Made by a program: the position numbers and the translations under genes
From: Kiritimatiellia bacterium
Lineage (GTDB): Bacteria; Verrucomicrobiota; Kiritimatiellia; RFP12; UBA1067
Reading direction: 5' to 3'
Length of the DNA stretch: 64,000 bases
Assembly: GCA_050949565.1 (NCBI GenBank)
Contig: JBMNFY010000010.1
Span: forward strand, 160,001 to 224,000
Notes under the pieces: model-generated
The model's database searches: none
The model's input: only the letters and a program-made list of their open reading frames with translations
What the model was told of the DNA's origin: nothing
Part shown: in pieces, positions 1 to 64,000 of the stretch
How the letters are laid out: each line of letters opens with the position of its first letter
Position numbering within the stretch: position 1 is the stretch's first letter

Positions 1-95
1 AGACGGCGCGCCGTCTCTATCTCGGACAGAATTTCAGAATGTAACCAAACTAACAAGCCCGCTCCCATGCGGGACAACCAAGGAGGATGCCACCT

Positions 96-419
96 ATGCC
101 AGTTATGCCCATTGAAGTGACGATTCGTCAGCAAGATGCACCGCCCGGAATCAAGAGATATGCGGAACTCCGCGCGACCAAGTTGGTAGAGGAGTTCCCA
201 AGAATCGAGAGCGTGCGCGTGGTCGTGGATATGCAGCGCCATATGTACGAGGCGCAGGTCGTTGCGCAACAGAAGAACCTGACAGCGGTCGGTAGCAAAG
301 AGTTTGCCGATAACGCGCGCGCGGCGATCGACACGGCCGTGGCGCGTGTTGAAAAGCAACTGCGCAAGACGATTCGCAAGCGCAAACATTCGTATACACG
401 GGTCGCGAGCAGGAAGTAA
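96..419 (+). CDS. hpf: Ribosome hibernation promoting factor (HPF/RaiA family)
   Basis: IEVTIR...YAELRATKL...IESVRVVV...AAIDTAVARVEKQLRK matches the HPF fold. RBS AGGAGG at 81-86. Start is uncertain among ATG 87, 96 and 105. Lies upstream of hprK, as is typical. Confidence 0.85.
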   Translation: MPVMPIEVTIRQQDAPPGIKRYAELRATKLVEEFPRIESVRVVVDMQRHMYEAQVVAQQKNLTAVGSKEFADNARAAIDTAVARVEKQLRKTIRKRKHSYTRVASRK

Positions 420-1381
420 TGGCGGGACCGAAGCAGAGCCAAGCCCGGCCGTCACGCGTTACGGTCGGCCAGTTTTTTGAGGCCGGCCGTGAACGGCTTG
501 GCTTGGAACTGGTGACGGGACGGATCGGTCTGCGACGGGTAATTGTTGAGCCTGTCGCACACCGCCCCGGTCTCGCCTTGTCGGGTTTTTACCGGCACTT
601 CGCGCACAAGCGCATCCAAGTGATCGGTATGGCAGAGTTCGAGTATCTCTCGTCCATGCCCGAGGCGCAGCGCGTGCAGCGCCTTGAAGAGTTGTTTGCA
701 AAAAAAATCCCGTGCATCGTCTTTACGCGCGGCAAGCGCATTTTCCCAGAAGTGGAGCGCTTGGCCAAGCGTAACAACGTCTGTGTGCTGCGGACAAACA
801 TGGTGACGCGCCACTTTGTCCATTCCGTCTCCTTTGTGCTGGAGGAGCTGTACGCGCCGCGGTGCAAGGTTCACGGAACGATGTTGGAGGTGGCGGGAGT
901 CGGCGTCTTCATTGAGGGCGCGGCCGGGCTCGGCAAAAGCGAGACCGCGCTGGGGCTAATCAAGCGGGGGCATGCGCTGGTCGCGGACGACCTGACGCAG
1001 TTCCGGCGTGACAGCAACAACACCCTGCTGGGGTCGGCTTTGCCGGTGACCCAGTACTTCATGGAGATCCGCGGGATCGGGATTATCCACGTGCCTTCTA
1101 TTTTCGGCGTGGCGGCGGTGCGTGGCGAGAAACAGGTGGACCTGGTGGTGACGCTGAAACGGCAGGGCGAGGCCGATGCCGAGTTGGACCGCACAGGAAT
1201 GGATGATTTACGTCGTGAATTTCTCGGTGTGGAGGTGCCGCAATTGGTTATCCCCGTGGCTCTAGGCCGTGATCTGGTGAATCTGGTGGAGACGGCGGCG
1301 CAAGAACACAAGGTTCGATCATCGGGGTTTGTCGCGGTGAGCGAGTTGGAGTCGCGGATTAAGCGACACCATTCCACATAG
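419..1381 (+). CDS. hprK: HPr(Ser) kinase/phosphorylase
   Basis: HRPGLALSGF, Walker A GAAGLGKSETAL, LVADD, MEIRGIGII motifs. Confidence 0.96.
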   Translation: MAGPKQSQARPSRVTVGQFFEAGRERLGLELVTGRIGLRRVIVEPVAHRPGLALSGFYRHFAHKRIQVIGMAEFEYLSSMPEAQRVQRLEELFAKKIPCIVFTRGKRIFPEVERLAKRNNVCVLRTNMVTRHFVHSVSFVLEELYAPRCKVHGTMLEVAGVGVFIEGAAGLGKSETALGLIKRGHALVADDLTQFRRDSNNTLLGSALPVTQYFMEIRGIGIIHVPSIFGVAAVRGEKQVDLVVTLKRQGEADAELDRTGMDDLRREFLGVEVPQLVIPVALGRDLVNLVETAAQEHKVRSSGFVAVSELESRIKRHHST

Positions 1382-1395
1382 AGGAGAGCGGGAAA

Positions 1396-1692
1396 GTGGC
1401 CAAGACTACTACAAACAAAGAAACCCGGGAATTCGTGCTGCTGAATAAATACGGCATGCATGTCCGTCCGGCGGGACTTTTCGCCAAGGTGGCATCACGC
1501 TTCAATGCTGAAGTCGATGTCGAAAAGGACGGAACCGTCGTGTCCGGCAAGAGCATTATGGCCTTGATGACGCTGGAAGCAGTGTGCGGCACCAAGCTTA
1601 AGGTTACGGCATCCGGTCCGCAGTCGCACGATGTACTTGATGAGTTGGAGGCGCTGGTCGCCCGTAAGTTCGATATTCCCGATGAACAGTGA
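1396..1692 (+). CDS. ptsH: Phosphocarrier protein HPr
   Basis: GMHVRPA (His15) and GKSIMALM (Ser46) motifs; RBS upstream of GTG. Confidence 0.96.
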   Translation: MAKTTTNKETREFVLLNKYGMHVRPAGLFAKVASRFNAEVDVEKDGTVVSGKSIMALMTLEAVCGTKLKVTASGPQSHDVLDELEALVARKFDIPDEQ

Positions 1693-3493
1693 CACACATG
1701 CCGCCTGCGATACCGCGCGTGACGAGATGCGCGTAATGACAGGACTAGCCGTTTCCCGTGGATTCGTCATGGGGCCGGCCTTTCTGTATCGTGCCGGTTC
1801 CAGCGAGCAGGTGCCGGAATACCGGATCGAGCCGGAACAGGTCGAACATGAAGTGGCACGGCTGGTGGATGCGTTTGCGTTGACGCGGACGCAGATCAAT
1901 ACGCTGGCGCAGGAGTTGAAAAAACGCATCAACGGTGATGAAGCCTCCATTTTTGACGGTCATCTGATGATTCTTGATGATCCGACTCTACAGAGTACCT
2001 GCAAAGAAAAAATCGTTAAAGACCTGCGTAACGCCGAGGCAGCGGTCAAGCAGGTTGCCGACACCTACTCGTCCATTTTCGATGCGATGGACGACTCCTA
2101 TTTGCGCGAGCGTGCGCAGGATGTCGGCGATATCGTAAAACGTATTCTGCGTAATTTGTCGGGCGTCGGCAGTGATGCGTCTGCGTTGCGCGTGGAGTAT
2201 CCGTGCATCGTGGTGGCAGACGAACTCTCGCCCTCTGAGGCAATTTCGCTCCCCAAGCATCAGATCCTCGGGTTTGCCACCGACCGCGGTAGTACCACGT
2301 CGCACGCTTCATTGCTGGCGCGTGCGCTGGGTATTCCCGCCGTGGTCGGACTGGGCGCGCTTTCGGCACACGTCAAGAGCGGTGACCTGCTGTTGCTCGA
2401 TGGGACGCGCGGCAAGGTGGTCGTCAATCCGGACAGTGAAGAGCGCGCAGCCTTTGAAAAAATGATGGCCCGCTCGCGGACGCTGACAGAGTCGCTGGAA
2501 CAAGCCACGATGCAACCGGGGCGCACACTGGATGTCCGCCCTGTGCCGTTTTTAGCGAATGTCGACAGCAGTACGGCGCTGGCCGATCTGCATACGGCCG
2601 GTGCCGAGGGAATCGGCCTCTACCGCACTGAGTACTTGTGGCTGCAAGAAGACCGCGAGCCGAGCGAGGAGGAGCAGACGCAGGCATATACGGAGGTGGC
2701 GCGCGCTTTGCCGGACGGACAAGCGGTTGCTATACGCGTGTTGGATCTGGGCGGCGACAAGATGCCCAAAAGCGGCGGCATAATGCACAGAGAGGCCAAT
2801 CCGTTCCTGGGTAACCGCTCGATCCGCTTCCTTTTGCGCAATCCCGATGTCTTTCATCGCCAACTGCGTGCCGTTCTGCGCGCCAGCGCGCACGGCAACG
2901 TGCAGATCCTGTACCCGATGGTCACGACGATTGATGAACTGCATGCCGCCAACATGGAACTGCACACCTGCATGGCTGAACTGAAGGCCCAAGGCATCCC
3001 CTTTGACGAATCGATCCAGCGTGGTGTGATGATCGAAGTTCCGGCTGCGGCACTGATCGCGGATGCGCTGGCCAAGGAGTGCGAGTTTTTCTCGATCGGT
3101 ACCAACGACCTGATCCAGTACACGCTGGCTGTTGACCGCGTGAATGAAACGGTCGCGCGTCTCTATCAACCGACACATCCGGCCGTGCTGCAATTGATCG
3201 ACCTTGCTGTGACGGCCGCGCATGCCAACGGCCTGAGGGTTTCGGTGTGCGGCGAAACGGCGGCCGATCCGGTGATGGCGATGTTATTTATCGGCATGGG
3301 CGTGGATGAACTCAGCATGTCGCCGAATCTCATCCGCCTTGTGAAACGGGCCATCAGCCAGATTTCGTTTGCCGACGCCAAGGCGCTGGCCGACAGTGTA
3401 CGGCGCATGATGGGCACACCGGCCGACCAGATTTACGCTTTCTGTCGTAACCAGCTCATCAAGCTGGTACCGGATCTTCTCTATTTACAGTGA
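1682..3493 (+). CDS. ptsI: PEP-protein phosphotransferase (PTS enzyme I)
   Basis: TSHASLLAR phospho-His, EGIGLYRTE, REANPFLG, MIEVP, FSIGTNDL, CGE motifs. Start taken at ATG 1682, overlapping the ptsH end. Confidence 0.96.
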   Translation: MNSDTHAACDTARDEMRVMTGLAVSRGFVMGPAFLYRAGSSEQVPEYRIEPEQVEHEVARLVDAFALTRTQINTLAQELKKRINGDEASIFDGHLMILDDPTLQSTCKEKIVKDLRNAEAAVKQVADTYSSIFDAMDDSYLRERAQDVGDIVKRILRNLSGVGSDASALRVEYPCIVVADELSPSEAISLPKHQILGFATDRGSTTSHASLLARALGIPAVVGLGALSAHVKSGDLLLLDGTRGKVVVNPDSEERAAFEKMMARSRTLTESLEQATMQPGRTLDVRPVPFLANVDSSTALADLHTAGAEGIGLYRTEYLWLQEDREPSEEEQTQAYTEVARALPDGQAVAIRVLDLGGDKMPKSGGIMHREANPFLGNRSIRFLLRNPDVFHRQLRAVLRASAHGNVQILYPMVTTIDELHAANMELHTCMAELKAQGIPFDESIQRGVMIEVPAAALIADALAKECEFFSIGTNDLIQYTLAVDRVNETVARLYQPTHPAVLQLIDLAVTAAHANGLRVSVCGETAADPVMAMLFIGMGVDELSMSPNLIRLVKRAISQISFADAKALADSVRRMMGTPADQIYAFCRNQLIKLVPDLLYLQ

Positions 3494-4143
3494 AGAAATC
3501 ACAAACAAAAATTATCGCGGCAGATGATCCTGTCAGCACGCGCCAGAAGATATTGGACGCTGCGGCCGAAACCTTCGCCGAGCACGGCTTCCGCGCCGCC
3601 ACGACGCGCATGATTTGCGCGAAGGCCGGAGTTAACGTTGCGCTCGTGAATTACTACTTTCATTCCAAGGCTGAGCTTTACAAGGCGGTGATCGCGACCC
3701 TGTTCGAAAATATGGGCAAGACACTGCTGACAATCCCCGACACCGTTACTGATGCAGCCTCGTGGCAGCGGGCCGTGCGGACGTGGGTGGCACGTTCACT
3801 GCAAATTTGCGCGGCGCAAAAACCGCCCGAACTCTGGGTGGCGCGTCTGATGGCGCTTGAAGAGTGCGTGCCGTCAGACCTGACGTACGATATCGAAGAA
3901 AAGTTCGCCAAACCGGTGCGCCAATGCTTCCTGCGTCTCTTGCGCATGGGCTTGCAGGATGACGACCCCGTGACGCTTGCCCTCTGGGCCAGCAACATCC
4001 AATCGCAATGCGTGATCTACGCCTTGACCAAGCAAGGGTGGGGGGCGCGGTTCCGTCCGCCGGACGTGAGCCATGAGGAGTGGATCAAGCGCCTCGAAGA
4101 TCACATTTGCGACGGCATCTTCCAGCGCTTGAAGTATAGCTGA
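3490..4143 (+). CDS. TetR/AcrR family transcriptional regulator (CecR/YbiH-like)
   Basis: N-terminal TetR HTH: RQKILDAAAETFAEHGF...ICAKAGVNVALVNYYFHSKAELY. Confidence 0.9.
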   Translation: MKKSQTKIIAADDPVSTRQKILDAAAETFAEHGFRAATTRMICAKAGVNVALVNYYFHSKAELYKAVIATLFENMGKTLLTIPDTVTDAASWQRAVRTWVARSLQICAAQKPPELWVARLMALEECVPSDLTYDIEEKFAKPVRQCFLRLLRMGLQDDDPVTLALWASNIQSQCVIYALTKQGWGARFRPPDVSHEEWIKRLEDHICDGIFQRLKYS

Positions 4144-4149
4144 CGCGCG

Positions 4150-5157
4150 TTACTTCGCGGCCGCTGCCGGAGCAGCTGGCTTTGCATCCGCCGCCGGAGC
4201 CGGAGCGGGAGCAGGCTTTGCTGCTGCGGGAGTCGGCTTTGCCGGTTCTGCCGGAACTGCCGCTGTCGGCTTGGCTACCGGAGCAGGTGCAGGTGCCGGT
4301 TTCGCATCCGCCGCGGGAGCAGGTGCCGGTGTCGCTGCAGCGGGCGCCGCCGGAGCGGGCGCAGGCACCGGTACCGCCGGAACTGCGACCGGAGGTGTCG
4401 TTGCAGGCACGGTGATCGGGGCTGGCGCGTCAACAGCCTTGGCGGCCTCATTGGCAGCGTCAAACAGCGAACGTTCCGCACGCGGCTCGTAACGGGTGAT
4501 CACCCCTTCGAGGTTGGCGATTGCCATTTCCCAGACGGCGTCGTCCGTTTTTTCAGCTTTCAGGTTTTCGAGGAGTTTTTTTGCCTCATCCTTCTTGCCT
4601 TGCAGGGTCATGACGCGGGCGATTCCCATAACGGCCTGGGGACGCAGAAAATGGTTGGCGTAGTTCTTCTCAAATGTCTGGAAAGCCTGTAACGCCTCGT
4701 CCAGCCGGTTGAGACCTTCCAGCGTATGTGCACGCCCCAACTCCGCAATCTCTTTAAAGCCAGCCGGTGCGCCCTTGCGCAGGCAGAGATCGTACGCTTG
4801 CAGCGCCTCTTCATATTTCGACGCATCAAAATACGCTTTGGCCAGCCGCATCCGCGTCGCATTCCCGGCCTTGGTCGAGCCGTATTTTGCGACTGCTGCC
4901 TCCAACTCATCCAACGAATTGGCCCTGAGCAGTTCCTGATTGGCAGCGGCGATCTTGCCTGTGCGCACGCGCTTGAACGTGAGCGCACCGCTCAACAGCA
5001 CCGCCGCGACAGCCAATGTAATCAAAAACTGCTTGCCGTTCGCCTTCCACCAATCATAGAGGGGCAACAACTCTTCCGGCAGGTTCTCAGGGATCGGCAC
5101 CTCCACCGGTTTGGGTGTCTCAGGTGCGACGCTCTTCTTTCCGCTTTTTCCGCTCAT
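4150..5157 (-). CDS. Membrane-anchored TPR protein (YfgM-like) with Pro/Ala-rich C-terminal tail
   Basis: WWKANGK followed by a TM helix and TPR-like helices (LAKAYFDASKYEEALQAY), then about 100 aa of PA-rich low complexity. Start ATG 5157 inferred. Confidence 0.7.
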   Translation of the reverse strand: MSGKSGKKSVAPETPKPVEVPIPENLPEELLPLYDWWKANGKQFLITLAVAAVLLSGALTFKRVRTGKIAAANQELLRANSLDELEAAVAKYGSTKAGNATRMRLAKAYFDASKYEEALQAYDLCLRKGAPAGFKEIAELGRAHTLEGLNRLDEALQAFQTFEKNYANHFLRPQAVMGIARVMTLQGKKDEAKKLLENLKAEKTDDAVWEMAIANLEGVITRYEPRAERSLFDAANEAAKAVDAPAPITVPATTPPVAVPAVPVPAPAPAAPAAATPAPAPAADAKPAPAPAPVAKPTAAVPAEPAKPTPAAAKPAPAPAPAADAKPAAPAAAAK

Positions 5158-5236
5158 GTAAATCGCCTTTTGGTAATTGAAAGTGGCCGACATTATCAAC
5201 AATTTCGCATGAAAGATGCAAGTCAAAACCCTACCT

Positions 5237-6586
5237 TTAAATAATCACCGCACCGAGTTTAGCCAGATTTTCCCTTACGGCCTTCGCAGATATCTGCGGT
5301 ACGGTTTTTGAACCTGAGACCGCCAACGCAGCCGCGACTCCGGCGGCTTCACCGGTCTGATTGAGATTGACCATCACCCGCACGGCACCGAACGCAACGC
5401 GGTCAGCCGAAATCATGCGGCCAGCCAACACAAGATTCGGACTTTTGTCGCTTACCATCGTCGAAAAGGGGATTTGATAAAAATCACCCTTTAAACGCTG
5501 GAACTTGTATGTGCCGGTCTTAGGGTCATGGATGTCGACGGGATAAGTCCCGTTGGCGATCGCGTCCTCGAAGCGTCTGCATGCAAGCACATCCTCACCG
5601 GTTAACGTGTAGTTGGCGCTAAATGATCTCGTTTCGCGAATGCCGAGCGATGATGGCAGATCAAGCAGGCAGGGCTTATTAAACTCTCCGCCATATTTTC
5701 GTGCGATGTTCATATAGACACGAACTTGACGTCGCCCTTCGATCTCGGCGGCTGTCAACTGATCTGCATCGGTGGCGACCGTATCGAAGACATGACGATA
5801 CGCGCACATTTTAACTCCGCTGGAGCTCGGGATTTCCGCATCCCATGTGGCGTCTGGCACCAGCCCGAACTCCTCCCGATGCACGTCAATCAGCTTACGG
5901 ATATTTTTAGGCAACCCGATGATTTTCGCACAGGTGGTCGGCGGCTGTAGGCCATCGCGTATTTCAAACGGTAGCCCGGCGTGCATCGCCAGATCGCCAT
6001 CGCCGGTAGCATCGATAAAGACCTTCGCCCTGATTGCCTGGCGTCCATTTTTATTCTCGATGAAAACCGCGTTGATCTGGTTGTGCTGCAGTTGCGCACC
6101 GACATAAACCGTATTGAGATACGGGGTGATTTTATGTTCCAACACAAGTGCATCAAGCTCAATTTTCAACTCTTCAGTATTGAGATAAAATCCGTGGGCA
6201 TCTGAATTTACCGCCCCAAGCAGTTCGAGCTTTTTGATCACCTGCTCGGTCAATCCGCCGATGATCTGCTTTCTGTCTTGGCTATTGCTGATGAGTTTGT
6301 GCCAGACGTTGACGATGCCTGCGGTGGCCATGCCGCCAAATGCGTTCTGTTTTTCAACCAGTGCTACACGAGCGCCCATCTGCGCCGCCCGAACGGCGGC
6401 AAAGACACCCGTGCAGCCACCGCCTAGCACACACACGTCACACGCTTTCACGACAGGAACTTTGCGCGGTTTTTCTTCGATTGAATCAAGCGATGGAGTC
6501 TGTTGCAAAACCATCGTCTCCTGCGCCAGCGCCCTCATTCCCGTCACAGCCAAAGCCGTCGTACTCAAAAATGTTCTTCTGTTCAT
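5237..6586 (-). CDS. Tat-exported FAD-dependent oxidoreductase
   Basis: NRRTFL twin-arginine signal; DVCVLGGGCTG dinucleotide-binding motif; FIDATGDGDLA; YQIPF...LAGRMIS. Confidence 0.88.
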   Translation of the reverse strand: MNRRTFLSTTALAVTGMRALAQETMVLQQTPSLDSIEEKPRKVPVVKACDVCVLGGGCTGVFAAVRAAQMGARVALVEKQNAFGGMATAGIVNVWHKLISNSQDRKQIIGGLTEQVIKKLELLGAVNSDAHGFYLNTEELKIELDALVLEHKITPYLNTVYVGAQLQHNQINAVFIENKNGRQAIRAKVFIDATGDGDLAMHAGLPFEIRDGLQPPTTCAKIIGLPKNIRKLIDVHREEFGLVPDATWDAEIPSSSGVKMCAYRHVFDTVATDADQLTAAEIEGRRQVRVYMNIARKYGGEFNKPCLLDLPSSLGIRETRSFSANYTLTGEDVLACRRFEDAIANGTYPVDIHDPKTGTYKFQRLKGDFYQIPFSTMVSDKSPNLVLAGRMISADRVAFGAVRVMVNLNQTGEAAGVAAALAVSGSKTVPQISAKAVRENLAKLGAVII

Positions 6587-6613
6587 TTCTACTCCTTCTC
6601 TTTTTTTGACGTT

Positions 6614-7999
6614 TCAATTAACGCAAATGGGCTTCTTTTCGCATGTGTCGTCTTCTTTGATTTCAACGCGCAGGTAGACGAGGCCCTTGTTGAGGATCAT
6701 GGCGACGCCGCTGACGCCGGGGGCGCTGTCGGTGAAGCTGATGTAGGGCGGGTTGATGTTGAACGCCGTGTCGAGAAAAATGGGTTGTATTGCGGCGAAG
6801 GCCTCGGTAGCCGACGGCTCGGGCGTGGCGGGTTTGAGATGCCACGAGCGCATGCACAGCAGGGGCAGCGCTGCGACTGCGCAGTCGGGATGTGCGAAGA
6901 GCACGATCTCCAGCGGCTTCACACCACGGAAGAGGGCGAACCCGGTGGCCTCCTGCGGCAGTTCGGGCAGGGCGGGCTCCGGCATGACGGCATCGGCCAT
7001 GAAAACCGGCTTGCGCCGCTTGGACGAGCCGCGCTCGGCTTTTACGACGTAAAGCAACTCTTTCTCCACGAGTCCGGGCGCGAACACAGAGTCGTGCAGA
7101 ACCCGGACGCGACCGAGCGTTGTGTCGAGCACCTCATGCTGTACCGCCAACACGCAGTGTCCTTGCTCTACCCTCATCTGCAGTTTGCACAGGGAGTCGG
7201 TCTCCGTGCGGCAGGTGATTGCGGCGGTGCCTTCGCGTATGGCCGACGCGAGCGGCATGACTCCCGTCGGACGCACTGCGCGCAACGGCAGGACGGAGAG
7301 GTGGCCGAACGGCAGCAGCGGACCGCACGGCTTGCAGGCAATCGCGGTACGGCACTCGGCCAATTGTTCTGCAAGGCGGCGTTCGGCCTCCTCGGCCTTG
7401 CGTTTCAACTCTTCCTGACGGGCTTGTTCCGCAACCGCTACGCCGTCGGCGACCGTGCCTTTGAGCAGGCGGTAGAAAAGCTGGGTTTCGGGCCACAGGC
7501 CGCCCGCATGGAAAAGCGGCCGCATCTCGTCCCGAAATGCATCGAGCGCGGTATGCGTGTAGCGTGCCCGGTTTTGCCACAGTCCCAGAAGTTGATGGTG
7601 CCAGACCGCTTCGGTGGTGTCGGCGGAACGGCCGGCCAGATCGGCGACCTGTTCAGCGGCCCAGACCTCCAGCCTGATTGGTGTGCGGTTGTCGGGATCG
7701 TCCGGCCCGGCCAGCCGCGCTTCCAGACGCACGATACCGCGATCAACCAGCGGTGCGAGGTAAGCGGCGTCGTGGCGCGGCAGATGCCCCGCCTGGCCAC
7801 CGCCCGGCACATAGACGGCGATGGCGTCGGCGTCGTGGGGATTGTCGGGCTGACGCTCGCAAAAGAGGGCGGTGTCGGCAGGAGGAACTGTAGCGTAGTA
7901 GCGTCGGCCGACGATCCAGGTGGGGATCCACCCGAGCTTTTGGGGAAGTAGAGTTGGGGAGGTTTCTGGACTAAGAATCGGAGTGATTTCGGCCGACAC
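6614..7999 (-). CDS. HIRAN-domain protein with a degenerate ARPP-1/DUF6569-like C-terminal region
   Basis: HIRAN motif ERQPDNPHDADAIAVY...GHLPR. C-terminal GHLSVLPL...LASAIREG...VL...EVL...RVLHDSV resembles ARPP-1 (weaker call). RBS AAGGAGA before GTG. Confidence 0.7.
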   Translation of the reverse strand: MSAEITPILSPETSPTLLPQKLGWIPTWIVGRRYYATVPPADTALFCERQPDNPHDADAIAVYVPGGGQAGHLPRHDAAYLAPLVDRGIVRLEARLAGPDDPDNRTPIRLEVWAAEQVADLAGRSADTTEAVWHHQLLGLWQNRARYTHTALDAFRDEMRPLFHAGGLWPETQLFYRLLKGTVADGVAVAEQARQEELKRKAEEAERRLAEQLAECRTAIACKPCGPLLPFGHLSVLPLRAVRPTGVMPLASAIREGTAAITCRTETDSLCKLQMRVEQGHCVLAVQHEVLDTTLGRVRVLHDSVFAPGLVEKELLYVVKAERGSSKRRKPVFMADAVMPEPALPELPQEATGFALFRGVKPLEIVLFAHPDCAVAALPLLCMRSWHLKPATPEPSATEAFAAIQPIFLDTAFNINPPYISFTDSAPGVSGVAMILNKGLVYLRVEIKEDDTCEKKPICVN

Positions 8000-8206
8000 G
8001 GTGTTCTCCTTTTTTCAAATTGCGGTTTCCGTGGCATCTGAACGCGTCTTCATAGTGCCATAAAATCAATGGAAAAGGAAGGGGGCATTAGTGCGTTAGT
8101 GATGAAACCCGAAACCACCAACCACTGCCACTAATCTTATGACGTGGCGGGGGTTCTGTGTTACACTCTTGCTGTTTTTTTGTAACCCGTATCATTTGGT
8201 TTTCAC

Positions 8207-9238
8207 ATGATCTGTAAAAATGTTCAGGCCCTGACAGCCTACACGCCCGGTGAGCAGCCGAAAGACGCGCGTATCATCAAGCTCAACACCAACGAGAATC
8301 CCTATGCGCCGAGTCCCAAGGTGGCCGAGGCGCTGCGCACGTTTGATGCCGCCCGGTTGCGCCTCTACCCCGACCCTGTTTTCATGGCGCTGCGGCAACG
8401 GATCGCCGAGATCCATGGCTGCACGGTCGAGCAGGTTTTTGTCGGTAACGGATCGGATGAGATTCTGGCGCTCTGCACGCGCGCGTTTGTTGAGAACGAC
8501 GGCAGCGTGGGATACTTCGAGCCTTCCTATTCGCTCTATCCGGTGCTGACGGATATCCGCGGTGTGACGCGGCGTCCGGTTGCGCTGGGGCCGGGGTTCA
8601 CATGGCGTACGCCGGCGGATGACGCCGCTTCGCTCTTTTTCATCACCAACCCCAACGCGCCGACCAGCCTGATGCACGACAAGGCGTCGGTCTCCGCCTT
8701 CTGCCGCACCTTCCGCGGCGTGGTGATGATCGATGAGGCGTACGGCGACTTCGCCGACGATACCTGCATGGATCTAGCTTTGGCAGCGGACAACGCCAAC
8801 ACGCTGGTGATGCGTACGCTCTCCAAGTCCTTCTCGTTGGCGGGTCTGCGTTTCGGCTACGTGATCGGCCCGTCCGCGTTGATCGGTGCGCTCTATAAGA
8901 TCAAGGACTCGTACAACATGGACATGCTAGCGCAGCTCCTAGGCCTGGCCGCGTTGAACGACCTGCCGCACATGCAGGAGAATGTGCGGCGCATCCGCGC
9001 CACCCGCGCCCGACTGACGACGGAACTGCGTCAGCGCGGTTGGACAGTCTGCGATTCGCAAACCAACTTCCTGTTCGCGCGTCCGCCGGATGGCGACGCC
9101 GCGCGGCTCTTTGAGGCGCTCAAGACCGAGAAAATCTACGTGCGTTATTTTCCCGGCCCCGAGACGGGAGAATACTTGCGTATCACGATCGGGACCGAAT
9201 CCCAGACCGACGCGCTGTTGGCCGCGCTGGACGGCTGA
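8207..9238 (+). CDS. hisC: Histidinol-phosphate aminotransferase
   Basis: IKLNTNENPY, GNGSDE, NPNAPT, IDEAY, RTLSKSFSLAGLRFG (PLP Lys), LRITIG. Confidence 0.94.
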   Translation: MICKNVQALTAYTPGEQPKDARIIKLNTNENPYAPSPKVAEALRTFDAARLRLYPDPVFMALRQRIAEIHGCTVEQVFVGNGSDEILALCTRAFVENDGSVGYFEPSYSLYPVLTDIRGVTRRPVALGPGFTWRTPADDAASLFFITNPNAPTSLMHDKASVSAFCRTFRGVVMIDEAYGDFADDTCMDLALAADNANTLVMRTLSKSFSLAGLRFGYVIGPSALIGALYKIKDSYNMDMLAQLLGLAALNDLPHMQENVRRIRATRARLTTELRQRGWTVCDSQTNFLFARPPDGDAARLFEALKTEKIYVRYFPGPETGEYLRITIGTESQTDALLAALDG

Positions 9239-9257
9239 ACTGGACGGCTGAGCCCGG

Positions 9258-10718
9258 TCACGAGCGCGGCGCACGTGATATTCGGCTCGCGATGAGGCGG
9301 TAGGCCAGAGCGGCCAATAGCAGGGCGCCTATGAGTTGCAACGCGCGGTGGAAGAGGTGGTCAATCAGCGCTTCGGTCTCCGCGCGGGTGCGCCGGACAA
9401 CAGGGTCGATCTGTGCCGCCAGCGCTTCGCGGCTGTTGGCGCCGAGGGTTTGGTCGAAGGTCTGGAGCAGTTCGGTCAGACGCAGCGCGGAGGCCTCAAG
9501 TCGTTCGGCTGCCTCGCTGTAGTCCTGAATGCGGAAGGGTGTGCTCTCTTCCCTTGCCGCCGCCTGTGCTGGTGGGGCGTTGCTCTTCGAGCTATCAACC
9601 CCCATCCGCTCCAGTACGCCGTCGAACGTAGCGAGCATGGTGGTGGCATTCGTGGCGAGTCCGGAGCCTGCCAGCAGAGTCTCCCGTACACCTTCCACGA
9701 GAGGCGTGAGGGTCTTTTCCTGCTCGTCGCGCAACGTCTTTACCAGAGCTTCACGCTCGGCGGCAACCTGGGACGGCAGTTGCTCGGCTGTCGTAGCGAG
9801 GCGCGAGGCGGCCTCGGCAACGTGGGATACGGTCTTCTCCATGCGGCTTGCCGCCTGCACCAGATGGGGCACGTTGGTGGTCCACATCTGGATGACGGGC
9901 TGTTCCAGCGTCGTCTGGCTGAGCAGTTCAACCTGCCAGCGCAGCAGGTAGGGCATGTTGCGCCCGACGAAGAGTGCGCGCTCGGCAAAAAGGCGTATTT
10001 CGGCGAGTTCCCGGCGGGTGGGATCGAGTTTCGCCAACGGGTCGAGCAACAGCGCTCCGAGGAGATTGACACCTTGGCCGCTACTCTGACGCCTCGCCTG
10101 CACGATCTCGATCGCCAATCCTACCGTGCGCACGCCGGGCGGCCAATCACCCGTCGAGTTCTGACGATGCCAGAGGTCGATCGCCTCGCGCAGTTCGGTC
10201 TGCTGCTCCGGCTTAAGAATCCGCTCGCAGACACTCCAGAGGCCGGTCTCGGCGTTGAGACACGTTTCCACCAGCGGCAGTGCCGTGGCACCGAAGCGCT
10301 CCGCATATCGCGGTGTCTCGAGTGACATGCGCGTCTCCATGACGAAGGCGGTCATGTCGAGGAGGTTGGCCTGGATGTTGGGCCCCGAGGCAATGGCGCA
10401 GACGGCCGAGCCCACTGCGAGCTTGCTGCGCAGCTTCTCGGTCGTCGGCATGGGCTCGCCGTTCATTTGGAGCGCGTCGATGCCCGTGGTCAAGCGACTG
10501 ATAAAATCGTCGCCAAAGCGCATCACCAACGACTGAATCTCGACTGGATCGGGACCTTCTTCTTTGGCCTGCACGCTGGGCGGGGTGACGGCGCGGACCG
10601 CCTGTCCCGGCGCATCGGCCGCGGACTGGACCACGCGGCACCCTGAAACCGCAGCGGCAACGAAGAGCAGAACCGCAACCCATTTGTAACCGACGAGGTG
10701 CTTCGTTACGGGTGTCAT
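9258..10718 (-). CDS. Hypothetical helical lipoprotein with C-terminal TM helix
   Basis: Lipobox-like AVSG-C after a hydrophobic stretch; helical body; C-terminal LQLIGALLLAALAYR. Confidence 0.7.
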   Translation of the reverse strand: MTPVTKHLVGYKWVAVLLFVAAAVSGCRVVQSAADAPGQAVRAVTPPSVQAKEEGPDPVEIQSLVMRFGDDFISRLTTGIDALQMNGEPMPTTEKLRSKLAVGSAVCAIASGPNIQANLLDMTAFVMETRMSLETPRYAERFGATALPLVETCLNAETGLWSVCERILKPEQQTELREAIDLWHRQNSTGDWPPGVRTVGLAIEIVQARRQSSGQGVNLLGALLLDPLAKLDPTRRELAEIRLFAERALFVGRNMPYLLRWQVELLSQTTLEQPVIQMWTTNVPHLVQAASRMEKTVSHVAEAASRLATTAEQLPSQVAAEREALVKTLRDEQEKTLTPLVEGVRETLLAGSGLATNATTMLATFDGVLERMGVDSSKSNAPPAQAAAREESTPFRIQDYSEAAERLEASALRLTELLQTFDQTLGANSREALAAQIDPVVRRTRAETEALIDHLFHRALQLIGALLLAALAYRLIASRISRAPRS

Positions 10719-10893
10719 TACAAATCCTTTTGCCAGGCTTGCGGAGCGCCGGAGGGACGAGCGTCTGCTCGTCCGGGCGGCGTTTCACGCCGCTTCTGAA
10801 CGCAGAACGTGGAACTCAGAACATTGAACTCAGAAGTGAAAAAACTCCCAACTCCCAAATCCTAAATCGGCAACGCGTAGCACGGCTACGCGC

Positions 10894-12090
10894 TTAGCCG
10901 TTAAAGACTTCCTTATTCACCACGGTCCAGGGCAGGCCATGTCGATTGAGGGCGTCCATGAACGGATCAGGGTCGAACTGCTCCATGTTGAAGACACCCG
11001 CGCCCTGCCAGCGGCCGGTGAGGATCATCTTTGCGCCGATCATCGCGGGCACGCCCGTCGTGTAGGAGATCGCCTGCGACTTGACCTCGCGGTAACACGC
11101 TTCGTGATCACAGATGTTGTAGATGTAGTAGGTCACGGGTTTGCCTTCCGCGTCCAGCCCCTTGACCTGACAACCGATGCAGGTCTTGCCCTTGGTCAAC
11201 GGACCGAGCGAGGCGGGATCAGGCAGGAGCGCCTTGAGGAATTGCAGCGGAACGATGTCGACGCCCTTGTAATTCACGGGGTCGATGCGCGTCATGCCGA
11301 CATTCTCCAGCACTTCGAGATGCTTGAGGTAGTTGTCCGAAAAACTCATCCAGAAACGTGCGCGCTTGAGTCCCTTGATGTGCTTGGCCAGCGACTCCAA
11401 CTCTTCGTGGTACATCAGGTAGACGTTCATCGAACCGAGATCCTCGGGCAATGTGAAGGGGGCCTTGACGGAGAGCGGGTCGGTCTCTTTCCACTCACCT
11501 TCCTGCCAGTAACGGCCCTTGGCCGTGACTTCGCGGATGTTGATCTCTGGATTGAAGTTCGTCGCGAAGGGCTGGCCGTGGTTGCCGGCGTTGCAGTCGA
11601 TGATGTCGATCTCGTGGATCTCGGGCACATAGTGCTTCTGCAGGTAGGTGCAGAAGACGCTGGTGACGCCGGGATCGAAACCCGAGCCGAGCAGGGCGGT
11701 CAACCCCGCTTTCTTGAAGTCGTCATGATACGCCCACTGCCAGTGGTACTCGAACTTCGCGGTGTCGCGCGGTTCGTAGTTCGCGGTATCAAGGTAGTGC
11801 ACGCCGGCCTCAAGGCAGGCGTCCATGATGTGCAGGTCTTGATAGGGGAGGGCCACGTTGATCACGAGATCGGGGCGGTGCTTCTTGAGCAGGGCCACGG
11901 TCTCAGGCACGTTGTCGGCGTCGACCTGTGCGGTGGTGATCGGACGGGGGAGCTGCGCCGCGATCGCGTCGCATTTGCTCAGGGTACGTGACGCGAGCAC
12001 GATCTCCTCGAACACCTCGGGGACCTGCGCACATTTATGGGCAACGACTGCGCCGACACCGCCGGCGCCGATGATCATCACTTTTGCCAT
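10894..12090 (-). CDS. Saccharopine dehydrogenase family protein, probable carboxy(nor)spermidine dehydrogenase/synthase
   Basis: IIGAGGVG, NVALPYQDL, YLDTANYEP, GSGFDPG, FATNFNPEINIRE, YHEELESL, QAISYTTGVPAMIGA. Confidence 0.9.
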   Translation of the reverse strand: MAKVMIIGAGGVGAVVAHKCAQVPEVFEEIVLASRTLSKCDAIAAQLPRPITTAQVDADNVPETVALLKKHRPDLVINVALPYQDLHIMDACLEAGVHYLDTANYEPRDTAKFEYHWQWAYHDDFKKAGLTALLGSGFDPGVTSVFCTYLQKHYVPEIHEIDIIDCNAGNHGQPFATNFNPEINIREVTAKGRYWQEGEWKETDPLSVKAPFTLPEDLGSMNVYLMYHEELESLAKHIKGLKRARFWMSFSDNYLKHLEVLENVGMTRIDPVNYKGVDIVPLQFLKALLPDPASLGPLTKGKTCIGCQVKGLDAEGKPVTYYIYNICDHEACYREVKSQAISYTTGVPAMIGAKMILTGRWQGAGVFNMEQFDPDPFMDALNRHGLPWTVVNKEVFNG

Positions 12091-12345
12091 CTGAAAAATC
12101 CTCGTTCGGGGTTAAAGGTCCGGGTGATTGTCGTGAGCCAGGCATGCCAAGGCATGCGGACATTCACCACTGCCCGTCATTATATGAAAAGGGGGCTGAA
12201 AAAGCAAACGAACGACGAGGGATTTAGAAGAACGCGGAGCCGAAGCCGATTCGTGTATTGATTTCTGGCCCGTTGTTCCCTACACTGGAACCTATGTCGC
12301 GGCGGTCTGTCAGAGCCGCCTGTTAAAGAAAGGGGAGATGTTTGC

Positions 12346-14205
12346 GTGAATCGTTTTACAGGAATCTTTGTGTCCATCGGGCTTGCCGCCGGTTTTGCGG
12401 TTGCGGAGCGCACCGCGCCAGCCGTTTTTCATGTCGATAGCGAAGCGGGGAATGACAGCGCGGAGGGCACGCGGCCCGATGCCGCGTGGCGTACGCTCGA
12501 CAAGGTTAACACGGCCACGCTCATTCCCGGCGACCGGGTGCTCTTCAAATGCGGCGGACTCTGGCGCGGGCAGCTCATGCCGAAGAGCGGTACGCCCGAT
12601 GCGCGCATTCTCTATGGCGCTTACGGTGAAGGCGCCAAACCGATCCTGCAAGGTTCTGTGGCCCGCGATCAGGCCGACGAGTGGAGCGAAGAGCGCCCCG
12701 GTCTCTGGGCCACCCGAAAACTTGAGCCGCGCCTGATTGGTCAGGGCACGGACCTGCGCGGTGCGACGTGGAGCAAGCACAACGAGGCTGGTGCCGCCGT
12801 GCGTATTGAGCGCGTGCAGGAAGAGGGCGCGACCTTCACCCGTGTCACCTGCGAGGCTCCCGGCAAGGCCAGCAATCACATCCAACTCTGGGGACCGGCG
12901 GTGACGCAACCCGCGCCCTGCATGATGCTGCGGTTGCGCGTCCGTTCGTCGCTCCCCTTCACACTGGAGTCTGTGCGGGCCATCCTCAACCGTTCGCCTT
13001 ATACCACTGCCCTCGCCGGCCAGAAGCGGACCGAAGTCGGCGCGGCATGGCAGACCATCGATGTGCTCCTGATGAAGCATGAGGCGGTCGCCGAAGCACC
13101 GCGTCTACACATCAACTTGGGTGACATCCTGCCCGCCGGTGCGGTGTTTGATTTCGAGACGCTCGGGCTGTGGGAGGCGAGCATCGAGCATTGCAAGCCG
13201 ATCCCCATGGACGTCGGCATCGTGATCCTCAACCACGGCGAGAAGTGGGGCGTCAAGAAGTGGTCGCTGGAGGATATCAAGTCACCGCTGGACTACTGGT
13301 ACGATCCCGAAGGGAAACGGATTTTCCTGGCGTGGTCCGCCAATCCCGCCGAGGCTTTCAATAGCGTGGAATTGGCGCTTACACGCCACATCATCAATCA
13401 AGGCGGCAGGCACGACATCACGTACGACGGACTCGCTGTCCGTTACGGCGCGGCGCACGGATTCGGCGGCGGTAGCACCCGGAACATCACCATCCGCAAC
13501 TGTGACGTCTCGTGGATCGGCGGCGGCCTGCAATATTGGAGGACACGCGATAACGGCACCCGCTATCCGGTGCGTTTCGGCAACGGCATTGAGTTCTGGG
13601 GGCATGCCCATGACCATGTGGTCGAGTACAACCGTCTGTGGCAGATCTACGACGCCGCGCTCACCAACCAAGGCCGCGATGACGACGAGATCGGCATTAT
13701 CTACCGCCACAACATCATCTGGCAGGCCGAATATTCCTTCGAGTTCTGGAACCGTGGCCGTACCGAGAACATCCTCTTCGAGTTTAACACCTGCGTGGAT
13801 GCCGGCGATTGTTGGTCGCACAATCAGCGGCCGGACCCCAACGGCGCGCATCTGATGTTCTACAACAACCGTTCGGCAACCACCAACTTCGTGATCCGCA
13901 ACAACATCTTCTGCCGCAGCAGCGACCGCTGCACGCGCATGTTCAATGACTGGCGCGAAGGGCTGACCCTAAACAACAACCTCTACTGGTCGCCGGACAA
14001 GCCGATCATGCGCTGGATGGAAAAGACGAATTACGAGCAATCGGACTTCGTCCGTTACCAGTCGGAGTTGGGGATGGATCAAGCTTCGCTCGTTGGCGAA
14101 CCGCAGTTCGTGAATCCCGCCGCCCGCGATTACCGCCTCAAGCCGGGCTCGCCCGGTAGCACGCTCGCGACCGACGGCGGACCGGTCGGCGCGCGCTGGC
14201 AGTGA
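12346..14205 (+). CDS. Secreted right-handed parallel beta-helix protein (polysaccharide lyase-like) with inserted CBM-like domain
   Basis: Signal peptide; FHVDSEAGNDSAEG...AWRTLDKVN...PGDRVLFK; GNGIEFW; repeated xxNNIF turns; DYRLKPGSP C-terminus. Confidence 0.8.
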   Translation: MNRFTGIFVSIGLAAGFAVAERTAPAVFHVDSEAGNDSAEGTRPDAAWRTLDKVNTATLIPGDRVLFKCGGLWRGQLMPKSGTPDARILYGAYGEGAKPILQGSVARDQADEWSEERPGLWATRKLEPRLIGQGTDLRGATWSKHNEAGAAVRIERVQEEGATFTRVTCEAPGKASNHIQLWGPAVTQPAPCMMLRLRVRSSLPFTLESVRAILNRSPYTTALAGQKRTEVGAAWQTIDVLLMKHEAVAEAPRLHINLGDILPAGAVFDFETLGLWEASIEHCKPIPMDVGIVILNHGEKWGVKKWSLEDIKSPLDYWYDPEGKRIFLAWSANPAEAFNSVELALTRHIINQGGRHDITYDGLAVRYGAAHGFGGGSTRNITIRNCDVSWIGGGLQYWRTRDNGTRYPVRFGNGIEFWGHAHDHVVEYNRLWQIYDAALTNQGRDDDEIGIIYRHNIIWQAEYSFEFWNRGRTENILFEFNTCVDAGDCWSHNQRPDPNGAHLMFYNNRSATTNFVIRNNIFCRSSDRCTRMFNDWREGLTLNNNLYWSPDKPIMRWMEKTNYEQSDFVRYQSELGMDQASLVGEPQFVNPAARDYRLKPGSPGSTLATDGGPVGARWQ

Positions 14206-14220
14206 GCATCTGAAGACCCA

Positions 14221-14249
14221 TTGACAACCCGTCCCGATTTAGCTACCTT
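14221..14249 (+). promoter_or_regulatory. Sigma70-type promoter for the small Cys-rich peptide gene
   Basis: TTGACA (14221-14226), 17 bp spacer, TACCTT (14244-14249). Confidence 0.65.
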
Positions 14250-14313
14250 TAACGCCATCTGAGACGCTTCAGATTTAGGACCGCTGGAGCGTCGAAGCGA
14301 TAGGAGACGACAC

Positions 14314-14562
14314 ATGAAGCGTATCGTGACAATGATGGCTCTGGCCGTAGCAATGACGGCATCGGTGGCAGTGGCGCAATGCCCGGCTGCCTGCCCGAAA
14401 GCGAAAAAGGCCACACCCAAATGCGAGACGAGCGAGTGCCCGGCACAGGTCAAACAGGCCGACGGTAAATGCGACAAGCAGGCGCAGTGCCCGAAAGCCA
14501 AGGAATGCCCGAAGGCCAAGAAGGGTGCAGCCAAGAAAGGCAATTGCCCTAAAAAGTCCTGA
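14314..14562 (+). CDS. Small secreted Cys/Lys/Pro-rich peptide
   Basis: RBS AGGAGA, signal peptide ending AVA-Q, 8 Cys with CPKAK repeats; own promoter and terminator. Confidence 0.8.
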   Translation: MKRIVTMMALAVAMTASVAVAQCPAACPKAKKATPKCETSECPAQVKQADGKCDKQAQCPKAKECPKAKKGAAKKGNCPKKS

Positions 14563-14584
14563 GTACGCGTGACTCGATAGGAAT

Positions 14585-14623
14585 GACCACGTGGGACTGC
14601 GTAAGGTCCTGCGTGGTTTTTTT
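14585..14623 (+). terminator. Rho-independent terminator
   Basis: Stem ACCACGTGGGAC/GTCCTGCGTGGT followed by a T run. Confidence 0.8.
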
Positions 14624-14650
14624 ATGGCGCGAATCCATGTTGGCGCAACA

Positions 14651-14679
14651 TTGACAACCACGGTCGCGCGCATTACCAT
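14651..14679 (+). promoter_or_regulatory. Sigma70-type promoter
   Basis: TTGACA (14651-14656), 17 bp spacer, TACCAT (14674-14679), 35 bp upstream of ATG 14715. Confidence 0.65.
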
Positions 14680-14714
14680 TAGCCTTTCAAGTTGCTCCAG
14701 CAAGGTCATTTTCT

Positions 14715-17700
14715 ATGGTGCCCACAAACAAACTCCCGCCTGAACTGGCAGGCCGATTGAGGCGTCTAATCCGCCGCGTAAGGCTTTTGATGCTGACGCG
14801 CGGCCTGCTGGCGGTCGCGGCAGTGGCCACGGGCGCGATACTGACCGTGATGGCGATCGACGCGGCGGTGGTGCTGGCGCATCCGGCCGCGCGCTGGGCG
14901 TTTTCATTGGCGGGGTTGACCCTGACCGTCGCTGCGGCTTGGTCGATGCTGGTGGTGCCGCTCGCTCGCCCTTTGACGTTGACGCGCATGGCCCGCGTAT
15001 TGGAAACACGTCACCCCGAGATGCAGGAGCGTATCAGTTCGGCACTGGACCTGGCGACCTGTGGCGGTACGGATGCGGAATGGGCCTCCCGCGAGTTGGT
15101 CGCCTTGCTGACGCAAGAGGCGAAGAGCGATCTGGCCGATGTGTCGCCGCGCCGTGAGTTCAGCGTGCGGACGGTCAAACCTTTCTTGTTGCTGGCGGTC
15201 GCGGCGTTGTTGGTACTGGGTGTGCTTCTTGCTGTCTGGCCGCAACAAGGCTGGCTGTTGCTGATGCGGGCACTTGCGCCGCACCGCGAGTTCGATACGC
15301 TACAAGCTAGCGCCCTACAGATCGAACCCGGCGATGTGATGCTGCTGGCCGGCAAGCCGCTGCGTTTTGAGGTCGTGGCGCCCGAACGGCACGGCCTGCG
15401 TGCCGAGATTCACTTCCAGCGGACGGACGGACGCAAGACCGTGGAGCGCATGAAACGGCTGTCAGCGCCGGGTGCCGATCCCGTGACGTATGAACTGGAC
15501 CTGCCGTCGGTGGAGGAAGGATTCGAGTACCGCGTGCGCTACGGTAACGCTTGGACAAGGCCGTACACGATTCTGGTGGTCACGGCGCCCTGTGTGCGTG
15601 AGACGCGGGTGGCGTATACGTTTCCGGCCTACACCGGACTGGCTGCCACGCAGACCGTGGGCGTGGTGCAGGAGATCGCGGCACCGGCTGGCACGCGTGT
15701 GCGCATCGAAGCGGCGTTTGACCGTGCCTGCGCGGCGTCGTTCATCGTAAACGATTTGGCCTTGCCGAATCCCGGCGGTACGGCCACCAACGCAGTATGG
15801 CTGCAAACGTTGACGACCAACCGCACCGGGCGCTGGACACTCGCATTGCGCGATACGCACGGCTTCACCAATTGTCCGTCATGGTCCGCCTACACGGCGT
15901 GGCCGGACCGCCCGCCCGTAATCACGCTGGAACATCCCGAGGCATCGCGCCTGAGTCTGCCGCCGTATGACCGGCTCGTCTGCACCGGCCGCGCGACGGA
16001 CGATTACGGTTTCAGTGCCCTGACACTGGTAATCAAGGCCGAGAAACGCCCCGAGATCAGCCAGCCGCTTTCGGTGTCGGCACCCGGTGCCGTCAGCACC
16101 GAAGTTTCGGGCGGCCCGGACCTGCAAGCATTGTACGATAGCGGTGTGCGTACGTTCACGCTCTGTTTCCGCGCGGCGGACAACCAGCCGCCTGAGTTGG
16201 GCGGGCCGCAAGTCCGCGAGAGCCGCGCGATTACAGTGTATTTGAAAACAGACGCGCGCACGCTGCGCGAGCAGGTCCGCGAGGCGGCGAAGAAGGCTTT
16301 AGAGGGACAGTTGCGCAAAGCCGCGCAAGAGCTGAACGAGGCGGCGAACCGTGTCGCGCAGGAAAAGTGGTCCTACGACCGTCCCGAATTGACGGAGCGG
16401 GCGGCCGCGAAGTTGGAGCAGGCGCGCGGCGATGTTCTGCAAGCTGCGGAGCGTTTGTCGCAGACGGCGGAGCAGAGCGAGAAGACGCCTTTCGAAGCTT
16501 TCGCTGAGGCGATCCTCGACACGCGCGACACGAAGGTCGAGCCGGCGTTTCAAAAGCTGGAGCAGATTCCTTTGGCTACGTCGGAGACGCGCAAGCAGAC
16601 AGGCGAGGAGGCCGAACGCGCGCTACGCGAAGCGGCTGAAAAGGTCAATGATCTGGTCAACCGCGCGTTGCAGGAGGAGAGCCGTCAGCAGGAAGCGTTG
16701 AGTCGGTTGGCCGAGGTGGCGCAACGCGAGCAGGCGTTGGCGCAGGAGGCGACGGATGCCCCGCTGGACCGGCAGCAGATGCAGCAGTGGGTGAACCGGC
16801 AGAACGAGGCCGAACAGAAGATGTGGCAGGCCAAGCCACAGGTCGAAGAGCCGACGTTTAATGCGGCGTTGGAAGAGATTCGTCAAGCGCGTCAAGCCAT
16901 GCTGACGGCGCAACAGGCGTTGACGCCGGAACAGGAACAGGCATTGAAGCGGCAAGCCGCCGCACAGGCCAAGGCCGAGGAAGCGGCGCGTCTGGCGCAG
17001 GAAGCCGCACGCGAAGCATTGGAAGCGAACGTGCAGGCCGAAGCCGCAGCGGAAAACCGGGCGGTGACGGAAGCGTTGCAACAGGCGGCAGAGCAGAGCG
17101 CGCATGCCGCAGAGCAGGCTCAGGAGGCGGCACAGACCGCCGAAAAAGCCGCCGAACAACGCGCCGCCAATGAAGCGGTGGCAGATGCTGCCGAGCGGCA
17201 GGCGATTGCTGAACGGGCCGCGCGTGCCGCCGAGCAAGCGGCACAGGCCGCCGAGCAAGTCGGCGAGGGGACCGAGCAGGCGCGGCAAGCGACCGAGGCG
17301 CGTCAGGCCGGCCAGCAGGATCAAGCGAACGCGGCACAGGAAAAGAGCGGACAGGCGGCGGATGCCGCGACCGAACAGGCCGCGCAAGCCAATGCGGAAG
17401 CGGTGGAAGCCGCGCGCGAGGCCGCCGAACACGCCGGCATGGAGCAGGCTCAGGAGGCGGCGCAACTCGCCTCGGAATCGGCGACCATGACCCAGCGTGC
17501 CGCTGAATTGGCACGCGAGGCGACACAGGCCGCCGAACAGGCTGCCGCTCTTCCGGAAGAGCAGCGCGGCGCGGCGTTTAATGAGGCGCAGGGGTTGGCG
17601 GAACAGTCGAAGCAGGTGGCGGACGAGGCACGCGAAAAGGCGACGCAAGCGGCTGAGCAGGCGCGGCAGCAACTAGAGAAACTGGCACAGGAAGCACAGG

Positions 17701-18749
17701 CCGCGGCTGCACGCCAAGCACCGTCCGAGGCAGTGGCCGAACAGGCGCGTGAAGCGGTACAGCAGGCACAAGAGGCGGCGACGCAAGCGCAGAAGGCGGT
17801 AGCCGCCGCCGCCGATGCGGTCGAGGCATCGCAAGCGGCGGGACCCTTGTCCCAAGTGCTGGCTGAACAATTGGCCGAGGCCGCCGAGTTGGCCGGACAG
17901 GCCGCCGAGTTGGCCGAGACATCGGGCGAGCGCACGGCACAGGCCGAAGCGCAGCAGATGAGCGAGGCACAGGAACGCGCCGCCACCAGCCAGGCGTTGG
18001 AGGAGGCGCGGCAGGCGGCACGTCTGGCGGCTGAGGCGGCCGCACTGGCACAGCAGAGTACGCAGCAGGCGACCGACCGTCTGGACGGCATGAAACAGGC
18101 GGCGGCGGAAGCGGCAAAGTCGGCGGCGCAACGGGCGACCGAGGCGGCGCGCGAGGCGCAGCAGGCCGGACGGTTGGCCGAGAACGCAAAGAACCCCGAC
18201 TTGCAGGAAGCTGCGCGTCAGGGAGGTGAAGCGGCGACGCTGAGCGGTGAGGCGGCGGCTCTGGCCGAGCAGGCGCTACAGACGCTCGAACAAGCGACCG
18301 CTGCTACCGATGATCAGGCGCAAAATCAGGCGCGTGAAGGGCAAGCGAAAGCCCGGCAGGCTCTGGAATTGGCGCAGCACGCCGAACAGCAGGCCGACGC
18401 TCAAACCGAGCCGGTCAATGCGCAACAGCTTGCCGCTGCCGAAAAAGCCGACGCGGCGGCGGAACGTCTGGCGGCGGTGCTAGGTACGCACCAAGAGCGA
18501 CAGGCCGCAGCTTGGGCACAGGCGCAGGCGCGTCTGGACGGCGTTGCGCGGCGTGCGGTGACCGGACGTGGCGCGGGCGGTCAGGACGCCGCACGCCACA
18601 TACCGCTCAATCCGGCATGGATTCGCTTCCGTGGCGAATTAGGGTCGGAAGCCTATGCGGAGATGTTGAAAAAAACACCGGCCGAATACCGTGAGTTGGT
18701 AAAGCGTTATTTTGAAGAACTGGCCCGCGAAGGCGACGGCCAAAAATAG
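14715..18749 (+). CDS. Large membrane-anchored coiled-coil protein (DUF4175-like)
   Basis: N-terminal TM helices, HPEMQERISSAL, Ig-like middle with YTFPAYTG and ATDDYG, long A/E/Q coiled coil, C-terminal PAEYRELVKRYFEEL. Confidence 0.78.
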   Translation: MVPTNKLPPELAGRLRRLIRRVRLLMLTRGLLAVAAVATGAILTVMAIDAAVVLAHPAARWAFSLAGLTLTVAAAWSMLVVPLARPLTLTRMARVLETRHPEMQERISSALDLATCGGTDAEWASRELVALLTQEAKSDLADVSPRREFSVRTVKPFLLLAVAALLVLGVLLAVWPQQGWLLLMRALAPHREFDTLQASALQIEPGDVMLLAGKPLRFEVVAPERHGLRAEIHFQRTDGRKTVERMKRLSAPGADPVTYELDLPSVEEGFEYRVRYGNAWTRPYTILVVTAPCVRETRVAYTFPAYTGLAATQTVGVVQEIAAPAGTRVRIEAAFDRACAASFIVNDLALPNPGGTATNAVWLQTLTTNRTGRWTLALRDTHGFTNCPSWSAYTAWPDRPPVITLEHPEASRLSLPPYDRLVCTGRATDDYGFSALTLVIKAEKRPEISQPLSVSAPGAVSTEVSGGPDLQALYDSGVRTFTLCFRAADNQPPELGGPQVRESRAITVYLKTDARTLREQVREAAKKALEGQLRKAAQELNEAANRVAQEKWSYDRPELTERAAAKLEQARGDVLQAAERLSQTAEQSEKTPFEAFAEAILDTRDTKVEPAFQKLEQIPLATSETRKQTGEEAERALREAAEKVNDLVNRALQEESRQQEALSRLAEVAQREQALAQEATDAPLDRQQMQQWVNRQNEAEQKMWQAKPQVEEPTFNAALEEIRQARQAMLTAQQALTPEQEQALKRQAAAQAKAEEAARLAQEAAREALEANVQAEAAAENRAVTEALQQAAEQSAHAAEQAQEAAQTAEKAAEQRAANEAVADAAERQAIAERAARAAEQAAQAAEQVGEGTEQARQATEARQAGQQDQANAAQEKSGQAADAATEQAAQANAEAVEAAREAAEHAGMEQAQEAAQLASESATMTQRAAELAREATQAAEQAAALPEEQRGAAFNEAQGLAEQSKQVADEAREKATQAAEQARQQLEKLAQEAQAAAARQAPSEAVAEQAREAVQQAQEAATQAQKAVAAAADAVEASQAAGPLSQVLAEQLAEAAELAGQAAELAETSGERTAQAEAQQMSEAQERAATSQALEEARQAARLAAEAAALAQQSTQQATDRLDGMKQAAAEAAKSAAQRATEAAREAQQAGRLAENAKNPDLQEAARQGGEAATLSGEAAALAEQALQTLEQATAATDDQAQNQAREGQAKARQALELAQHAEQQADAQTEPVNAQQLAAAEKADAAAERLAAVLGTHQERQAAAWAQAQARLDGVARRAVTGRGAGGQDAARHIPLNPAWIRFRGELGSEAYAEMLKKTPAEYRELVKRYFEELAREGDGQK

Positions 18750-18760
18750 GGAGGACCATC

Positions 18761-20173
18761 ATGAAGAGCGGTTTCAAGCGTCGTACTTTTCTCCGTTCCG
18801 TCGGTGCGGCGGGCGTGTTTTCAATCCTTCCGCGTAGACTGATCGCCGGCAGCGGTGAAGCGCCGCCCAGTGAGACCGTGCGCTTCGCGGCGGTGGGTGT
18901 CGGTGGACAGGGGCGGGCCGACCTCAAGGGGTTGACCGATGCCAAACTCGGGCAGGTCGTAGCCGTGGCGGATGTCGATCCGCGCTGCCTCGCGGAGACC
19001 AAGAAGATGTTTCCGTCCGTGCTGACCTTTGCGGACTACCGCGAGATGTACGACAAAGCCGGCAAGAGCTTCGACGCGGTGCTCGTGGCGACGCCGGACC
19101 ACTGGCACGCACTGCTCACGCTCGACGCCATGCAGATCGGCAAGCATGTCTACACCGAGAAGCCGCTCGCGCGTACGGTGTGGGAGGTGAACCAGTTGAT
19201 GAAGGCCGCGCGCCGCTACAACGTGGTGACCCACATGGGCAACCAAGGTCACTCCTTCGCCAGCCACCGGACCTTCACCTCTTGGGTACGCAAGGGGCTG
19301 CTCGGCGAGATCCGCGAGGTCCATACGTGGACGACCATGCGCCTGCTCGACTCCGCCAGCAAAATCCCGGAACTGGCCAAACAGGAGCGAGTGCCCGAAG
19401 GGCTCGACTGGGATCGCTGGATCGGACCGGCCGAGTATTATCCTTACTCGCCCTATTTCACGCCCAACCGCTGGCGCGCGTGGACGCCGTTCGGCACCGG
19501 CACTCCCGGCGACTGGGGCTGCCATCTGCTCGACCCGATCTACGACGCGCTCAATCTGCGTAGCCCGCAGCGCATCATGGCAGAGGTGACGCCGGGGTGG
19601 GATCCCGTGCGCGACCGGCTGGCGTTCCCCAATGCCGCGCGCATCCGCTATGAGTACGATCTCGCCAACGGCAAGACAATGACGATCGTGTGGCATGACG
19701 GCGAGTTCTGCAACGAGGTGCCGCGACCGTCAATGCTGGAGGAGGGGCGCGAGTTGGGCAATCGCATCGTGCCGAAGCAGTGGAATGCGGGCGCGGTGGT
19801 GTACGGCAGCAAGTACACGCTCAAATACGGGTCGCATGGTGCCGACGGCTGTCGCGTGATTCCAGAAAGCGATATGCGCACGATGATCCGCGACATCAAG
19901 GCGGAGGAGAAGGCGAAGCCCAACTTCTGGATGACGCAGATCGGCAGCCACTTTGAAGATTTCACCACTGCGATCAAGATCGGCCGCAAGTCAAACAACC
20001 CGTTTGAGACGGCCGGCTATGTGGCCGAGAACGCGGCGCTCGGAGCAATCGCGGTGCGCCACCCGAATGTGCGGCTGGAGTGGGATTGCGAGGCGTTGCG
20101 CTTCACGAACTGTGAAGCCGCGAATGCCATGGTCGCGCCTGCGTATCGCAAGGGATACGCGCTCAACGTGTAG
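18761..20173 (+). CDS. Tat-exported Gfo/Idh/MocA family oxidoreductase
   Basis: KRRTFL signal; VGVGGQG; VATPDHWH; HVYTEKPL; GDWGCHLLD. Confidence 0.92.
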   Translation: MKSGFKRRTFLRSVGAAGVFSILPRRLIAGSGEAPPSETVRFAAVGVGGQGRADLKGLTDAKLGQVVAVADVDPRCLAETKKMFPSVLTFADYREMYDKAGKSFDAVLVATPDHWHALLTLDAMQIGKHVYTEKPLARTVWEVNQLMKAARRYNVVTHMGNQGHSFASHRTFTSWVRKGLLGEIREVHTWTTMRLLDSASKIPELAKQERVPEGLDWDRWIGPAEYYPYSPYFTPNRWRAWTPFGTGTPGDWGCHLLDPIYDALNLRSPQRIMAEVTPGWDPVRDRLAFPNAARIRYEYDLANGKTMTIVWHDGEFCNEVPRPSMLEEGRELGNRIVPKQWNAGAVVYGSKYTLKYGSHGADGCRVIPESDMRTMIRDIKAEEKAKPNFWMTQIGSHFEDFTTAIKIGRKSNNPFETAGYVAENAALGAIAVRHPNVRLEWDCEALRFTNCEAANAMVAPAYRKGYALNV

Positions 20174-20217
20174 GGCGGTTGTGCGGGAAGAACGCATCTG
20201 AGGAGATAACAAGAGCG

Positions 20218-20907
20218 ATGAAAAAAACGATCATGGTTGCGCTTGCCCTGCTGTGTGCGGGGTGGATGGCTCAGGCAGCGGGCATTCAAAAAATCCTGTT
20301 CTTAGGTAACAGCATCACGCTGCACGGGCCGAACAAAGGTATCGGTTGGGAGGGCAACTGGGGCATGGCCGCCAGTGCGCTCGACAAGGACTACGTGCAT
20401 CTTGTGGCCAAAGGATTGAGCGGACCGGACGGCACCAAGCCGAAGATACTGGTCAAAAACATTGCGTCGTTTGAACGTCAGTACGGCACTTACGACAGCA
20501 CCGACCTAGTGAAAGAGTGTGCCGCGTTCGCGCCGGACCTGATCGTGGTCGCGATCGGCGAGAACGTGCCCGCATTGACCAACGCCACGCAGCAGACACT
20601 CTTCGCGACAAAGACCGCCGAACTGCTTACCGCCATCCGTGCGGAACGCCGTCCGCAGATCGTTGTGCGCAGTTGCTTTTGGGCAAACGCTGCGAAGGAC
20701 GGGGCGCTCAAGACAGCGTGCCAGGAGGTCGGCGGACGCTACGTTGATATCGGCGCGCTTGGCAGAGACGAGGCCAACTACGCGCGCTCCGAGCGCGAGT
20801 ACACGCACAAAGGCGTCGCCGCCCACCCCGGCGACCGCGGCATGCAAGCCATCGCCGACGCAATCATCAAAGCCGTGCGGGAAGACAGCCCAGCAAAGCG
20901 CCCGTAA
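20218..20907 (+). CDS. Secreted SGNH/GDSL hydrolase
   Basis: Signal peptide MKKTIMVAL; FLGNSIT; IGEN; HPGDRGM. Confidence 0.88.
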   Translation: MKKTIMVALALLCAGWMAQAAGIQKILFLGNSITLHGPNKGIGWEGNWGMAASALDKDYVHLVAKGLSGPDGTKPKILVKNIASFERQYGTYDSTDLVKECAAFAPDLIVVAIGENVPALTNATQQTLFATKTAELLTAIRAERRPQIVVRSCFWANAAKDGALKTACQEVGGRYVDIGALGRDEANYARSEREYTHKGVAAHPGDRGMQAIADAIIKAVREDSPAKRP

Positions 20908-20964
20908 TGCTGTGAATGGTCGCGGGCGGAGCGCGGCTGCGCGGTGCAAGGTTTTAACCTCGTC

Positions 20965-20989
20965 TTTGTGACCACTGAGTGGTCACAAA
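20965..20989. repeat. Perfect 12-bp inverted repeat with 1-nt spacer
   Basis: TTTGTGACCACT-G-AGTGGTCACAAA, followed by a third near-copy AGTGGTCGCAA. Confidence 0.85.
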
Positions 20990-20999
20990 AAGTGGTCGC

Positions 21000-21187
21000 A
21001 ATTCGGCGATGACGCGGTTGCGCATCATGGCCGTTGACGGTGACGCCCTGCTTGCGGAACAGCTTGGCGAGGTCGTAGGTGTCGAGGATAAGCTTGCCGG
21101 GACATTTTTCCGAGCACAACAGCGCGACCATGGGCCGGTCAAGGATGGCCGCGTTGCCTATGCTGGAGATGTTCGTGTGCCGGTCAT
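21000..21187 (-). pseudogene. Fragmented DprA/SMF-like (SLOG) gene remnant
   Basis: ISSIGNAAILDRPMVALLCSEKCPGKLILDTYDLAKLFRKQGVTV in one frame, joined to TAMMRNRVIAEL in another; the middle and C-terminus are missing. Confidence 0.55.
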
Positions 21188-22002
21188 GTGTTCACCGCCC
21201 CTTTGCATTGGGGATAACCAGAGCAGCCCCAGAACTGCTGACCGGCGTTCCTGCCGCTCTTGGCTGTCCGCAGCACCATGGGCTTGCCGCATTGCGGACA
21301 AGTAGGGATGTGATCAGACGGATCAGACGGATCGGCCTGATCGTGTCTGCGCCGCTCCCGCTCGACCAAGCGCGCGGCGGCGAGACGTTCGCTGTAGCCG
21401 CCGCCTTCGACGAACTGCTCTTCCACGGCTGCGATTTGCTGGTCGAGCAAGTAGTTCGCTTGGTTGATCAGGCAGATCAGCGTATTTGCGCGCACGGCGG
21501 GGTCGGCGTGTTCCAACCATGGCGCATACAGCGCCCAGCGCTCTTGATCGGTCAGATCAGTCAGATCGGCCTGATCAGTCTGATCTTCTCTGAAGCGTCG
21601 CGGGACCGCGCGTACTGCGTGCGCCTCTGCGCTGTCCCGTTTCCACTGCGGCAAGTGCCGGTGGCGCAGGAAGTCTTCGAAGTCGAGCAGCAGTTCCTCC
21701 AGGCTCGCGCGAGCGACATTGAGCAGGCGTAGCTCCGTTTGCGACGAGGTGGCCGACGCACGGCTGCCCTCGGCGATGTTCTGGCGGCCCGACCGCGCCG
21801 CCTGCACCATCTGATCCACCATGCGCGACCGCGGGTCGAGGAACTTTTCGCAGAACCAATAGGTGGCATCGTAGATGACCGTGACCGCTTGGAAGCTTGC
21901 CGTCTTGCGGTAGCCGCCGCTCGGCCGCAACTTCCTGCGTCCTCTCATCTGGTAATCCGGCCGATCTGTCTGATCCGGTACTGCTCTCCGCCGTTCCTCC
22001 AT
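21184..22002 (-). CDS. Four-helix-bundle (23S IVS/Avd-like) protein with suffix domain and topoisomerase-type C4 zinc finger
   Basis: GGYRK...DQMVQAARSGRQNIAEG...VARASLEELLLDFEDFL; QANYLLDQQI...EGGYSERL; CPQCGKPMVLR...FWGCSGYPQC. RBS AAGGAGGAG upstream of ATG 22002. Confidence 0.9.
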   Translation of the reverse strand: MEERRRAVPDQTDRPDYQMRGRRKLRPSGGYRKTASFQAVTVIYDATYWFCEKFLDPRSRMVDQMVQAARSGRQNIAEGSRASATSSQTELRLLNVARASLEELLLDFEDFLRHRHLPQWKRDSAEAHAVRAVPRRFREDQTDQADLTDLTDQERWALYAPWLEHADPAVRANTLICLINQANYLLDQQIAAVEEQFVEGGGYSERLAAARLVERERRRHDQADPSDPSDHIPTCPQCGKPMVLRTAKSGRNAGQQFWGCSGYPQCKGAVNT

Positions 22003-22609
22003 CGCGTTCACTCCTCCTTTTAGTCTGTCGTCCTGTTCTTGCGCGCACCTTCCGGTAAGTACTGTAACAAGCGGCCTCCATGGATGCGAGCGCAAATCCC
22101 CAATCGAGCCGCGCCGATAACGCGGACACCTGTCCTGTGGTGCGTGTTCACACGCGCATCATCCGCTTCAATGGAGCTGCGCCAACAAGCCGGTGGGGAT
22201 TGAAACCGAATCGGGGATTTTTCCGGTGATGAAACACTTATAGAGCGCACATTGCCAGGGAAACGGCAATTGTCCGGTCGCTTTTTCAAACATGCTGGCG
22301 AAGTCATTCATGGGGTTCTCCGATTAAACAGGGTGTTCGCAACATACACCTTATGAATTTAACTTGCAAGCGCATTCCTAAGCAGAGTTTAAGGGGCGGG
22401 CATGTCTGCGTCGCGACCGCTCGACCAGACGCACGGCTGCGAGCAAATCGGCTCGCGGGAACGTTCGCCAAGCTCTGCATCGTGGCGTTTTTACTCTCAT
22501 GGTTGCGAGCCACTGTGTGGTCGCAACGATCACTTTCCCGCGAATGTTTGAAAAAAGTTATGTCTGAAATCGAACGCAATGGCGGTGCGTTTCCTCTATA
22601 CTCCTATCG

Positions 22610-22638
22610 TTGACTGGATAATGTGCATTTTTTATACT
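22610..22638 (+). promoter_or_regulatory. Sigma70-type promoter for the PATR protein gene
   Basis: TTGACT (22610-22615), 17 bp spacer, TATACT (22633-22638). Confidence 0.7.
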
Positions 22639-22743
22639 CTGTGTCATCGACTGGGCTTCGTGACAATCGCGGGGGTGTCGCTTCGGACAGAACGGTAACG
22701 GAAGTCATATTGTGGTGGATCATCAAACGGCCTTGCAGGAGGG

Positions 22744-25700
22744 TTGGATATGAACAGTGCTTGCAGATGTGTGTGGTCGGTCATCGCGTGCGTGTTGGTT
22801 GGGCATGCGTCACTCTGGGCTGCGGACGGTACTTGGTCGAGTGGTGCCGACGGTTTATGGAGCGAAACCCAGAATTGGCAGGCGGGGCAGGTTGCGTCTG
22901 GTGCGGGCTCTGTCGCTTACCTGTCGGCTGTCGGCGTGCCGGTCGCCATCCAGAATGACATGACCGGTCTGGCGCTCAAAGGGTTGGTTTCGCGCGGCGG
23001 TGCCTATTCGTTGCGGGGGCAGCCGTTGACGCTGCAAGGCGCCGTCTCGGGTGACTATGGGCTTGTGGTCGAGGAGGGGACGCTCACGGTGCAGAGCGAT
23101 GTGACGCTGAACACCGATATGCAGTTCAACGTTGCGGGTGCGGGGCAACTCACGACTGCCGGGGCGCTTGCCTATTCGGGCAACCGGACGCTGGTCAAAC
23201 GGGGCGATGGCGAGTGGGTTTTCGCGGGAACCATGGGGTTGACCAATGCCAGTTCGTATCTGGATGTCAGGGGCGGAACCCTGCGGCTTGTTTCCGGCGC
23301 GGTGTTGACGAAACGGGGCGGCGACCGCCAGACGTTTCGCGTCGGCAGCACGACGCCGGGGCGTGTGGTGGTCGAGAGCGGCGCGGCTCTGAATGTCGCG
23401 GCGTTCATGTTGGGGGAGGGATCGTCCAGCGCGACGCAGGGGAGCGGGGTGCTTTGTGTGGACGGCGGCGTGTTGACGGCGAATAGTTTCGCCGACCAAG
23501 GTACTCTAGTCGGACGTTACGCAGACTCCGTTTTTTGTGTGTCCAACAATGCGGTTGCGGAGTTCGATCGCTGGTTGAGTTTGGGGGCGTGGGCGCGCGG
23601 GGAACTGCGTATTGGCAGCGGCGGCACGGTGTCTGCGGGGCAGGTGTCTTTGGGGGTCATCCTGTATGAACAAGCGGATTTGAACGGCGGCTCGTATGTG
23701 CATATCGGTTCAGGCGGCACGCTGGCGGCGACCGACCTGTTTGCGTGGCGCTCGTCGGGTTCGGGGCCGCGCACGAATGTGGTGGTAGTCGGTGATGGCA
23801 ACCCTGGCAGTGGTCTGCTCAGTGTGCCGGCGACCACGCGGTCGGCCAACAATGTCAGCTTCGCGCGTCTGATTCTGGATGGCGGAACGCTGCGGACGAT
23901 CGGGCTGCGGAACAGCGAGAACAATGAGTCGCTGGCGGACTATCTTTACGGGCTCAATCAGTTTTGGCTGGGGCCGGGCGGCGGGGTGATCGATACGGCG
24001 GGGCAGGATGTGACGGTGGTGCAGCAGATCGCGCGCGACCCCGCGCAGACGAAAGACGGCGGGTTGGTGAAGTGCGGCGCGGGCCTCTTGGAGTTGGATG
24101 CCGTCCATACGTTCAGCGGCGCGACGATCGTTTCCAACGGCGTCCTGCGGGTGTCGCCTGCCGGTGAACTGGTCGATTCGCCGGTTACTGTCGCGGCGGG
24201 AGGCGTGCTCAGCTTGCAGGTTGCAGCCGGTGCCAGTAAGACGCTGGCCGGGCTGGTCCTTGAGGAGAACGCGGGGCTGTCGATAACCGCGCCGACGTGG
24301 CAGGCGCTTGCGGCGGGCGTGGTGTCTGTGACGGGCGATGTGGTGTTGGCTCCGGTAGAGGTGCAGCTCTGGGGGAACGGCACAATAACCAACGGGACGT
24401 ATGTACTGCTGACGTGCCAAGGCACCATCACGGGTGACCCGAGTGCCATGCGCCTGCTGACGGGAACCTTCGACAAGGGCTATACCTTTAGTGTCGTCGG
24501 AAATGAATTACGGCTCACGGTGTCAACGGCGTCAGCAGGAGCGGCGGTATGGATCAGCGCGACCGGCGGCGCGTGGGCGGATGCGGCGAACTGGGCCGAG
24601 GCGCCGGGGGCGGGCGCTGTCGGGTTGCCGGTCGGCTTTGGCGATGCGATCGGCGCGCCTGCGTCGGTCACGCTCAATGATGCCGCGACTGTGGGCGAGT
24701 TGCTGTTTAACAGCCCGCACGCCTACACGCTGACGGGTTCCGGCAGCCTGACACTGGCCACTTCCAACGAACAGTCCGTCGTGGCAAACGTCCTACGTGG
24801 CACACACGTTGTTGACGTACCGACCGTATTGCAGAACGACATGCTCGCCGACACGGGCGGTGGAGAGCTACGCCTGTCAGGGGCGGTTTCGGGGGGCGGT
24901 GCGCTGACAAAGACAGGCGGGGCGCGCTTGCGCTTGTCCGGTGCAAACAGCTATGCGGGCGGCACGGTCATTGAAAGTGGTGCCATCGACATCGCGGGCG
25001 ACTCACCGTTCGGCGTGGGGCCGGTGTTGCTCAAGCCCGGTTCTGCAATCGCGTCGAAAGAGCAGCCCGCCCGCATCGCAAACGATGTGACGATGTCCGG
25101 CGGCGTCATGTGGGTGGGGGCGTATACGCCGTTGACATTGGATGGCGATTGGACTGCCGCGCAGGGATCGAGCCTGTTGACCAAAGTCGCAACGGACGAG
25201 TTGACGTTCAACGGGAGCTTGCAGCCGACGGCGGGCGGCAGCGTCCGGCTGGAACTGCGTGTCGGCAGCGTCCGTTTTGCTTCGGGCTCCAATCTGAAGT
25301 TCGACAGCGGCAGCATACGGGATTCGATTGCCTTCGGGCCGCCGGGCGGCGTGATGGCTGAGCGCGCCTTGATTGTGGAACCGGAGGCACGCGTCGATGC
25401 CGGTTGTTTGTTTGTTGGCGACGGGGCGACGAACCGCGTCTCGGTGCTTGGCGGTGACATACGGCTGGCGGGTGGAGGGGAACATGACGACGCTATGCTG
25501 CTCGGTAATAATAACGCTACCGAAAGCAAACTCATTGTGTCCGGGGGGTCGATGATGGCCGCAGATGGAACGTGGAGCCTGCTGGGAATCACCCGTGGGA
25601 GGAGCGAACTCGCGGTCGGCGGCGGCATCCTCTCGTTGGCCAAGGTGTCGTGCGGCATTCGTGATCTGGTCGATACGACCTCCGGCTCCAGTGCATTGCC

Positions 25701-27378
25701 GTTGGCGGTGCATGTGTCGGGCGGTGTGCTTGAGGTGCGTGAGCGGTTCAACTGGATGGCCGACAGGAACGGCGCACGCGTGAACGAGGTCCGCTTGACG
25801 GGCGGCACGTTGCGTCTGCCGCCGACCTATGCGACAGTCGGCGCGCGGCTCAATCAGACCCGCCTGATCCTTGATGGCGGCGTATTGGAGAGCTGGGGTG
25901 GCGACATGAGCACTGGAACGCCGCTGGAGTATTTGTCGGGGCTCAAGCAGGCTTATGTGGGCGCTGGTGGTGCGTGGATCAATACCCGGGGACGTACCGT
26001 CAACTTGTCGCAGCGCTTGACGGCATGGGACGGCGGCGATGGCGGGGTCGTCAAGTGCGGGCCGGGTACTCTTGCTCTGTCCAGTGTTCCGTGTGTCACC
26101 GGACGGGTCGATGTCCGCTCGGGGACGTTGCGGCAGCAGCCGGACAACGGCGCGGTCTATCCGGACGATCCGCTGTTGCTACTGACGTTCGAGGACGGGG
26201 TGCTTAATGATCGTTCCACGTACAATCACACGCTGGGCGTTGTCGGGAATGTAGACAATCTGGTCAGTGTGGAACGCCCCGACGGCCATACCGGCGTGCG
26301 GTTCAACGGTTCCACGGCGCTGTATTTGAACTATCGTGACGATGTGCAGCAGGCGGACAGCTTTACGGTCTCGGCCTGGGTGCGGCTGTCCGCATACGGG
26401 GCGAACAATCAGCGCAGGACGTTTTTCGGCACCTTGGACGACTACACGGAAGATGCCCACGACTTCCTGTTGCGCGTCGTGGCAGACGGAGGGGGAACGT
26501 TCCGTTGGTTGGGGACGGGGCCCGACAAGCTTACTTATGGCCATCTTCTGGCCGATGTTGAGGGAGCGGTGCCCTTGAATACGTGGACCATGCTGACCTT
26601 TGTGGTGGACGGGCAGAACGGGTTTTCCATGTACGTCAATGGAATGCGCCGGACAATGAAAGTTAAGAAAGGGAGTGTAACGACGTTTACCGATTCGTAT
26701 GGCGCCGGACAGTCTTGGCTGCTGGTCGGCAAGAACGACGGCAAGGCTTTTAATATCGGGGCCGTTGCCAATACGGATACGGATTGTTTCACCGGCGATA
26801 TGGATGATGTTGCGGTTTATCGGCGTGCGCTGTCCGATGCCGAGATCGCCATGCTGTATGCCGCGAAAATGCCCTATGGACGTCGTGTGCGCGTGGCGGC
26901 CGGTGCGTTTTACGATCTGGCCGGCGCGGAGCAGGAGATTGATGAGGTGACGGGCGAAGGGAGGATCGACAATGGGACGGTTGCAGTGACCGGTCTCCTT
27001 GATCCTGGCCATGACCGCACCACGCCTGCGGGCGCAACGCTGACGGTCGGCGGCGGATTGACGTTGGCAACGAACGTCACCTATATCTGCGACTGGACGC
27101 CCGAGGCGAATGACTGTGTGGACGTTTGGGGAACGCTGACCGTTGAGGGTGCCGGATGTGTTGATCTCGGCTTGAGCGAGCCTTGGCAGATGCCGGGCGC
27201 ACCCCGCAACAAGGTGATCCCGATCATGTACTACTCGGCGATCGAGGGTGCCGCAAACTTTGAGCACTGGCAGGTGACGGGCACCGGGCGGTCAACGCGG
27301 GCGAGCATTCAGGCCGAAAACGGTGTGGTCGCCATTCTGCTCGAAGTGCCGAGCGGCACGCTGTTGCGACTGCGTTGA
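22744..27378 (+). CDS. Secreted PATR (autotransporter-associated beta-strand repeat) protein with LamG-like domain; no beta-barrel
   Basis: Signal peptide; repeats GGLVKCGAGLLEL...FSGATIVSNGVL and ALTKTGGARLRLSGANSYAGGTVIESG; LamG FTVSAWVR...WTMLTFV...MDDVAVYRRALS; ends PSGTLLRLR. Confidence 0.85.
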   Translation: MDMNSACRCVWSVIACVLVGHASLWAADGTWSSGADGLWSETQNWQAGQVASGAGSVAYLSAVGVPVAIQNDMTGLALKGLVSRGGAYSLRGQPLTLQGAVSGDYGLVVEEGTLTVQSDVTLNTDMQFNVAGAGQLTTAGALAYSGNRTLVKRGDGEWVFAGTMGLTNASSYLDVRGGTLRLVSGAVLTKRGGDRQTFRVGSTTPGRVVVESGAALNVAAFMLGEGSSSATQGSGVLCVDGGVLTANSFADQGTLVGRYADSVFCVSNNAVAEFDRWLSLGAWARGELRIGSGGTVSAGQVSLGVILYEQADLNGGSYVHIGSGGTLAATDLFAWRSSGSGPRTNVVVVGDGNPGSGLLSVPATTRSANNVSFARLILDGGTLRTIGLRNSENNESLADYLYGLNQFWLGPGGGVIDTAGQDVTVVQQIARDPAQTKDGGLVKCGAGLLELDAVHTFSGATIVSNGVLRVSPAGELVDSPVTVAAGGVLSLQVAAGASKTLAGLVLEENAGLSITAPTWQALAAGVVSVTGDVVLAPVEVQLWGNGTITNGTYVLLTCQGTITGDPSAMRLLTGTFDKGYTFSVVGNELRLTVSTASAGAAVWISATGGAWADAANWAEAPGAGAVGLPVGFGDAIGAPASVTLNDAATVGELLFNSPHAYTLTGSGSLTLATSNEQSVVANVLRGTHVVDVPTVLQNDMLADTGGGELRLSGAVSGGGALTKTGGARLRLSGANSYAGGTVIESGAIDIAGDSPFGVGPVLLKPGSAIASKEQPARIANDVTMSGGVMWVGAYTPLTLDGDWTAAQGSSLLTKVATDELTFNGSLQPTAGGSVRLELRVGSVRFASGSNLKFDSGSIRDSIAFGPPGGVMAERALIVEPEARVDAGCLFVGDGATNRVSVLGGDIRLAGGGEHDDAMLLGNNNATESKLIVSGGSMMAADGTWSLLGITRGRSELAVGGGILSLAKVSCGIRDLVDTTSGSSALPLAVHVSGGVLEVRERFNWMADRNGARVNEVRLTGGTLRLPPTYATVGARLNQTRLILDGGVLESWGGDMSTGTPLEYLSGLKQAYVGAGGAWINTRGRTVNLSQRLTAWDGGDGGVVKCGPGTLALSSVPCVTGRVDVRSGTLRQQPDNGAVYPDDPLLLLTFEDGVLNDRSTYNHTLGVVGNVDNLVSVERPDGHTGVRFNGSTALYLNYRDDVQQADSFTVSAWVRLSAYGANNQRRTFFGTLDDYTEDAHDFLLRVVADGGGTFRWLGTGPDKLTYGHLLADVEGAVPLNTWTMLTFVVDGQNGFSMYVNGMRRTMKVKKGSVTTFTDSYGAGQSWLLVGKNDGKAFNIGAVANTDTDCFTGDMDDVAVYRRALSDAEIAMLYAAKMPYGRRVRVAAGAFYDLAGAEQEIDEVTGEGRIDNGTVAVTGLLDPGHDRTTPAGATLTVGGGLTLATNVTYICDWTPEANDCVDVWGTLTVEGAGCVDLGLSEPWQMPGAPRNKVIPIMYYSAIEGAANFEHWQVTGTGRSTRASIQAENGVVAILLEVPSGTLLRLR

Positions 27379-27431
27379 GTGTGGCTGGATTTTGGTGCAG
27401 AAAACTGTGAGATAACAAGGGCTTCTGAGGC

Positions 27432-30400
27432 ATGAGAAAAATGCACTGGTGGATGTTGGCGGTGATTTTGGCGTCGGGGACGTTGTATGCGCAGGAGGCG
27501 TCGCAACCGTTGCTGCGCGTCAGGCCGGGGGTGGCCTTGCCGTATAAGAGTAAATCGGTCACGATGGGGCAGGAATTTGTCACGCGTCAACCGCTCTATG
27601 TGACGGCCCTTGGGGTTGTCGATGAGAACGGCGACGGCCTGACGAAGGAGCTGTCTGTCAGACTCTATCGCGTGAGCGACGAGGCGTTGCTGGCTACCGT
27701 CACCGTTGCACGCGCCGCAGGTCCGGTGCGCGACGGGTTCCGGTTCGCCATGCTCAATCCGGCGGTGAAGATCCCGCCGGGACGCTATGTGGCTGCGACT
27801 GATTTCGAAGCGGATGGCGACCGCTACCTCTCTATGGTCGATGTGGCCGACTTCAATACGGCAGACGGCGCGATACACAACCCGAAGGTCGGTCGCTGGA
27901 GTTTTAGGGCGGACGAGTTCCCTGAGAATGCGCTGGCGAATAAGGACGGCATGGCGGTACACATGTGCGGTGCGAACCTGCTGTTTTCGCTGGATGCGCC
28001 AGCGCGTTGGACGGATGCGCGTCCGCTGGAACGTGTCATCGATCTGACCGACCACGAGGAGGCGCAACGACTGGAACCAGTTGCGGCGGGACCGGTCGAC
28101 CGCGAGGCGCGGCCGGTGGCGCGTGCGCTGTTGGCGGCGCTCAGCGAGTTGCCCGCCAAGAAAGAAGGGAAACTTTTAAGCGGCCAATTCATGGGCTGGT
28201 ATCCCTGTGTTTCTCTGGCCACGGCGAATGAGGTGTTCATGCAGACCAGCAACTGGGTGGCGGTCGCCGGTTTTGACTATTACGAAACGCACGTCAACAT
28301 GCCCGCAACCCAGCCCGCACGTTACAAGCCGCCGCGTTGGCAGGCGGTCAACGCGTTCATCAAGGAGTACTGGCGCGCGGGCGGCGTGGTGACGCTCTCG
28401 TGCCACATGACCAATCCCTGGAACGGTGGACTGGCGTGGGCCAAGGCGGGACGCCTCGAAGATCTACTCGACCCCTCGACGCCGGCTTACGCGCGTTACC
28501 GCGAGCAACTTGATGAGATCGCGCGGGGGCTGGCCGATCTGCAGGACGCGGGAGTGCCGGTCCTGTTCCGTCCGTTCCACGAGATGCAGGGCAACTGGTT
28601 CTGGTGGGGCGCCCGGCCGCTCGCGTACCGGCTCATCTGGCGCGATCTATTCCGCTATTTCACCCATGAGAAAGGCTTGCACAACCTGATCTGGGTGTGG
28701 TCGCCGACGGTGTCGTCACGGGCCATGGATTTCTATCCCGGCAATGCCTATGTGGACATGACCGGACTCGATATCTACGCGAACACGCTAAACGCGGCCG
28801 CACCGGTGTATGCCGAGTTGATGAAGACGGGCAAGCCCTTCGCGGTCACCGAGTTCGGCCCGCCGGGCAACGGGTTTGACAACACCTCGCCGCGCAACTA
28901 CGATTACGGTACTTTCGCTCAGCAGGTTCAGAAACACCTGCCTGACGCGGTCTTCTTTTTGGCGTGGCGTGATGCGTGGGGGCTGCACCGCAACCTCAAT
29001 GCCAAGGCGTTGCTCGATGATCCGCTGGTGCTCAACCGCGGCGAGCTGGATGTGACCGGACGCTTACAAGGCTTCGCGCATTTCGTGACGCGCGATGGTA
29101 ACCGGTTGGTGGACGGCACGCGCGAATTCCGTTTCATGGGCGCCAACATGCCGGGGCTGGTGGTGCCGTATGACTTCACGCTGCGTCTGCCGGAGCGGAT
29201 GACGCTGCCGACGCCGTGGGAAATCGAGGACGCGATGAAGACCTTGGCGCACATGGGCATGACGGTTGTGCGTACATGGAACCTGCCGATGCGCGGGCCG
29301 CAAGATCCGCTGCTGCCCTGGCATTATGTGCTGGCGCCGGGATGCTTCAATGAGGTAGCCTTTGTGACGATGGACCACATGCTGGCGTCCGCCAACCGGC
29401 ACGGTGTGCGTGTCATGATCTGTCTGACAGCCGGCTCGGGCGATTACCTCGGCGGTATCGGCACGTATGCCGCGTGGCGTGGGAAGAGACGCGCCGCATT
29501 CTTCACCGATCCGCAGTTGCGCGAAGACTACAAGACAACCCTCCGCTATGTGTTGAACCGCGTAAACACCGTGACCGGGATTCCCTACAAGGATGACCGG
29601 GCGATTCTGGCCTGGCAGTTCGGCAACGAGATTTCAAATGCCGAGCCGACTTGGCTGACCGAAATGGCCGCCTATATGAAGGCACTGGATCCGAATCATC
29701 TGGTCGCCGAGACGCGTCATCATCCGGCCTTTGCCGAACAGTTGATCGACCCGAACATCGACCTGTTGACGCGCCATTACTATACGAACTACAGGGAATC
29801 AGGAACCAACTGGGTGGCGGCGGTGCAGCGCGAGGTCGCGCAGATCAAGGGGCAACGCCCGTTCTTTGTCGGCGAGTTTGGCCCCTATATCGACGGCAAG
29901 GTGCTGACGCGCGAGAATGTTCAGGCTTCGCTGCGCGCGTTTCTCGACACCTGCATCGCCACCGAAGGCGTGAGTGGCGCTCTGTTGTGGAGCATGTATT
30001 TCCACCATGAGCGCGGCGGTTATTACTGGCACCAGATTTTCACTTATCCCAGTGTCTGGTCTTACCATTATCCCGGTTTCGCTAGCGCCGACGCGCAGGC
30101 CGAGATTGAAATCATGCGCGAGATGCGCGAGGCGGCTTTTCGCATCCGCGGCCTGCCGGTGCCGCCTGTGGCACCGCCCGATCCGCCGGTACTGCTGCCG
30201 TTCGAAGGGCTGGCGCTCTTCTCTTGGCGCGGCGCGGCGGGGGCGTCGGGTTATGATATCGAGCGTGCGCCTGCTCCCGAGGGACCTTGGACGCTGCTGG
30301 CGGAACATGTTTCGGATGCGGAGATCGCTTATCGGCCGCTCTTCTGTGATGAAAGTGCGCGGGCGGGCGAGAGTTGGTGTTACCGCGTGACGGCGCGTAA

Positions 30401-30896
30401 CGCCGGTGGGCGCTCCGTCCCCTCGAATGTGGTGGGGCCGGTCAAGCTGCGCGCCGCCTGTTTCGTCGAAGAGTTCGTCGATCTATCGCGTGCCGCCGCG
30501 CACTCGGAGGGGTTGGCGTTGGACAACACCTATAACGCGCGTTATGCCGAGCACATGTTCCGCGTGTGCGGGACAACGAATGCATGGATCGAGTATGCCG
30601 TTCCCGGGGCGGCGCGGGAGGCGCGCGTGACCGCCTTTTTTGCCACGGCGCAGGGTGAACCTGTGACGCCGCGTTTCTTGGCGTCGCGCGACGGAGAATC
30701 GTTTGCTGACGTGCAGCGCGTGCGGGCGGTTGAACGTGCCCACATCGCGCCGCCGCATGCGGGCGACGCAAACCGTCAGACGCAGGTGGATTACACGGTT
30801 CTGTTGCCCGAAGACACACGCCGCATAAAGATTGTGTGGGCGCGTCAGATGGCGCTCGACAGGCTGGAGATCGAGCATGCGGGGGCTGCTCGCTGA
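27432..30896 (+). CDS. Secreted bifunctional beta-mannanase-like enzyme (GH26 + GH5) with Fn3-like domain
   Basis: GH26 LFRPFHEMQGNWFWWG and FAVTEFG; GH5-like ILAWQFGNEI and FFVGEFG; Fn3 SWRG...YRVTARN. Confidence 0.85.
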   Translation: MRKMHWWMLAVILASGTLYAQEASQPLLRVRPGVALPYKSKSVTMGQEFVTRQPLYVTALGVVDENGDGLTKELSVRLYRVSDEALLATVTVARAAGPVRDGFRFAMLNPAVKIPPGRYVAATDFEADGDRYLSMVDVADFNTADGAIHNPKVGRWSFRADEFPENALANKDGMAVHMCGANLLFSLDAPARWTDARPLERVIDLTDHEEAQRLEPVAAGPVDREARPVARALLAALSELPAKKEGKLLSGQFMGWYPCVSLATANEVFMQTSNWVAVAGFDYYETHVNMPATQPARYKPPRWQAVNAFIKEYWRAGGVVTLSCHMTNPWNGGLAWAKAGRLEDLLDPSTPAYARYREQLDEIARGLADLQDAGVPVLFRPFHEMQGNWFWWGARPLAYRLIWRDLFRYFTHEKGLHNLIWVWSPTVSSRAMDFYPGNAYVDMTGLDIYANTLNAAAPVYAELMKTGKPFAVTEFGPPGNGFDNTSPRNYDYGTFAQQVQKHLPDAVFFLAWRDAWGLHRNLNAKALLDDPLVLNRGELDVTGRLQGFAHFVTRDGNRLVDGTREFRFMGANMPGLVVPYDFTLRLPERMTLPTPWEIEDAMKTLAHMGMTVVRTWNLPMRGPQDPLLPWHYVLAPGCFNEVAFVTMDHMLASANRHGVRVMICLTAGSGDYLGGIGTYAAWRGKRRAAFFTDPQLREDYKTTLRYVLNRVNTVTGIPYKDDRAILAWQFGNEISNAEPTWLTEMAAYMKALDPNHLVAETRHHPAFAEQLIDPNIDLLTRHYYTNYRESGTNWVAAVQREVAQIKGQRPFFVGEFGPYIDGKVLTRENVQASLRAFLDTCIATEGVSGALLWSMYFHHERGGYYWHQIFTYPSVWSYHYPGFASADAQAEIEIMREMREAAFRIRGLPVPPVAPPDPPVLLPFEGLALFSWRGAAGASGYDIERAPAPEGPWTLLAEHVSDAEIAYRPLFCDESARAGESWCYRVTARNAGGRSVPSNVVGPVKLRAACFVEEFVDLSRAAAHSEGLALDNTYNARYAEHMFRVCGTTNAWIEYAVPGAAREARVTAFFATAQGEPVTPRFLASRDGESFADVQRVRAVERAHIAPPHAGDANRQTQVDYTVLLPEDTRRIKIVWARQMALDRLEIEHAGAAR

Positions 30897-30907
30897 TTGT
30901 TTTTTAA

Positions 30908-30931
30908 ACGCAGAGACGCGGAGACGCAGAG
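30908..30931 (+). repeat. 8-mer tandem repeat (ACGCAGAG)x3; inverted copy at 35831-35854
   Basis: ACGCAGAG ACGCGGAG ACGCAGAG preceded by TTTTTAA; the same element is on the minus strand at 35831-35860. Confidence 0.8.
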
Positions 30932-31089
30932 GTTGATTTTTGAATGCGTTTCATGGTTAGGATCGAGTGTTTTTGACTTTCAGGGTTGACTCTCTTCCCC
31001 TCCCTTTCGCATAATAAACGCCAATTTTGGAAGCGGGAACCCGTTCGTTTCCAGTCTATCTCTCTATCCTTTTTACCAGTTTAAAAGCA

Positions 31090-32946
31090 GTGATTCCAAT
31101 TCTCAAAGCTATCGCTGAAGGACGGTTGATCGAACTGCCGCCCTGCGATAAAAATCAGGCGCTCCGCACGCTTGCCGAGACGCTTTGTGCCTCTGCCGAC
31201 ATACCGGCGGGGTACAACGTGTTCGACAATGTCATTCGGCGTGAAGAGCAGGCCATCACCTACCTCAAATACGGTATTGCCTGTCCGCACGCCCGCTCGG
31301 AAGAGCATAGTGGCGAGATGGCCTGCGTCATAGGCTGGAGCCCCGACGGTCTCGATTACGGTAACACCGACGGGTGGCCGGTGCATCTGATCCTGATGTA
31401 CTACGTCCCTGGTTCTGCCCGTAATGCTTATTTGACCGAACTGGCGACGTTGGCCCGGGCGATCGAGGACGACGAGACCAAGCATGAGTTGGTCAACCTC
31501 AAGGATCTGGAGGACGTCCAGTCACGCCTCGAATCATGGATCGCGACGATTGAGGGGCGTGAAGACGCAGAGGATGATCGCGAACAAGTGCGCCGCTCTA
31601 CCAGCACAGTCCTTAGCCAACTGCTGATGCCCGACATCATCGAAATGCTGGAAGACCGGCGGTTTAATGACCTGCGCATTTTCCTTGCCGCGCAGCCTGC
31701 CCCGGAAATCGCGGAACTGATCGCGGCACTTCATGCCTCCGACCAGTTGCTGGTGTTCCGTCTGTTGCCGCGAAACATGGCCGGCGAGGTCTTCTCCCTG
31801 CTCGAATACCCCTCCCAGAACCTGCTGCTGGAAAACATGGCACAGGACGAGACGCGCCATGTTCTCACGGCGCTCACGCCGGACGACCGGACCGCGCTGT
31901 TTGAAGAGTTGCCGGCCAACGTGCTGCAAGGTCTGCTGAATCTGTTGAGCGATAAAGACCGCAAACAGGCTCTTAGCCTGCTCAGTTATCCGAAGGACAG
32001 CGTTGGACGCTTGATGACCAACCGCTATGTCTATGCCCGCGAGGAGTGGACCGTCGCCAGAACGTTGGAACAAATCCGCGCTATGGGCAATGATTCGGAA
32101 ACCGTCATGATGATCTACATCATCGACGAGCGCGGTGTTCTGGTGGACGATTTGCTGTTGCGCAAACTGATTCTGGCCGATCCAGAGACACCCATATCTT
32201 CTTTAATGGATCGTCAGTATGTGGCGCTGCACTCCTTGCAAGACCGCGAAGAGGCGGTCATGGTGTTCAAGAAATATGACCTGTACGCCCTTCCGGTCGT
32301 CGATTCGGAAGGCGTGTTGCTGGGAATCGTCACGAACGACGACATCCTCGACGTCTCCGAAGAAGAGGCTACCGAAGACATCCACAAGGGCGTGGCCATC
32401 ACGCCTTTGAGCGCGGGCTATCTCAGAACTTCGCTTTCCGTGCTGTACCGTAGCCGTTTGCCGTGGCTGGTGACGTTGGTATTCGTGAATATCTTCTCCG
32501 GCGCGGGTATCGCGTACTTCGACACGTTGATCGGATCGTTCGTGGCGCTGGTTTTCTTCTTGCCGTTGCTGATCGCCAGCGGTGGCAACGCCGGCGCGCA
32601 ATCCGCCACGCTGGTCATCCGCGGCATGGCCCTCGGCGAATTGACGCTGAAGGATTTCATGAAGGTCTTGTGGCGTGAAATCGTGGTTTCGCTGAGCCTC
32701 GGGCTTTCGATGTCGGCGGCGGTGTTCTTTCTGGCTTGGTGGCGCGGCGGCCTACGTATCGGCGTGGTGGCGGCGATCTCCATGACTCTGATCGTGGTGT
32801 GTGGTAGTTTGATTGGCATGACCCTGCCGTTCATCCTACGCAAACTCAAGATTGACCCCGCTGTGGCCAGCAGTCCGCTGGTGACCTCGCTGGCCGACAT
32901 CCTGGGAGTGTTCATCTATCTGGGCATCGCTTCCGCGCTGCTCTAA
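31090..32946 (+). CDS. mgtE: Magnesium transporter MgtE with N-terminal PTS EIIA (Fru/Ntr-type) domain
   Basis: EIIA: VIRREE...GIACPHAR. MgtE: PDDRTALFEELP, CBS pair (SVGRLMT, LPVVD...GIVTNDD), RLPWL, SGGNAGAQS, DPAVASSPLVTSLADILG. Start GTG 31090 inferred. Confidence 0.92.
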   Translation: MIPILKAIAEGRLIELPPCDKNQALRTLAETLCASADIPAGYNVFDNVIRREEQAITYLKYGIACPHARSEEHSGEMACVIGWSPDGLDYGNTDGWPVHLILMYYVPGSARNAYLTELATLARAIEDDETKHELVNLKDLEDVQSRLESWIATIEGREDAEDDREQVRRSTSTVLSQLLMPDIIEMLEDRRFNDLRIFLAAQPAPEIAELIAALHASDQLLVFRLLPRNMAGEVFSLLEYPSQNLLLENMAQDETRHVLTALTPDDRTALFEELPANVLQGLLNLLSDKDRKQALSLLSYPKDSVGRLMTNRYVYAREEWTVARTLEQIRAMGNDSETVMMIYIIDERGVLVDDLLLRKLILADPETPISSLMDRQYVALHSLQDREEAVMVFKKYDLYALPVVDSEGVLLGIVTNDDILDVSEEEATEDIHKGVAITPLSAGYLRTSLSVLYRSRLPWLVTLVFVNIFSGAGIAYFDTLIGSFVALVFFLPLLIASGGNAGAQSATLVIRGMALGELTLKDFMKVLWREIVVSLSLGLSMSAAVFFLAWWRGGLRIGVVAAISMTLIVVCGSLIGMTLPFILRKLKIDPAVASSPLVTSLADILGVFIYLGIASALL

Positions 32947-33052
32947 CGCGGGCGAAGCCCGAAATCCAATCTCACACAAAGGCACAAAGGACAAAAGGTT
33001 TTTTGGAGTGCTGCTCGTTTTTTTCTCACAGTGACACAGAAGGCACAGAGGT

Positions 33053-33075
33053 GTGGCACGGGCATCTTGCCCGTG
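33053..33075 (+). repeat. REP element (GTGG family), single copy
   Basis: GTGGCACGGGCATCTTGCCCGTG. Confidence 0.85.
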
Positions 33076-33309
33076 TTTCAACGGAGAACCTTTATGGACA
33101 ATAGGTCGGGATGGGCATGCCTGGCGCCCAGCTCGTTCTCGGCGGTCCGGGACGTCCCGCCGTACTGTGCTGGCGTGAAACGCGCCATACGCTCAACGCT
33201 CAACGTTCAAGAGAAAATCCAAAAAACGGAACCTTGATTTCCGTGCCGAAAAGACGTATTGTTCGTGGGGTCTTTGGCCGGGTAAGCGTTAAACTTTCAG
33301 AGGTGCGAC

Positions 33310-34791
33310 ATGGGCGGTTTTTTTGGTGTGGTGTCGAAAGAAGATTGTGTGACGGATTTGTTTTTCGGAACCGACTATCATTCGCACTTGGGCACCATGC
33401 GCGGCGGCATGGCGGTCTTCTCGGGCAAGGGGTTCCAGCGGTCGATCCACGACATCTCAAATTCGCAGTTCCGATCCAAGTTTGACAATGAGTTCAAGCG
33501 CTTTGAAGGTCAGGCGGGGATCGGCGTCATCAGCGACAATGAAGACCAGCCGTTGATTATCTCTTCGCATCTGGGAGTTTATGCCATTGCGACGGTGGGG
33601 ATCGTCACCAATCTCAAGCCGCTGGTGAAGGAACTTTACGCTACACACGCCGCGCAATTTTCAGAGATGAGCCGCGGCGGGATCAATCCCACTGAGTTAA
33701 TCGCTACGCTGATCAATTCGCAAGCCACTCTGGCCGAAGGCGTACGGTACGCGCAACAAAAAATTGAGGGCTCGTGTTCGTTGCTGATCCTGACCCTTAA
33801 GGGGGAACTGTATGCGGCGCGCGATCGATTCGGGCGCACACCGGTCGTCATTGGTCAGAAAGTGGGGGCGGTGGCCGTTGCCCTGGAGTCGTGTTGCTTC
33901 CCCAACTTGGGATATACCATCACCCGTGAGTTGGGACCCGGCGAAATGGTGCTGTGTACACCCGATGGGGTGGAAACCGTGCTGCCAGCGGGGGAGCAGA
34001 TGGCGATCTGTTCATTCTTGTGGATCTACTTTGGCTATCCGCCGTCAACCTACGAAGGGCGGAACGTGGAGATGGCGCGCTACCGCTGCGGCGGCGCGCT
34101 GGCGCGCCGTAATCCTGTCGAGGCCGACTCCGTGGGCGGTGTGCCGGACTCAGGTGTGGCGCATGCCTTGGGGTATGCGGTCGAGGCGGGCATCCGCTAT
34201 TCGCGGCCGTTTGTGAAATATACCCCGACCTGGCCGCGCAGCTTTATGCCGCCAGATCCGAAAGCACGCGAGTTGATCGCACAGATGAAGCTCATTCCCG
34301 TGCCGGGGCTGATCCAGGGGAAGCGGCTGGTTTTTTGTGATGACTCGATCGTGCGCGGTACGCAGCTCATTGAGCAGGCCAAACGGCTTTATGACGACGG
34401 TGCGAAAGAGATCCACATGCGTATCGCGTGTCCGCCGTTGCTTTACCAGTGCCGCTTTCTCAATTTCTCGCGGGCTAAAAATGAGCTGGATCTGGCCACG
34501 CGCCGCTTCATCCGCGAGATCGAAGGTGACAACGCGGACATCGCGGCATACCGTGATCCGGATGGCGCTCCGTACCAGGAGATGGTCGGGCGCATCCGGC
34601 AGCGGCTGGGGCTCAGTTCACTGGCCTACCAGCGGATTGACGACCTGGTGGAGGCGATCGGTCTGCCGCGCGACAAGCTTTGCACCTACTGCTGGACCGG
34701 CGAGGATGTCGCAAAGCCCAATGGCTGCACGCACGGTTGTACACATTGCCCGTCGCCGTGCGCCGCGAAGTCCGTTACGCCCGCTCAGTAA
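33310..34791 (+). CDS. purF: Amidophosphoribosyltransferase (N-terminal Gly variant)
   Basis: MGGFFG start; ARDRFGRTP; CSFLWIYFGYP; GVPDSG; PRPP motif VFCDDSIVRGT; IACPP; CTYCW. Confidence 0.92.
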   Translation: MGGFFGVVSKEDCVTDLFFGTDYHSHLGTMRGGMAVFSGKGFQRSIHDISNSQFRSKFDNEFKRFEGQAGIGVISDNEDQPLIISSHLGVYAIATVGIVTNLKPLVKELYATHAAQFSEMSRGGINPTELIATLINSQATLAEGVRYAQQKIEGSCSLLILTLKGELYAARDRFGRTPVVIGQKVGAVAVALESCCFPNLGYTITRELGPGEMVLCTPDGVETVLPAGEQMAICSFLWIYFGYPPSTYEGRNVEMARYRCGGALARRNPVEADSVGGVPDSGVAHALGYAVEAGIRYSRPFVKYTPTWPRSFMPPDPKARELIAQMKLIPVPGLIQGKRLVFCDDSIVRGTQLIEQAKRLYDDGAKEIHMRIACPPLLYQCRFLNFSRAKNELDLATRRFIREIEGDNADIAAYRDPDGAPYQEMVGRIRQRLGLSSLAYQRIDDLVEAIGLPRDKLCTYCWTGEDVAKPNGCTHGCTHCPSPCAAKSVTPAQ

Positions 34792-35552
34792 CCGATCTTG
34801 AAATCGATACACTCGGCGGGGATGTCGAAGTGGCGCTTGACCAGCGCGGCGAGCGCCCGGACGCCAAAAATCTCCGTGGCGTAATGGCCGGCAAACACGA
34901 TGTTCTGTCCTAGGTTTTCGGCCAGATTGTACCCTTGCAGGCTAGGTTCGCCGGTGAGGAAGACGTCACAGCCGAGCGCGGCCGCTTGATCGAGCATGTC
35001 GGCGGCACCGCCGGACACCACGCCGACGCGACGCACACGGTCTCCGCCGAAGTTCGCAACGCGCAGTTCAGGAGTGACCTCTTTCCGCACGCGCTCACAA
35101 AAATCTTCCAAGCTCAGCGGCGTGTCGTAGGTGCCCGTGAACCCAATTGTGTTGCTACCACGGTAGTAGAAGGCCGGCGCAAGATCGCCCAAGCCCAGTG
35201 CTTTGCAGAGCTGCGCGTTATTGCCATAGCAGGGATGCGCATCCAGTGGCAGGTGCGCCGCGTAGAGGGCGATGTTGTGCTGAATGGCAAAGGCCACGAT
35301 CCGGTGGTTGAGTCCCGTGATCCGTTTCAGCGAATCGCCCCAACTGATTCCATGGTGGCAGATCACGCAGTCCGCGCCGCATTGCGCCGCTTCGCGGAGC
35401 AGCCGCATGCTGGCATCGACACCTGTGACCACGCGCGTGACCGTTCCCGCGTTTGCGATCTGCAAACCATTGTTCGAGACATCCTGAAATGTTGAACATT
35501 CCAGCGTGTCGTCCAATAGTGAAACAAGATCATCCAGTGCAATTTTTTTCAT
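34785..35552 (-). CDS. Nif3-like dinuclear metal-centre protein
   Basis: NGLQI, VTGVDA, CHHGISWG, AHLPLDAHP...GNNAQL, FLTGE, AGHYATE. Confidence 0.93.
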   Translation of the reverse strand: MKKIALDDLVSLLDDTLECSTFQDVSNNGLQIANAGTVTRVVTGVDASMRLLREAAQCGADCVICHHGISWGDSLKRITGLNHRIVAFAIQHNIALYAAHLPLDAHPCYGNNAQLCKALGLGDLAPAFYYRGSNTIGFTGTYDTPLSLEDFCERVRKEVTPELRVANFGGDRVRRVGVVSGGAADMLDQAAALGCDVFLTGEPSLQGYNLAENLGQNIVFAGHYATEIFGVRALAALVKRHFDIPAECIDFKIGY

Positions 35553-35567
35553 AGTTCTATCCTCTCC

Positions 35568-35828
35568 GTGGCATGGGCGTCCCGCCCATGACAGCGTGTC
35601 TTGCGCTCTCTGGTTTTACCCGCAGATTTACGCGCGAAGTGTTTTTTGGGGGCACTGCCGGGACTGCGGGGACTGCGGGTGGTGGCGGCGCGGCGCGCCG
35701 CCGCGGGCAAGCAGACGCTTGCCCCTCCCGGCGCTCCGCGATCCCGGATGCCGTACACATTCACCGCGCAGCGGTTCGCGTGCATGGACGGCCACGCCCA
35801 TGAAACACGGGCAAGATGCCCGTGCCAC
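35568..35828. repeat. REP elements (GTGG family): 35568-35590 (+) and 35806-35828 (-), plus a degenerate copy near 35780-35802
   Basis: GTGGCATGGGCGTCCCGCCCATG ... CACGGGCAAGATGCCCGTGCCAC. Confidence 0.85.
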
Positions 35829-35863
35829 CCCTCTGCGTCTCTGCGTCTCTGCGTTAAAAAATT

Positions 35864-36919
35864 TCAACTTTCAACGCTCACTCTTCTCGCATGCCCCGGC
35901 CCCGTGCCGATTTCACGGCCCAAGGCGAGCAGCCGCTGGCGTACACGCAACACGCACTCTTCGCCCTCTTCGTCCACGTCCGGCTTGTTGGGGTAGAGCG
36001 CGTACTGTGTCCGATATTTACCGGGGGTGAGATTCGGCATGAAAACGTTGGCGCCACGAGTGAGGACAAGGTTCCGCCCGTCCTGTTCCAAGGCGTCGAA
36101 CGCCGTCGTGGCCGGGATGTGCGCGTATGGATTCAGCAGGCGCAGCAGCGCGATGGTTTTGTAATACATGCTGCGGTCTTCCAAAAGCGGCTTGCCGGCC
36201 AACGGCGTGTCGGGATGCGCGAGGAATGGGCCGCACCCGATCATGTCCAGTTTCAATTCGGTCGCAAAGAGGATGTCGTTGGCGATCATCTCGGCCGTGG
36301 AGCCCGGCAGTCCGATCATGAAACCGCTGCCCACCTGATAGCCGAGTTCGCGCAGATCGTTCAGGCAGCGGATGCGTTGCAGGAAAGATTCATCGGGGTG
36401 GAGCGCAGAGAACAGCGCGTTGGATGTTGTCTCGAAACGCAGCAGATAACGGTCGCACCCGGCTGACTTGATCAGCGCCAGCTCATCGCGAGTGCGCACA
36501 CCGACGCCAAGCGTCACGGCTAAGCCGGTCTCGTTCTTGATCTGGCGCACGATATCGCTCAACAACTCGGCCGTGTAAAAAGAGTCGACGCCGGATTGCA
36601 GGACAACCGTACCGCAGCCCCAACGCTTAGCGTGACGGGCGATATCAAGAATCTGATCCTGACTCATCCGATAACGTTCGATCTGCTTGTTTTCGCAACG
36701 AATGCCGCAATACCAGCAGTTGTTTTTACACACGTTTGAGAATTCGATAATGCCGCGCAGGTGTACGACATACCCCATCACGCGCTGGCATAATGTGTTG
36801 GCGGCCTGATAAATGAGGTCGCAGGCTTTGCCTTGCGCGTTCAAGAGCGTGGCGAGTTCGGGCGCTGTGGGCCGTTCGCCGGCTTGGAGACGGATCAGCA
36901 GATCTTGCGTGAGCTTCAT
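35864..36919 (-). CDS. hydE: [FeFe]-hydrogenase H-cluster radical SAM maturase HydE
   Basis: RGIIEFSNVCKNNCWYCG (CxxxCxxC), VVLQSG, YLLRFET, GSGFMIGLPG, IPATTA, GANVFMPN, YALYPNK. Confidence 0.85.
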   Translation of the reverse strand: MKLTQDLLIRLQAGERPTAPELATLLNAQGKACDLIYQAANTLCQRVMGYVVHLRGIIEFSNVCKNNCWYCGIRCENKQIERYRMSQDQILDIARHAKRWGCGTVVLQSGVDSFYTAELLSDIVRQIKNETGLAVTLGVGVRTRDELALIKSAGCDRYLLRFETTSNALFSALHPDESFLQRIRCLNDLRELGYQVGSGFMIGLPGSTAEMIANDILFATELKLDMIGCGPFLAHPDTPLAGKPLLEDRSMYYKTIALLRLLNPYAHIPATTAFDALEQDGRNLVLTRGANVFMPNLTPGKYRTQYALYPNKPDVDEEGEECVLRVRQRLLALGREIGTGPGHARRVSVES

Positions 36920-36963
36920 GATTCTCCTGAATTGTGGCTAGGGGTCCGTATGTCGAGAGTCGG

Positions 36964-39900
36964 TTAACTGTATGCCCGTGCACGTGACCAATTCCGCTCG
37001 GGACGCTTTTCCTTGTAGATGTCTTGCTTGGCGATGAAGCGAATGCCCTTGCGCCCGAGCAACTTTTCCGCTCCGGCTACAAAGCTCGGTGACGGATCAA
37101 CCAGAAAGGTCTGTCCGGACTGGATCAGGACGCGCCGTTTGTCCGGATAGATCAGACAGATCAGTAGGGGGATCGTGCCCGGATGCGATGCAACAAGGTC
37201 ACGCAGGGCACCGAGACGCTTGGTGGTGTTGGCGTCGGCCAGGATGCCGGCGACGATCTTCGCGCAAAAATGGCGTGGGGCATCGAGCAGCGGATAGACC
37301 TCACGTGCGATGATTTTGGCGGGCTCGTCGCGCTTGGAGAGTGTGCCGCACACCAAAACGGGTTGGTCAGGCACGCAAGCGCCTTCATACTTCTTGAACG
37401 CTTCGGAAAAGACCAGCGTCTCCATGCTGGTTTCGCCGTCATCCAGCACCAGCACGGCCCATGCTTCTTTTGATTGTTTGCTGATGCGCCGCGTTACCGA
37501 GGCAGCCATGCCGGCCACGCGCACATCGAAGTCATTTTTGGCGGAGGCGGCTTTGGCTAGGGACGTCGTCTGGATATCCTTGATGATGCGGCGGTAGCGG
37601 GTCAACGGATGGCCGGTCATGTAGATGCCGAGCAATTCGCGTTCGTACGTCAGGTTTTCCTTTTCGCTCCAAGGGTCACATTCGGGCAGATGGTTGGGGG
37701 CGGCGGAACCGGCGTCATGGTCGTCGAGCATCTCGAAAAGATTGCGTTGTCCGCTCTCCTGTTCGCGCAGCCGTTCGGCGGCGTTGGCAAACGCGAAGTT
37801 GATGGCGTTGAAAAGCCGTGCACGGTGCATGCCGAACCCATCCATCGCACCGCTTTTGATCAGCGCTTCCACAACGCGCTTGTTGACGACGCCGGGGTCG
37901 AGCCGCTGGCAGAAGTCGATCAGTCCCGTGAAGGGGCCGTTGGCCTTGCGTTCAGCTACGACGGCCTGCGCGGCGCACGCGCCGACGCTCTTAATGCCGG
38001 CCAGGCCGAAACGGATGTTGCCGTCTTCAGGGACAAAGCGGTCGAGACTGTGGTTCACGTCCGGCGGCAGAACGGTGAGACCCATTTCGCCAGCCTCCGA
38101 GACGAACCCAGGGAGCTTGTCGAAGTTGCCGATTTCCGACGAGATTTGCGCACACATAAACTCGGCGGGGTAGTGGGCCTTCAGGTAAGCGGTTTGGTAG
38201 GAGACCACACCGTACGCGGCGGCATGCGACTTGTTGAATCCGTAGTTGGCAAACTCGGTCATCGTGTCGAAGATCTTGTTGGCCAATCCGGCAGGCATGT
38301 CGCTGGTTTTCGCGCACCCCTCCACAAAGGCCGGGCGCTCTTTGGCCATGACCTCGGGCTTCTTCTTGCACATCGCACGGCGCAGCAGGTCGGCGTGGCC
38401 CAGCGAATAGCCGGCCAGCGACTGCGAGGCGCGTTGGACCTGTTCCTGATAGACAAAGATACCGTAGGTCTCTTTGAGTGTCGCCTCCAGTTTGGGATGG
38501 TCGTACACGATTGGCTCTTTGCCGTCCTTGCGGGCGATGTAACGCGGGATGTTGGCCATCGGACCGGGGCGGTAGAGCGCGGTCACCGCGATAATGTCCT
38601 CAATGCGGTTGGGCCGCAGTTCCGTCAGGACACGGCGCATGCCGCCGGATTCAAACTGGAATACGCCGACGGTGTCGCCACGCTGAAAAAGCTTAAAGGT
38701 TTTTTCGTCATCGAAGCGATTGAATTCCGGCGAGTTGAGGTCAAGGTCGATGCCGTGAACCAGCTTTACCAGATCGACGGCCTCCTGAATGACGGTCAGG
38801 GTTTTCAGCCCCAAGAAGTCCATCTTGAGCAAGCCGACCTCTGCGACTGCTTCTTTCGCGTATTGGGTGACGGGTTTTCCATCCTTATCACGTGCGAGCG
38901 GAATGATCTCGATCAACGGCTTGTCGCCGATCACGACGCCGGCCGCGTGTACCCCAGTGTTGCGATAGAAACCCTCCAATAGCCCGGCGTACTGCATGAT
39001 ACGCCGCAGGTCGGGATCGACCCGGCAGAGGGCACCGAACTCGGGATTCTCTTCTTTGGCCTTCTCCAGAGTAATTTTCGGATCATCAGGAATCAGTTTA
39101 CAGAAAGCGTTGGATTTATTGAGCGGGATCTCCAGCACGCGCGCGATGTCGCGGATCACCGTTTTGGCACCGAGCTGTCCATACGTCACGATCTGTGCGA
39201 CACGGTCCTCGCCGTATTTCTGCGTGACGTACTCAATCGTCTTGCTGCGGTTGGCCTGACAAAAGTCGATATCGAAGTCAGGGGGTGAGATGCGTTCCGG
39301 ATTTAAAAAGCGCTCGAAAATCAGGTCGAAGCGGATCGGATCAAGCTGCGTGATGTCCAGCGAGTAGGCCAGCAACGAGCCGGCGCCCGAACCGCGACCG
39401 GGGCCAACAGGCACCCCGTTGTTGCGCGACCATTTGACGAAATCAGAGACGACGAGAAAGTAGTTGATAAAGCCGGTCTTTTGGATCACACCCACTTCGT
39501 AATCGAAGCGTTCGACCAACTGCTTTTCGTCATCGTTTTTGGGCTGGTCGTAGTCTAAGCCGTAATGACGGCGCAGTCCGTCTTTGCCGAGATGGATCAG
39601 GTAGTCGAGATCGGATCCTTGCCAGTCATCCGGCAACTGGAACTCAGGGAAGTGCAGGCTCTCGGCGCTCCCGTCGGAGAAGGTCAGCTCCACATTGCAG
39701 CGGTCGGCAATCTCTTGGGTGAGATCAAAGGCTTCGACCTCGCCCGGAAAACGCTTCTCAAGCTCCTCGCGCGATTTAAAGTAAAACTCATTGGAGTCAT
39801 AGCGCATGTGATTGGGATCGCTCATCACGGTATTGGTCTGGATGCAGAGCATCACCTCATGAGCTTCGGCGTGGCTTTGGTGGAGATAGTGCACGTCGTT

Positions 39901-40512
39901 CGTGATCACCGCCTTGAGGCCGGTTCGTTTGCGCAACTCTCGCACGCCTTCGTTGATCGTCCGCTGTTCCGACATCCCGTGATCTTGCATCTCAAGGTAG
40001 AAATTGTCGGGGCCGAAAATTTCCATGTGCTCGCGCGCGACGCGCTCGGCTTCATTGAGGTTGTTTTCCAGCAGGTGCGAGTTGACCTCTCCCTTGACGC
40101 AAGCTGCCAGACCGATCAACCCTTCCGAATGGGCGCGCAAGGTCTCTTTGTCGATACGGGGCTTGTAATAAAACCCCTCCATGTGCGCGATCGTGTTGAT
40201 TTTAGCAAGATTGTGGTAACCGACATTGTTTTTTGCCAGTAGCACAAGATGGTGGTAGGGCAGAGTGTGGTCGCGTGTTGTCCGTGGGGCGTTGGCTAAG
40301 ATGTAGACCTCGCATCCGATCACCGGCTTGATGCCGTGCTCGTGACAGGTCTTGTAAAATTCGATTGTGCCATACATCACACCGTGGTCGGTCATCGCGA
40401 TGGCGGTCATGCCTAGTTCCTTGGCGCGTTTGACGAGTGGCGTGATGTGACAGGCGCCGTCGAGCAGGCTGTATTTGGTGTGCAGGTGAAGATGGACAAA
40501 AGGTTTTGACAT
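36964..40512 (-). CDS. dnaE: DNA polymerase III alpha subunit
   Basis: FVHLHLHTKYSLLDG (PHP), GPGRGSGAGS, FERFLNPER...PDFDIDF, LKMDFLGL, FNKSHAAAY, OB fold. Confidence 0.98.
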   Translation of the reverse strand: MSKPFVHLHLHTKYSLLDGACHITPLVKRAKELGMTAIAMTDHGVMYGTIEFYKTCHEHGIKPVIGCEVYILANAPRTTRDHTLPYHHLVLLAKNNVGYHNLAKINTIAHMEGFYYKPRIDKETLRAHSEGLIGLAACVKGEVNSHLLENNLNEAERVAREHMEIFGPDNFYLEMQDHGMSEQRTINEGVRELRKRTGLKAVITNDVHYLHQSHAEAHEVMLCIQTNTVMSDPNHMRYDSNEFYFKSREELEKRFPGEVEAFDLTQEIADRCNVELTFSDGSAESLHFPEFQLPDDWQGSDLDYLIHLGKDGLRRHYGLDYDQPKNDDEKQLVERFDYEVGVIQKTGFINYFLVVSDFVKWSRNNGVPVGPGRGSGAGSLLAYSLDITQLDPIRFDLIFERFLNPERISPPDFDIDFCQANRSKTIEYVTQKYGEDRVAQIVTYGQLGAKTVIRDIARVLEIPLNKSNAFCKLIPDDPKITLEKAKEENPEFGALCRVDPDLRRIMQYAGLLEGFYRNTGVHAAGVVIGDKPLIEIIPLARDKDGKPVTQYAKEAVAEVGLLKMDFLGLKTLTVIQEAVDLVKLVHGIDLDLNSPEFNRFDDEKTFKLFQRGDTVGVFQFESGGMRRVLTELRPNRIEDIIAVTALYRPGPMANIPRYIARKDGKEPIVYDHPKLEATLKETYGIFVYQEQVQRASQSLAGYSLGHADLLRRAMCKKKPEVMAKERPAFVEGCAKTSDMPAGLANKIFDTMTEFANYGFNKSHAAAYGVVSYQTAYLKAHYPAEFMCAQISSEIGNFDKLPGFVSEAGEMGLTVLPPDVNHSLDRFVPEDGNIRFGLAGIKSVGACAAQAVVAERKANGPFTGLIDFCQRLDPGVVNKRVVEALIKSGAMDGFGMHRARLFNAINFAFANAAERLREQESGQRNLFEMLDDHDAGSAAPNHLPECDPWSEKENLTYERELLGIYMTGHPLTRYRRIIKDIQTTSLAKAASAKNDFDVRVAGMAASVTRRISKQSKEAWAVLVLDDGETSMETLVFSEAFKKYEGACVPDQPVLVCGTLSKRDEPAKIIAREVYPLLDAPRHFCAKIVAGILADANTTKRLGALRDLVASHPGTIPLLICLIYPDKRRVLIQSGQTFLVDPSPSFVAGAEKLLGRKGIRFIAKQDIYKEKRPERNWSRARAYS

Positions 40513-40659
40513 GTCAGCGGATCGGGCGTGCAGGGTGACGTGACAAGGGGCAGTGGCACGCCCTAGACACACCCCCCGTACGGCGACAAATCATACCAAA
40601 TTTGACCGTCGTAACGGAAGCCGAAAGCTCGGGGACGGCGATTCCGGAGCGCAGAGATA

Positions 40660-40690
40660 GGCAGGGCGATCTCGGTGAGACCGCCCTGCC
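40660..40690. repeat. GC-rich hairpin after the giant protein gene (terminator or REP-like)
   Basis: GGCAGGGCGATCTC-GGT-GAGACCGCCCTGCC; no clear U-tract. Confidence 0.55.
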
Positions 40691-40698
40691 GGTCAACG

Positions 40699-43600
40699 TC
40701 ACCGCATAAAGAGGACGGTGCCGCCTTCGGAGAGCAACAGGAGGGCGCTGTTGCGACGGACGAGCTTCCATCCAGAGGGTAGCTCCGTGGCAAGCGTCGG
40801 CATGCCGGTGATACCCGTCGTCGTCTGTATGAGCGTGTAGGTCTGTGCGCGATCAAGCGCCTCGGGGTTGTTGATGGTCACGACCACGCCGCTGATATCG
40901 AGCGCGCCGGTGACATCCACAAGGTCGCCCAGATCAGCGCGGTACTGCGTGCCGGGGACGAGGGTGACGTTGGAGAAGGCGAGCGTGCCGACCGCGCCGT
41001 CGCCGCCGGGGCTGAGGACGGAGCCAGAGGCGAGCACGCCGTTCGAGACTGTGCCGCTGCCGGTGACGGTGCGGACAGTCTGGGTGCTGGCGTTCAGATC
41101 GAGCACCGCGCCGGCCGCGAGGTTCACGTCTGCGTCGGCGAGCAGGCGACCGATGTCGTCGGGGTTGGCTGCCGGCCGCACAAAGACGTAGAGGTCGCGG
41201 ATGTCGAACAATCCGGCGTTGTAGGTCCAGGTGTAGTCGTAGGCGGTCGTTTTGTCGGCCGGCGGATTGGGATCGTTGCCGATGCCCACTCCGAGGTCAT
41301 TGTCCCGACTGCCGCAATGGGAGATGGAGAAGAGCACCTGCTGTGCACCCCAGTTGTGGATCTGGAATGAGCCGTGTCCGATGGAGGTGCTGTTGCCACC
41401 GTTATCGTTGAAGTCAAACGCGCTTGAACTGCCGCCGATATCGGGGAGGCCGAAACCGGTCCCGTAGTTGGAGGGCCAGATCTCGAGGTTGCCAGTGTTA
41501 ACGCCGTCGACATCGGTGACGGCGCCGACGTTGGAACGCACGTCCATGTTGTAGACTTTCTGCTGCCACATGAAGGTGGCACCGTTGCGGTTGGGATAAC
41601 CGAGTTTGGTGCGGTCTTGGGTATGGGCGTTGAAGGAGACCCAGACCCATTGCGACTCACTCTCGCCCTTCTTACGGATTTCGAGATAGTAAGCCACGCG
41701 GTCGAAGGGCGCGGTCGCGGCGGAGTTGTCGATGGTGTAGGCCGTGCCGTTATAGGCGTCAGTAGCCTTCGTGGAAACCGGCGAGTAGTAGACGATGTCA
41801 TAGCCGTCGGCGAGGGCACCGACTTTGGCGCGGATGGCGGCCGGTACGGGCATCGTACCGCCGGCGTCGACGAGGCGCAGCGTGCCTTCGTTGACCTGCA
41901 CGTCGGGGGCCGCCGCTTCTTCAACCACGGGCGCGACATCGCGCGTGAGGATGTAGAGGTCGCGACGGGTGTAATCGGTGGCGTTCTCGGTGAAGGTCCA
42001 GTCGAGATTGGCGGAATCATTGGGCTTGTTGCCGATGCCGATGCAGGGCTTGTAGTTAGGCCGCCCGAAGTGGTTGACCGCGAAGAGGGTCTGGTTCAGG
42101 CCGAAGTTATGGACTTGGAAGGAGCCGTAGCCGGCGGCATTGCCGTAGAAACTGTTGCCGCTGCCGCTGTTCCGGTCGTCGAAGTCATATTTGGTACCGT
42201 CACCGACATAACCTCGGTCGAAGGCGTTGGCGGTCGGGAGGGCATGGTTGTAGTCGTTCGGGTACCACTCGATGTTACCGGTACTCACGTCGTCCACAGG
42301 TGTGACATTGGCGTTGGCGCTGGCGCGGACGGTCAGGTGATTGACGCGCGTCTGGAAGCACATCCGCTTGTCGGTGATCGGGAAGGCCAGCTTGGTGCGG
42401 TCGGTGAAGGGCGGCTCGAAGGCGGCCCAGACCCACTGGCGGCCGTACGAGCCGTGCTCGAGGACCATGACATAGGCCACGCGGTCGAAGCGGTTGGAAC
42501 TGTCGGGGTTCTTCACGCTCCAGAAGGTGTCGTCCAAGATGGTGTCCGAGACCGTGGGAATCGAACCCGCATAGATGATGGAGAAGCCCTTGGCGAGATC
42601 GCCCACGCCTTCGGCCACATCGGCAGGGAGTTCCGGGACGACCGTAGAGACCGGTTCGAACGCGATGCCGAGCTCATCGTACGGATTGTTGACGGTGAAG
42701 AGCGAGCCGTCGCCGGGGTCACTGATAAACTCGCAATACTCCACGTTCGGGACGTGGCGCGCGAGGCGGTCGATGCCCCAGACCGGGCGCGTGCCGTCGG
42801 ACTTGGTCCAGTAGCCGCCGACGCCGCCGCCGCCCTGGCCGGCGCGGATTTCGATGGCGTGCGGGCCGGGGGAGAGGGTAACGGTGCAGTGTGTGCCTGC
42901 ATTGCCTTGATTACGGTAGGGCAGGATCGTGGTGAAGCCCTTGTTGAGGATGACGTTGCCGTCGATGCGCAACAGGAAGGTGTCGTCCATGTTCTCCATG
43001 AATGTCCAGGTGACGTTCGTCGACTCCCGGTTCCAGAGATAGCCGGTGTAGACATAGACGGAGTTGTCCGGCCACCAGGCACCGTTGACGGTCGCGCCGC
43101 CGCTCGAGGACCAGCCGTAACCGAAAAGGGCGCGGGTGGAGAGTTGGACGGCGGGGCCGTATGTGGCGGTGCTCACCGGGTTCGTGTTGATGGCGGCACC
43201 GTCGAGGCGGTATTCGCGCAGGCCGGGGATTTTGGCGTTGCGGATGGCAGCGTCCAACTCTTCGGCGCGCGGGATGACGCGGGTCGAGAGGTCAAAGGTG
43301 CCTTCGCCGTCCTTGACGAGCGACGAGGTGGCCAAAGCACCGCCAACAAGCGAACCGCCGTCAGTAACGTGCGTCGTGCGGTTGGTGTGGGGGGTGTTGA
43401 GGACCAACGTACCGCCTACGAAGACGAGGTCAGAACCGTCGGGCAGGGCACCGTCGACAGTGGAGACGAGGGTGCCGCCCGCAAGGGTGGTCGGGCCGCG
43501 GTATGTGTTGACAGCGGCGAGGGCAAGCGTACCGTCGCCGGTCTTGGTGAGACCGCCGTCAAGCGTATCGGGCATGCTGCGGGTGGCCCTGCGGATGCTG

Positions 43601-46600
43601 GCACCGGTGAGCGGGCCGCCGCCATTGAGCGAGACGGAGGGGTCGGAAGTGTAGCCCGTACCGGGCGAGAGGATGCGGAATCCGGTGACCGCGCCGTCAT
43701 TGAGGACGGCTTCGGCAACCGCGCCGACACCGCCGCCACCAGTGACGAGCACGGCGGGCGGTGCGATATAACCGGAACCTTGCGCATTGACTTCGATGTA
43801 GGAGAGCCCCATGCCGGCGGGTTCCAGCGGAAGGTCAAGCGTGGCACCGACACCAGTGGGGGTGTCGATGACTGCGCCGCCGGCATGGACGGCCAGGGTG
43901 GCGGGCACGTTGTTCGCGCCGGTACGCACGATCGAGCCGGACTCGCGGACGGAGAGGGTGCCGCCGTCGAAGTTGATGGCGGCGCGTGCGGTGTTGGCCG
44001 AATTGTTGTTGCCGCCTTTGCGCAGATACTTGGTATCGAGCACGCCGCCCTTGAGGGTGACGGCCGCCAACGGGGAACTGTTGCGGTTGGCGAGTGTCAC
44101 GATGTTGGCCGAAACGCGGGCGTTCTCCTCGATGGTGAGGAAGCCCCATCCGTTGTTGTACCAGTTGACGCTATCCCACATGCAGAGATCAAGGCTGGCG
44201 GTGCCGGTGTCGATGGTGCCGTTGCCGGAGAGGTGGAAGTGGCCGTAGCCGGCGCGGGTACCGAAGGTGCCGCCGTAGTAGGCTGCAGGGTTGTCGCCGC
44301 CTGTGCCTTGGGCGGGAACACTGCCGGAGTTGAAGACGACGCGGCCTTCGCCTTTGACGCGCAGCGTGCCGTAAGCGCTGCTGTTGTGCGAGAGCTGTGT
44401 GTAGCCCTTGTTGGTGAGTGCGCCACCGGAGATCTCGTAGTAGCCGAAGCCCGATTCGCCGATGCGCCCGTCGGCGGCGGCTCCGCCGGTATTGAGGAAA
44501 ACGCCGCCGGTCTGGTAGACCACGCCGGCTGAGGTGCCGTCGCGCCCGACGTGCAGGCGGCCTTGGATGAAGGCGTTGTCAGAGATCGTCAGGACGCCGC
44601 GCGAAGAACCGAGCGTGCCGACGCCGATGGCGGGCTGAGCGCGGTTGTAGCCGTTATCGGTCGTGGTGATAACGGTGTTGCCGGAGAGCGGAAGCATGGC
44701 GCAAGAGGCGGCCCAGTTGTCAACACCGACCTGCACGCCGTAAGGGCCGAGATCGAGGGTGCCGCCATCGAAGCTGTTCAGGTCGAGTGTGCCGTCGTGG
44801 ATGCGTACCGGTCCGCTTACGGGCCAGTTGCCCGTGAGCGAGAGGACGTAGGGTCCGAGTTTGGAGAGGCCGAAGGCGGGCCAGTCGGCGGTGTAGGTAA
44901 GATCGGCTTCAGCCGTGTCGATGCCGAGGTAGGCGGTGGGCGACGTGAAGGCACCCGAGGCGGCGAGTGCTTCGATCTGCGCGAGCGACCAGCCGTCGGC
45001 AGCGTGGCGAACGGCAAATTCGCCGGTGCCGGAGACTGTCAGCGAAGCGGGCGCGCCCGGCACGGAGCCGGGGGCGTAGGCATGGAGCAGCGAGTTGTTG
45101 ACGGTGGTGTGGCCGGTGTAGGTGTTGGCCGGATTGCGCAGGTAGGTGTAGCCGCCGTAGGTCTTGAGGAGTCCGCCTGCCCCGGAGATCTGGCCTGCGA
45201 TGTTGTTGTGCACGTACGACGTTTGTCCGTCGAGGATGGCCTGGCCGCCTGTCAGTGTGACCGGCCCGGCCCAAGTATTGTGATTGGTGGTGCCGGAACG
45301 GACGGTGAAGCGTGCGCCGTCGGCGAGGGTGAGCGACCAGTTTACGGGCGGAACGAGATTGTGGAAGTCGAAGCCCGCGCCGTCGGCGACGGTGAGCGTG
45401 TTGACGGCAGAGCCGCCGAGGTCGGTGGATGCCTCGATCCCGAGAATACCGCCCTCGACATCGATGGCGGTGTCGGGCGTCACGCCGGCGATCTGGGTGG
45501 AGGTGAGGATGAACGAACTGGAGCCGACTTTACTCAGCGAGTGGCCGGCGAAATCGAACAGCCCGTTGCGGATATCGAAGCGGCCACGGGTGCCGTTGTA
45601 GGGGAGCGGGGTGGGGCCGATACCGCCGATCGCGGCGTCGTCGGCGAGCGCGATGGACTTGAAGGCGTTGTACTGGAGCGCATCATGGTCCATGCGCAGG
45701 GCACCGAGTCCGTCCGGACCGCTGCCGGCGATCGTGATGGTCTTGTCGAGGGCGATCGAATTGTTGGGGGCCTGTCCGATGGCCAGCGATCCGCCGTCGG
45801 CAACAGTGACGGACGGCAGGGCGACGCCACCGAGTGACTGGGAGTGGGCGACCTCGAGGATGCCGTTGGAGACGGTTACCGGCCCGGTGAAGGTCGGGCT
45901 CGCAGCGCTGAGGATGACACGTCCCGCATTGTTGAGCGTGAGGGGCGCACTGCCTACGAAGGGGCCGCTGAACGTCTGCGTGACCGTCGCATCAGGCGCG
46001 AGCGCGAGGGGCGCGTCGAGGCGGGTTGTGCCGGTCTGAGAGACCGGTCCGGAGAGCGTTATCTCATCATTGCCGGCCGTGGTCAATGTGGTGGGCGCAC
46101 CGTTATCGATGAGGGCGGCAGAAATGTTAAGCGGACCGCTCAGGGCGATGAGGCCTGATGCAGGCGGTGTGGCTGCGGTAGCGAGCCGTTCGTTCGACAG
46201 GCCGAAACAACCGCTGTGGACGTTGCCGGAGGTCGCGACCGCATTGACGGCGATCTTGAGGGTACCGTTGGCCGGGGCCATGTAGCGGTAGACAATCGCG
46301 TTGGCCGAGTTGGGCTGGCTGGCGTAAATCGTGGTGGTGTCCGGGAAGGAGGATACGCTCGAATGGAACTGGTAGACGCAACGGCGCTCTTGGGTCGAGG
46401 ACGGCGGGTCCCAGGCACGGAAATAGAGCGTGATCTCGTAAATGGCGCCGGGGGTGAGCCCGGTGAGCTGGCCAGTCCAGTTGCTGTTGTAGTTCATGTC
46501 GTAGAGCAGCGAGAGGAGGCCTGAGCAGGTTTCGGGCGGGAGCGAGTTGGTCCATTCGTTCCAGTTGGCATAGCCGTTGCCGTTGGGGAAACCGGAGTAA

Positions 46601-49600
46601 TCGGTGCCGGTACCGTTGGCTGCGCCCTTGGTGAAGGTCACGCCGTTGATGGTGGCGGGGGACTGGTTGCCGAAGTCGATGAGGTGCGAGTAGGTCTTGG
46701 AGGTCGAGAGCCCGGTGGCGGCATCCGAGGTGAGGGGCACGATACGGACGGTGCGTAGGTCGGGATAAGTGATGTCCGCAGACGCGCCGGATGCGGTCAG
46801 GGTGCCGTTGATAACGGAGAGCGGTGCTTCGGGCTGGAGGTAGTTGAGGGCGAGAATGCCGCCGCCCAGATCAAGCGTGGCGGGAGCGGCTGCCGTATAG
46901 TTGAACTGGCCGAGCGTGGTCAGGGGGGCAGCGATGGTGAAGTCGCCTGCAGGCGCGGTGTCGGCTGTCGCGGCGTGACCGGCGGCGTCCGGGAGGGTGT
47001 CGTTCACGATGGCGGCGGCGGGCAGGACCCGCGGCATGAGGCCATCGGCGGTGCTGTAAGTGGCGGGACCGCCATTGAGGATGATGCCGTCAACGGGGCC
47101 GGCAGCGAGGCCGCTGATGAAGATGCGGTTTGCGGCGGTGCCGACCGAGGGGGCGTTGATGGTGAGGACATTGCCGTTGAGGGTGATTGCGGCGAATGTG
47201 ACCGATGACGCCGTGGCTGCGGCCGGGACGGTAATCTGGGAGGCCTCGGTCAGGGTGATGGCCGGGAGGGCGACGTTGTAGTTATCTGCGGCGGCGGGAT
47301 TGAGGGCGAGCGTGCCTCCCGCGAGGGTGAACGTGCCGGAGCCGAGGGACGCGCCTGCGGGGAGTGCGAGCGTGCCGCTTTCGATGGATGTCGCGCCGGA
47401 ATAGGTGTTGGCGGCTGTGAGGGTGAGGGTGCCTGCGCCGGTCTTGGCAAGACCGCCGGTACCGGAGCGGACGCCGGAAAACACGATGGGGCCGGACGCG
47501 TCAAAGACGAATGTACCCGCGCCGGTCATGTCGCCGGTGAGGTTGAGCGTGCCGGAGCCGGCGTTTTCAATGATGGCCCGGTCTTTGTCAACGGTGAATA
47601 TTTTGTCAGTGGAGGACGCGGTGGCGCCGGTGACGCGCAGTCGCGAGTAGATGCCACTGTCGAGCGGATTGACGAAGTTGACGGTCGTGCAGGAGCCGAG
47701 GGGGTTGGGGGTGCCATTGGGGGCGAGGAAGGCGACCTCTACGCTGTTACCCCTGTCGAACGCGAGCGTACCTTGGATGTCGTTGTCCGGATGGTTCAGA
47801 GCCAGCGTGCCCCGCGTCCAGCCGCCTGTGGTTTCAAACCCATTGGGCGCGATGAGTTGGACGTTCATATCGAGTCGTCGGCTCTGTATGGCGATACGGG
47901 CGCGCCTGGCGAGGTCTGAGGGAACGATACGCAGGGCCGCGCCCTCACCGTTCATCGAGCCGCCGACATTGACGGCGAAGTTCCAGTCGTTGCGGCAGAA
48001 GATGTTGGTGGTGTGCGAGGCGAAAATCAGGTTGAGAGGAAAATCATAACTCCAGAATGCGCCGATAGTCGTCCGTTCAGTGAAGGTCAACGGAGCATTG
48101 ATGTGCGATTCGAGCCTGATGTAGTTGGTGTCGGTCTCCTCGTGGGCGGGAGCGCGGCGGAGCGTGTTGAAGGTGATCGGACCGCTCCCGTACAGATAGA
48201 TGCTGCGGCTGGTGGTGTTGGTGTAGCTGAGGGTGAGGGTCTTGGTCGGCTCGTAGTTGTAAGCGTAAAAGTTTCCGTTGACGCACAACGAGGCGTTCAC
48301 GGTCTGATCATTGGCTGCGCCGGCGGGGAGTGTGAGCGTGCCGTTGGCGGCGAGTGTCAGCGTTTCTTCCGGCAGGCCGATCGTGTACGCGGCGGCGTCC
48401 GGGGCGAAGGTAATACCGGCGGCTGTGGCGCTGCTACCCAAGCCGATGGCTGTTTTGCCGTTGCCGTCACCGGTGAAAAACGCGGTTTCGGCGGAGGTGG
48501 GCACGGCACCGCCGCTCCAGTTGGCGGCGGTTGACCAGAGGGCGTCGGCACCCAGACCGGTCCACGCGCACGCGCCAGGCGTGTAGAAAGAGCCGACTAC
48601 GCCGGACAGGGAGGTGGTGAAGGGACCGCCGTTTGAGGCGGGAATGAGGTCGGTGATGGTACCGTTGAAGGAGAGTGTGGAAACGGTCGCTGGCGTAAGT
48701 CCGCTAAGGGTGAGTGTGATGCTGCGCTGGTCGGCGGCAAGCGGGGATATCGCAGTGACGCTACCGGCGGGTGCCACCGTCCAGGCGGTCGGGGTGGCGA
48801 CGGCAGGGGAGGCATCGAGGTCGATGGGCTTGGAGAAGGTGACGGTAGCCGTATTGTCCGGGGCTAAGCGAACGGTGGTGACGACGGGCGGCGCAAAGTC
48901 GCCGTACGGCGTGACGATGTTGGTGATGGCAGGGAACCACGCAGCCGCCATCTTGCCGTAGCCGGTGTCGTTCGGATGGAGATTGTCGTACATGTCCGTT
49001 CGTTCGAGGTAGGCGTGCATGTCCAAGAAATGGACACGGCGTCCGGCGTTTTGATGGGCCTGGACGACTCCTGCGACATACGGGTTGAAATGGTCTTTAA
49101 TGAGGACATATCTCGAATCCGAGTCATTGGCGCCGCGCTTCAGCAGGGTGGTCACGATGATGTGCGCGTAGGGGCGGGCGGCAGGCGATACGGGCGATGA
49201 GCGCGTCGAGTTCATCGATGGTGCCGGGGAAATTCGGCGCGTCGCCGGTGTCGTTCGTGCCGATGTGAACCAACACCACGTCAGGGTCCGCAATCTGCGC
49301 GAGCCAGCCGAGGATGTTTTCGTAGAGACCGCTACTGGCGGCGGAAACACGCCAGCCGCTGTGTCCCTCGTGGTTGATTTCGTCACCGAGGCCGGGATGC
49401 GTATTCGAGGTCTGCGTGCCGATGTAGTCGACGTTGTACCCCGCATTGGTGAGTGTCACGTAGAGCGGGTAGCGGTAACCGCCACCGGTTCCGCTGTTGT
49501 TCGATCCGTATGTGATGGAGTCGCCGAGCGGCATGATACGCAACGGCGGCGGCTGCGCCAGCACGGGCGTGACAGCGAGTAACGCACCCACACCGACCAA

Positions 49601-49657
49601 CAACCAACGGCAGGCAACGGAACACAGACGGTTAGAACCGGACAGACGGATTGACAT
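40699..49657 (-). CDS. Giant (about 2980 aa) secreted multidomain protein: SGNH esterase, PATR beta-helix, PA14-like and duplicated unnamed domain; frameshifted near 49180
   Basis: RBS AAGGAG plus ATG 49657, signal peptide, SGNH blocks PLGDSITYG / HIGTND in the ORF-49124 frame continuing as HIIVTTL...DNLHPN in the ORF-40699 frame; many GGLAKTGAGTLTLTAANTYSGAT repeats; ends GGTVLFMR. Confidence 0.82.
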
Positions 49658-49681
49658 AAGGCACTCCTTTTCACTCACTGA

Positions 49682-49957
49682 CAAGGGTAACCTCGCTTCG
49701 CTCGGTGGCTTTCAGACAGGAAAGAACGCGAAGAACAGCCCTTGTTTCTTCAAGGGTAACCTCGCTTCGCTCGGTGGCTTTCAGACAGGAAAGAACGCGA
49801 AGAACAGCCCTTGTTTCTTCAAGGGTAACCTCGCTTCGCTCGGTGGCTTTCAGACAGGAAAGAACGCGAAGAACAGCCCTTGTTTCTTCAAGGGTAACCT
49901 CGCTTCGCTCGGTGGCTTTCAGACAGGAAAGAACGCGAAGAACAGCCCTTGTTTCTT
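49682..49957. repeat. Four identical tandem copies of a 69-bp unit
   Basis: CAAGGGTAACCTCGCTTCGCTCGGTGGCTTTCAGACAGGAAAGAACGCGAAGAACAGCCCTTGTTTCTT starting at 49682, 49751, 49820 and 49889. Confidence 0.97.
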
Positions 49958-50023
49958 GTACGTTACCTTTTCACCTGCACCCACAGGCAGACCGAACGAA
50001 TCCTTTCTTTCCTGCTGGCCGGA

Positions 50024-50052
50024 ACCATATTGCATTCACCGGCCAGTGTCAA
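50024..50052 (-). promoter_or_regulatory. Outward-facing sigma70 promoter downstream of the IS91-like transposase
   Basis: Minus strand TTGACA (50052-50047), 17 bp spacer, TATGGT (50029-50024); overlapped by the inverted repeat CTGGCCGG/CCGGCCAG. Confidence 0.65.
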
Positions 50053-50076
50053 GCGCAAAAATCAAATTATTTCCGA

Positions 50077-51363
50077 TCAGATCGCCAGAGTCAGTTGCCT
50101 GTAAACCGGCGACAGAGAAACCGCCGGACAATACGTCGCCGGCGCCGTGCGCGCAGACAGGTTCCCGCCCCATTCGTAGACCACACCTTTCGTCTTGGTC
50201 CAGATGCGGATCAGCAGCATGTTCGCGGAGCCGCAGGCAGGGCAACGTATCCCGCCCTTGGCAAAACGCCCCTCCAGTTTCCGGCTGCCCGGCTGTCCGG
50301 GGCGTTGGCGGGCAAAGTACCGCGCCACCTGTCCGGCGCGGCGCACCAGAACCTGCAACGCATCGGCGACCAGGGCATGAATCTTCTTCCGCACCGGCCG
50401 GGCATAGATGCCGTAGTAACGCACCATCCGGAACCCCTTCGGCGGGAGATGCCGTATCATCCGCCCGATGAACTCGGACGCCGGGATTGTCTCATGCACT
50501 TCGCCCTTGCGATGATCCTCGTACCGGTACGTGACATTCTGTCCGTCGTAGTTCTCGATGCGCCGGATCGAGATCGGCGGGGCGCTCACGTACTTGCACA
50601 GGTAGATTACCAGCCGCTCCACCGGGCCTGACTCCGGCATGCAGTCGCAGTCAAACCCCGTCGGATACTTCGGAAACATCGAGCCCAGCCTGGCGTGCCA
50701 AGCGGCTTCATAGGCCGTGCCGCGCACCGCCTTTCTCAGAGCCGTGAGAACATGGTACTGCCACTTCTTGCGCAGTTTCTTCGTGTCGAAGAAGTTCACC
50801 TGCCGCCAGGCGTTGTCCTTGTCAATGCCGCCCTCGCTGACCACAAAGTGAAGGTGCGGATTGCTGTTGCCGGCCCGTCCGTGCAGTTGCAGCACCGCCA
50901 TGATTCCCACGCGAATCTTTTTCGCGCGCCGCCATTCCCGAATCAGCTCCTTGACCGCCACCGCACCGGCATCCATGTACACTTTTAAAAACGCCTCTTC
51001 CGCCAAGACCAGGGGCCGCAGCATTTTTGGCACGGTCAGCACCACTTGCCGGTGGATCACGCCCTCAAAGAGCACTTTCCTCGCCTGATTCAACCACTCG
51101 TCCACCGCCATCTTGAAGCAGCGCAGACACAGCCGACTCTTGCAGGTGAATCCGACCTTCTTTGTCGTTTGGCAGTCCCGGCACTGATACTCGTAGTAGC
51201 CTTCGCGAATATCGCCGCACGAGAGCATGCGTTCGACGTTTTCCTGCCAGTGTTCCGGGATCGCCCGACCATGTTCCCGCTCGTAACTGGCCGCGAAACC
51301 TGTCCAATGCTCCATAAATATTCGCTGCCACAGGTTGAGTTCCTCAAACGGCCGTTGTGTCAT
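50077..51363 (-). CDS. IS91-family (Y2 HUH) transposase
   Basis: Zn-binding N-domain (CGD...CRDC...FTCKSRLCLRC), HRQVVLTVP, HUH motif NPHLHFVV, YLCKYV (YxxxY), HLPPKGFRMVRYYG, CPACG. Confidence 0.93.
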   Translation of the reverse strand: MTQRPFEELNLWQRIFMEHWTGFAASYEREHGRAIPEHWQENVERMLSCGDIREGYYEYQCRDCQTTKKVGFTCKSRLCLRCFKMAVDEWLNQARKVLFEGVIHRQVVLTVPKMLRPLVLAEEAFLKVYMDAGAVAVKELIREWRRAKKIRVGIMAVLQLHGRAGNSNPHLHFVVSEGGIDKDNAWRQVNFFDTKKLRKKWQYHVLTALRKAVRGTAYEAAWHARLGSMFPKYPTGFDCDCMPESGPVERLVIYLCKYVSAPPISIRRIENYDGQNVTYRYEDHRKGEVHETIPASEFIGRMIRHLPPKGFRMVRYYGIYARPVRKKIHALVADALQVLVRRAGQVARYFARQRPGQPGSRKLEGRFAKGGIRCPACGSANMLLIRIWTKTKGVVYEWGGNLSARTAPATYCPAVSLSPVYRQLTLAI

Positions 51364-51675
51364 CCGCTGTCTCCTGTAACTCCTTGATATAACTCCTTGC
51401 CAGAGAGCAGACTATAGACCGTGTTCATTACAGGTTACAAGCAGAGAAATAAAGAACTGCGGATTTACGGACCGTGAGTTCCGAATCAGAAAGGAGATGG
51501 TCCACGGCTATGAAGGAGCGAGGCGCTTCGAGGTTCTGCGGTTCAACTGGGTTATGGGTAACCATCAGCTAAAAAACATGTCTCTTTACACGATTACTTG
51601 CTTTACTGGCTTAATCAGCAGTCGAGTTACAGGTTCCCATACATTCGTTAAAAACCGCACACAACGTTAATGCGT

Positions 51676-51703
51676 ATTTTAAATAGTTTTCCCTTTTAGT
51701 CAA
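51676..51703 (-). promoter_or_regulatory. Sigma70-type promoter, probably the native promoter of the giant protein gene
   Basis: Minus strand TTGACT (51703-51698), 16 bp spacer, TAAAAT (51681-51676) in an AT-rich region. Confidence 0.5.
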
Positions 51704-51791
51704 TAGCCCGCACAAATTTTTTTTAGGCGCGCTGAATCCTTTCAATGGACAGTCGAGAGGGGATGGTCTAACATCTCTGGCAATGTGAGGA

Positions 51792-51892
51792 GAGGCTCTT
51801 GCAAAACCCCTCGTGGCATGGGCGTCCCGCCCATGAGACACGGGCAAGATGCCCGTGCCACACCTGCAAGCAAGGGGTTTTGCAAGACCCTC
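51792..51892. mobile_element. MITE-like unit: 19-bp inverted repeats enclosing a REPIN
   Basis: GAGGCTCTTGCAAAACCCC ... GGGGTTTTGCAAGACCCTC (18/19 match) around REPs at 51813-51835 and 51839-51861. Confidence 0.65.
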
Positions 51893-51904
51893 AGGAGGTT
51901 GTTT

Positions 51905-54334
51905 ATGAGACGGTTGAACGTGTTGGGATGTCTGGTGGTTGCAGGGATGCTGATGGGGGCGCGGGCGCAGGAACTGCCCCGGCCGCCGGAGGGCGGGCGG
52001 GTGTTCCCGGAGTGGCAGGCGTTGCGCGATGATGCCGGAGTGCGGAAAACGCTGTTGCCGATGGCGGGCACGCCGCAGGCGACGTGGGACGCGGCGGGCT
52101 ATGTGCGGCTGCCGGTCAACTTTAAGGGCATGCGCCATGCGCGGGTCAATTGGGACGTCAGGACCAAAGTCGATTTGCGCGGCAGCCGCGGCATTCAGTT
52201 CGATTTCTATTGCCGTGAGTTGGAGCCGTTCACCTCGTTCAGTGTCTATTTCCGTAGCGGCGACGGCTGGTATCACGCCTCGTTCTGTCCGGATCGCGCC
52301 GGCGTGTGGCAGCGGATTGAGATCGACAAGGCCGACACGCGCGTCGAAGGAAAGCCTGCGGGGTGGGGGCAGGTTGATGCGATCCGCGTATCAGGCTGGC
52401 GCGGGCGCGATCTGGATACGCTGTGCGCGATGGCGAATCTGGGCTTTGCCGGCGGAACGCCGCAAGTGCTGGTGGTGCGGGCCGATTCGAACGTTGCCGG
52501 TAGCGGCGGGGAAGGCAAGTCGTTCAGCCGTTACGCCTGGACGGTATCCTCAACCTTTGACCGATTGGGCATCGATTCGGTGCAGGTAGCCGATACTGAT
52601 TTGGCACCGGATCTGTTCGAGGGGATCAAGCTGGTGGTGCTGCCCTACAACCCGCGCATACCCGCAACGGCGGTGGAGCATCTTCGCGCTTATGTGGCGG
52701 GCGGCGGTAAGCTGCTGGTTTGCTATTCTCTGCCTGCGGAGATCGGCAAATTGCTGGGGTTGCGTGCGACGGGTAGCGTGGTGGCGGAGCCGACGTATTT
52801 TATGGGTTTCGCGCGCACCGCGCAGGGACTGCCGGCGCAACCTGACTTCGTTAAGCAGGCATCGTGGCGCACCACGCTGGCCGCCCCGCTGGAGGGGCAG
52901 TCGGCGCGCGTGCTGGCGGTCTGGCGCGACGGTCAGGGGAACGATACGCCGCATCCGGCGCTGACGCTGACGCCGGCGGGAGCCTTTATGGGCCATGTGT
53001 GGTTTGGCGGCGGCGTCGAAGGGCTGGCGCTGATGCGTGCGGTGGCGGGCGAAATAGTGCCGGATATCTGGCAGAAATCGGCGGAACAGGCGTTGGCGCG
53101 GATTGGCACTATCGGTGGCGCGGCGGATTTCGCGGCCTTTTGCGCTGCGGTCGAGGCGATGCGTCCGTCGCAGGCGGCGCGTGACGCGTTGGCTAAGTCC
53201 GTTGCGGCGCGCGATGAGGCGGCCAAGCATTTGGCGGCGAAGCGCTGGCACGAAAGTCTGAAGGCCAACGGCGAGGCGGACGACGCGGCGCGGCGTGCTT
53301 GGTTTCTGACGCGCAAGTCGCGTCCGGGCGAACACCGCGCTTTCTGGTGTCATAGTGCGTTCGGGCTGCCCGGCAAGAATTGGGATGAGTCCATCCGCTT
53401 TTTGAAAGAGCACGGCTTTACCGCTATTCAGCCCAATATGCTGTGGGGCGGGACAGCCTACTATCCGTCGAAGGTGCTGCCGGTCTACGAGGGACTGGCG
53501 GAGCGCGGCGATCAGGTTGAGCAGTGCGTGGCGGCGTGCCGCAAATACGGCGTGGCCTGTCATGTATGGAAGGTCAACTGGAACATGTCGAACAAGGCGC
53601 CCAAAGCGTTTGTCAAGCGCATGGTGCGCGAGGGCCGTGTGCAGAAGCTCTTCAGCGGCGAAGTCCAAGATAGTTGGTTGTGTCCCTCGCATCCGGCGAA
53701 TCAGGATCTTGAGGTCGCTTCAATGGTGGAACTGGTCCGCATGTACAAGGTGGACGGCGTCCATTTTGACTACATCCGCTACCCGGACGGCAACTCCTGT
53801 TTTTGTGATGGATGCCGGACCCGCTTTGAGGCCAAGCTCGGTCGGCGTGTGGCGCAGTGGCCGCAGGATACGCGCAGGGATGAGGAGGTCCGGTCGGCGT
53901 GGCTGGCGTTCAGGCGCGCCGGCATTGATACGGTGGTGCGGCGCGTCGCTCAGGAGGCGCGCGCGATCCGCCCCTCCGTGCAGATCTCTGCGGCGGTGTT
54001 CCGCAACTGGCCGCTTGACCGCGATAACGTTGGTCAGGATTGGGGCATGTGGTGCGAGCAGGGGTGGCTGGATTTCGTCTGTCCCATGGACTACGTCGAC
54101 TCGAACGTTGCGTTCCGTAATATGGTCAGCACACAGAAAACTTTCGCAGGCAAGGTGCGTCTCTATCCGGGCATCGGTCTTTCCTGCTGGAAGAATCCGC
54201 AAGATGCGGTGAAACTCGCCGAGCAGATCGAGGTTACACGGGAACTGGGCCTGTCCGGGTTCACGGTTTTCAACTACGACGCGAACGCAGAGGCGGTTCT
54301 GCCGTGGGTGCGTCTTGGCACTACGGCGGATTAG
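51905..54334 (+). CDS. Secreted GHL10 (DUF187, family-10-like) glycoside hydrolase with N-terminal CBM-like and class I glutamine amidotransferase-like domains
   Basis: RBS AGGAGG plus ATG 51905; signal peptide; WLCPSHP, DGVHFDYIRYP, QDWGMW, DFVCPMDY. Confidence 0.85.
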   Translation: MRRLNVLGCLVVAGMLMGARAQELPRPPEGGRVFPEWQALRDDAGVRKTLLPMAGTPQATWDAAGYVRLPVNFKGMRHARVNWDVRTKVDLRGSRGIQFDFYCRELEPFTSFSVYFRSGDGWYHASFCPDRAGVWQRIEIDKADTRVEGKPAGWGQVDAIRVSGWRGRDLDTLCAMANLGFAGGTPQVLVVRADSNVAGSGGEGKSFSRYAWTVSSTFDRLGIDSVQVADTDLAPDLFEGIKLVVLPYNPRIPATAVEHLRAYVAGGGKLLVCYSLPAEIGKLLGLRATGSVVAEPTYFMGFARTAQGLPAQPDFVKQASWRTTLAAPLEGQSARVLAVWRDGQGNDTPHPALTLTPAGAFMGHVWFGGGVEGLALMRAVAGEIVPDIWQKSAEQALARIGTIGGAADFAAFCAAVEAMRPSQAARDALAKSVAARDEAAKHLAAKRWHESLKANGEADDAARRAWFLTRKSRPGEHRAFWCHSAFGLPGKNWDESIRFLKEHGFTAIQPNMLWGGTAYYPSKVLPVYEGLAERGDQVEQCVAACRKYGVACHVWKVNWNMSNKAPKAFVKRMVREGRVQKLFSGEVQDSWLCPSHPANQDLEVASMVELVRMYKVDGVHFDYIRYPDGNSCFCDGCRTRFEAKLGRRVAQWPQDTRRDEEVRSAWLAFRRAGIDTVVRRVAQEARAIRPSVQISAAVFRNWPLDRDNVGQDWGMWCEQGWLDFVCPMDYVDSNVAFRNMVSTQKTFAGKVRLYPGIGLSCWKNPQDAVKLAEQIEVTRELGLSGFTVFNYDANAEAVLPWVRLGTTAD

Positions 54335-54363
54335 GGCTTTGTCGGCCGATAAAACACAGAGGG

Positions 54364-54411
54364 GTGGCACGGCATCTTGCCCGTGTTTCATGGGCGGGAC
54401 GCCCATGCCAC
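54364..54411. repeat. REPIN (inverted REP pair, GTGG family)
   Basis: GTGGCAC(G)GGCATCTTGCCCGTG-TTT-CATGGGCGGGACGCCCATGCCAC between convergent genes. Confidence 0.85.
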
Positions 54412-54496
54412 GCCGCTTTTTGAGCAGGAGTGCAGTGACAAGGCGGCGCGTAAAAGCGGTGCCGTGATCCGCGCGTAGCGCGGCCCTTGTCACCGC

Positions 54497-54526
54497 ACCT
54501 ATTACCTCTTACCTATTACCTATTAC
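54497..54526. repeat. Heptamer tandem repeat (ACCTATT)x4
   Basis: ACCTATT ACCTCTT ACCTATT ACCTATT AC. Confidence 0.75.
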
Positions 54527-54533
54527 TTCCGCC

Positions 54534-54695
54534 TTATTCGACCGGCGAGAACTCATCTTTGCCGACGCCGCACTCGGGGCAGATCCAGTCGCCCGGGATG
54601 TCCTCAAAGGGCGTGCCGGGCGCGACGCCGTTGGAGGGATCGCCGGTCTCAGGGTCGTACACATAACCGCACACATTGCACACGTATTTCTGCAT
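54534..54695 (-). CDS. Rubredoxin
   Basis: [15 protein letters not shown]...[23 protein letters not shown]; RBS AAGGAA. Confidence 0.96.
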
Positions 54696-54809
54696 AGAAA
54701 AATTCCTTTCTTTGTGGCCCCTAAGTAAACTCGGTTTGCGGAAAACAGTCAACCGTTATTTCTGTCATTCCGTGTTCAACTCGCGAGGTGCGCATGTCGC
54801 GCGCGCGAC

Positions 54810-56097
54810 CGGCCAGCGCAACACCTAAAGTTTTGAAAGCGGCCACGCGTTGAAGTACACTTCCTTCATGCGGTAAACAGGAAGGAGACAAAAGTGTCTT
54901 ACGAACGCGTGACCGAGGGAGAGCGTAACCAGATTTACGCTTTGAGGCAAGCCGGAAAAGGCATCAACGAGATAGCGCGGCAACTGGGTCGCCACAAGAG
55001 CACGGTGAGCCGCGAAGTGAAGCGAAACGCCGGGCAGCGGGGCTACCGGCCCCGCCAGGCGCACCGGAAGGCCGTGGAGCGGGCGAAGCGTCCCGGTCCG
55101 AGGCGGTTCACTGAAGAGGTTCGGCGCTACGCGGAGGAGAAGCTCCGGCTGGGGTGGTCTCCCGAGGCGATCTGCGGGCGGGCCGGGTTGGAGGGCCGCG
55201 CGCACGTGTGCAAGGAGACGATCTACAAGCACGTGTACGCAGACGCGAAGGCGGGCGGCGACCTTTGGACGCATCTGGCGCGCGCGAAGCGCAGGCGCAA
55301 GCGGCGCTGCCCCCGCCAGGAGGGGCGCGGGCGGGGCGTAATTCCCGGCCGGCGCGGGATCGAGACGCGGCCGCCGGAAGTCGGGCTGCGTGTCGTGCCG
55401 GGGCACTGGGAGGGCGACCTCGTGGCCGGCGCGGCCGGGACGGGCTATCTCGTGACACTGGTGGAGCGGGTGACCCGGTTCGCACTGGTGGGGTGGGTGC
55501 CGACCAAGGAGGCGGACGTGGTCACCGCCGAGATCATCCGGCTGTTCAGAGAGATCGGCGTGATCTGCACAGGGATCACGTTCGACAACGGCAAGGAGTT
55601 CGCCGGCCACGCCGAGATATCCTGTGCCCTGGAGTTGAGGGACGGCGTGTTCTTCGCCACCCCGTACCACTCCTGGGAGCGGGGGACGAACGAGAACACG
55701 AACGGGCTGATCCGGCGCCTGTACCCCAAGAAGTCCTCGTTCGCATCGATCGGCGCGGCGGAGCTCCGGCGGATCGACGAGTTCCTGAACGACCGTCCGA
55801 AGAAGTGTCTCGGCTGGAAGACGCCGAGGGAGGTGATGGGCGCCTTCCTTGCCGCAGCCGTGTGAGCGGCATTCTCCAGCAAAGGGCGAGACCGCATCCC
55901 CTTCCCCGCCCCCTCCGGCGGAATACCGCCGGAGGGGGCGGGGAAGGGCCGGCCTTGCTGTGCCCTTGCGCAGCCCGGCTCCCTGCTCTGAGCCGGTTCA
56001 GCCTTGCCAAGCCCCCTCCCTCATGCCAAAATGACCTTCATTCAGCACCTGAAGGAAGCGCGCGCCCGCCAGCCAGCGGCCAGCGTTGCGCTGGCCG
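54810..56097 (+). mobile_element. IS30-family insertion sequence (ends approximate)
   Basis: Inverted repeat CGGCCAGCGCAAC (54810-54822) / GTTGCGCTGGCCG (56085-56097) around the transposase; the true ends may extend about 12-15 bp outward. Confidence 0.7.
54894..55865 (+). CDS. IS30-family DDE transposase
   Basis: IARQLGRHKSTVSREVKRN, WSPEAI, ETIY, GHWEGDLV, ITFDNGKEF, PYHSWERGTNENTNGLIR, LNDRPKKCLGWKTP. Confidence 0.96.
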   Translation: MSYERVTEGERNQIYALRQAGKGINEIARQLGRHKSTVSREVKRNAGQRGYRPRQAHRKAVERAKRPGPRRFTEEVRRYAEEKLRLGWSPEAICGRAGLEGRAHVCKETIYKHVYADAKAGGDLWTHLARAKRRRKRRCPRQEGRGRGVIPGRRGIETRPPEVGLRVVPGHWEGDLVAGAAGTGYLVTLVERVTRFALVGWVPTKEADVVTAEIIRLFREIGVICTGITFDNGKEFAGHAEISCALELRDGVFFATPYHSWERGTNENTNGLIRRLYPKKSSFASIGAAELRRIDEFLNDRPKKCLGWKTPREVMGAFLAAAV

Positions 56098-56185
56098 CTG
56101 GCTGGCGGGTGTGGTTGAGCGGAACGACCGGGCGTGTTATCCTTCTCGGTGCAAGTCACGTTTTTCATTTGTTCGAGAGGGAAAT

Positions 56186-58804
56186 ATGCGGATCAAAAGT
56201 ATTCTGGTTGTTGGGCTGGCGGCGGCTGTTGCGTGTGCGGCGCAGGATAATGGGCGGGCGGGGTGGTTCCCGTTTGTCATTCCGGACTTGGCGGATACGC
56301 ACACTGCCGGCACGCCGATTGACCTCTCGTTTCTCAACGCGGAGCCAGCGGGAGCGCACGGGCATCTGCGTCCGGACGGCGAGCGGATTGTGGATGGCCG
56401 CGGTCGCGAGGTACGATTGTTCGGATCGAATATCTGTGATTACCATCCCATGCCGCCCAAAGAGCAGGCGCCGCGCATGGCACGGCGGCTCCGGGAACTC
56501 GGCTTCAACTTTATCCGCCTGCATTATTTTGATTTTGCCAAAGCGCCGGTCGGTATCTTGAACGAGGATATGCAGACCTTGAACCCTGAAAAGCTCGACC
56601 AGTTTGATTGGCTGATCGCTCAGCTCAAGGAGAATGGCATCTACGTGGACATCAACCTGCACGTCTGCCGTCCCTATCCCGGCCAGCCGAAGGAGGTGCA
56701 CCGTTTCGGCAAGGGCATTGACTTCATCTATGAGCCGTATATCGCGTCGCAACAGCAATACGCGCGCGACTTGATCGGGCATGTCAATCCCTACACCGGA
56801 CTCTCCTACGCGAAAGATCCGGCTGTGGCGGTGATTGAGTTGAATAACGAGAACACCGTCTTTCAGATCGCCTACACGCTGGCGGGACTGCCGGAGCCGT
56901 TTCGTGGCGCGATAACGCGCAAATGGAATGGCTGGCTCGCCAAGAGGTATGGCAACAGCGAGGCCGTGCGTGCCGCGTGGAATGCCGCTGCACAGGCTGA
57001 GAAAGGGCCGGAACTGTTGACAAATGGAAGGTTTCGCGAAGGCACGCGCAACTGGTCGTTTCAGAATGCCGAAGGCGCGAAATCCACAACGAGCGTGGTG
57101 AATGACGCTGCAGATGACGCTCCCGCGCTGCGCTGGGAGGTGACGGCGGGCGGCAGCGAGTCGTGGCATGTGCAGGCCATGGTGCCCGACTTGCCGGTCG
57201 AACACGGCAAAACATACGCGGTCGCCTTCCGGGCGCGTGCGACAGGCGACAAGGCCGTAAAACTGGGTGTGGGCATGATGATGCAGCGGCCTCCGTGGAC
57301 CTCCGCGCACGGCGGGGCGACGATCACGCTCGATAGCACATGGCGCGAGTATGGCGTGACCTGCACGGTCGAGAATCCTAATGCTATTCCGATGCGGCTC
57401 AATTTTGCGGTCGGACGCCAGACCGGTGTGATTGAACTGACCGATGTTTCGGTACGCGAAGGCCGCTATGCAGTGATCGGGCTGCGTGACGGCGAGCGCG
57501 TGGAGGTAGGCAACGTGCCGCTGGTGGCGGACACCGCCTGTCCAGAGCGTTCGGCGGATTTCATGCGTTTTCTGATGGTTGAGGAGGAGGCTTATGTCTC
57601 GGCGATGATGCGCGTGTTGCGCGATGAGTTGGGCGCGCGTGCGATGATCTACTGTACGCAGGCTAATTATGGCGGATTGGCCGGTCTCCGGCGTGAGGCG
57701 CGTCACGGCGACCTGATCGACATGCACTGCTATCCGTGTCATCCTCGTGTCGTAGAGGATGAAGAGGGGAGACGTCGCCACACGGTTCGTAACGAGTCGA
57801 TGGTTGGCGCGGCGTTCGGTCCGCTTGAGGGTACGGCCTTGTGGCGGGTGGCGGGCAAGCCGTTTCTGATGACGGAGTTTGATCTCAATCCACCGAACGA
57901 TCATGCATCGGAGAACTTTTCGTTGCTGGCGTTGCTCGCGGCTTATCAGGGATGGGCAGGGTTCGCGGAGTATTCGTGGTATAACTTCCAAGGTGGCAAG
58001 CAGGGGCACAACCGCATTCAGAGCCACTACGCCACAACCGGGCATGCGGGACAAATGTGCATGGTACCAGCGATGGCACTTCTTTTCAGGCAAGGGCTTG
58101 TCGCCCCAGCGCGCGAGCCACTCACGCTGGATGTGCCCGAGCAGGAGATCGCCGCACGTGTGGCGGACAATGTCTGGAGCGGCATGTCAGGTCTGCTTGA
58201 ACGGGGCAAAGGGAACGTGTCGGATGTGTGGCGTCGCAAGGTGTCATGCCGATTGGTGTCATCAGGCGCGGCGCTCAGCGGTGCGAGCGGATTGGACGGA
58301 CGCTCAATCGTCAGCGACACGGGCGAGATCGAGTTTGACCGACAGGCGGAGGATGCGGTGTCGCTGCGGGTCAATGCCCCGGCCGCGCGTCTGTTGATCG
58401 GCAGGGTCGGCGGCCGGGCGTTTCAACTCGGAGATGTGCGCATGGAGGTCGGCGCCGGCACGCGCAACGGATATGCCAACATCGCACTGGTCGCACTCGA
58501 TGCGCGGCCGGTGACCGAGTCGCAGCGTCTGCTGCTCACAGCCGTGGCGCGTGTGGAGAACGCCGGACAACGCTGGAACGACGCGCGTACCGGCGTGATA
58601 GAGTGGGGGGAGGGGCCGACGGTGGCTGAACCGGTGACGCTGACCGTGACCCTGCCCGGCACGGGATGGCGCGCGACGGCGCTGGACGGCAGCGGGGGGC
58701 GTCAGGCGCAGGTGCCGATGGACGGTGCTGTGTTGAAAACATCGGGGGCGCATGCGACGCTCTGGTATCTGCTCGAACGGGGTGCCCCTAAAAAGAGCCG
58801 GTGA
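56186..58804 (+). CDS. Secreted clan GH-A (GH5-like) glycoside hydrolase with inserted CBM4/9-like domain
   Basis: RBS GAGG plus ATG 56186; signal peptide; GFNFIRLH, GIYVDINLH, HVNPYTG...IELNNEN, ELLTNGRF (CBM), FLMTEF. Confidence 0.85.
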   Translation: MRIKSILVVGLAAAVACAAQDNGRAGWFPFVIPDLADTHTAGTPIDLSFLNAEPAGAHGHLRPDGERIVDGRGREVRLFGSNICDYHPMPPKEQAPRMARRLRELGFNFIRLHYFDFAKAPVGILNEDMQTLNPEKLDQFDWLIAQLKENGIYVDINLHVCRPYPGQPKEVHRFGKGIDFIYEPYIASQQQYARDLIGHVNPYTGLSYAKDPAVAVIELNNENTVFQIAYTLAGLPEPFRGAITRKWNGWLAKRYGNSEAVRAAWNAAAQAEKGPELLTNGRFREGTRNWSFQNAEGAKSTTSVVNDAADDAPALRWEVTAGGSESWHVQAMVPDLPVEHGKTYAVAFRARATGDKAVKLGVGMMMQRPPWTSAHGGATITLDSTWREYGVTCTVENPNAIPMRLNFAVGRQTGVIELTDVSVREGRYAVIGLRDGERVEVGNVPLVADTACPERSADFMRFLMVEEEAYVSAMMRVLRDELGARAMIYCTQANYGGLAGLRREARHGDLIDMHCYPCHPRVVEDEEGRRRHTVRNESMVGAAFGPLEGTALWRVAGKPFLMTEFDLNPPNDHASENFSLLALLAAYQGWAGFAEYSWYNFQGGKQGHNRIQSHYATTGHAGQMCMVPAMALLFRQGLVAPAREPLTLDVPEQEIAARVADNVWSGMSGLLERGKGNVSDVWRRKVSCRLVSSGAALSGASGLDGRSIVSDTGEIEFDRQAEDAVSLRVNAPAARLLIGRVGGRAFQLGDVRMEVGAGTRNGYANIALVALDARPVTESQRLLLTAVARVENAGQRWNDARTGVIEWGEGPTVAEPVTLTVTLPGTGWRATALDGSGGRQAQVPMDGAVLKTSGAHATLWYLLERGAPKKSR

Positions 58805-58838
58805 ACTTTAAATACCTGTCCCTTAGTTGTCCTGGCCT

Positions 58839-58948
58839 CATGGGCGAGACGCCCATGCCACGGGGTGTGGCACGGGCATCCTGCCCGTGTTTGCCCCATG
58901 GGCGGGACGCCCATGCCACGGGGGTGTGGCACGGGCATCTTGCCCGTG
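58839..58948. repeat. Intergenic REP cluster (4 copies, alternating orientation)
   Basis: REPs at 58839-58861 (-), 58867-58889 (+), 58897-58919 (-), 58926-58948 (+). Confidence 0.9.
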
Positions 58949-60273
58949 TTCTGCGTCATCCCCCGGCACGTTCCAGATTCAACGCCAGAAGCCGTTCGAG
59001 GATCACGTCGTCGGAAAGATCGGCGGGCCAGCCGTAGGCGGCGGCGACGGCGGCATCAAGCCGAGCATGGCAGTCGGCCAGCCATGTCGGACGGGCGTTG
59101 TAGAGCTTTGTAAGGGTGCGCTGCCTGAGTTCTGCGGCTGACGCGCCTTCGGGGTTGAGCCAGCGGTCGCGCTTCACGACAAGGTCACGGGCCGCCTCGG
59201 CGATAGCCTTGGTCTCCACGGGACGCGGAAACGTCTCAAAACTGGTCGTCGGTGTGTAGCGACAACCGCTTGCGGCCTCACGCAACTGCGTTCCTTGGGC
59301 GCGAGCCCACACTTCATGGAAACGGGAATGGAGAATGCCGAAAAAGGCGTCGTCATCACGGGCGAAGACCAGTGTTCCCTGATTACAAAGCACTTCAGGG
59401 GAGACCCAAACAAACAGACGGTGTTTTGATACTCCAGGCGTAGCGATATAGCGCCGCTTGCCTCGCAAGGCGGTACGCATTTCAGGCCGGGGTCTGGCAT
59501 ACTGCCACCACATGCCCCGGTAATCGTCGCGCCGCGTCTCGCGCACAGGCAGAACATTCGCTTTCACGTATTCAAACGGTTTTTCATACTGGGCGGCTTC
59601 CCCTATCGGCATCACTCCAAAGTCAATGGTCCACATTCCGCGCGAGCCTTGGGCTATATCGACCGCACTCACGACCGGGCGCACAACGTCGGCGTTGGGA
59701 CGGCCGTTGGGGTTTCCCTTGTCGGCGAGCATCACTGCGGCGGTTTCAGCATCAATATCAAAGGGCGCTTTGGGTGATGGCCCCATGAAACAGATTCCCC
59801 GATTCTCGGCGAGAATAGCTGCCGTTGTGATGTCGGCGCATGAGGTGAGATTGGCGTTGATCGTGGCGACCAGGTTGCCGTCGAGAATGCGGGACTGCTC
59901 CTCGCCGTCGTCGAAACCGACCATGCTGACGTGGACATTCGCGCCGTCGAGAATCCAGGGGCGGTCGCTCTCGGCCCAGAAGATGTCGCCGGATTCCTTG
60001 ATGCGCTTGAGCACCTCGCGGTTGGCGCCGCCGCGGATGCCCTGGGTGGCGAGTAGTCCGGCGCGCCTGCATTTGCCGACGGCGATGTGGGCACGGGCCT
60101 TCTCGAACCAGTAGCAGCAGAGATCGGCAAACGCCGGCACACGGCCTTCATAAAGAGCGAACAGCTGCTCGACGTAATCGCTCCCAAGCTCCTGCCGGAT
60201 ACGGTTCCCGCCCAGAAACGGCGGGTTGCCGATGATGAAGTCCACGGCGGGCCATTCAGGTTCGCGCACGTTT

Positions 60274-60376
60274 GTGGCACGGGCATCTTGCCCGTGGGGT
60301 GCTGTACTTGTGGCATGGGCATCCTGCCCATGTTGGCTCACGGGCGGGACGCCCGTGCCACGTCCGCCCGTGCCAC
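60274..60376. repeat. Intragenic REP cluster on the 3' side of the RAYT domain
   Basis: REPs at 60274-60296, 60310-60332, 60339-60361 plus a partial copy. Confidence 0.9.
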
Positions 60377-60404
60377 ACTGAACGCTTATGCCACACGCGA
60401 CGCC

Positions 60405-61001
60405 CATCCATTTCCAGTCTGCCAGTCCTGCTTGTGCTGGATTCTTCAGCACGTACTCCACTTGCTTGCGAAAATCTTTTTCATCTCGGATGAGATGGTC
60501 ATAATATTCGGCCTGTCAGAATTCGCCGCTCCGGTTCAGGATTTCGTTCGCCTTCTTGGCCGTGAACGATTTCCACGAGTGCAGGATGTCTGCCACGTTG
60601 TGCCCTGCGGCGGGGCGTAGAACGGCATGCACGTGATTGGGCATCACGCACCAAGCCAGCAAGGTGTAGCGGGGGCCGTCGAAATGGGCGAGGGCGTCGC
60701 GCACGATGCTGGCGATGCGCTCGTCCTTGAGCCAACATGCGCCATAGCCGCTGTCCAGCCACTTCTCCACCTTTTCCGCATACAACACCGCCAGACGTTG
60801 GCGCTCAGACTCGGAAAGGTCGCGTCCCGCTTGGGACGCGGTCTTGACAATGTCCTCTCGCTCCATGATCCACTGCCGCAACACCTCTGACGGCAGAGAA
60901 TCACACAGCCGGAAGACAACGACATAGGTGGCGTTCTCCTGTGTCCAGTGCGGCAGATAGGCACCGTGACGTATATCCACGCGGGCAAAGGGGTTCAGCA
61001 T
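60405..61001 (-). mobile_element. REP-associated tyrosine transposase (RAYT, Y1 HUH) domain embedded in the R-M reading frame
   Basis: YLPHW...YVVVFRLCDSLP; LLAWCVMPNHVHAVL (HUH); SWKSFTAK; F*QAEYYDHLIRDE; EYVLKNPAQAGL (catalytic Tyr). Confidence 0.9.
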
Positions 61002-61020
61002 CGTGGCACGGGCGATGTTT

Positions 61021-61261
61021 GTGGCATGGGCATCCTGCCCATGTTGGCTCACGGGCGAGACGCCCGTGCCACCCGCCGTATTCGTGGCATGGGCATCCTG
61101 CCCATGTTGGACCACGGGCGGGACGCCCGTGCCACCCGCCGTATTCGTGGCATGGGCATCCTGCCCATGTTGGCTCACGGGCGAGACGCCCGTGCCACCC
61201 GCCGTATTCGTGGCATGGGCATCTTGCCCATGATGGCCCACGGGCGAGACGCCCGTGCCAC
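61021..61261. repeat. Intragenic REPIN array, 4 units, 63-bp period
   Basis: Units start at 61021, 61084, 61147 and 61210; translated as GTGVSPVxxHGQDAHATNTAG. Confidence 0.95.
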
Positions 61262-61713
61262 GTTCGCCCGTGCCACGTTCGTCCGCGCCACAGTCGATGA
61301 TCGCGCTCATCAGCCGGATGTTGTCAGAGAGGGGGCGCAGGATCGGATCGGCGGGGAAGCCGAAACCGTTGACGCGGATCCACTGCAGCCAGCCGATCCA
61401 GACGGTCATCTGGGCGAGGCCGTGCGCGTAGGGGTTGATCTCGATGCCGTAGAGCTGCCACGGGCCGACACCGGGCAGGTAGGTGTTCAGGCCGTGTGCG
61501 CTGGGGAAGATGACGGCGGCTTCGAGTTCGAGGTCTTTCAGTCGCAGAAGGGCGACGTAGAGGAAGTTGCCGGAGCCGCAGGCGGGGTCGAGAATCTTCA
61601 CTTCGCGCAGCCGTATCAGGAATTGGTGCAGGATGCTGTCGGCTTCGATCCGCGCCTTTTTAAGGGCGGCGGCACTCAATGGTTTGCGATTAGATGTGGC
61701 GCGGACAATGTTC

Positions 61714-61891
61714 GTGGCATGGGCATCTTGCCCATGATGGACCACGGGCGAGACGCCCGTGGCACCCGCAGCATTCGTGGCATGGGCATCTTGCCCATGA
61801 TGGACCACGGGCGAGACGCCCGTGGCACCCGCAGCATTCGTGGCATGGGCATCCTGCCCATGTTGAACCACGGGCGGGACGCCCGTGCCAC
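61714..61891. repeat. Intragenic REPIN array, 3 units, 63-bp period
   Basis: Units start at 61714, 61777 and 61840; translated as xTGVSPVVHHGQDAHATNAAG. Confidence 0.95.
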
Positions 61892-63020
61892 GTTCGCCCG
61901 CGCCACGCTTCTTTCCGGTAGCCAGCAGGCATTCGATGGTCGCCTTGATCTCTTCCCAGTCGCGCCGCAACGGCGTCATGACCACGGTGTCCACAACCCG
62001 TTCGATGTCCTCGCGTCCGGTGAAATGCGCGCCGAGCTGCGAACGCTTGGCCGGGTCGAGGCCGCGCTCGAAGAGGGTGCCGAAGATGGAGGGATCGACG
62101 GCGCTCCAGTCGAGCGACGAGACGGCGGCAAGCCGTTTGATGTCGTCGGGGGTGAGGCCGGGGACGGTGTGGTCGTCGAAGAGGCTGCCGTTGAAGTGGC
62201 GGATGGCCTCGAGACCGAAATCGCCGCCGGTGGCCATCGCCTCGAAGAGCGAGGTCAGGCTTCTGCCGAACCGCGCGGGGTCTGCGCCGGTCTTCTCCAG
62301 CATCCGGGTAAAGATCATGTCGGGCAGGAGTGCCGAGTCTTCGGCGAAGAGGCAAAAAACGATGCGGTCCAGGAAGTGGGCGACGGTGCCGGGGTCGAGG
62401 CCGCGTTCGCGCATGGCGGCGGCAATCTCGCCGATTCGGGCGGCGGCTTCCTGGGTGACGGCGACGCTGGTGCGGCCGGGGATGAGAGCCTTGGGATTGT
62501 GAAAGACGGCCCGCATGATTTCGATGTTGCGGGGCTCGGCGAGGGCTTCGAGCGGGATTTCGTGGACGTCGGATACGGTGCCGGTGAAGTTGGTGCGCAC
62601 CACGATGCGATCCAGATCGCACAGGACGAGCAGGGGCGGATTCTCCAGCGCATTGCGGTAGCGCAGGAGCTGGTCAAAGGCGGTGTCGAGATCCTTGTGC
62701 TTGCCCTTGTATTCCCAGCCAGCCGAAGAAGCCGCGCTTCCAGACATCGGCGAAGCCGTCGCCCCCGCCGTGCTTGGCGGCACCCTTCTCGAAGCAGAAT
62801 GACTCGCCGGTGGGATCGGCGGCTGCGGGCGTGGGATGGTCAAAGACATGGCAGAGGTCGAGAAAATGCTCTTGCGCGGCGGAGCGTTCCTTTAGCTCCA
62901 CCTTGCGCCACTTGGCAATGAACTCGTGTACAGTCATAGACAACACAATACCACGCGGATAAAGCCGGGAACAAGGCGGATGTGTAAGCTGACCGTTTCT
63001 AGCGTTTCTTGCTCATAAGT

Positions 63021-63131
63021 GTGGCACGGGCATCCTGCCCGTGTTTTGGCACCATGGGCGGGACGCCCATGTCACGTGTTCCGGCATCATGGGCGGGACG
63101 CCCATGCCACGAGGGTTTTCGCAAGAGCCTC
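63021..63131. repeat. Intergenic REP cluster (3 copies) plus one MITE-like terminal repeat
   Basis: REPs at 63021-63043, 63053-63075, 63088-63110, then GGGTTTTCGCAAGAGCCTC. Confidence 0.88.
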
Positions 63132-63151
63132 GTCTGCTAAAAACGGAGGGG

Positions 63152-64000
63152 TTATGGCAGCGCGGCCAAAGCCTGTTGCAGGTTCGGGTAGAACATCCGG
63201 TCACCCGGCAGATCACCCCAACCGGCTCTTCGGACGATATCTCTGACGCCCGCTTTCATGCCGGCGCAAGCGAACTGCACGTTGGCGGCGGCGCAGTCGC
63301 GCATCAGCTCCGTCAACATCGATACGGCCACGCCATCGATATCATTGACGCCGGACATGTCCAGCAGTACCCAGCGCACCTCGGGCTGTTGCGCCAGAAG
63401 TTCCCTGATCCGGTCTTCCACAAATCCGGCATTGGCGAAATAGAGGCTGGCTTCGAAACGCAGGATCAGTAGCCAGGGCTGCGTGACCGCATCCGGATAA
63501 CGCCGGAGGTCGCGAAACTCTTGCTCTCCGACCCGTCCCAGAATCGACATCCCCGGGCGAGCACTGCGCAGGACGAACAGCATGAGCGAAAAAGCGATAC
63601 CGGCTAGCAGTCCTCTGTCCATCCCAAAGCCCAGTGTCACCAGAAAGGTCACCACGAAGCTCCAGCCGTCGGCCTGCTTGATTTTAAAGAGGTACCGCGC
63701 TTCCTTGAAATCGATCAAGCCGATCACCGCCACCAGAATGATTGCCGCCAATACCGCATTGGGCAGATGGGTGAACAATGGCGTCAAGAACAGCAGCGTC
63801 AACAAGACTAGCGCGGCCGTGAAGACCGACGCCAGCGGTGTGCGTGCGCCGGCCTGATAGTTCACCGCAGTGCGGGAAAAACCGCCTGCGACCGGGTAGC
63901 CGGAAAACAGGCCGCCTGCCACATTGGCCAATCCCAGTCCAAGCATTTCACGGTTGGCGTCGATGCGATATTTCTCGCGGGTGGCGATCCACTTCGCCAC
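63152..64000 (-). CDS. SulP/SLC26 anion transporter with STAS domain (5' part outside the window)
   Basis: DANREMLGLGLAN, GGFSRTAVN, LPNAVLAAII, STAS LYFANA...LLDMSGVNDID. Confidence 0.94.
   Translation of the reverse strand: MAKWIATREKYRIDANREMLGLGLANVAGGLFSGYPVAGGFSRTAVNYQAGARTPLASVFTAALVLLTLLFLTPLFTHLPNAVLAAIILVAVIGLIDFKEARYLFKIKQADGWSFVVTFLVTLGFGMDRGLLAGIAFSLMLFVLRSARPGMSILGRVGEQEFRDLRRYPDAVTQPWLLILRFEASLYFANAGFVEDRIRELLAQQPEVRWVLLDMSGVNDIDGVAVSMLTELMRDCAAANVQFACAGMKAGVRDIVRRAGWGDLPGDRMFYPNLQQALAALP

Follow-up and report, generated by a model that had tools for sequence, protein, structure and literature searches.

The locus described here resembles the rolling-circle insertion sequence IS91. 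As presented in PMC13181058, the terIS end of IS91 lies upstream and has one palindrome, its oriIS end lies downstream and has up to two, no target duplication is made, and the cleavage site resembles the target. The oriIS region of ISCR1 contains two proven outward promoters, PCR1-1 and PCR1-2 (POUT), which drive a downstream gene (PMC6218425). Head-to-tail junctions and tandem arrays are described for Helitrons and Helentrons as a by-product of rolling-circle transposition in PMC5876387, PMC4067079 and PMC7492417, the first of which also names IS608.

The window analyzed is a 64,000 nt stretch of DNA from a Kiritimatiellia bacterium. A preliminary description had singled out a segment at positions 49889–50052 as a candidate guide, promoter-driven and structured, by which an IS91-like element may select or cleave its target. 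The overall best explanation of this segment, with a probability of about 0.72, is that it forms the end farther from the transposase in a rolling-circle insertion sequence of the IS91 family. This end is read as a putative oriIS by analogy with IS91, and the same analogy underlies the tentative oriIS and terIS assignments and the presumed identity of the cleaved strand.

tnpA (50077..51363, minus strand) is intact and encodes a 428 amino acid HUH/Y2 transposase. The translated sequence displays the HLH and RYYGIY motifs and matches Pfam Y2_Tnp (2e-36) and Zn_Tnp_IS91 (6e-18), and it scores 238 bits against NCBIfam NF033538, the IS91 family transposase equivalog, for which the cut-off is 125. 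These profile matches bear out the placement of the segment downstream of an IS91-family transposase. The HUH/Y2 transposase with an N-terminal zinc-binding domain that is characteristic of the IS91 family is therefore present in tnpA. The ends are dissimilar, as is also characteristic of the family, with a small variable hairpin on the left and a small palindrome and a covarying hairpin on the right.

The whole insertion spans 49682..51645 (minus strand). Its 1,964 bp consist of a 1,757-bp IS91-family element and three extra copies of a 69-bp terminal module. The uninterrupted site is found in one related genome only, G004, where query positions 1–55 are joined to 2019–2101 with one shared G. 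Comparison of this empty site with the filled window gives a single insertion, 51645..49682, without target duplication (at most one ambiguous G is common to both). The segment is thus inside the element; a location outside it had been named beforehand as grounds for abandoning the proposed guide. The boundaries of the element and the lack of target duplication are established. The IS91-family element of the window is found in Kiritimatiellia and in other anaerobic-digester bacteria.

The left, transposase-proximal end (51591..51645, minus strand) is of the terIS type and consists, in this order, of AATGTATGGGAACCTGTAAC, a variable hairpin of small size and a (G)TAAAGCAAG box. Its start, AATG[TA]A[TAG]G[AG]GAACCTGTAAC, is common to L019, L020, L021, L026, L029, L061 and L066, and the left flanks of these differ. 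A terIS role is suggested by what PMC13181058 says of IS91. Both left and right ends recur in relatives with differing flanks. A 98% identical copy of the element, with one terminal unit, is present in G033; no further copies were found in the window's own genome. There are four matches in G014. All four were considered as miniature elements and this was rejected: L015 alone qualifies, as a transposase-less miniature copy. L006 represents a fragment of a right end, and L199 and L200 are solo right ends that have degenerated. An Rfam scan of positions 48500–51500 at E ≤ 1 gave two sub-threshold chance matches only, and these are outside of the segment.

The right end is three-layered, i.e. an outward promoter of sigma-70 type just beyond tnpA, a leader some 60 nt long, and the 69-bp terminal module. 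The promoter-like site, TTGACA-17-TATGGT, was located by the promoter scan just past the stop codon at 50052..50024 on the minus strand, as originally reported. The leader box CAGGAAAGAA (50005..50014, minus strand) begins 9 nt past the −10 box and is the 5′ arm of a 10-bp stem. It is followed by an inner degenerate module, termed unit 0 (49974..50000, minus strand), which contains the conserved box TTCGTTCGGT (50000–49991) and the small palindrome CTGCCTGTGGGTGCAGG (49990–49974), both kept across the window's clade. TTCGTTCGGT is complementary to ACCGAGCGAA of the terminal unit with one T.G pair, and the leader has the appearance of an ancient terminal-module copy that has since degenerated. 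The first unit is immediately preceded by a pseudo-terminus, GGTAACGTAC (49958..49967, minus strand), which is similar to the true terminus GGTTACCCTTG.

Copy 1 of the terminal module (49889..49957, minus strand) has an A-rich head, a hairpin and the terminus. The head contains CAAGGG (49951–49946), the hairpin arms are CTTCGC (49940–49935) and GCGAAG (49908–49903), the loop contains TTCTTTCCTG (49933–49924), and the invariant, single-stranded terminus GGTTACCCTTG is at 49899–49889, all on the minus strand. Three further identical modules fill 49682..49888 of the same strand (49888–49820, 49819–49751 and 49750–49682). TRF reports a perfect tandem repeat at 49682–49957 with a period of 69, 4.0 copies and 100% matches. 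TTCTTTCCTG and GTTACCCTTG, the latter being the sequence taken in the preliminary description for the junction, lie inside this repeat and consequently occur four times each.

The stem of the terminal hairpin covaries. Four of its eight pairs have changed on both sides, e.g. column pair 40–74 is GC in 11, CG in 6 and UA in 2. Two tests of the strand concerned are neutral: wobble counts in the hairpin are 18 G.T and 20 A.C, and by strand-of-action energy the top strand is better in 12 and the bottom strand in 13. RNA and single-stranded DNA are therefore indistinguishable here. As a whole the 132-nt segment, folded as single-stranded DNA, does no better than shuffles (z = −0.55 for the plus strand and −0.64 for the minus strand). 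The unit-junction hairpin CCCTTGAAGAAACAAGGG has a terminator-like score. Termination is not claimed for it because the region has three terminator-like sites where 2.9 are expected and the tail is T-poor.

Amplification of the terminal module is recurrent and is new here; no description of it in IS91-type elements was found in the literature searched. Two to four units are present in 39 of 127 non-redundant related ends, and in 15 of 73 among arrays that do not touch a contig end, copy numbers from short-read assemblies being lower bounds. Near-identical element copies carry one, two or four units. Unit length ranges from 67 to 96 bp across lineages. Every unit junction consists of CCCTTG abutting AA, in one case with an extra G, and the arrays are always cut exactly at the terminus. 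Each visible array start is preceded by a terminus-like motif, either GGTAA.G.AC-like or of the GGT.. type.

A possible mechanism is as follows. On the model of IS91, the HUH/Y2 transposase would recognize the hairpin and terminus on single-stranded DNA and nick at the latter. Situated 69 nt inward from the end, the site GGTAACGTAC^AA appears to mimic the true terminus and target GGTTACCCTTG^RA, so that the transposase could cut and rejoin there and whole modules could be lost or gained. Unequal recombination may then further alter the module number. That the transposase makes the arrays is a hypothesis. Arrays of similar appearance could be produced by slippage or unequal crossing-over if only those with intact termini were retained.

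In its passive form the latter explanation dispenses with the transposase and with any function. A first duplication would arise by replication slippage at the hairpin and be followed by unequal recombination, and the exact ends would reflect that arrays with an intact terminus still transpose. Tandem repeats of such a length tend to be unstable. Of the 24 arrays that have two or more full units, 19 consist of identical units throughout, which is what recent expansion and contraction predict. Flanks and unit heads both start A-rich, giving a microhomology of 2–3 nt. However, the inner boundary is at a homologous position after a terminus-like motif in lineages that have units of 67–96 bp with quite different sequences, the one-nucleotide extras (G) in L005 and L027 are exactly at the cut site, and one copy ends at the inner site. 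A passive origin is possible, with perhaps a minority share of the probability.

To return to the right end read as a putative oriIS, its outward promoter is present beyond chance and is positionally conserved as a motif. The scan finds six promoter-like sites in 49400–51800 where 1.0 is expected, under promoter rules assumed for this phylum. TTGACN-16..18-TAnnnT is at the equivalent place in 49 of 81 non-redundant related ends (0 on the opposite strand and 0.45 in shuffles), and these 49 ends form 26 sequence groups. The claim of an outward promoter thus stands as that of a conserved motif. Its spacing from the terminus is also conserved, mostly 139–144 or 160–166 nt. The transposase-less miniature L015 has neither the promoter nor the 5′ arm of the stem.

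The promoter would transcribe across the element end into whichever gene lies downstream. Sequence past the ends more often codes on the same strand than on the opposite one (0.354 against 0.155 of random positions), and an open reading frame of at least 100 aa starts within 40 nt in 50 of 104 ends. In 20 of 124 flanks a Shine-Dalgarno-like pentamer occurs no more than 20 nt from the terminus, compared with 7.5% of random 20-mers; this suggests a modest trend toward ribosome-binding sites and no rule. A conserved near-consensus outward promoter would explain why these elements are frequently sited before genes in the same orientation.

The window offers an example. The flank (49124..49681, minus strand) consists of a 5′ UTR remnant, the Shine-Dalgarno sequence AAGGAG (49669–49664), an ATG at 49657 and a GDSL-lipase-like open reading frame, which runs on into an open reading frame of 2,915 aa (49446..40699, minus strand). 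The native promoter-like site of this gene, TTGACT-16-TAAAAT (51676..51703, minus strand), now lies 1,964 bp further upstream as a result of the insertion. The empty site in G004 places the insertion point about 30 nt past the native promoter, with the Shine-Dalgarno sequence about 12 nt further on. The element separates the GDSL-lipase-like gene from the promoter native to it and probably provides one in its place, which would read the GDSL-lipase-like and giant-protein genes that were cut off from theirs.

The same promoter may instead serve the element. In a circular intermediate or in head-to-tail copies it would act as a junction promoter and read across the right-left junction into tnpA, and the structured leader would be the 5′ end of the transposase mRNA. 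Promoter and leader are conserved across transposases that are only 46%–75% identical, which indicates selection at the level of the element, and in a one-unit copy there is no terminator-like site from promoter to terminus. IS91 circles in which oriIS and terIS abut are described in PMC13181058, but the same paper reports that a double-stranded IS91 circle did not integrate. No circle junction is present among the library contigs examined, and tnpA has a promoter-like site upstream of its own (51440..51411). In addition, solo right ends with the promoter persist before host genes (L199 and L200), which fits a role toward the host gene. A promoter dedicated to tnpA is accordingly rather unlikely.

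The leader of the putative oriIS has a further property. CAGGAAAGAA (50014–50005) is the exact reverse complement of TTCTTTCCTG in the hairpin loop (49933–49924), as had been noted. By an exact-match test on 24 lineage representatives, nine have the unique longest complement of the loop starting −3 to +30 nt past the −10 box where 2.5 are expected (binomial P = 4e-4). Perfect complements of 9–10 nt with different sequences are found in L001, L019, L181, L022 and L028. Cognate leader/loop pairs are the more stable, at −18.8 kcal/mol compared with −15.7 kcal/mol for non-cognate pairs, with 0 of 5,000 permutations as low, a difference confounded by shared G+C content. A duplex-energy scan, which is dominated by G+C-rich coding sequence, places the best loop partner near the promoter in 6 of 24 lineages only. 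The stem proposed between the predicted transcript start and the loop thus appears in part to exceed chance: it recurs with other sequences in several lineages, but 15 of 24 have no unique complement at the expected place. Where present, pairing of the 5′ end with the loop would close the leader into a stable 5′ domain.

A bolder view of the 69-bp module is that it is a self-contained mini-cassette, which combines a terminus-like head with a hairpin and a site of cleavage and which the Y2 transposase excises and re-inserts as a tiny single-stranded circle. Changes in module number (0–4 seen) would be reversible and driven by the transposase. They would adjust either an end-derived RNA of high abundance or the expression of the captured downstream gene, because the modules belong to a promoter-driven leader whose 5′ end pairs with the loop. 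If this were true, a rolling-circle insertion sequence would be a portable promoter with an adjustable leader. The view is speculative and is considered unlikely.

The element is covered by contigs of three metatranscriptomes, contig-level data in which DNA may be present and from which no transcript start, strand or level is readable. One contig spans 49351–49711 with no differences and crosses from the last unit into the flanking gene. In another, X15, the flank abuts 49957, i.e. it represents a copy that ends at the inner site. In the three RNA libraries the word depth of unit-region contigs is in the thousands and that of the tnpA contig 16–77, and the corresponding values in a DNA run are 97–711 and 90; word depth cannot rank parts of a gene, since units of other lineages are summed and a unit fits four places. 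High depth over the unit region is therefore a weak hint. Low depth over 49948–50028 is no evidence against a transcript start near 50017.

In IS608, of the IS200/IS605 group, a guide segment by the subterminal hairpin pairs with the cleavage site and also sets the target. The IS110 recombinase is of the DEDD type, and the loops of its bridge RNA pair with target and donor. The preliminary description had proposed a comparable guide, in RNA or single-stranded DNA, whose internal 6–7-mers pair with the junction. The complementarity itself is correct: GGTAAC (49967–49962) and ACAAGGG (49952–49946) are the reverse complements of GTTACC and CCCTTGT. The promoter is conserved, the unit region has the high word depth mentioned above, and (A)AGGG 5′ of the hairpin complements CCC(T) of the terminus in 41–49 of 49 sequences, a topology like that of IS608 ends. 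However, the supposed junction GTTACCCTTG is not target DNA. It is the invariant last 10–11 nt of the element and only its final T belongs to the flank, so that the 6–7-mers are complementary to the element's own terminus. The 124 flanks have in common only a purine at +1 (112/124) and A at +2 (97/124).

Covariation of the 6–7-mers with the junction was looked for in the 49 sequences and no compensatory change was found, with both-side changes in none of six pairs. With regard to chance, which had been left open, the AGGG:CCCT core is conserved and never varies, and the outer two pairs are unpaired in 40 and 35, respectively, of the 49. Where GGA, AGGC or GGCC stands in place of AGGG, the terminus is unchanged. 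GGTAAC is not conserved (relatives have GGTGAA, GGTAAA, GGTAAG or GGTACG), the two 6–7-mers are in the wrong order for one helix with the terminus, and the miniature copy L015 has neither promoter nor leader. HUH enzymes, moreover, act on DNA hairpins with no need of RNA. No relevant literature was found on an IS91 transposase structure or on end-derived RNA. Since the flanks vary and covariation is lacking, guiding of the target is unsupported, and a guide of either kind is very improbable.

IS91 and ISCR elements are important gene movers with poorly understood end recognition. The invariant 11-nt terminus beside a covarying hairpin defines what the transposase requires, and natural variation in module number might show in what way the two tyrosines of a Y2 transposase are employed at the pseudo-terminus. 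There is also a warning for annotation: a “CRISPR-like” or “structured RNA” signal that adjoins a Y2 transposase probably represents an oriIS end that has been amplified.

Likeness to the IS110 bridge RNA is confined to the broad concept of a structured transcript, driven by a promoter, at the element end; the recombinase is unrelated and there is no complement to the flank. A non-coding RNA complementary to and covarying with the target, as in guide-RNA transposons, was not found. There is also a likeness to IS608, in that both have an HUH enzyme and a subterminal hairpin with a short segment 5′ of it that is complementary to the cut (AGGG/CCCT here). Both partners of this pairing are invariant and thus offer no covariation, and the pairing may serve in recognition of the element's own cut site. 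However the IS608 transposase is of the Y1 type and its guide sets the target, whereas the transposase here is Y2 and the flanks are nearly free. Helitron and Helentron arrays consist of whole elements or internal satellites in eukaryotes; the arrays here consist of a 67–96-bp terminal module of a bacterial insertion sequence bounded by the cleavage site. The ISCR1 promoters lie between the transposase gene and the oriIS end, and in this window, too, the element has come between a gene and its native promoter. Unlike ISCR1 there is a single predicted promoter of TTGACA type, much nearer to consensus and with conserved spacing, and its leader pairs with the hairpin loop.

The closest similarity is to IS91, IS801 and IS1294, with which the element shares the transposase family and domains, the lack of target duplication, a simple left end, a complex right end past tnpA with hairpins and a conserved terminus, and a short, weakly specific target beside the right end. 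The terminus, however, is GGTTACCCTTG, and in place of CTTG/GTTC (or GTCC) the flank has a purine followed by A when read on the tnpA strand, which gives ..T[T/C]^ on its complement. The IS91 tetranucleotide target is thus absent, as ..T[T/C]^ matches GTTC in the last two letters only. This flank preference is a subgroup difference and alone is no ground for exclusion from the IS91 family. Two further features set the subgroup apart from these elements: the near-consensus outward promoter, which is conserved throughout, and the terminal module, which is tandemly amplified in about one-fifth to one-third of copies.

The segment at 49889–50052 (minus strand) is best read as the origin-type end of an IS91-family element, and it has a predicted outward promoter similar to those of ISCR1. 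The limits of the element were obtained by comparing the region with 61 related genomes. One of these, G004, displays the uninterrupted site, in which sequence left of 51645 abuts sequence right of 49682; one G is shared at the joint and there is no duplication. The insertion therefore extends from 51645 to 49682 and is 1,964 bp in length, i.e. a 1,757-bp element plus three additional copies of its terminal 69 bp. The segment is thus inside the element, which removes the concern raised in the preliminary description that it might lie outside. Among the same 61 genomes G033 has a single-unit copy that is 98% identical, G041 a copy with two units and G002 a copy with four. No further copies were found in the window's own genome, which has the present copy only.

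The transposase gene is at 51363..50077 on the minus strand and the features of the segment come after it. The predicted 428 aa protein displays the Pfam domains Y2_Tnp and Zn_Tnp_IS91, the motifs HLH (HUH) and RYYGIY, and a match to the NCBIfam equivalog "IS91 family transposase" of 238 bits (cut-off 125). As outlined in PMC13181058, IS91-family elements have a terIS with a single subterminal palindrome upstream of the gene and an oriIS with one or two palindromes downstream, show no target duplication, and insert adjoining a tetranucleotide similar to the terIS cleavage site; IS91 itself employs a single-stranded circle of the bottom strand. The architecture given there agrees with that of the present element. 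Its left end starts with AATG[TA]A[TAG]G[AG]GAACCTGTAAC, after which comes a small hairpin, variable among relatives, and its right end is long and conserved. This fits the IS91 plan and the segment is therefore read as the oriIS end, a reading in which analogy with IS91 supplies both the roles of the ends and the identity of the cleaved strand.

The segment begins with a promoter-like sequence, TTGACA-17-TATGGT (50052..50024, minus), followed on the same strand by CAGGAAAGAA, the 5′ arm of a 10-bp stem (50014–50005), a conserved box with a small palindrome (50000–49974) and GGTAACGTAC (49967–49958), which directly precedes a tandem repeat of period 69 with 4.0 copies at 100% identity (49682–49957). 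The stem partner TTCTTTCCTG and the junction GTTACCCTTG are both within the 69-bp unit, thus each is present four times. Every short match reported in the preliminary description is exact at the sequence level. The 132-nt segment folds no better than shuffled sequences on either strand (z −0.55 and −0.64).

Relatives were collected by a protein-based scan with one genome per species, which gave 58 loci, and by searching metagenome contigs with a pattern of the conserved terminus, which gave at least 120 stretches; removal of duplicates by flank left 127 right ends among the matches listed. All 127 terminate in ...GCGAGGTTACCCTTG or a one-letter variant and are followed by unrelated flank. In the 124 flanks analyzed among these matches, A or G is at position +1 in 112 and A at +2 in 97, with little else in common. 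This differs from the CTTG/GTTC target of IS91, IS801 and IS1294. Read on the opposite strand the preference is ..T[T/C]^, which is similar to the element's left terminus (..CATT^) and to all unit-unit junctions (..TCTT^, ..ATTT^, ..TATT^).

Several relatives are miniatures that lack the transposase. In L015 (positions 1483–1618, G014:C56), which has no promoter, the left end is cut down to its first 21 nt and continues directly into the final ~118 nt of the right end. The miniatures at L149 and L120 have a longer left end, and the right end of L120 is the terminal unit alone. At L025 (2752–2800) a 15-nt inverted copy of the right terminus (CCAAGGGTAACCTCG) precedes the left end and may have been left behind by an aberrant or head-to-head event. 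A partly palindromic motif around CATCCCTATGGGATGCTAGTGA recurs beside several IS copies in different genomes (L021 3180–3225, L027 1031–1075, L005 196–240, L106 upstream of the unit, and L120), and more than 50 nt of right flank are identical between G033 and G041, which belong to different families. The motif or common flank may mark a site where insertion is preferred, or belong to a further small repeat element.

The terminal module of the right end is repeated in tandem in many of these elements. Over the 127 ends among the matches listed, 88 have one unit, 34 two, one three and four four; for arrays away from contig ends the numbers are 58, 12, 0 and 3. Several more contigs stop in the apparent start of another unit and were excluded from the counts, and for short-read assemblies the unit numbers are minimum values. 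The four units of the present copy are backed by a 4.66-Mb assembly of 21 contigs and the two units of G041 by an 849-kb contig. Arrays are found in lineages with quite different unit sequences, the lengths being 67, 68, 69, 70, 71, 73, 78 and 96 bp, and near-identical copies of the element have one, two or four units. The junctions read CCCTTG then AA in all 40 arrays listed (with one additional G in L005), and where the array start is visible a terminus-like motif precedes the first unit (GGTAACGTAC, GGTAAAGAAC, GGTAGCATGT and similar). The leader, between the promoter and the first unit, resembles an old, degenerate unit. The right flank of G033 (one unit) and G041 (two units) is the same with a one-G difference at the cut, and an RNA-library contig has the flank, with Shine-Dalgarno sequence and ATG, joined straight to 49957, i.e. 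a copy that ends at the inner site. In the proposed process the transposase would cut and rejoin at a pseudo-terminus that also resembles its target, and this would result in loss or gain of whole modules, with ordinary unequal recombination on top. Formation of the arrays by slippage, combined with a filter for intact termini, is a less likely but credible alternative.

A 22-nt duplication of the unit head is present inside the right end at L137 (55–189). A contig from sequencing run X16, with a loose end at 49877, shows one unit, after which come 11 nt that match the beginning of a further unit (AAGAAACAAGG, window 49877–49888), an ATG and unrelated sequence. The 11 nt are either what is left of a truncated second unit or flank with a chance resemblance to the unit head.

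The 10-bp stem between leader and hairpin loop is the part of the original observation that has gained support, as such complements recur in other lineages with different sequences. Perfect 9–10 nt complements pair GACGAGGAAA with TTTCCTCGTC, TGCGGAAAGG with CCTTTCCGCA, AGACAGGGA with TCCCTGTCT and CTGAAGATG with CATCTTCAG. When the unique longest complement to the loop was sought in the 328 nt upstream in 24 lineage representatives, it began at −3 to +30 relative to the end of the −10 box in nine (2.5 expected, binomial P 4e-4), and 15 had no such unique complement. In four lineages, including that of the window, it begins 9–12 nt past the −10 box, right where the predicted transcript starts. 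Cognate leader/loop pairs average −18.8 kcal/mol compared with −15.7 for non-cognate pairs, with none of 5,000 permutations as low, although shared G+C inflates this test. The 15 lineages without a unique complement count against the pairing, as do an energy-based scan, which placed the best loop partner near the promoter in just six of 24 lineages, and the miniature L015, which is entirely without leader. Tests of strand asymmetry did not separate RNA from single-stranded DNA. Since the complement is tied to the transcription start, an RNA 5′-terminal helix, which might for example stabilize the outward transcript, appears the more natural reading.

The proposal that the internal 6–7-mers GGTAAC and ACAAGGG guide target choice is not supported, mainly because they match the element's own end and not the target. 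GGTAAC is not kept among relatives, and the two would have to be in the opposite order to form a single helix with the terminus. Base pairs were counted in an alignment of 49 diverse terminal modules. The internal hairpin has arms of the form CTCGCTnC / GnAGCGAG, with four of eight pairs changed on both sides; its clearest covarying column pair is GC in 11, CG in 6 and UA in 2. Of the CAAGGG:CCCTTG pairing most lineages retain just AGGG:CCCT; the two outermost pairs are unpaired in 40/49 and 35/49 sequences. The inner four are present in 41–49 of the 49 and invariant, and as they never vary they are uninformative either way. The original observation is partly confirmed; of its interpretation, a promoter-driven, structured end segment is supported and the target guide is not.

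TTGACN-16..18-TAnnnT is present in 49 of the 81 ends with sufficient upstream sequence among the matches listed, the scan placing the −35 box 127–181 nt upstream of the terminus; no such site occurs on the opposite strand, and 0.45 would be expected from shuffled sequence. These 49 ends form 26 sequence groups in elements whose transposases are just 46–75% identical to that of the window, and the hexamers are conserved in spite of divergence in the neighboring sequence. For ISCR1, experiments have established outward promoters in the oriIS region (PMC6218425). At L152 the promoter region (TTGACA...TAGTCT) is doubled, with copies ~60 nt apart, 337 nt before the terminus.

Judged from the empty site in G004, the element inserted between a native promoter-like site (now 51703..51676), ~30 nt upstream of the insertion point, and the Shine-Dalgarno sequence of a GDSL-lipase-like open reading frame, ~12 nt downstream of that point, and thus separated the gene from its own promoter. 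The predicted outward promoter is the obvious replacement. Downstream of the ends same-strand coding is more common than opposite-strand coding (0.354 vs. 0.155 of random positions), and an open reading frame of at least 100 aa begins within 40 nt in 50 of 104 ends among the matches listed. G014 has two degenerate solo right ends (L199, G014:C29:7560–8090; L200, G014:C6:34020–34550), each with promoter region, leader and decayed terminus, the promoter region being retained right before a Shine-Dalgarno sequence and ATG. These adjoin host genes and resemble transposon ends retained as promoters. The GDSL-lipase-like frame (49684..49124, minus) runs into the first part of a 2,915-aa open reading frame (49446..40699), which is read in a different frame and has passenger-associated-transport repeats (PATR) and an Ig-like domain. 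The region 40699–49684 contains either a pair of overlapping genes or a single gene for a giant surface protein, interrupted by a frameshift or by a sequencing error.

Public sequencing data contain all or most of the stretch in 20 runs, each from a different study. Most are metagenomes of bioreactors, digesters or wastewater, and six of the runs are RNA libraries. Three RNA runs and one DNA run were examined as contigs, and these cover the transposase gene, units and flank. An RNA-library contig spans 49351–49711 with zero differences and therefore includes part of the flanking gene together with 30 nt of the last unit. The loose ends at 49681, 49749 and 49887 represent the same terminus joined to other flanks in the run communities. 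Word depth of unit contigs is much higher in the RNA runs, a weak hint only, because contigs give no start, strand or level and RNA libraries may contain DNA.

A full-text literature search gave no description of tandemly repeated oriIS modules, and no earlier description of their recurrent amplification, or of covarying pairing between the leader start and the terminal hairpin loop, was found in the literature searched. The nearest analogy to the repeated oriIS modules is the tandem Helitron arrays described in the introduction of PMC5876387.

Follow-up and report, generated by a model that had tools for sequence, protein, structure and literature searches.

The locus described here raises the question of what a RAYT cassette is doing inside the reading frame of a restriction-modification gene. 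RAYTs and REPINs are textbook 'extragenic' elements, and REPtrons, in which a RAYT (TnpA_REP) gene is flanked by REP or REPIN sequences, are said to have been described as such by Nunvar in 2010, by Bertels and Rainey in 2011 and by Ton-Hoang/Messing in 2012. In the window, i.e., the whole stretch of 64,000 nucleotides of a Kiritimatiellia bacterium that was analyzed, a REP-RAYT-REP unit lies between two halves of a methyltransferase domain. The original prediction had offered two readings of this arrangement: an intein-like stealth lifestyle, in which the element enters permissive loops and is expressed as a fusion, or a domesticated HUH nuclease module coupled to an MmeI-like defense enzyme.

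Organization of the interrupted restriction-modification gene

The minus strand of the window carries an MmeI-like type IIL restriction-modification gene (62946..58956) that is interrupted by an insert of 1023 nt, or 341 codons (61289..60267). The insert begins with a REP doublet array, continues with a RAYT and ends with a REP cluster, all in frame with the host, and it is located in the short loop that separates methyltransferase motifs III and IV, between the host residues IIDC and REPEWP (junctions ...IIDC/GADERG and ...ATNV/REPEWP). The presence of an in-frame REP-RAYT-REP cassette within the methyltransferase domain, as originally predicted, was therewith confirmed. The features of the locus, in the direction of the gene, are:

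62677..62946, minus strand: actual 5' end of the MmeI-like gene, starting with GTG at 62946; about 75 codons to GFADVWKRGFFGW, then out of frame to a stop
62721..62724, minus strand: 4-nt GGCT tandem duplication; frameshift within the nuclease motif, past its Asp and ahead of its E-x-K, from the alignment of the window's genome (G000) with a sister genome (G004)
61905..62720, minus strand: N part of the host, read in the shifted frame (EYKGK...), with the remaining nuclease domain and the MmeI helicase-like spacer; Pfam MmeI_hel 50.6 bits
61710..61904, minus strand: REP doublet array 1, 65 codons in three units of 63 nt; an in-frame stretch that separates the spacer from the methyltransferase domain
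61290..61709, minus strand: N half of the host methyltransferase; Pfam MmeI_Mtase profile positions 8-85, MmeI residues 349-429
61002..61289, minus strand: REP doublet array 2, four 63-nt units and a lead-in, 96 codons; upstream linker of the cassette
60396..61001, minus strand: RAYT (TnpA_REP) coding region, 202 codons, Met at 61001; HUH motif NHVHAV, Tyr motif YVLKNP
60516..60518, minus strand: TGA stop in place of the conserved Trp codon of GEFWQAEYYDH, ahead of the catalytic Tyr motif; TGG in G004
60267..60395, minus strand: REP cluster 3, 43 codons; downstream linker of the cassette
58956..60266, minus strand: host C part, REPEWPAVDFIIGNPPF (60266), the remainder of the methyltransferase, then the target recognition domain; MmeI residues 475-885
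58828..58950, no strand assigned: intergenic REPs of the same family as in the cassette (families D3 and D4), directly downstream of the gene

The translation of 62849..58956 (minus strand) is a single frame, and its sole stop is one TGA. The true N-terminus (62946 to 62677) is in another frame because of the 4-nt duplication; this piece aligns to the N-termini of the intact relatives described below (the G004 ORF, P0008 and P0009) and to MmeI (PDB 5HR4) from residue 14, and the host N part aligns to MmeI residues 14-353. The N half of the methyltransferase contains motif I (DPACGSG, 61589), the motif II region (YGIEINPYA) and motif III (NIRLMSAIIDC), and motif IV (NPPF) follows at 60227 in the host C part, which ends with the stop codon at 58956-58958; motifs I and IV are both present in the translation. 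The Pfam MmeI_Mtase profile is divided by the insert, with positions 8-85 before and 136-257 (30.5 bits) after it, and the match to MmeI_TRD was borderline (26.9 bits, cut-off 27). The gene has the domain order of MmeI (type IIL) in one chain, with a nuclease, a helicase-like spacer, a gamma-class N6-adenine methyltransferase and a target recognition domain, and the G004 ortholog matched 5HR4 with an E-value of 1e-40 (phmmer). It differs from MmeI by the ∼340-370 extra residues in the motif III/IV loop, by the REP array before motif I and, in the window copy, by the frameshift in the nuclease motif.

When the TGA was read as W, the RAYT scored 82.5 bits with NCBIfam REP_Tyr_transpos (NF047646, cut-off 80) and 32.2 bits with Pfam Y1_Tnp. 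Its HUH, WQ and Tyr motifs are retained, and NHVHAV and YVLKNP align to residues 48-125 of 4ER8. The Tyr of YVLKNP (Y..NP helix) is taken here to be the catalytic residue. The RAYT is not free-standing, as host codons are in frame on both sides of it and the only stop is the internal TGA of the window allele. Identity as an IS200/IS605 transposase was considered and rejected (NF033573 19.2 bits, cut-off 55; one close copy in the genome).

The REP family has 475 matches in the window's genome. Within 400 nt of RAYT-like ORFs of this genome, 27 matches were found at the nested RAYT, two at one other ORF and none at the rest; no RAYT-like ORF of the genome other than the nested one has arrays of this family close by on its flanks. 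Array 1, which lies before motif I and was absent from the original prediction, is a second, separate in-frame insertion. The period of the in-gene REP arrays is exactly 63 nt. This unit was found solely in the two in-gene arrays, whereas the units of intergenic arrays are of mixed length (49, 56, 57, 58, 59, 60 and 111 nt, about 10 of 17 being multiples of 3), a difference that is suggestive but does not decide the matter. Other in-frame REPs of the same genome were observed in fumarase, SbcD, FtsX/MacB and Eco57I-like genes.

Two lesions in the window allele

The TGA expected at a conserved Trp was found at 60516-60518. It truncates the RAYT before its catalytic Tyr and splits the methyltransferase in two, and the GGCT duplication breaks the nuclease motif. 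In the window neither the RAYT nor the MmeI-like gene has an intact reading frame and, judged by its frameshift and stop, this copy is not a working system. The GGCT duplication had escaped the original prediction.

Contigs X4 and X12, from independent DNA runs of two other studies, match the window exactly across both lesions; the GGCT duplication is present in both, gaps are absent and the contigs are identical to the window over 60317-61048. A contig of the RNA-library run X16 is without the 4 nt. As both lesions recur in independent metagenomes, the window allele is therefore a real, recently dead copy.

Intact composites and selection on the host gene

At the syntenic locus of the sister genome (G004:C150), which has a DNA identity of 97-98% to the window, the composite is an intact ORF of 1375 aa with neither stop nor frameshift. 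P0001 (754 aa), which is 99% identical over the RAYT, begins with the Met of the RAYT and extends across the host C part without a stop. P0008 (1226 aa) and P0009 (1388 aa) are intact composites with the RAYT at the identical site; their identity is 71-75% in the RAYT and 61-80% in the host segments, and neither has a Met at the RAYT N-terminus. Since the RAYT occupies the same site through ∼25% protein divergence, the insertion appears to be old. A frame that is open by chance is unlikely as the same composite is open in G004 and in the diverged orthologs P0008 and P0009.

The uninterrupted state was assessed in the closest full-length cluster representatives (930-970 aa, eight examined), with the insert boundary set by pairwise local alignment. 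The loop comprised 4-11 residues in seven of the eight, and its alignment was ambiguous in the eighth (P0249).

The repeats vary between these relatives. At the position of array 1 there are four units in G004, a single REP in P0008 and, in P0009, only a short GTG-like stretch (ATGKPPA) without REP units, and the cluster 3 region of G004 is 219 nt longer than that of the window. Between the window's genome and G004, indels in the REP arrays measure 63, 141 and 219 nt, all multiples of 3. For the same close pair, the only one on which the selection estimate is based, dN/dS was 0.137 in the host parts (68 substitutions: 47 synonymous, 21 non-synonymous), 0.089 in the host C part and ∼1.0 in the REP-coded parts (5 synonymous, 14 non-synonymous). 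The RAYT differs at four sites in 197 codons (1 synonymous, 3 non-synonymous), which is too few for a selection estimate. These ratios indicate that the host parts have been under purifying selection after the insertion and that the REP linkers are near-neutral and variable in copy number.

The comparisons bear on the possibility that the REPtron was inserted by accident and killed the restriction gene, the open frame being a by-product of a G+C-rich, stop-poor sequence. The frameshift and stop of the window copy count for such an accident, at 60% G+C spurious long frames are common, and most REP clusters of the genome are open in 4-6 frames. However, the intact composites of 1226-1388 aa at the same site belong to three other lineages, the host dN/dS is ∼0.14, and nested copies are found in housekeeping genes (ValRS, AlaRS and IspG), with two genomes whose only priA above the cut-off bears a RAYT (see below). 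We therefore regard accidental inactivation as very improbable.

A second possibility is a switch at the DNA level. In a fraction of the population the cassette would leave or re-enter the gene, through the RAYT or through recombination of the directly repeated REPs, and would thereby turn the enzyme on and off; the interrupted form would be off or altered. The cutting and joining of single-stranded DNA at REP hairpins by RAYT-type enzymes, known from the TnpA_REP literature, counts for a switch, as do the directly repeated REP units on both sides of the RAYT and the fast shifts in REP copy number between close relatives. On the other hand, none of the X4 and X12 DNA contigs joins across the cassette, a weak argument because contigs drop rare variants; the contig joints listed all link REPs at 58920-58948 to 60272-60338. 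The RAYT has, moreover, stayed at its site through the divergence given above, and the host halves have remained under purifying selection while interrupted. A switch is accordingly considered improbable, if somewhat less so than an accident.

Structure model of the intact composite

Residues 432-1375 of the G004 composite were modeled with uninterrupted homologs in the input alignment. In these homologs MAFFT scattered the host residues adjoining the insert, and it was this imperfect alignment that was used for folding. The pLDDT was high for the host N part (10-119, model numbering), the RAYT (209-397) and the host C part (528-944), and below 50 for both REP-coded linkers. The model aligned to MmeI 5HR4 across the insert with a Z-score of 25.5 (496 residues, rmsd 4.4 Å), and its RAYT aligned to 4ER8 with a Z-score of 15.1 (134 residues, rmsd 2.4 Å). 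A methyltransferase fold that is kept across the insert, for which the original prediction had proposed a structural check, is what the model predicts. It serves as a consistency check for a methyltransferase in two halves with a separate RAYT domain and not as independent proof.

RAYTs nested in other genes

The suggested search for RAYTs nested in methyltransferase and other ORFs was productive: 1565 proteins of 355-2000 aa match the window RAYT at E≤1e-10, and their hosts include many unrelated genes. Among the best 120 of these 1565 long proteins, 88 have at least 120 residues on each side of the RAYT, and HUH is retained in 116, compared with 115 of 120 free-standing relatives. RAYT relatives were found in frame inside ValRS, AlaRS, IspG, MetH, Sua5, PriA, HsdR and many methyltransferase genes, and a single host domain is divided by the RAYT in IspG, MetH, ValRS, AlaRS, an aminotransferase and a type ISP enzyme. 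Further hosts of close RAYT relatives are UxaC and peptidase genes, and nested RAYTs are also present in an isochorismate synthase of a cultured Opitutaceae isolate (P0120) and in a TatD protein of a Pontiellaceae isolate (P0050). Within the same order, open frames of 500 aa or more surround 19 of the 150 RAYT matches listed, and a host family shares the frame of the RAYT in 13 of the 19; long frames in which the host family was absent or ambiguous (L053, L054, L057, L058, L060 and L061) were not counted as nested. In two genomes (G007 and G100) the sole priA above the curated cut-off is the RAYT-bearing one. Ten free-standing loci of the same clade were examined; all are intergenic, and a recognizable host gene was split in none of the ten.

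This range of hosts bears on the second reading of the original prediction and on a wider form of it, according to which the HUH/Y1 domain was recruited by DNA enzymes and acts with its host (e.g., by being brought to single-stranded or foreign DNA), so that the composite is a functional unit. Genes for methyltransferases, restriction enzymes or helicases account for about 51 of the best 120 of the 1565 matches (type IIG, DUF1156, PF01555, type ISP, HsdM, HsdR, NOV_C and helicase) and, within the order, for about 12 of the 15 nested cases; type IIG enzymes, HsdR, PLD-SNF2 (two cases) and PriA (three cases) are among the hosts there. The window RAYT belongs to a well-supported clade of seven rows whose hosts are all type IIG, though the insertion sites differ, and type I restriction-modification operons harbor two of the ten free-standing relatives. 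The excess of DNA enzymes goes beyond a purely passive guest model. However, the list of long proteins was ranked by similarity to a RAYT that is itself hosted by a restriction gene, and this sample is therefore biased towards its relatives. Coupling to defense in particular is unsupported because RAYTs that are just as close are nested in ValRS, AlaRS, IspG, MetH, Sua5, aminotransferase, UxaC and peptidase genes. The differing sites among type IIG hosts, the long, near-neutral linkers that are predicted to be disordered, and the flanking REPs of a 475-copy family, which the nested RAYT keeps as an ordinary RAYT does, also speak against co-option, which we consider unlikely.

A probable tolerated guest in the host reading frame

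The reading that we favor, and consider likely, is that the cassette is a tolerated in-frame guest that is translated within the host protein, where disordered linkers encoded by the REPs hold it, in a niche like that of an intein and with no sign of splicing. A whole REPtron would have entered the surface loop of 4-11 residues between motifs III and IV long ago. The host frame continues through the cassette because the latter is oriented in the sense direction, has a length divisible by three and contains REPs that are stop-free in the frame concerned. The composite would be translated into one polypeptide. The RAYT would then fold as a separate HUH/Y1 domain held by two long disordered linkers, and the methyltransferase halves would still assemble around the insert. 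The element would gain the transcription and translation signals of the host gene and, in addition, a location where any loss of the element other than by a precise in-frame deletion would be costly to the host. Out-of-frame and antisense insertions would be purged by selection, so that in-frame guests alone are observed. In the window and in G004, where the RAYT starts with a Met, separate initiation at this Met may also occur. In the RNA-library runs X15 and X16, contigs were obtained for host parts and across two host/REP junctions (60041-60354 in X15, 61589-61799 in X16), and neither run has a contig in the RAYT body (60407-60954); the contigs are unstranded and the libraries may contain DNA.

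A more far-reaching version is that a RAYT clade widespread in Planctomycetota, Verrucomicrobiota and Kiritimatiellia has become a permanent guest, with REPs shaped to be stop-free and multiples of three. Restriction-modification and helicase hosts would be favored because they bring the tethered HUH domain to DNA and because mobile restriction genes transfer the element horizontally to other genomes, guest and host forming a co-adapted pair. We regard this as a tentative and rather doubtful extension.

Relation to known systems and significance

Inteins with homing endonucleases place a selfish nuclease gene in frame in conserved host genes, where it uses the expression signals of the host. 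The nested RAYT resembles them in being an in-frame selfish nuclease that relies on host signals and whose imprecise loss would damage the host. It differs in its junctions, which are disordered repeat peptides in the model, and Pfam scans reported no Hint/intein family in the composite, Y1_Tnp being the only family within the insert. The RAYT presumably stays in the mature chain, as nothing points to its removal from the protein. The intein-like reading of the original prediction holds in part. The permissive loop and the carriage in the host ORF are backed by the intact composites (G004, P0008 and P0009), by the purifying selection on the host parts and by the many unrelated hosts, while the likeness to inteins is an analogy of niche only.

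With REPtrons, the nested RAYT shares an HUH/Y1 transposase with NHVH, WQ and Y..NP motifs, fitting the motif pattern that is listed for RAYT subclass 2.4 in Quentin 2018 (PMC6006769), and it is flanked by its own REP family as the only close copy in a genome with hundreds of REPs. Unlike the free-standing genes of REPtrons, it forms part of a host ORF, lacks a stop at both ends and, in P0008 and P0009, also lacks an N-terminal Met. In-frame intragenic REPs in functional genes, many of them for DNA enzymes, are described in Di Nocera 2013 (PMC3733652), which also mentions GTGG-headed REPs in the verrucomicrobium Opitutus terrae and cites Ogata 2000 for the Rickettsia palindromic elements that lie in frame in genes. 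The present locus is similar in having palindromic repeats in frame in a gene. Whereas the elements of these reports encode repeat peptides of 20-80 residues only, the insert here includes a transposase of ∼200 residues. A literature search, with the supplementary lists of Di Nocera 2013 and Quentin 2018 outside it, found no published description of a RAYT nested in a host ORF. In-frame nesting of a RAYT together with its hairpins is a widespread lifestyle of this element and appears to be undescribed.

For annotation, RAYT-bearing ORFs need to be checked before they are split or called pseudogenes. If the favored reading is true, it would account for thousands of database proteins that look like a 'fusion or annotation error'. 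It would also show that an enzyme can tolerate 340-450 foreign residues in a loop of its methyltransferase core, and such loops would be natural permissive insertion sites for protein engineering. Beside introns and inteins, the host reading frame would then offer a selfish gene a third hiding place within a host gene, one that works without splicing.

An in-frame RAYT cassette in an MmeI-like gene

Translation of the minus strand from 62849 to 58956 gave one frame that was open except for a single TGA. The frame consisted of the following elements:

From 62849, minus strand: MmeI-like N part (Pfam MmeI_hel), first element of the frame
61710-61904, minus strand: REP doublets, three 63-nt units, in frame, before motif I
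Between the two REP doublet arrays, minus strand: methyltransferase motif I DPACGSG to NIRLMSAIIDC, from the translation
61002-61289, minus strand: REP doublets, four 63-nt units plus lead-in, in frame
61001-60396, minus strand: RAYT (REP-associated tyrosine transposase), 202 codons, in frame
60267-60395, minus strand: REP cluster, in frame
3' of the REP cluster to 58956, minus strand: REPEWPAVDFIIGNPPF, then the remaining methyltransferase and the target recognition domain, from the translation

The insert from IIDC to REPEWP measured 1023 nt (341 codons). With the TGA read as Trp, the RAYT passed the cut-off of the NCBIfam model REP_Tyr_transpos (82.5 bits against 80); that of the IS200 model was not reached. 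The original prediction of a cassette lying in frame within the methyltransferase, save for one TGA, was therefore right. Two features were absent from it. Upstream of motif I, the REP array forms a second insertion that keeps the frame of the MmeI-like gene. The true gene start is a GTG at 62946, in a different frame, since the nuclease motif is frameshifted by a GGCT 4-nt tandem duplication (62721-62724) that falls precisely between its Asp and its E-x-K. In the window strain the restriction half is damaged as well as the RAYT.

Orthologs and selection on the composite gene

In G004, a genome of the same genus, the syntenic locus had 97-98% DNA identity and the whole composite was a single 1375-aa ORF, which lacked the 4-nt duplication of the window and had TGG at the position of the window TGA. 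The REP arrays of the two genomes differed by indels of 63, 141 and 219 nt, each divisible by three. The host parts had accumulated 47 synonymous and 21 non-synonymous changes (dN/dS 0.137) and the REP-coded parts 5 and 14 (ratio about 1.0); the 4 changes in the RAYT were too few for a verdict on selection. Two more distant orthologs, P0008 (1226 aa) and P0009 (1388 aa), carried the RAYT at exactly the same site, with an identity of 71-75%, inside the 61-80% span of the host segments. Their RAYT had no Met at its start. REP copy number varied at every site: at the first site P0009 lacked a REP unit, and a C-terminal site without any in G004 was occupied in P0008 and P0009. By these comparisons, the composite is an old gene under selection. 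A chance insertion of a REPtron (a RAYT gene with REP doublets on both sides) into a dead gene is contradicted by the intact G004 ORF, the low host dN/dS and the shared site in P0008 and P0009.

The closest full-length host cluster representatives (930-970 aa) were uninterrupted. The loop from motif III to EP.WP..GNPPF was 4-11 residues long in seven of the eight uninterrupted representatives examined, and the remaining one aligned ambiguously. Aligned to MmeI (5HR4), the cassette falls between about residue 430 and about residue 475.

The AlphaFold2 model, built for residues 432-1375 of G004, had a mean pLDDT of 75.5 and a pTM of 0.59. Its confident regions were the host N half (10-119), the RAYT (209-397) and the host C part (528-944); both REP-coded stretches (120-208, 398-527) had a pLDDT below 50. 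The model aligned to MmeI across the insert (Z 25.5, rmsd 4.4 Å, 496 residues) and its RAYT to TnpA_REP 4ER8 (Z 15.1, rmsd 2.4 Å, 134 residues). As the input alignment took in uninterrupted homologs, with the flanks partly misplaced, the model is consistent with a nested RAYT and not proof of it.

Broken and intact alleles

At least 0.96 of the sampled words of this stretch occurred in each of 14 DNA runs, which came from digesters and sludge. Contigs of two of these runs, X4 and X12, from studies not marked as possible sources, were identical to the window across the TGA (60317-61048) and across the duplication (62177-62754; 61862-63000). The two lesions are thus alleles that a real, widespread strain carries, rather than single-assembly errors. 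A contig from an RNA library (X16) did not have the 4-nt duplication, and the 754-aa database protein P0001, 99% identical over the RAYT, read without a stop from the Met of the RAYT on through the C part of the host; intact alleles thus exist alongside the broken one. The same X16 contig had an extra C behind 62233, either from a further frameshifted relative or from a contig error. A DNA-level switch at the cassette, as a rival explanation, is opposed by the lack of a joined form among the contigs, which are weak evidence on this point.

REPs of the genome

The genome holding the window had 475 REP-pattern matches in 248 clusters. Within 400 nt of the nested RAYT 27 matches were found, compared with 2 for one other RAYT-like ORF and none for the remainder, and by the usual criterion the nested RAYT is therefore the cognate one. 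Of the 248 clusters, 29 were spanned by open frames that extended at least 100 codons to either side, and a Pfam scan of 16 of these showed REPs in frame in real genes. In-frame doublets of the same family were present at six loci:

C8:274265-278356
C17:1850912-1851961
C17:1847219-1848688
C8:231680-234559
C17:1264234-1267650
C17:735181-736437

The genes at these loci encode an Eco57I-like enzyme, fumarase, SbcD, two FtsX/MacB permeases and an endonuclease/phosphatase family protein. They agree with the intragenic REPs of Opitutus terrae and Rickettsia described by Di Nocera et al. (2013; PMC3733652). The doublets in the composite gene (61002-61289, 61710-61904) had the stem variants GTGGCATGGGCATC.TGCCCATG paired with GTGGCACGGGCGTC.CGCCCGTG, in which the stem base pair is exchanged compared with the genome's two majority REP types (198 and 124 copies); their 63-nt unit was seen nowhere else in the genome. 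The largest array of the genome (C1:268036-268426) had 12 REPs with a unit of 57-59 nt and no long open frame across it.

RAYTs nested in other host genes

A search among proteins of 355-2000 aa gave 1565 matches to the window RAYT at E<=1e-10. Among the matches listed, at least 120 residues flanked the RAYT on both sides in 88 of 120 long proteins, and the HUH motif was retained in 116 of 120, versus 115 of 120 free-standing relatives. Restriction and helicase hosts among the long matches listed were type IIG, DUF1156, PF01555, type ISP, HsdM, HsdR and helicases; other hosts were ValRS, AlaRS, IspG, MetH, Sua5, TatD, aminotransferases and isochorismate synthase. In six of 12 sampled proteins (IspG, MetH, ValRS, AlaRS, an aminotransferase and a type ISP enzyme) the RAYT divided a single host domain into two stretches; within the same sample it lay between two host domains in Sua5 and was a C-terminal addition in TatD.

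In 319 genomes of the window's order, 19 of the 150 RAYT matches listed lay in open frames 500 aa or longer. In 13 of them the frame also encoded a host family: PLD-SNF2 (twice), HsdR, PriA, Eco57I-type enzymes, UxaC, a decarboxylase, an M28 peptidase, DUF1156, SNF2-NOV_C and the MmeI-like gene. A separate search added two nested cases, one PriA and one Eco57I-type. In two genomes (G007 and G100) the RAYT-bearing priA was the only priA above the curated cut-off. The nested arrangement is not special to the MmeI-like gene.

At L014 (G024:C19, 4148-10893) a 1439-aa SNF2/NOV_C helicase carried, besides a nested RAYT, a REP-coded repeat of 10 residues at its C-terminus; it adjoins a DUF1156-type methyltransferase gene, in what looks like a defence island with the helicase as host. 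At L052 (G142:C98, 4505-6742) a nested RAYT cut the glucuronate isomerase UxaC, a purely metabolic host, into two Pfam stretches within a 746-aa open frame.

A FastTree phylogeny of 239 RAYT domains placed the window RAYT in a well-supported clade of seven, all with type IIG hosts. Host labels were clustered on the tree (54 changes versus 116.5 when shuffled), and free-standing and nested states interchanged at least 11 times. Ten loci with free-standing RAYTs of this RAYT's clade were examined in the order, and none split a recognisable gene; these RAYTs came after complete genes, two of them inside type I restriction-modification operons, ordered hsdS, RAYT, hsdR (L008, G029:C2) and hsdM, RAYT, hsdS (L026, G107:C127). 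These two operons are a second kind of link between the clade and restriction loci.

A rival reading, a co-opted module in which the RAYT works with its host, is favoured by the excess of DNA-enzyme hosts and opposed by the many hosts that are metabolic or act in translation. Most likely, the RAYT is an extra domain of a host protein that is still made. The REPtron occupies a host loop tolerant of length, on the sense strand, stop-free and with a length that is a multiple of three, so that the host would still be made with the RAYT on floppy repeat-coded linkers. The RAYT, which lacks a Met at its start in P0008 and P0009, would acquire expression without signals of its own, and a position where imprecise loss costs the host. 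Selection would purge all other insertion phases, and this may account for copies being seen only as in-frame guests or between genes.

RAYTs, REPINs and in-frame REPs are already known. Quentin et al. (2018; PMC6006769) noted REPs in frame inside tnpA_REP genes and set 'unexpectedly long proteins' aside as fusions or errors. A literature search that took in only part of the supplements turned up no account of a RAYT nested inside a host ORF. What the window locus adds is threefold: its host is a restriction enzyme, its insertion site is conserved and can be dated, and its alleles form a pair, one intact and one freshly broken.
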